A stretch of DNA of 20,000 bases from Chiloscyllium plagiosum (Eukaryota). A program made the translations under genes and the position numbers. Shown here one piece after another: positions 1-20,000 of the stretch (the first letter of the stretch is position 1; every line of letters begins with the position of its first letter). Below the pieces are notes generated by a model. It ran no database searches. It was given only the letters and a program-made list of their open reading frames with translations, and was not told the origin of the DNA. The stretch lies in the NCBI RefSeq assembly GCF_004010195.1, contig NC_057718.1, positions 99,827,806-99,847,805 on the forward strand, read 5' to 3'.

Positions 1-78
1 TAGAATCATACAGTGTTGGATCAGACCATTCAGCCCATCGAGTCCACACCAACCCTCCAAAGAGCATCCCACCAAAAC
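1..78 (-). mobile_element. HE1-type SINE, 3' fragment
   Basis: Reverse complement reads GGTGGGATGCTCTTTGGAGGGTTGGTGTGGACTCGATGGGCTGAATGG...ACACTGTATGATTCTA, matching the 3' ends of the SINE copies ending at 1153 and 12748. Confidence 0.8.
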
Positions 79-344
79 CTCCCAGACCAGTGGTGGAGGG
101 AGTGAATGCTTAATGTGCTAGATCCACTATCTTGATCGAAGTTCCCATATAACCTCAAACAACCTGTCTCACTGAAAGACCGACAGATCTACTGACCCAC
201 AAAATCCTGTCGGTCAGTATTTTGTTGTCTTTTATGAAACAGGGGTGCCTGATAAAATAAAAGATTAATTTTTCCATCCAGAAGGTAGTAAGGATTGTTA
301 TTTCTCCTCCGCTAATCTTTGAGAGGTTCCTTTTCATTGGAAAC

Positions 345-775
345 AGAGTGGCACTTAACCTGTTGTCTGTCACTGGGTTGTGAGGTCGTGGGTCAAGATT
401 AGAGTGGTGCTGGAAATGCACAGCAGATCAGGCAGCATCCAAGGAGCAGGAAAATTTCGGGCAGGAGCCCTTCATCAGGAATGTGAGGTCTTGGGTTCAA
501 GTCTCACTCCTGAAGAGCAGAAGTTCAGGCAGATACTATAATGCAATAACAAGGAGTGCTGCACTGGATACAGAGGCTGAACTGTCCTGGTAGGTGGGTG
601 CAAAACATCTCATGGCACCATGTTGAAGAAGAGCTGGGATATTTTTCCTTTAATTGACCTCAAGATAGCAGATTGTCACATTGCTGCGTGGGATCTTACT
701 GTGCAGCGATTGATTGCCATATTTCCTACTCGGACAACAGTGACTACACTTCAGAAACATCCTGAGATTCCCAAA
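345..775 (+). mobile_element. Decayed DeuSINE (SacSINE1/AmnSINE-like), interrupted by the 394-481 insertion
   Basis: B-box-like GGGTTCAAGTC at about 493-503. The segment 672-757 (CACATTGCTGCGTGGGATCTTACTGTGCAG...ATTTCCTAC...ACAACAGTGACTACACTTCA) resembles the recalled DeuSINE core. Boundaries approximate. Confidence 0.6.
394..481 (-). mobile_element. Penelope-like terminal fragment with hammerhead core, TSD-flanked
   Basis: Minus strand reads CTGATGA-A-GGGC-TCCT-GCCC-GAAA (478-455). Flanked by the direct repeat TGTGAGGTC(G/T)TGGGT at 379-393 and 482-496. Confidence 0.7.
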
Positions 776-822
776 ACAATGTACTCGATAAATCACATAT
801 TTCTTTTCATCTTTCGTGAAGA

Positions 823-1153
823 GGCAGCACTCTGGCTCTGTGGTTAGCACTGCTGCCTCACAGTACCAAGGACCTGGGTCCAATCCCATCCTCAGGCGTT
901 GTCTGTGTGGAGCTTGTGTCTGCGTGAGTTTCCTCTGGGTGCTCCGATTTCCTCCCACAATCCAAAGATGTGGAAGTTAGGGTGGATTGGCCATGCTTAT
1001 TTTTTCCAGGGTTTGTGCAGGCTAGGTGGGTTAGCCATGGGAAATGCAGGGTTAGGGTAGGGGGTGAGTCTGGGTGGGATGCTGTACGGAGAGTCAGTGC
1101 GGACTTGTTGGGCTGAATGGTCTGTTTCTACACTGTAGGGAGTTCTATGACTC
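823..1153 (+). mobile_element. HE1-type V-SINE, full length, long subtype
   Basis: tRNA-like head (TGGCTCTGTGGTTAGCACTGCTGCCTCACAG), V-domain-like GGTTTCCTCCCACAATCCAAAGATGTG variant, duplicated GTGCAGGCTAGGTGG block, CR1-like tail ending TTCTATGACTCT. Confidence 0.9.
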
Positions 1154-1159
1154 TCCCTA

Positions 1160-1850
1160 CCTCAGTCCCCAGGACCTGATGATATCTGTCCCTGAATAGT
1201 GAGGGATGAGGTTTCTGGGGGCTTTTATGAAATCCTTGTACCCTCTATTGTGAGAGGGCATAGAGAACAGCCAATATATTTCCTTTGTTTAGGAAAGGCA
1301 ACAGGAATAATCTGGGAAATTACAGGCCAGTGAGCCTTACAGCAGTGGTAGGGAAATTATGGAGAAGATTCATATGGGCAGGATTTACTCACATTTGGAA
1401 AAGTGTGGACTTGTCAGTGATAGGCAGCATGGTTTTGTACAGGAGCTGTTGCGTCTCAAAACACGATTGAGTTTTTTTGAGGAAGTGACAAAGATGATTG
1501 ATTGGGCGGCAGATGTTGGCTATGTGGACTTTAGCAAGGCCTTTGACAAAGTCCCTCATGGCAGGCTGGTACAGAAGGTGAAGTCAGATGGGATGCATGG
1601 TGAGCTGGTAAGATTCAAACAGTTCTCTCAGTGCAAACAAGATAAAGTGGTGCTTTTTCCCCACAGCGAGTAGTTCGAGTCTGGAATGCGCTGCCCAGAT
1701 GTGTGTGGGGGCAGGTTGAATTGAGGCAGTCAAGAAGGAATTGGATGATTATTTGGATGAAATGGTGCGCAAGGAGATGGGAAAAAGGCCAGAGTTTGAT
1801 ATGAGGGAGTGCAACGATAGGCCAAATGGCCTCTTCTGCAATTCCATGAT
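1160..1850 (+). mobile_element. Old CR1 LINE remnant (RT part joined to 3' end)
   Basis: Broken frames encode GNYRPVSLT, QHGFV and YVDFSKAFDKVPHGRL. After about 1612 the sequence jumps to the CR1 3' region (TGGAATGCGCTGCC...GGCCAAATGGCCTCTTCTG). Confidence 0.85.
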
Positions 1851-2049
1851 GATGAGTGATATTCTCTGTCTGGAGATGAACACGGAGACGGTTATTCGAA
1901 ACCAGTGCCTCAGAGATACCATCCCAGTTAAAGAACCGGGGGTTATACAGTAGTAGAAATGGCCATATGGCCCACCCTTCTGGTGATGGTGCTAGCTCAT
2001 TGGTCCCACTCTTTTGCTGTTTCCCTGCAGCCTTGCAACAAGGTCCTAG

Positions 2050-2533
2050 TCTTTTATTCCCATGGAGTCCCACATTATCAGGTCAATGATGCGGAAGGCA
2101 ACATCCAACTGTTCACACCTAATGTTCTCCAGAACAGCCTGCAAACTGTCCCAGCAGTCAATCAGGATATCCATGGGGAAAGCATTGAGGGAAGCAAGGA
2201 CACAGAATGTATTCTTTGTGGGGGAATTCGTGGCCCATCGCCAAGTGTGGGTGAGTGGACCAGTCAAAACCTGCCAGCAACACACGCATGGCAGGAGCAA
2301 ATGAAAATATAACCAGCCACACAAATATTGTGGGTAAAAGACCAGGGATAGGAATACTGTGGTGGGGAACTCACCTCCTGACTCCCCAAAAACCTGTCCC
2401 ACCATCTCCAAGCCCCAAGTCAGGAGTGTGTTGGAATATTTCCCCCTGTGCCTGGATGGGAGCAGCTCCAACAACACTGAAGAAGCTCAACCCCATCCAG
2501 GACAAAGCAGCCCCCACTTCATTGGCACCACAT
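2050..2533 (+). mobile_element. Second non-LTR LINE family (CR1/L2 group), fragmented ORF2, 5' part
   Basis: ALREARTQNVFFVGEFVAH resembles the APE endonuclease GDFN block. HLLTPQ, QVRSVLEY and WMGAAPTTLKKLNPIQDKAA resemble the post-RT region. The element resumes at about 3217. Confidence 0.65.
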
Positions 2534-3214
2534 GTGGGTAATCCAAGATGGAGGACAGGAAAGAGTTGTGGCTGTCAGAGCTTGCTCCTTTTTTTGAGGT
2601 ATTTTAGGTGTTGGAGGTGATTTCCTCGAATCCCAGGAGCAGCAATTACTGTTTTATACGCAGTTGCTTTCTTTTGGAACTTTTGAGGGAGGAAGGATCA
2701 AAAAAAAGGCACTTTAAAAGGAGGAGCAGAACAATTGTAGAGACCACACTTTCCGTGAGAGAGAGAGAAAACTACACTGCTGTCTGACGCAGCAGTGAAT
2801 CTACACAGCTAGTGCCTTTGCTGTTTGAGTTCATATAGTTCTGGACATCGGAGTGTGTCTAAGAAAAATGAACAAACAACAAAATTCACAGCTGATCCTG
2901 GAGGAAGCTGTGTGGGAGAGCTCACAGCACACAAACAGATAAGTGTATTGTTTTTAAGTGTAACCTTGCTGTAAGTCTACAGCAGTAAATAGAGTGGGTT
3001 CTTTCTCGATTGTATGTTTTATTGAGATTTGTCTCTTGATTACAATTACAATATTTAAAAGGCATCTGGATGGGTACATGAATAGGAAGAGTTTGGAGGG
3101 AAATGGGCCAAATGCTGGTAAATGAGACTAGATTAATTTAGGATATCTGGTCAGCATGGATGAGTTGGACTGAAGGGTCTGTTTCCCTGCTGTACATCTC
3201 TATGACTCTATGAC
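2534..3214 (+). mobile_element. Composite insertion: about 510 bp non-coding head fused to a CR1 3' tail
   Basis: Splits the host LINE (GGCACCACAT | ACAAAAACATCAACTCCCTCC). 3045-3214 is a clear CR1 3' end with the CTCTATGACTCTATGAC tail. The identity of the head is uncertain. Confidence 0.6.
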
Positions 3215-3216
3215 AT

Positions 3217-3605
3217 ACAAAAACATCAACTCCCTCCATCACTGACACTCAGTAGCAGCAGTGTGTACCATCTACCAGACGCACTGCAGAAGTTCACTAA
3301 AGATTCTTAGACAGCACCTTCCAAACCCAAGACCACTTCCATCTAGAAGGACAAGGGCAGCAGATACATAGGAGCACCACCACCTGCAAGTTCCCCTCCA
3401 AGTCACCCACCATCCTAACTTGGAAATATATTGCCCATTCCTTCAGTGTCAGTGGGTGAAAATCCTGGAATTCTCTCCCTAAGGGCATTGTGAGTCAACC
3501 CACAGCACATGGACTGCAGCTCACCCTTACCTTCACCAGGGGGCAACTAGGGACAGGCAATAAATGTCAATGATGCCCAAGTCCCATGAATGACTAAATA
3601 ATAAA
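3217..3605 (+). mobile_element. Second LINE family, 3' end
   Basis: Homologous to 6797-7072 (AGAAGGACAAGGGCAGCAGA...CCTGCAAGTTCCCC...ACTTGGAAATATATTG). Ends CCCATGAATGACTAAATAATAAA. Confidence 0.8.
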
Positions 3606-4219
3606 GGAAATTATCTTCAGTCTTTCGTCCTTATTATTGCCGAGTGAGTAATCTCAGGAAGTGAAAATGACTGTCAATACTCTCAGCAGCCGCTCGCTGC
3701 ACATTTTCAACTGGGGTGTGTAAAACGCAGCGGGTAAATTCATTTGCAACTAACTGTTCCAAAAGGACACAGTTGGAGGGAAAGGGCAGCCAGTAATTTT
3801 CAATGCTTTAATCCCCACAGCTTTTCTGTTCAGGCCCCAGTTTACAGCTATAAATGAGGATCAATTTTTCAGAAACAGTTGAATGTATTGATTTTAATGC
3901 TGTTTCCATGGTGATATTGGTGCAGGAGAGGTCGGCGATAAGGAGAAGTATTCATAGGGGATTAGTTTTGAATATTTTGACAACCCAGAGTTTTTTCCCT
4001 GCTTCCTGCAGCTATTGAATGCAATGACTCTGAGTCTGTATTCAGATGCAAATACAGTTGCCCGCATGTTAACTGTGGGGAGGTCACTCAGCATCACCTG
4101 GTGTTACATGCATGGTGTGCGATCAGAGATCCAAGCATCTACCTCCTCTGTCACCTCCCCTCAACGATGGCCAGAGAGATTTCTGCTCTTCCTGAGTCAA
4201 ACTGGACTTTTAAAAACAA

Positions 4220-4536
4220 AATCATTTACGGAACAAGGGTGTCACTGGCTGGGCCAGCGATTATTGCCCTGGGCAGTTAAGTGTCAGCCATATTGGGGAT
4301 GGTCTGGAGTCACGTGTAGACTAGACTAGGTAAGGATGGCAGATTTCCTTCCCTAAAGGACATGAATGAACAAGATGGGATTTATTTTTACAACAATCGG
4401 TTTTATGCTCACCGTTAGTCCAAGTCTTTAATAGAGTTTTATTGATTTGAAATTTCACTACCTGCAAACTAGAGATTCCAATCCCTCGGACTGCATTGTT
4501 AGTCCAGTGACTTTACCCTCCGGCCTCCACCTCCCC
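4220..4536 (-). mobile_element. tRNA-derived SINE, family 2 (decayed)
   Basis: Shares CTGGAGTCAC(G/A)TGTAG..TAGAC.AGGTAAGGATGGCAG.TTTCCTT with 19030-19378. Its tail resembles the 3' end of the second LINE family. Confidence 0.7.
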
Positions 4537-4709
4537 TGTGCCCACAGGCTGGACTAAGGCCACCGATTTGGCATCGGCGAACCAACATCTTGCAGCTACC
4601 TCAGTTCCTTCGACAGCCTGCGTGTGGTAGTGATGGTGGTGGTGGGTCACCTCCCATCCAACATGTGTTGCTCCCCTTCAAGGGGTATCCAGAGTCTTTT
4701 CCTGGCCAA

Positions 4710-4730
4710 CCCCCCCCCCCCCCCCCCCCC
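4710..4730 (+). repeat. C21 homopolymer
   Basis: 21 consecutive C. Confidence 0.95.
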
Positions 4731-4992
4731 TCCACCACGCTCCCCATCTCGCTGCGCACTCTTCCCCCACTCCTCACTAAATGGGGCAAGAGGCTTGGTT
4801 AACAGTGGAGGGGGTGGTGGAGTGTACTGTCTGAGGAGCATGGATTAAACGCACTCTCTGGAACCCAATGCTCAATCACATTGGGTTCTTGCCTGAGACC
4901 AAATTCTGAAGCTGAGACATGGAAATGTGACTGAAAGTTTCAGGCAGATAGCACTTTGGAAAAGGGAAAGTGGGCAGGTATAGCAAGGAACA

Positions 4993-5053
4993 TTGTACAT
5001 GCTCCTAACACCATTTCGAGTCATAGAGATGTACAGCACGGAAACAGACCCTT
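4993..5053 (+). repeat. 61-bp exact direct repeat, copy 1
   Basis: Identical to 6294-6354. Confidence 0.95.
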
Positions 5054-5370
5054 CGGTCCAACTCGTCCATGCCGACCAGATACCCAAAATTAATCTAGTC
5101 CCATTTTCCAGCACTTGGCCCATATTCTTCCAAACCCTTCCTCTTCATGTCCCCATCTAGATGCCTTTTAAATGCTGCAATTGTACCAGCATCCACCACT
5201 TCGTCTGGAAGCTCATTCCATACACACACCATCCTCTGCATGAAAAAGTTGCCCCTTAGGTCCATGTTAAATCTTTCCCCTCTCACTGTAAACCTACGTC
5301 TCTCTAGTTTTGGACTCCCCCACCCCAGGGAAAAGACCTTTATCTATTTACCCTATCCATGCCCCTCATT
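5018..5370 (-). mobile_element. CR1/HER1-type LINE 3' fragment
   Basis: Minus frame RGERFNMDLRGNFFMQRMVCVWNELPDEVVDAGTIAAFKRHLD plus the 3' UTR and tail. Confidence 0.92.
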
Positions 5371-5631
5371 CAATACAGGTGTTTAAAATTATGATGGGTT
5401 TCAGGAGGGCTGGACATCAGAGAACACAAATTTAAGATACAGTGAAGGGACCAGGTTTTGTATAAAAAAGGGCATATCTCCTGCCACTGCACTCTGGGAT
5501 GTACAGTTGTCACCAGCTGGGCAATTGTCACTGCCCAGCTTCAACCAGGGGTGTCCGTTCAGCTTGGCATTAGCGTCACTGGGTCTAGTGTTGCCCTGGT
5601 CATTGTGCCAAACTGGGTGGTAACCAGTTGT

Positions 5632-5947
5632 AACTGTAATTGTACCAGCCTCCACCACTTCCTCTGGCAGCTCATTCCATATACGCACCACTCTCTACAT
5701 CAAAAAGTTGCCCATTAATTCCCTTTTAAATCTTTCCCCTCTCACTCTAAACCTATGCCCTCTAGTTTTAGACTCCCCTAACCCGAAGAAAAGACCTCGT
5801 CTATTTATTCTATCCATGCCCCTCATGAGTTTATAAACCTCTATAAGGTCACCCCTCAGTCTCCGACACTCCAGGGAATACAGCCTCAGCTTATTCAACC
5901 TATCCCTGTAACTCAAATCCTCCAACCCTGGCAACATCCTTGTAAAT
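5632..5947 (-). mobile_element. CR1/HER1-type LINE fragment (ORF2 C-terminus)
   Basis: MLPGLEDLSYRDRLNKLRLYSLECRRLRGDLIEVYK and WNELPEEVVEAGTI. Confidence 0.92.
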
Positions 5948-6293
5948 TAGAGTGACGACTGCTTAGACATCAATTGGAGGTTGTTGAGTCAGTGAGAGGG
6001 AAGCTACAGAAGTTCACTTTAGTTTCCCAACAACGCAATAACTCTTACAGCACAGTTTGGCGACATAGTCTCACAGCAAATGAAATACGACATTTATACA
6101 CGTTCTGTATAAGGAATTGAGGGAGGTGGTTCAGAGCTCTGCAGTGCTGCCAATACATTGCTATAGCAAACCCTGAACTCTTTATGAACCAGGCATCACC
6201 TTCAATTCCCACAACTTTCAGCTTCATTTGTGGCCATCAAGTGAAACTTTATAAAGTGCACTTTGGAAGTTTCCGGGCTCAATCTTGAATGGT

Positions 6294-6354
6294 TTGTACA
6301 TGCTCCTAACACCATTTCGAGTCATAGAGATGTACAGCACGGAAACAGACCCTT
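6294..6354 (+). repeat. 61-bp exact direct repeat, copy 2
   Basis: Identical to 4993-5053. CR1 homology stops abruptly at 6354. Confidence 0.95.
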
Positions 6355-6485
6355 GGATTATCACACTCTCATTGAGCTTTGTTGGACTCAATGTAAAGCA
6401 GTTATTTACACAGATGTTATACAGAGTTTAGGTTCACTGTGGGTAAACTGCTTCATTACATCACATGGAAGTGAAGATTAATGCA

Positions 6486-6796
6486 TCTCAGTGGTTAGCA
6501 CTGCTGCCTCACAGAACCAGGGTCCCAGGTTCGATTCCAGCCTTGGGCAACTGTCTGTACGGAGTTTGCACATTCTCCTCGTGTCTGCATGGGTTTCCTC
6601 CGGGTGCTCCAGTTTCCTCCCACAGCCCAAAAATGTGCAGGTCAGGTGAGTTGGCCATGCTAAATTGCCCACAGTGTTAGGTACATTAGTCAGAGGGAAA
6701 TAGGTCTGGGTGGGTTTCTCTTTGGAGGTCGGTGTGGACCTGTTGAGCTGAAGGGCCTGTTTCCACACTGTAGGGAATCTAATCTAATCTAATCTA
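6486..6796 (+). mobile_element. HE1-type V-SINE, short subtype
   Basis: CTCAGTGGTTAGCAC, B box GGTTCGATTCC, V-domain, (AATCT)n tail. Confidence 0.92.
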
Positions 6797-7072
6797 TTCG
6801 CACCTTCCCCCAAATCTGTCACCTCTCCCATTGAGAAGGACAAGGGCAGCAGACACATGGAACATCACCCCCTGCAAGTTCCCCTTGAAGGCACTCACCA
6901 TCCTGACTTGGAAATATATTGGTGTTCCTTCAGTATCGCTGGGTCAAAATCATGAAATTCCCTCCCTAAGGGCATTGGTGGACTGACAATACTGGGACTG
7001 CAATGGTTCATGAAGGCAATTCACCACCATCTTCTCAAGGGGCAATTAGGGATGGGCAAGAAATGCTGGGCC
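6797..7072 (+). mobile_element. Second LINE family, 3' fragment
   Basis: Homologous to about 3313-3570. Confidence 0.8.
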
Positions 7073-7328
7073 GTGTATTTGTGTGTGTGTATTTGTATGT
7101 GTGTGTTTGTCTGGGGCTATGTGTGTGAGAGAGTGTGTATATGTATTTGTGTGTATGTATGTGTATGTATTTGTGTGTTGTGTATGTATGTATGTTTGTG
7201 TGTAGGTGTGTGTGTCTGTATGTGTTTGTGTGTGTTTATGTGTATATGTGTGTGATTGTGTGTATGTGTGTGCGTGATTGTGTGTATGTGTGTGTGTATG
7301 TGTCTTTTTGTGTGTGTGTGTTTGTGTG
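7073..7328. repeat. Degenerate (TG)n/(TGTA)n microsatellite
   Basis: About 255 bp of nearly continuous TG alternation. Confidence 0.95.
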
Positions 7329-8571
7329 AATGATTACCACACTTTCTGTCATCACCTCCAGACCCAGAAGTTAAAAATAAACTACACTTTCCCTTTAAGT
7401 TCAAAAGGCTTTGCTGCTGTGTTAGTTAAAATGTATGCACATCCACATCCTAATACAACGATAACACACTGTGAAAACACCATAAATCTCTCAGCGAGAC
7501 AGGCCATTCAGCCCAACCCGTCCTGACCAAGCCCCTCCCACCTTTCCTCCTGGAAGCTGACCATACTGTGAGCCTTTGTCCCAGTCCCCCTCAGCAGCTT
7601 GTCTCCCTGTGGAACACCAGGCTCCTTTACGCACCATGCTTATCTCCCATCAAACATACCTGCCTCAGGTAAGATCATCTATTCCTAAATTGTCAGAAGT
7701 CTTTGAATGGCTTACTTGTTTGATCCAAAGTTACTTTCATTCTCTGCTCTCAACCTTGTTGAAGAGCGTGTTTTCTGTTAATGGTTATCCACAGTTAAAC
7801 CCTCTATTTATGTTTACTGAAGCACTGACACCACACCTTAATCACTCATAGCACATAATATAACTGTCACTTCTTAAACAAACACTTTGTTGCCCGCACT
7901 GGCTGAGGTAGCCATGAAGGACTCACCTTCTCAATCTCTCCCCTCGCCCGAGGCATAGTGACCCTGGGCTTAACCTCCAATGAGAGAGCAGCCCTATGGT
8001 CCATTGGGACTATGGCAACCTTATCTTCTATGTTTCAGAAGACAGGCTCTGAATTACTCTCACGGCACCTTCAAAACCGTTTATTTATCGGCGAACGTGT
8101 TATTTAAAGAAAAAAGGAATCCTTGATGACCTATAACCTTTGTTTCCTTCAGATGTCCCATTGACAATTCTTCCCAACAAAGACTGGGAGAGACGCTTGC
8201 TCAACTGTGAGGGCAAGCTGTAAGTTTATCTCAGTACAGGCCTGAGGACTAGCTGGACGTAAGGAGTACCAGCGAGAGCTCCCAGAGTCACTGGGAGCCC
8301 ACCGGCTGTCAGAGAGTAATGGATATGGGATTGTCAAGACCAACAACCATACCACCAGGCACAGGGCTGAAAGCAGGAGATGACATTTGTTAAGCCTTTG
8401 AGAATCCATGGGGTCCACAGGATGGGCCAGTCTTCCTGAATCCACAGGACAGCAGTGATGCAAGGTTATACTGGGATTGTTTGGCACAGAGTGATGCAGC
8501 TTAGTGAGCTGATTTCAACTGGCAGTAATTAATCGTGGGCTGCGGGAGAACCTCCAGCCAGCACGGTCTCA

Positions 8572-8882
8572 TGTAGCACATGTATGCACACACGTGCAGC
8601 ACCTACACGTGTGAAGCACCCACGCACATGTGCAGCACCCACACACTCGTGCAGCACCCACACACATGCAGCACATATGCATGCATGCAGCATATATGCA
8701 CACACGTGCAGCACCCACACATATGCAGCACCCACACACATGCAGCACATATGCACACACGTGCAGCACCCACACACGTGTAGCACCCACACACATGCAG
8801 CACATATGCACACACGTGCAGCACCCACACACATGCAGCACCCACATACATGCAGCACATATACACACATGTACACACACGT
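8572..8882. repeat. Minisatellite with a 55-bp higher-order unit
   Basis: 17-mers TGCAGCACCCACACACA and 21-mers TGCAGCACATATGCACACACG arranged A-A-B. Confidence 0.92.
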
Positions 8883-9033
8883 AGATACCATACATTATGT
8901 GGTGGGTCAGCATTCCAGAGACAAATGATCTATTTGAAGACCCAAATGCATGCAGCTAGGAACCACCAATCCCCAGCAACCAAGAATGAAAACCAGGTTA
9001 ATTTTAATTCCCCATCTTTACTCCAGTTAATAA

Positions 9034-9155
9034 CAGTTCTGAAGAAGAGTCATATCAAACTCAAAACATTAGCTGTTTCTCTCTCCACATACACCATCCA
9101 GCACTTCTGATTTCATTTCAGATCTCCAGCATCCACTGTATTTCATTTTCATTTG
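9034..9155 (+). mobile_element. Decayed Penelope-like terminal fragment with a degenerate hammerhead core
   Basis: CAGTT-CTGAAGA-A-GAGT...ACTC-AAAACATT-AGCTG. Downstream TTTCTCTCTCCACA...TCCAGCA...CAGATCTCCAGCATCC parallels 14600-14708. Confidence 0.55.
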
Positions 9156-9212
9156 ACTTTGGTCATGGTCAGATGAATTCAAGAAGTCCACTCATCACGG
9201 CTGTAAATTTAT

Positions 9213-9350
9213 CACGATGGCTCAGTGGTTAGCACTTCTGCCTCACAGCACTGGGGACCCAGGTTCGATTCCACCCTCGGGTAACTGCCTGTGTGGAGTT
9301 TGCACATTCTCCCCATGTCTGTGTGAGTTTCCTCCCACAGTCCAAAGATG
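9213..9350 (+). mobile_element. HE1-type SINE, 5' half (split by CR1)
   Basis: A box TGGCTCAGTGG, B box GGTTCGATTCC. Breaks at CCAAAGATG. Confidence 0.92.
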
Positions 9351-9721
9351 TCCTCACGGGGGAGAGGGCCCAGCAAGAGGTCCTTGTCCACATTGGAACC
9401 AACGACATAGGAAGGGAAAAGGTTGAGATTCTGAAGGGAAATTACAGAGAGCTAGGCAGGAATTTAAAAAGGAGGTCCTCGAGAGTAGTAATATCTGGAT
9501 TACTCCCAGTGCTACGAGCTAGTGAGGGCAGGAATAGGAGGACAGAGCAGATGAATGCATGGCTGAGGAGCTGGTGTATGGGAGAAGGATTCACATTTTT
9601 GGATCATTGGAATCTCTTTTGGGGTAGAAGTGACCTGTACAAGAAGGACGGATTGCACCTAAATTGGAAGGGACTAATATACTGGCAGGGAGATTTGCTA
9701 GAACTGCTTGGGAGGATTTAA
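9351..9721 (+). pseudogene. CR1 ORF1 remnant, SGNH/GDSL esterase-like domain
   Basis: VLVHIGTNDIG (block III) and YKKDGLHLN (block V DxxH). N-terminus missing; apparent frameshift near the end. Confidence 0.85.
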
Positions 9722-9839
9722 GCTAGTAAGGTCGGTGGGTGGGACCCAGGGAGATAGTGAGGCAAGAGATCGATCTGAGACGGGTACAGCTGAGAACAGA
9801 AGTGAGTCAAACAGTCAGGGCAGGCAGGGACAAGGTAGG

Positions 9840-12470
9840 ACTAATAAATTAAACTGCATTTATTTCAATGCAAGGGACCTAACAGGGAAGGCAGCTGAAC
9901 TCAGGGACATCATAGCAATTACAGAAACATGGCTCAGGGATGGGCAAGACCGGCAGCTTAATGTTCCAGGATACAAATGCTACAGAAAGGATGGCAAGAG
10001 AGGAGGGGGAGTGGCATTTTTGATAAGGGATAGCATTACAGCTGTGCTGAGGGAGGATATTCCCGGAAATACACTCAGGGAAGTTATTTGGGTGGAACTG
10101 AGAAATAAGAAAGGGATGATCACCTTATTGGGATTGTATTATAGACCCCCTAATAGTCAGAGGGAAATTGAGAAACAAACTTGAAAGGTGATCCCAGCTA
10201 TCTGTAAGAATATTAGGGTGGTTATGGTAGGGGATTTTAACTTTCCAAACATAGACTGGGACTGCCAGAATGTTAAGGGTTTAGATGGAGAAGAATTTGT
10301 TAAGTGTGTACAAGAAAATTTAGAAAAGGATAGACCAGATCTAAAAGTTGAAGTTCTAAATTGGAGAAAGGCCAATTTTGACGGTATTAGGCAAGAACTT
10401 TCAAAAGCTGATTGGGGGCAGATGTTGGCAGGTAAAGGGACGGCTGGAAAATGGGAAGCCTTCAGAAATGAGATAATAAGAATCCAGAGAAAATATATTC
10501 CTATCAGGGTGAAAGGAAAGGCTGATAGGTATAGGGAATGCTGGATGACTAAAGAAATTAAGGGTTTGGTTAAGAAAAAGAAGAAGCATATGTAAGGTGT
10601 AGACAGGATAAATCAAGTAAATACTTAGAAGAGTATAAAGGAAGTAGGAGTATACTAAAGAGGGAAATCAGGAGGACAAAAAGGGGACATGAGATAGCTT
10701 TGGCAAATAGAATTAAGGAGAATCCAAAGAGTTTTTACAAATATATTAAGGACAAAAGGGTAACTAGGGAGAGAATAGGGCCCCTCAAAGATCAGCAAGG
10801 CGGCCTTTTTGTGGAGCTGCAGAAAATGGGGGAGATACTAAATGAATATTTTACATCAGTATTTACTGTGGAAAAGGATATGGAAGATATAGACTGTAGG
10901 GAAATAAGTGGTGACATCTTGCAAAATGTCCAGATTACAGAGGAGGAAGTGCTGGATGTCTTGAAACGGGCAAAGGTGGATAAATTCCCAGGACCTGATC
11001 AGGTGTACCTGAGAACTCTGTGGGAAGCTAGAGAAGTGATTGCTGGGCCTCTTGCTGAGATATTTGTATCATTGATAGTCACATGTGAGGTGCCGGAAGA
11101 CTGGAGGTTGGCTAGTGTGGTGTCACTGTTTAAGAGGGGCGGTAAGACCAAGCCAGCGAACTATAGACCAGAGAGCCTGTCCTCGGTGGTGGGCAAGTTG
11201 TTGGAGGGAATCCTGAGGGACAGGATGTACATGTATTTGGAAAGGCAAAATCTGATTAGGGATAGTCAACATTGCTTTGTGCGTGGGAAATCATGTCTCA
11301 CAAACTTGATTGAGTTTTTTGAAGAAGTAACAAAGATGATTGATGAGGGCAGAGCAGTAGATGTGATCTAGTTGGACTTCAGTATGGCGTTCGACAAGGT
11401 TCCCCATGGGAGACTGATAAGCAAGGTTAGATCTCACGGAATACAGGGAGAACTTGCCATTTGGATACAGAACTAGCTCAAAGGTAGAAGACAGAGGGTG
11501 GTGGTGGAAGATTGTTTTTCAGATTGGAGGCCTGTAACCAGTGGAGTGCCACAAGGATCGGTGCTGGGTCCACTACTTTTTGTCATTTACATAAAGATTT
11601 GGATGTGAGCATAAGAGGTACAGTTAGTAAGTTTGCAGATGACACCAAAATTGGAGGTGTAGTGAAGAGCAAAGAGGGTTACCTCAGATTACAACAGGAT
11701 CTGGACCAGATGGGCCAATGGGCTGAGAAGTAGCAGGTGGAGTTTAATTCAGATAAATGCGAGATGCTGCATTTTGGGAAAGCAAATCTTAACAGGACTT
11801 ATACACTTAATGGTAAGGTCCGAGGGAGTGTTGCTGAACAAAGAGACCTTGGAGTGCAGGCTCATAGCTCCTTGAAAGTGGAGTCGCAGGTAGATAGGTT
11901 AGTGAAGGCGGCGTTTGGTATGCTTTCCTTTATTGGTCAGAGTATTGAGTACAGGAGTTGGGAGGTCATGTTGCGGCTGTACAGACTGTTGGTTAGGCCA
12001 CTGTTGGAATATTGCGTGCAATTCTGGTCTCCTTCCTATCGGAAAGATGTTGTGAAACTTGAAAGAGTTCAGAAAAGATTTACAATGATGTTGCCAGGGT
12101 TGGAGGGTTTGAGCTACAGGGAGAGGCGGAACAGGCTGGGGTTGTTTTCCCTGGAGTGTCGGAGGCTGAGGGGTGAGCTTATAGAGGTTTACAAAATTAT
12201 GAGGGGCATGGATAGGGTAAATAGGCAAAGTCTTTTTCCTGGGGTCGGGGAGTCCAGAACTAGAGGGCATAGGTTTAGGGTGAGAGGGGTAAGATAGACA
12301 AGAGACCTAAGGGGCAACTTTTTCATGCAGAGGATGGTACGTGTATGGAATGATCTACCAGAGGACGTGGTGGAGGCTGGTACAATTGCAACATTTAAGA
12401 TGCATTTGGATGGGTATATGAATAGGAAGGGTTTGGAGGGATATGGGCCGGGTGCTGGCCGGTGGGACTA
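9840..12470 (+). pseudogene. CR1 ORF2 pseudogene (APE endonuclease and reverse transcriptase)
   Basis: YFNAR, ITETWL, GGGVAF, YYRPP, GDFNFP, NYRPESL, KFADDTK, RDLGV, RPLLEYCVQFWSP. Broken by several stops and frameshifts (ORF pieces end at 10184, 10595, 11371, 11733, 12297). Confidence 0.95.
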
Positions 12471-12550
12471 GATTGGGTTGGGATATCTGGTCGGCATGGA
12501 CGGGTTGGACCGAAGCGTCTGTTTCTGTGCTGTACATCTCTATGACTCTA

Positions 12551-12749
12551 TGTGCAGGTTAGGGTGGACTGGCCATGCTAAATTGCCCCATATTGTCCAG
12601 GGGATGTGCAGGCTAGGTGAGTTGGCCATGGGAAATGCAGAGTTGCAGGGATGGGGTAGCAGGGTGGGAATGGGTGGGATGCTGTTTGGAGGGCCGGTGT
12701 GGACTTGATGGGTTGAATGGCCTGCTTCCACACTGTAGGGATTCTATGA
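12551..12749 (+). mobile_element. HE1-type SINE, 3' half (continues 9213-9350)
   Basis: Resumes TGTGCAGGTTAGGGTGG and ends ACACTGTAGGGATTCTATGA. Confidence 0.92.
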
Positions 12750-13297
12750 AAAGCTTCTTAAATATGATAAGGGATTCTCTATCACCTCTACCACCCTCTC
12801 AGGAAATGAGTTCCAGATTCCCACCACCCTCAGAATGAAAACATTCCCTTACAATCCAACGAGACCTCCTGCCCCTTACCTTAAACCTCTGTCCCCCCCC
12901 CCTCCAGTCACTGAACCCTCCATCATAGGGAAATATTTCTTCCAATCTGTACCCCTCAATCATACCCTGAGTTAGTCTCTACTGCTCTAAGGAATGAAAC
13001 TCCAGTCTGTCCAATCTCTCCTCATAACTACAGGGTCCCCACCCCCCGCTATCCGAAAGTGGAGTGTTCCTGTGAAACCTCTCGTAAGGAGAAATGGCGT
13101 TAAGCGAAGAAGCATGTATGTATATGGGAAAGATTTCGCCTTTTCTCATAAAAGCGAAAATCCTCTTCGGATTCTTTTGGTTAGCGAAGACAGCTACTAA
13201 CGCAATGATATGGAGGTGCTGGTGTTGGGCTGGGGTGTACAAAGTTAAAAAAAATCCACACAACACCAGGTTACAGTCCAATAGGTTTATTTGGAAG

Positions 13298-13332
13298 CAC
13301 TAGCTTTCTGAGCGCTGCTCCTTCATCAGGTG
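13298..13332 (-). ncRNA. Minimal type I hammerhead ribozyme motif
   Basis: CAC-CUGAUGA-AG-GAGC-AGC-GCUC-A-GAAA-GCUA-GUG on the minus strand. Confidence 0.65.
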
Positions 13333-13388
13333 ATTGTGGTGTATAAGATTGTAAGACACCACAGTCTTACAATCTTATTCTCCACAAC

Positions 13389-13423
13389 CACCTGATGAAG
13401 GAGCAGTGCTCAGAAAGCTAGTG
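13389..13423 (+). ncRNA. Minimal type I hammerhead ribozyme motif
   Basis: CAC-CUGAUGA-AG-GAGC-AGU-GCUC-A-GAAA-GCUA-GUG. Stem I CAC/GUG, palindromic AGCU stem III, CUA triplet. Confidence 0.65.
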
Positions 13424-14500
13424 CTTCCAAATAAACCTGTTGGTACTAACGTAGGTCTTTCACAAAAGGAAAGTAGCGTAAAGCAAACTTTCGAAAAGCG
13501 GGGGAAACCTGTAAAACTCTCCAGCCCAGGCAACATCCAGGTAAACTAAATACCTGAAAAAAAACTGTTTCTGAAACTATTTCTGCATTGGCAATAGTTG
13601 AAGGTACTGACTCAAATCTTTCCCATCTTCCCCTACTGAAAGGCTGTCTTATTATCCCAGTAGGATTATCATCACCCTGGCTGGTTCCCTGCATTTGGAG
13701 GTAATGACGGCTCCAAGCTCAGGAAACTCTATCTGTTTCACTCTTTGTTTTTCCAGGCGACAAACATCTGTCACTGAGCAGCCAGCCTTACAGACTGAGG
13801 TCGATAATGCACCGAGATCCCAGCTCTCATTCCTGTATAATAGCTGACTAAAAGGTGCCGTAAATCACAGGGGCAAGGCCTGCGCTATAATAGAGACACA
13901 TCACAGGCCATCAGAAACATGTATTGTAATAACATATGCAGTCAAGTAATTTGCAGCTGCTCATTACTTCAGACCAATACAACACAATCAACATACACAA
14001 CTTGTTAATTATGTTGTCAACATTTACTGCTGAGTCTCAACCAGATCTACAAGGAGGAAAAAACAACCCTCCACCCCAACTAGCTTTGTCACTCCAAGAC
14101 AATCAGCTACAGAAGTGAATTCTACATCATTTAATTCTTCAGCACTTCACCCTCCTAGAACAACCTACAGATAATTTATTCCAGATTAACATGAAAATAC
14201 GGCCAAAGACATTTTGGAAGCCAACTGGGGATATTTTCACATGATTCTGCTTGACTGTGTGGAGCCAAGAATATGATTAATCATTCCTTAATAGGGTTTG
14301 CAGGAAAATAGACTCTTCAGTAGCTGAGGGTCTGATCTCTTGGATTGTGCCAGAGGTACTGTTTGTGCTGGGTCTGCCCAACAGACTTATCCATCAGCAT
14401 TCACACATCTCTGACCATTCTCGGCTGGGAATAATTTATGTTTTACGCACTCCTGATGTTACCATCTCTTAGCTTATCAAAGCAGGTGAACAGGGAGATT

Positions 14501-14708
14501 TCAAAACCAGACATTGCTGGAAAAGCTCAGCAGGTCTGGCAGCAACTGTGGAGAGAAATCAGAGTTAACGTTCTGAGGAAGGGTCACTCTGGCCTGAAAC
14601 CTTAACTCTGATTTCTCTCCACAGGTGCTGTCAGACCTGCAGAGCTTTTCCAGCAATTTCCAGTTTTTTCCTGATTTAGAGCGTCCGCAGTTCTTTCGGT
14701 TTTTATTT
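14501..14708 (+). mobile_element. Penelope-like fold-back insertion with a hammerhead core in the loop
   Basis: 14-bp TSD TGAACAGGGAGATT (14487-14500 and 14709-14722). 60-bp inverted arms 14513-14572 and 14598-14657. Core CTGAGGA-A-GGGTCA-CTC-TGGCCT-GAAA. Confidence 0.8.
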
Positions 14709-14840
14709 TGAACAGGGAGATTAGTTTATTCTCTGTTCCTGACTAATCTTCCCTTGGGTCAGCAGTCTTTTGACAACAAGGGGAGACTGGTTGGTCTCAG
14801 GATGTTTACGTTGGTACAGGGGAGGCTGAGGAGAGGGATA

Positions 14841-15298
14841 TAGGTATCCCTTGCTTTTCAAAAGTTCACCTTAGGACACTTTGCTGTTCTGAAAGACTTA
14901 CATTATTACCTGTTTTCACTCACCAAAAGAAATCCGAAGGGGATTTTTGCTTTTACAAGAAAAGACAAAATTCTTTTCATGGAGTTTGCACATTCTCCCC
15001 GTGTCTGCTTGGGTTTCCTCCAGGTGCTCTGGTTTCCTCCCACAATCCAAAGATGTGCAGGTCAGGTGGATTGGCCATGTTACATTTCCTACAGTGTTAG
15101 GTGCATTAGTCAGAGGGGAAGTGGGTCTGGGTGGGTTACTCTTTGGAGAGTCAATATGGACTGGTTGGGCCGAAGGGCCTGTTTCCACACTGTAGGAAAT
15201 CTAATCTAATCTAAATTAATGCTTCTTCGCTTTCCCCCATTTCAGCTTACAGAAGGTTTCGTAGGAACACTCTGCTTTCGGATAGCGGGGGTTACCTG
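14841..15298 (-). mobile_element. MITE copy 2 (same family as 13031-13511)
   Basis: TA flanks at 14839-40 and 15299-300. Reverse complement begins CAGGTAACCCCCGCTATCCGAAAGCAGAGTGTTCC and is colinear with copy 1. Confidence 0.85.
14980..15214 (+). mobile_element. 5'-truncated HE1-type SINE (short subtype) nested in the MITE
   Basis: Starts at TGGAGTTTGCACATTCTCCCC and ends in (AATCT)n. Confidence 0.92.
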
Positions 15299-15888
15299 TA
15301 CAATAATGAGAAGTATGGACGGTGTGGATAAGAACGCTCCATTACCCTTTGTTCAAGGGTCTATTACCAATGGATTTTGAATTAGGGTAAATGGCAGGAG
15401 GTTGGGAGGGGGACTCAAAAATTAATTGTTTTTACCCCAGAGGGTGGTGGCTACCACAAGCCAAAGGGGTGAGGGAGACAAAACCCTCCATCATGTTTTT
15501 AAATTGCTTGAGGATTTTAGATACGTAACATTTGGGGGCATGAGCCAAGAGCTGGATGGTGGGATTAGACTATGTAACTACTTGTTGGCTAATGTGGGCA
15601 TGATGGAACAATGGGCTCCTTCTGTGCCATACATTTCAATGATGATTTGAGTTCGACAATGACAGTGAAGACACTTTCCCATAATAATGGTGAGGTTCTA
15701 GGGAGATGCAATGGGAGCTCATTAGCCCTAATCACTCCTGTTTTTCTCAACATGCAGATCTCCATAGCCTGCGCATGGCAATGGCCACCCAATCCAGAAG
15801 TCAACATGTATCGCCGTTCCGACCAGTGCAGGCAGGAACACGGAATGTCTGTGTACCTTAGACAGACGTTGCCTATTGAAGGGTTACT

Positions 15889-16058
15889 GAGTCATATGGC
15901 ACGGAAAAAAAAACCTTCAGTCTAACCAGTCCATAATCCCAAACCAAGCTAGTCCCATCTGCCTATGCTTGGCCCATATCTCTCCAAAGTTAAAAATCAC
16001 ACAACACCAGGTTATAATAATATCCTTCCTATAACAGGGAGACGAGACTGGGACATAG
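15889..16058 (-). mobile_element. Patchwork of a CR1 tail, a 30-bp Penelope-like piece and a CR1 ORF2 piece
   Basis: 15889-15988 resembles the CR1 tail. 15985-16015 CAAAGTTAAAAATCACACAACACCAGGTTA matches about 13240-13273. Confidence 0.6.
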
Positions 16059-16210
16059 TTGATCAGCAGATCTAAGACATCAGTCAACAAAGCTCAAATG
16101 GACGTTGACTCACGTCTCACTGAATTCTAGGTTAAGTAAACAATTAGCAGTGTGTTTGATTTTTAAAGTTCATGAGTTGTAACTTTCTTCCTATTCATAA
16201 CTAATTCATT

Positions 16211-16459
16211 CATAGAATCACAACAGTGTGGAAGCAGGCCATTCAGTCCATACTAACCCTCCGAGGGGCACCCCTATAACCCCACATTTCCCATGGTCCA
16301 TCTACCCTAACCTGCACATCTTTGAACCATGTGAGGAAACCCACACAGACACGGGGAGAATGTGCAAACTCCACACAGACAGTCGCCTGAGGCTAGAATC
16401 GAACCTGGGTCTCTGGTGCTGTGAGGCAGCCATGCTAACCACAGAGCCACCATGCCACC
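16211..16459 (-). mobile_element. HE1-type SINE with internal deletions
   Basis: Reverse complement begins GGTGGCATGGTGGCTCTGTGGTTAGCATGGCTGCCTCACAGCACCAGAGACCCAGGTTCGATTC. Confidence 0.9.
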
Positions 16460-16945
16460 CAGGGTGAAGTGGTGAAAGAGTTAATTTATGAGTAAAGCTG
16501 AAACTCTACCCACTCAGAAATATTACACAGCCACTGGGAAAGGGATCAGGCAAACAGCAGACTGCCATAGTCTCCCAATGGAGACTCATGGGTCTTTCCT
16601 ACCACATCTTAGTACTAGTTAATCTGCCCAAGAACTAATGGAGCCTGTGTATTGTCGTTAGGATATAATACACGGAACCCTGTGTTCTAAGACAGGTCCA
16701 TCCTCCGCCATACGTGGTCCTCAAGGCTGGCTCAACATTGGTGGCTCTACTTAAACCACAAGTGGTCACCCAGGCATCTCGTCTTATTATAGTAAGGTGA
16801 CCCTGATGATCACCTCATCGCTGCTAGGACATCTTTAACATTTTTACAGCAACCGACTTCATTATCTTCAGCTGTGTTTGAGATACTGAGGCAGGCGCAT
16901 GCAATTCAATAACTGAGGGAGAGACATAGAGTTGTTGCTATTATA

Positions 16946-17285
16946 GGTGGTGCAGTGGCTCAGTGGTTAGCGCTGCTACCTCACAGCACCAGGCACCTGG
17001 GGTTCGATTCCAACCTCAGGTGGTTTGTCTGTGCGGAGTTTGCCCCATGTCTGTGCAGGTTCCCTCCGGGTGCTCTGGTTTCCTCCCATAGTCCAAAAAA
17101 TGTGCAGGTTAAGGTGGATTGGCCATCGTAAATTGCCTGTAGTGTCCAGGGATGTGCAGGCTAGGTGGGTTAGCCATGGGAAATGGTAACTCTGGGGCTA
17201 CGGGGATTGGGTGTGATGCTCATCAGAGGGTCTGTGCAGGTTTGATGGGCTGAATGGCCTCTTTCTGCACTTAAGGATGCTGTGG
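16946..17285 (+). mobile_element. HE1-type SINE, long subtype
   Basis: A and B boxes, V-domain, duplicated GATGTGCAGGCTAGGTGG block. Confidence 0.9.
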
Positions 17286-18487
17286 TTCACTTGTTTTCAA
17301 GAGAACAGTTTAAAGTGGCACTGGTGCAGGAAGGCCAGTCCGTTGGCCCTCATTGGCTATCAGTCCATCTTCGTTCCAGCATAGACAAACTCCCTAGGAT
17401 TCCTCAAACATCATCGCTGAGGGTCTAACACCAGAAAGAGCAAAGATCTTCGAGTAGGGCTTTAGAAAGTGACAAGGTTCGAGGTATACCCTGGGACTGT
17501 GTCTGTACCACCCTCTTATTTAAGGGGATTAGACTACGCAAAATATTGAAGGAGATCAGTTCTGATGGCTATTCCACATCTCTGTTCATTTGAAAACAAC
17601 ATTATTCATATATGGTATGCCTCTCACTTCATCAGATGCTGCAGGATAAACAGAGATTCAATTTAGCGTAGGTTTTCTCTTGCTTTGGGTTGGAAGTCCC
17701 TGACAACCATCAGTTACAATGACGAACATCTCCTGTTGGTGCACAGCAGTTATCTCTCTAATGTAATATGTTGGCACAGAACAGAAACTCTCTATCACCT
17801 CACACTGTAGGCTCACAGCTGAATATAATTTTAACCTTCAATACACTCAATCCCAGGCTGCTGAATCTAGTTTTCGACCAAAGCACTATCAAGACACCGA
17901 GTTAATACTCCTGAAGATTTATGTTTTGTTAAATAAACCCTACCTTTGATTTCATTTCAAGGGATTTCGCTAGGAGTTTATCTCTATGATTGATATTCAA
18001 AATAAAACAGGATTGGGAGAATAGCTTCCAGCCTAGAGTTGTTAGGGCAATGGTTTGGCTTATGGAGACCAAGCTGAAATACTGACTGGGAACTGCAGGT
18101 CTGTGGCTGCATTTTTCATTTAATATCCAGTTTCTCAGTCTGGATGGCAGGCAGAGATTCTCAGAATACATTAGCCGTGTCAAAGTGTGTTTGAAGCAGT
18201 GATATTTCTCTGAGGCACCAATCTTCCAGCAATCAAACCACACCACAGTAGCTTCTGCCCAAGAGAAATGACTGAAACTATACCCTGTTCAGAGCACAGC
18301 TCAGTATAAACAAGACAACGATTTTCAACATATTTCGTTCAAGTTAAAACATCCTTTGCAACATCTCGGGATTTCCAGCTGCTTGCTTTCATCCCCCGTG
18401 CAATCTTGTAAGTGCTGTTTTTTTTAACACATCATCAGAGCAATACATCCAGCAAAATGCCCTATTCCTGCTCCGATGTTTCTAACA

Positions 18488-18985
18488 AAGGAACTTAGGA
18501 GGGAGGAGGCCATTCAGCCTGTTGACCCTGCTGCAAGATTCAATGAAATAGAATCGTAGAGATGTACTGCATGGAAACAGACCCTTCGGCCCAACATGTT
18601 CATGCTGACCAGATAGCCTAACCTAATCTACTCCCATTTGCCAGCATTCAGCCCATATCTCTAAACCCTTCCTATTCATGTACCCATCCAGATGCCTTTT
18701 AAATTATGTAATTATAACCATCTCCACCACTTCCTTTGGCAGCTTGTTCCATACACGCACCACCCTCTGTCTTAGCTACTTGCACTTCCTCCCTACCAAT
18801 TTGATGGCTGATCTTTTACCCCACGCTGCTCTCTCGCTGTTGCCCACCACCTCTTGATGTTTTAGAAATCTGCCAATCGCTGCTTTGGACATACTTAATG
18901 ACTGACTGTCCACAGCCCTCTGGGAAGGGAATTCCAAAGATTCACCATCCCCCTCAGTGAGGTGATTCTTCCTCTTCTCTGCCTT
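18488..18985 (-). mobile_element. Old CR1-type 3' fragment, interrupted
   Basis: GGCCATTCAGCCTGTTGACCCTGCT before and CCACAGCCCTCTGGGAAGGGAATTCCAAAGATTCACCA after the younger insertion. Confidence 0.6.
18549..18771 (-). mobile_element. Younger CR1 3' fragment
   Basis: Homologous to about 19490-19713. Confidence 0.9.
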
Positions 18986-19029
18986 CTTCCATTTTGATGA
19001 TAGCACACACCCAAAATGAATTAATTGTT

Positions 19030-19378
19030 ATTCATCCATGGGCTGAGGACAGTTCTGGCCAGACCAGCAGTTATTGTCCATCCCTAATTGCCCAGAGGGG
19101 GGGTTAGAGACAACCACATTGCTGTGGGACTGGAGTCACATGTAGGCTAGACCAGGTAAGGATGGCAGTTTCCTTGCCGAAAGGACATCAGTGAGCCAGA
19201 TGGGTCTTCCCTAACAATCAACAGCAATTGCATGTTCATTAATTGACTCTTAATTCCAGATATTTTAATTGAATTAAAATTCCATCATCTGCTGTGGTGG
19301 GATTTGAACCTGATACGCAATGACATTACCTGGCTGTCTGGATTAATAATCCTGTGGTAATACCACAAACCATTACCT
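19030..19378 (-). mobile_element. tRNA-derived SINE, family 2
   Basis: Minus-strand B box GGTTCAAATCCCACC. Central GTCCTTTCGGCAAGGAAACTGCCATCCTTACCTGGTCTAGCCTACATGTGACTCCAG. Tail GGGCAATTAGGGATGGACAATAA. Confidence 0.78.
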
Positions 19379-19489
19379 TTACAAATGTGACTTTGTCCAG
19401 GAGTTTGCATTTTTATTCCAAATGAGATGCTCATTTCCTTCAAGTTGAAATTAGCTTTCCTAAACATGTATTGTGTAGCCATTCTTGAG

Positions 19490-20000
19490 ATAGAGTCATA
19501 GAGATGTACAGCACGAAAACAGACCCTTCCACCCAACTCGTCCATGCCGACCAGATATCCCAACCCAATCTAGTCCCACCTGCCAGCACCCGGCCCAACT
19601 CCCTCCAAACCCTTCCTATTCATATACCCATCCAGATGCCTCTTAAATGTTGCAATTGTACCAGCCTCCACCACATCCTCTGGCAGCTCATTCCATACAC
19701 ATATCACACTCTGCGTGAAAAAGTTGCCCCTTAGGTCTCTTTTATATCTTTCCCCTCTCACCCTAAACCTATGCCCTCTAGTTCTGGACTCCCCGACCAC
19801 AGGGAAACGATTTTGTCTATTTATCCTATCCATGACCCTCATAATTTTGTAAACCTCTATAAGCTCACCCCTCAGCCTCCAACGCTCCAGGGAAAACAGC
19901 CCCAGCCTATTCAGCCTCTCCCTGTAGCTCAAATCCTCCAACCCTGGCAACATCTTTGTAAATCTTTTCTGAACTCTTTCAAGTTTCACAACATCTTTCC
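19490..20000 (-). mobile_element. Young CR1/HER1-type LINE 3' end, runs off the window
   Basis: Open ORF2 C-terminal frame 19570-19989, closely similar to about 12043-12550. Confidence 0.95.

Follow-up and report, generated by a model that had tools for sequence, protein, structure and literature searches.

The short hammerhead-bearing inserts of this region are most probably old, dead products of the terminal pseudo-LTR (pLTR) module of endonuclease-bearing Penelope-like elements (PLEs), drawn from two lineages, a reading to which we assign a probability of roughly 0.78. Within the 20,000-nt stretch that was analysed (the window), the first-pass annotation had placed four such inserts, here E1 to E4, and all were recovered at the positions claimed, exactly for E1, E3, and E4 and with approximate edges for E2. 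Its report of target site duplications (TSDs) of 8 to 15 bp in three of them also held, with lengths of 15 bp (E1), 8 bp (E3), and 14 bp (E4). A fifth piece, E5, had been overlooked.

E1 (394..481, minus strand) is a single PLE-type end module between TSD copies at 379..393 and 482..496 (15 bp with one mismatch). E2 (9034..9155, plus strand) is also a single end module, decayed and with an internal deletion relative to E4; a TSD was looked for at its flanks and none was found. E3 and E4 each consist of inverted pLTR arms set head to head. Counting from the first C of the hammerhead core, the long arm of E3 (13203..13357, minus strand; core at 13329) runs from -28 to +127 and includes the tail (about 13203 to 13240), and its short arm (13364..13443, plus strand; core at 13392) runs from -28 to +52, with the predicted cut after 13420. 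The two arms differ at 5 of 80 nt and lie between exact 8-bp TSD copies (13195..13202 and 13444..13451). A 28-aa reading frame runs through E3. E4 combines an inverted arm (14501..14572, minus strand; about +26 to +97), which lacks the core and keeps the ACGU palindrome, with a direct arm (14570..14708, plus strand; -3 to +136) whose core lies at 14573-14599; the arms show 7 differences over 70 nt, and the flanking TSD copies (14487..14500 and 14709..14722) are exact over 14 bp. The last 39 nt of the direct arm (14670..14708, plus strand) are present in one arm only and correspond to the PLE tail as defined in PMC8557442. E5 (15985..16014, minus strand) is a 30-nt fragment without a hammerhead, 85% identical to the family of E3 over 34 columns (blastn, E = 4.6e-6).

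With insert edges fixed to within 2 nt, none of 2,000 random intervals reached a TSD repeat score of 8. When 25 nt of slack was allowed on either side, 12% of 300 random intervals did so, and the 8-bp TSD of E3 therefore required independent support. This came from another copy of the host MITE (about 14840 to 14985), which lacks the insert and in which both E3 flanks align to one 8-nt interval; the E3 insertion is thus confirmed by an empty site within the window. No tRNA gene was found in the window.

The inserts had been ascribed to at least three families. Their helix II sequences do differ, with four variants across the cores, but by sequence only two lineages are present. Alignments of E1 with E4 and of E2 with E4 scored above all 200 shuffles (53 against a maximum of 35 and 41), and the alignment of E1 with E2 did not (23 against 30). 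We refer to E4 and its relatives as family A, of which E2 is a subfamily and E1 a distant member of the same group, and to E3 and E5 as family B; E3 matches none of E1, E2, and E4.

The motif described at first pass, CTGA(T/A/G)GA followed by an additional A, a hairpin, and (G/A)AAA, was found in all four inserts. CUGANGA with the extra A occurs in all five core copies of the window, followed by GAAA in four and by AAAA in E2, and these cores have the minimal type I arrangement of PLE hammerheads, including the additional nucleotide that separates position 9 from 10.1. A strict scan (stem II of at least 3 pairs) returned two cores, E1 and E4, where the Markov-2 null averaged 0.115, and none of 200 null sequences reached two. 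A relaxed scan gave four matches (E1, E2, E4, and an unsupported one at 14826) against a null of 0.37; the match at 14826, which has neither the extra A nor a family match, was rejected. E3 escaped both scans because the closing pair of its stem II is broken, position 11.1 being A in both arms. In Rfam, no hammerhead was present among 26 matches at E ≤ 10, which comprised hairpin look-alikes only.

To judge from the sequence, none of the window copies is an intact predicted ribozyme. The G10.1-C11.1 pair, the palindrome at 15.2-16.2, the NUH triplet, and helix I occur together in none of the five cores. Helix II of the E1 core (478-455) is intact, but the sequence after its GAAA lacks a palindrome, a cut triplet, and a partner for helix I, which suggests a short deletion at that point. 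The E2 core (9039-9066) has G12 replaced by A and has lost the palindrome, although helices I and II can still form, and the E4 core has a G.U closing pair and a palindrome broken at 14601. Folding z-scores of the five decayed cores (-0.2 to -1.0) were uninformative, as was their folding as monomers and dimers. The family A contig consensus, built from the loose ends behind 14569 and 14572 (806 to 1,078 contigs each, three runs, agreement 0.61 to 0.62), carries an intact minimal hammerhead with all features in one sequence: the extra A after position 9, a five-pair helix II closed by G-C, GAAA, the ACGU palindrome, and a four-pair helix I. By inspection, changes between the families are compensatory, helix I being AGUU/AACU in one and CAC/GUG in the other and the palindrome ACGU or AGCU.

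Both families are very abundant, at roughly 1e5 times single-copy depth, which is not a copy count; the summed depth of the terminal module, likewise not a copy count, was 1.6 to 1.9 million against 9.75 on unique flank (run X1). They are shared with two related organisms (B and C), in both of which E4 is present at the same locus; part of E3 is present in organism C. In run X1, 99 of 215 changed places were C>T or G>A. The inserts are old and dead, and the hammerhead is decayed in every window copy.

The 3' ends fall at two positions 35 to 39 nt apart (39 nt in E4, at +97 and +136; about 35 to 37 nt in family B). Family B ends cluster near +90, with loose ends before 13257 in three DNA runs (1,007, 1,012, and 1,043 contigs; agreement about 0.5), and again near +125 (757 contigs in run X16, agreement 0.36); E5 terminates at the inner of these positions. 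The 5' ends lean toward the upstream edge of the hammerhead, a pattern other than plain random truncation: in three of the four inserts the start is no more than 5 nt from that edge, and head-to-head joints, of which the contigs contain many, resume at -9 to -2 in all 15 listed of 1,378. A cluster of joints at 13383-13390 was not taken to establish a fixed 5' end because only those 15 of 1,378 joints were listed and subfamilies diverge just upstream. The fold-back junctions themselves vary among the same 15.

Head-to-head inverted pLTRs, a one-arm tail of 30 to 40 bp, and short TSDs of variable length together give the anatomy of endonuclease-bearing PLEs, for which inverted 5'-truncated pLTRs, 30-40 bp tails, and 8-10 bp TSDs have been described (PMC8557442; PMC3846280). 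As in those units, the inserts combine head-to-head arms with a 35-39 nt tail on one arm, TSDs of 8-15 bp, and 3' ends that lie downstream, by about 90-135 nt, of a hammerhead that is uncut in the template; unlike them, they comprise the terminal module only, with no ORF between the arms (PMC3846280; PMC8557442; PMC11167929). No RT or GIY-YIG ORF linked to family A or B was found in a scan of 6 of the 45 window ORFs, in which the sole RT remnant was CR1-type. Because no parent ORF is linked, we infer the PLE origin of both families from anatomy; the identity of their template RNA is likewise an inference. Motif scans for further copies in viral and metagenome contigs and in prokaryote genomes, collections not expected to hold the host, were empty.

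These features suggest a model in which a PLE protein nicks the target with an 8-15 bp stagger and reverse transcription begins inside the RNA, at either of two sites that are separated by about 35-40 nt and lie downstream of the hammerhead core by about 90-135 nt. Synthesis of cDNA would pass back through the uncleaved hammerhead and then halt early; extension of both target strands would yield a head-to-head fold-back with the tail on one arm (E3, E4), and otherwise a single arm would remain (E1, E2, E5). Internal initiation at two sites and extension of both strands are taken from the literature on one lizard PLE studied in vitro, which takes uncleaved RNA as its template, starts at two internal sites bounding the tail, and extends both strands (PMC11167929). 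The hammerhead would be a passenger of the pLTR, and all of its copies in the window have later decayed.

RNA from other copies of family B suggests a variant of this model. Family B has an AATAAA at 13430..13435 (plus strand), and in poly(A)-primed reads that derive from other copies the sense RNA begins its A-run about 13-15 nt downstream of it. The resulting poly(A) site, at about +57, lies upstream of both 3' end positions (about +90 and about +125). Tentatively, and with the odds against it, the stubs could be run-off cDNAs from the RNA 5' end instead of failed copies of the 3' end. Polyadenylation inside the pLTR would leave start sites in the 5' pLTR only; priming there would produce a short cDNA, much like LTR strong-stop DNA, that traverses the hammerhead, reaches the RNA 5' end, and is integrated directly, and full-length copies would require read-through or a template jump. 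If true, run-off would account for the excess of stubs, the 5' lean, and the requirement of PLEs for partial tandems. A search by title and start of abstract, with subscription papers outside its coverage, listed no paper on such a run-off origin. No RNA reads fell on the 15 listed joints in the one poly(A) single-cell run used, of which 2% was read.

An unlikely alternative to PLE end products is a non-autonomous pLTR-derived element, in which a short master RNA (about 150-250 nt), driven by a promoter of its own, would be mobilised by PLE protein in trans. The great depth of the terminal module and the 5' lean would fit such an RNA, as would reports that pLTRs suffice for trans mobilisation (PMC3846280) and that non-autonomous PLEs exist (PMC8557442). 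Against it, the 5' ends of the five pieces are scattered between -28 and about +57, the junctions are variable, and the sequence that family B copies share reaches at least 30 nt further upstream (239 contigs, agreement 0.7). This upstream sequence is short (median loose length 22), and a kilobase-long parent is therefore not proven. The joint cluster may itself be alignment breakdown, because subfamilies diverge upstream of about -10, as seen at the loose end behind 13339 (run X21) and in the joint 13306-13383 (run X13).

The first-pass annotation had left the choice between truncated PLE copies and short self-cleaved, retrozyme-like RNAs forming a separate class. Its first option, truncated and often inverted PLE ends with minimal hammerheads, is favored by the anatomy of tail, fold-back, and TSDs together with the hammerhead structure at family level. 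The second, with a ribozyme-cut monomer or ligated circle as template, we consider very improbable. The family-level hammerheads do look functional as dimers, judged by their predicted structure and PMC4209133, and non-LTR retrozymes with a mean consensus of 363 bp have been reported in one chondrichthyan (bioRxiv 10.64898/2026.07.22.740005). Cleavage by motifs of this type may depend on protein (PMC11167929). Ligation of a circle would also restore the cut site, so that inserts spanning it do not exclude a circle. However, none of the insert ends, which occupy -28 to -3 and +52 to +136, coincides with the cut site (+29 in E3); the inverted E4 arm has its inner end (+26) within a few nt of the cut, but this is a fold-back junction. 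No direct, head-to-tail copies of any insert were found, and with ends off the cut site the inserts are therefore not retrozymes as defined. E5 adds a 30-nt piece with no hammerhead at all. By eye, the -58 to -28 stretch of family B is not repeated within +1 to +127, and a circle would therefore exceed about 185 nt. RNA read starts and ends showed no pile-up in the same single-cell run, a weak test that is unsuited to circles. Animal non-LTR retrozymes share with the inserts their short, non-coding nature, type I hammerhead, and PLE-pLTR link, but they form head-to-tail tandems in which each unit has a hammerhead, and they have circular RNA (PMC7229834; bioRxiv 10.64898/2026.07.22.740005), classical retrozymes carrying canonical hammerheads in tandem (PMC7229834), whereas the inserts are solo or head to head and do not end at the cut site. 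An origin as MITE-like or CR1-dependent SINE elements that resemble a hammerhead by chance, suggested by the TSD-flanked fold-backs of E3 and E4 and by the CR1-type LINE and SINE copies around the inserts, is still less credible and already largely refuted: the arms are unequal, TSD length varies (8, 14, and 15), E1, E2, and E5 are single-armed, no insert matches a CR1 or SINE 3' end in the window, and helices I and II and the palindrome co-vary between lineages.

The cores resemble metazoan PLE minimal hammerheads in being type I without helix III, with the extra nucleotide at 9/10.1, a palindromic 15.2-16.2, and a short helix I, and in occurring as several families per genome, mostly solo or as close opposite-strand pairs (PMC4209133); PLE minimal hammerheads are indeed described there as mostly solo truncated copies. 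They differ from the Schistosoma motif, whose helix II has 7-8 bp, in a helix II of 4-5 bp, and from the copies described in that source in that every window copy is damaged (PMC4209133). The hosts named in the accessible part of PMC4209133 are fish, coelacanth, Xenopus, and reptiles, with sharks not among them. The suggestion of a new system does not survive the report of PLE-derived non-LTR retrozymes in a chondrichthyan and the existence of non-autonomous PLEs noted above (bioRxiv 10.64898/2026.07.22.740005; PMC8557442).

With both the ribozyme motif and the fold-back shape already described for PLEs, the inserts do not look like a new class of ribozyme element. The gain is a set of very abundant PLE end-module families with hammerheads of known type in one more animal group, which as found matters little. 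The roughly 1e5 dated stubs per family, a figure based on depth and not a copy count, could nevertheless serve to chart the start and stop points of PLE reverse transcription, and the internal poly(A) site of family B offers a direct test of the origin of pLTRs and partial tandems.

The inserts reported by the first-pass annotation do lie where it placed them and carry short hammerhead cores, with target-site duplications (TSDs) in 3 of 4. E1 (394-481, minus strand) is bounded by a 15-bp direct repeat with 1 mismatch, E3 (13203-13443) by an 8-bp repeat, and E4 (14501-14708) by a 14-bp repeat; no flanking direct repeat was detected for E2 (9034-9155). With edges fixed, an equally good repeat occurred in 0 of 2000 random intervals; with edges loose, an 8-bp repeat arose by chance in 12% of 300. 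The E3 duplication is confirmed by its host, a MITE-like element whose second copy in the window has the 8-nt target a single time. The two copies, with short terminal inverted repeats and in opposite orientation, occupy 13029-13515 (containing E3) and ~14840-15301 (the source of the empty site, interrupted by a SINE at ~14980-15215). Against nulls that disregard repeats, core-plus-hairpin scans of the window found 2 cores (strict; null mean 0.115) and 4 cores (relaxed; null mean 0.37). The E3 core was not picked up in this way, a relaxed match at 14826 was discarded as a core without support, and an Rfam search of the window gave 0 hammerheads among 26 matches. A single CUGAUGAA at 17635 (minus strand), with neither a matching GAAA nor family similarity, is either chance or a very old remnant. 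By sequence comparison, E4 links E1 and E2 into one related group (family A), and E3 stands apart in family B, to which E5, a 30-nt piece without a hammerhead (15985-16014), also belongs.

The window motif corresponds to the minimal hammerhead of type I that is documented in the pseudo-LTRs (pLTRs) of Penelope-like elements (PLEs) (PMC4209133). An intact predicted hammerhead was found in none of the window copies: the sequence after GAAA in E1 cannot supply the palindrome, triplet or helix I; G12 is replaced by A in E2; both arms of E3 have A at 11.1, so that its template already had A there; and the palindrome, kept in the inverted arm of E4, is lost from its direct arm. In contigs from three DNA runs, the sequence beyond the E4 inverted arm completes an intact motif, with 806-1078 contigs at each loose end and an agreement of 0.61-0.62, and inspection revealed compensated differences between lineages in helix I, helix II and the palindrome. 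Together, these observations indicate that the annotated ribozyme, as a prediction from sequence, is sound at the family level and fails for the window copies.

With +1 set at the initial C of the CUGA core, E1 spans -3 to +85 and E2 -5 to +117. E3 and E4 are head-to-head fold-backs; both arms of E3 begin at -28 and end at +52 and +127 (cut site, +29), and those of E4 run from -3 to +136 and from +26 to +97, with 39 extra nt present on one arm alone. Family B 3' ends in contigs cluster near +90 (1007-1043 contigs per run), where E5 also terminates, and again near +125 (757 contigs, run X16). The inverted arms of E3 and E4, the 39-nt one-arm extension and the short TSDs resemble the PLE signature set out in three reports, in which truncated pLTRs lie inverted and are accompanied by a tail of 30-40 bp and TSDs of 8-10 bp (PMC8557442; PMC3846280; PMC8969392). 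The protein of a lizard PLE starts synthesis at two internal positions, which bound the tail, and extends both DNA strands, hammerhead cleavage not being required (PMC11167929); initiation and extension of this kind would offer a mechanism for every insert feature. From this anatomy we infer that the inserts are dead PLE end-module insertions with decayed minimal hammerheads (probability about 0.78). Anatomy is the basis because no parent ORF was reached: the 6 of 45 window ORFs scanned included no RT or GIY-YIG ORF linked to the inserts, giving matches to an esterase and to an APE-type endonuclease as well as a weak RT match, all of one LINE, presumably CR1-type.

The 5' ends favor the hammerhead's upstream edge in 3 of 4 inserts, and among the joints listed, of 1378, 15 of 15 fall at -9 to -2. 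This lean would suit a short master RNA as template, but alignment breakdown may account for part of it, since subfamilies diverge upstream of ~-10; with that lean and no linked ORF, such a template keeps a small probability. The headline proposal of a retrozyme-like class was not borne out. Non-LTR retrozymes are characterized as head-to-tail repeats processed by the ribozyme to linear and circular monomers (PMC7229834), whereas the inserts have 0 tandem units and 0 outer ends at the cut site. Family B has shared sequence further upstream (239 contigs with an agreement of 0.7; the loose part had a median length of 22), and RNA starts and ends piled up at no place among the 4,191 reads that aligned out of 12.96 million, which make up 2% of a poly(A) single-cell run; a library of this kind would miss circles. 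A ligated circle of >~185 nt as template keeps a very small probability. Nor would the class be new: PLE-derived retrozymes are reported in 20 of 31 vertebrates, one chondrichthyan among them (bioRxiv 10.64898/2026.07.22.740005), and non-autonomous PLEs already figure in PMC8557442.

The putatively PLE-derived families are very abundant. Over 13060-14890, the interval compared (E1, E2 and E5 lie outside it), 96,814, 82,656 and 81,240 contigs aligned from organisms A, B and C, and summed depth climbed to 1.6-1.9 million on E3 and E4, versus 9.75 on unique flank (run X1), an order of magnitude rather than a copy number. At such abundance, the four or five pieces of the 20-kb window do not form a notable cluster. 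The junction of unique flank and E4 is spanned by long contigs of organisms B and C, and that of flank and E3 by long contigs of C; these differ at 31-37 positions in ~1 kb. Arms differ at 5 of 80 positions in E3 and 7 of 70 in E4, and C>T plus G>A make up 99 of 215 changed places (X1). The E3 and E4 copies are old, shared and decaying neutrally.

Other repeats share the window. A near-complete, broken CR1-type LINE (~9355-12551; GDSL esterase, APE-type endonuclease and RT remnants) sits inside a tRNA-type SINE, which begins near 9213 and picks up again near 12550; the 3' part of the LINE shares 93% identity with an inverted copy at 19490-20000. A 61-nt stretch of unique-looking flank plus LINE 3' end occurs twice, 1.3 kb apart and 100% identical (4993-5053 and 6294-6354), reflecting either local duplication of recent date or an artefact of the assembly. 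A compound minisatellite of 17/19/21-nt units (8572-8875) and a CA/TG-rich microsatellite (7059-7346) are also present.

Family A RNA is balanced between strands, and family B RNA is mainly hammerhead-sense (mean depth 874 versus 70 at 13370-13431). Family A also has a splice-acceptor-like pyrimidine tract (14610-14625 in E4 and 9075-9090 in E2), ending in CAG in E4, where it lies ~20 nt beyond the predicted cut; introns are frequent in PLE pLTRs. Family B carries AATAAA at 13430-13435; 714 reads exit the E3 short arm at 13443 into five further family letters followed by an A-run, and the mirror image is given by 267 + 294 reads. Sense family B RNA from other copies is seen polyadenylated right after AATAAA (13430-13450, X21), with an ATTAAA variant of the signal in 375 reads (X21). 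Other copies are the source because 3,931 of 4,191 reads are under 95% alike and unique-flank depth is zero. The poly(A) reads may stem from a single locus or a small number of loci, perhaps host 3' UTRs that employ the signal. It is doubtful that the stubs are run-off cDNAs from the 5' pLTR; if the reads are PLE transcripts, polyadenylation near +57 would take away the two start sites at the 3' end, which would give the stubs that origin.
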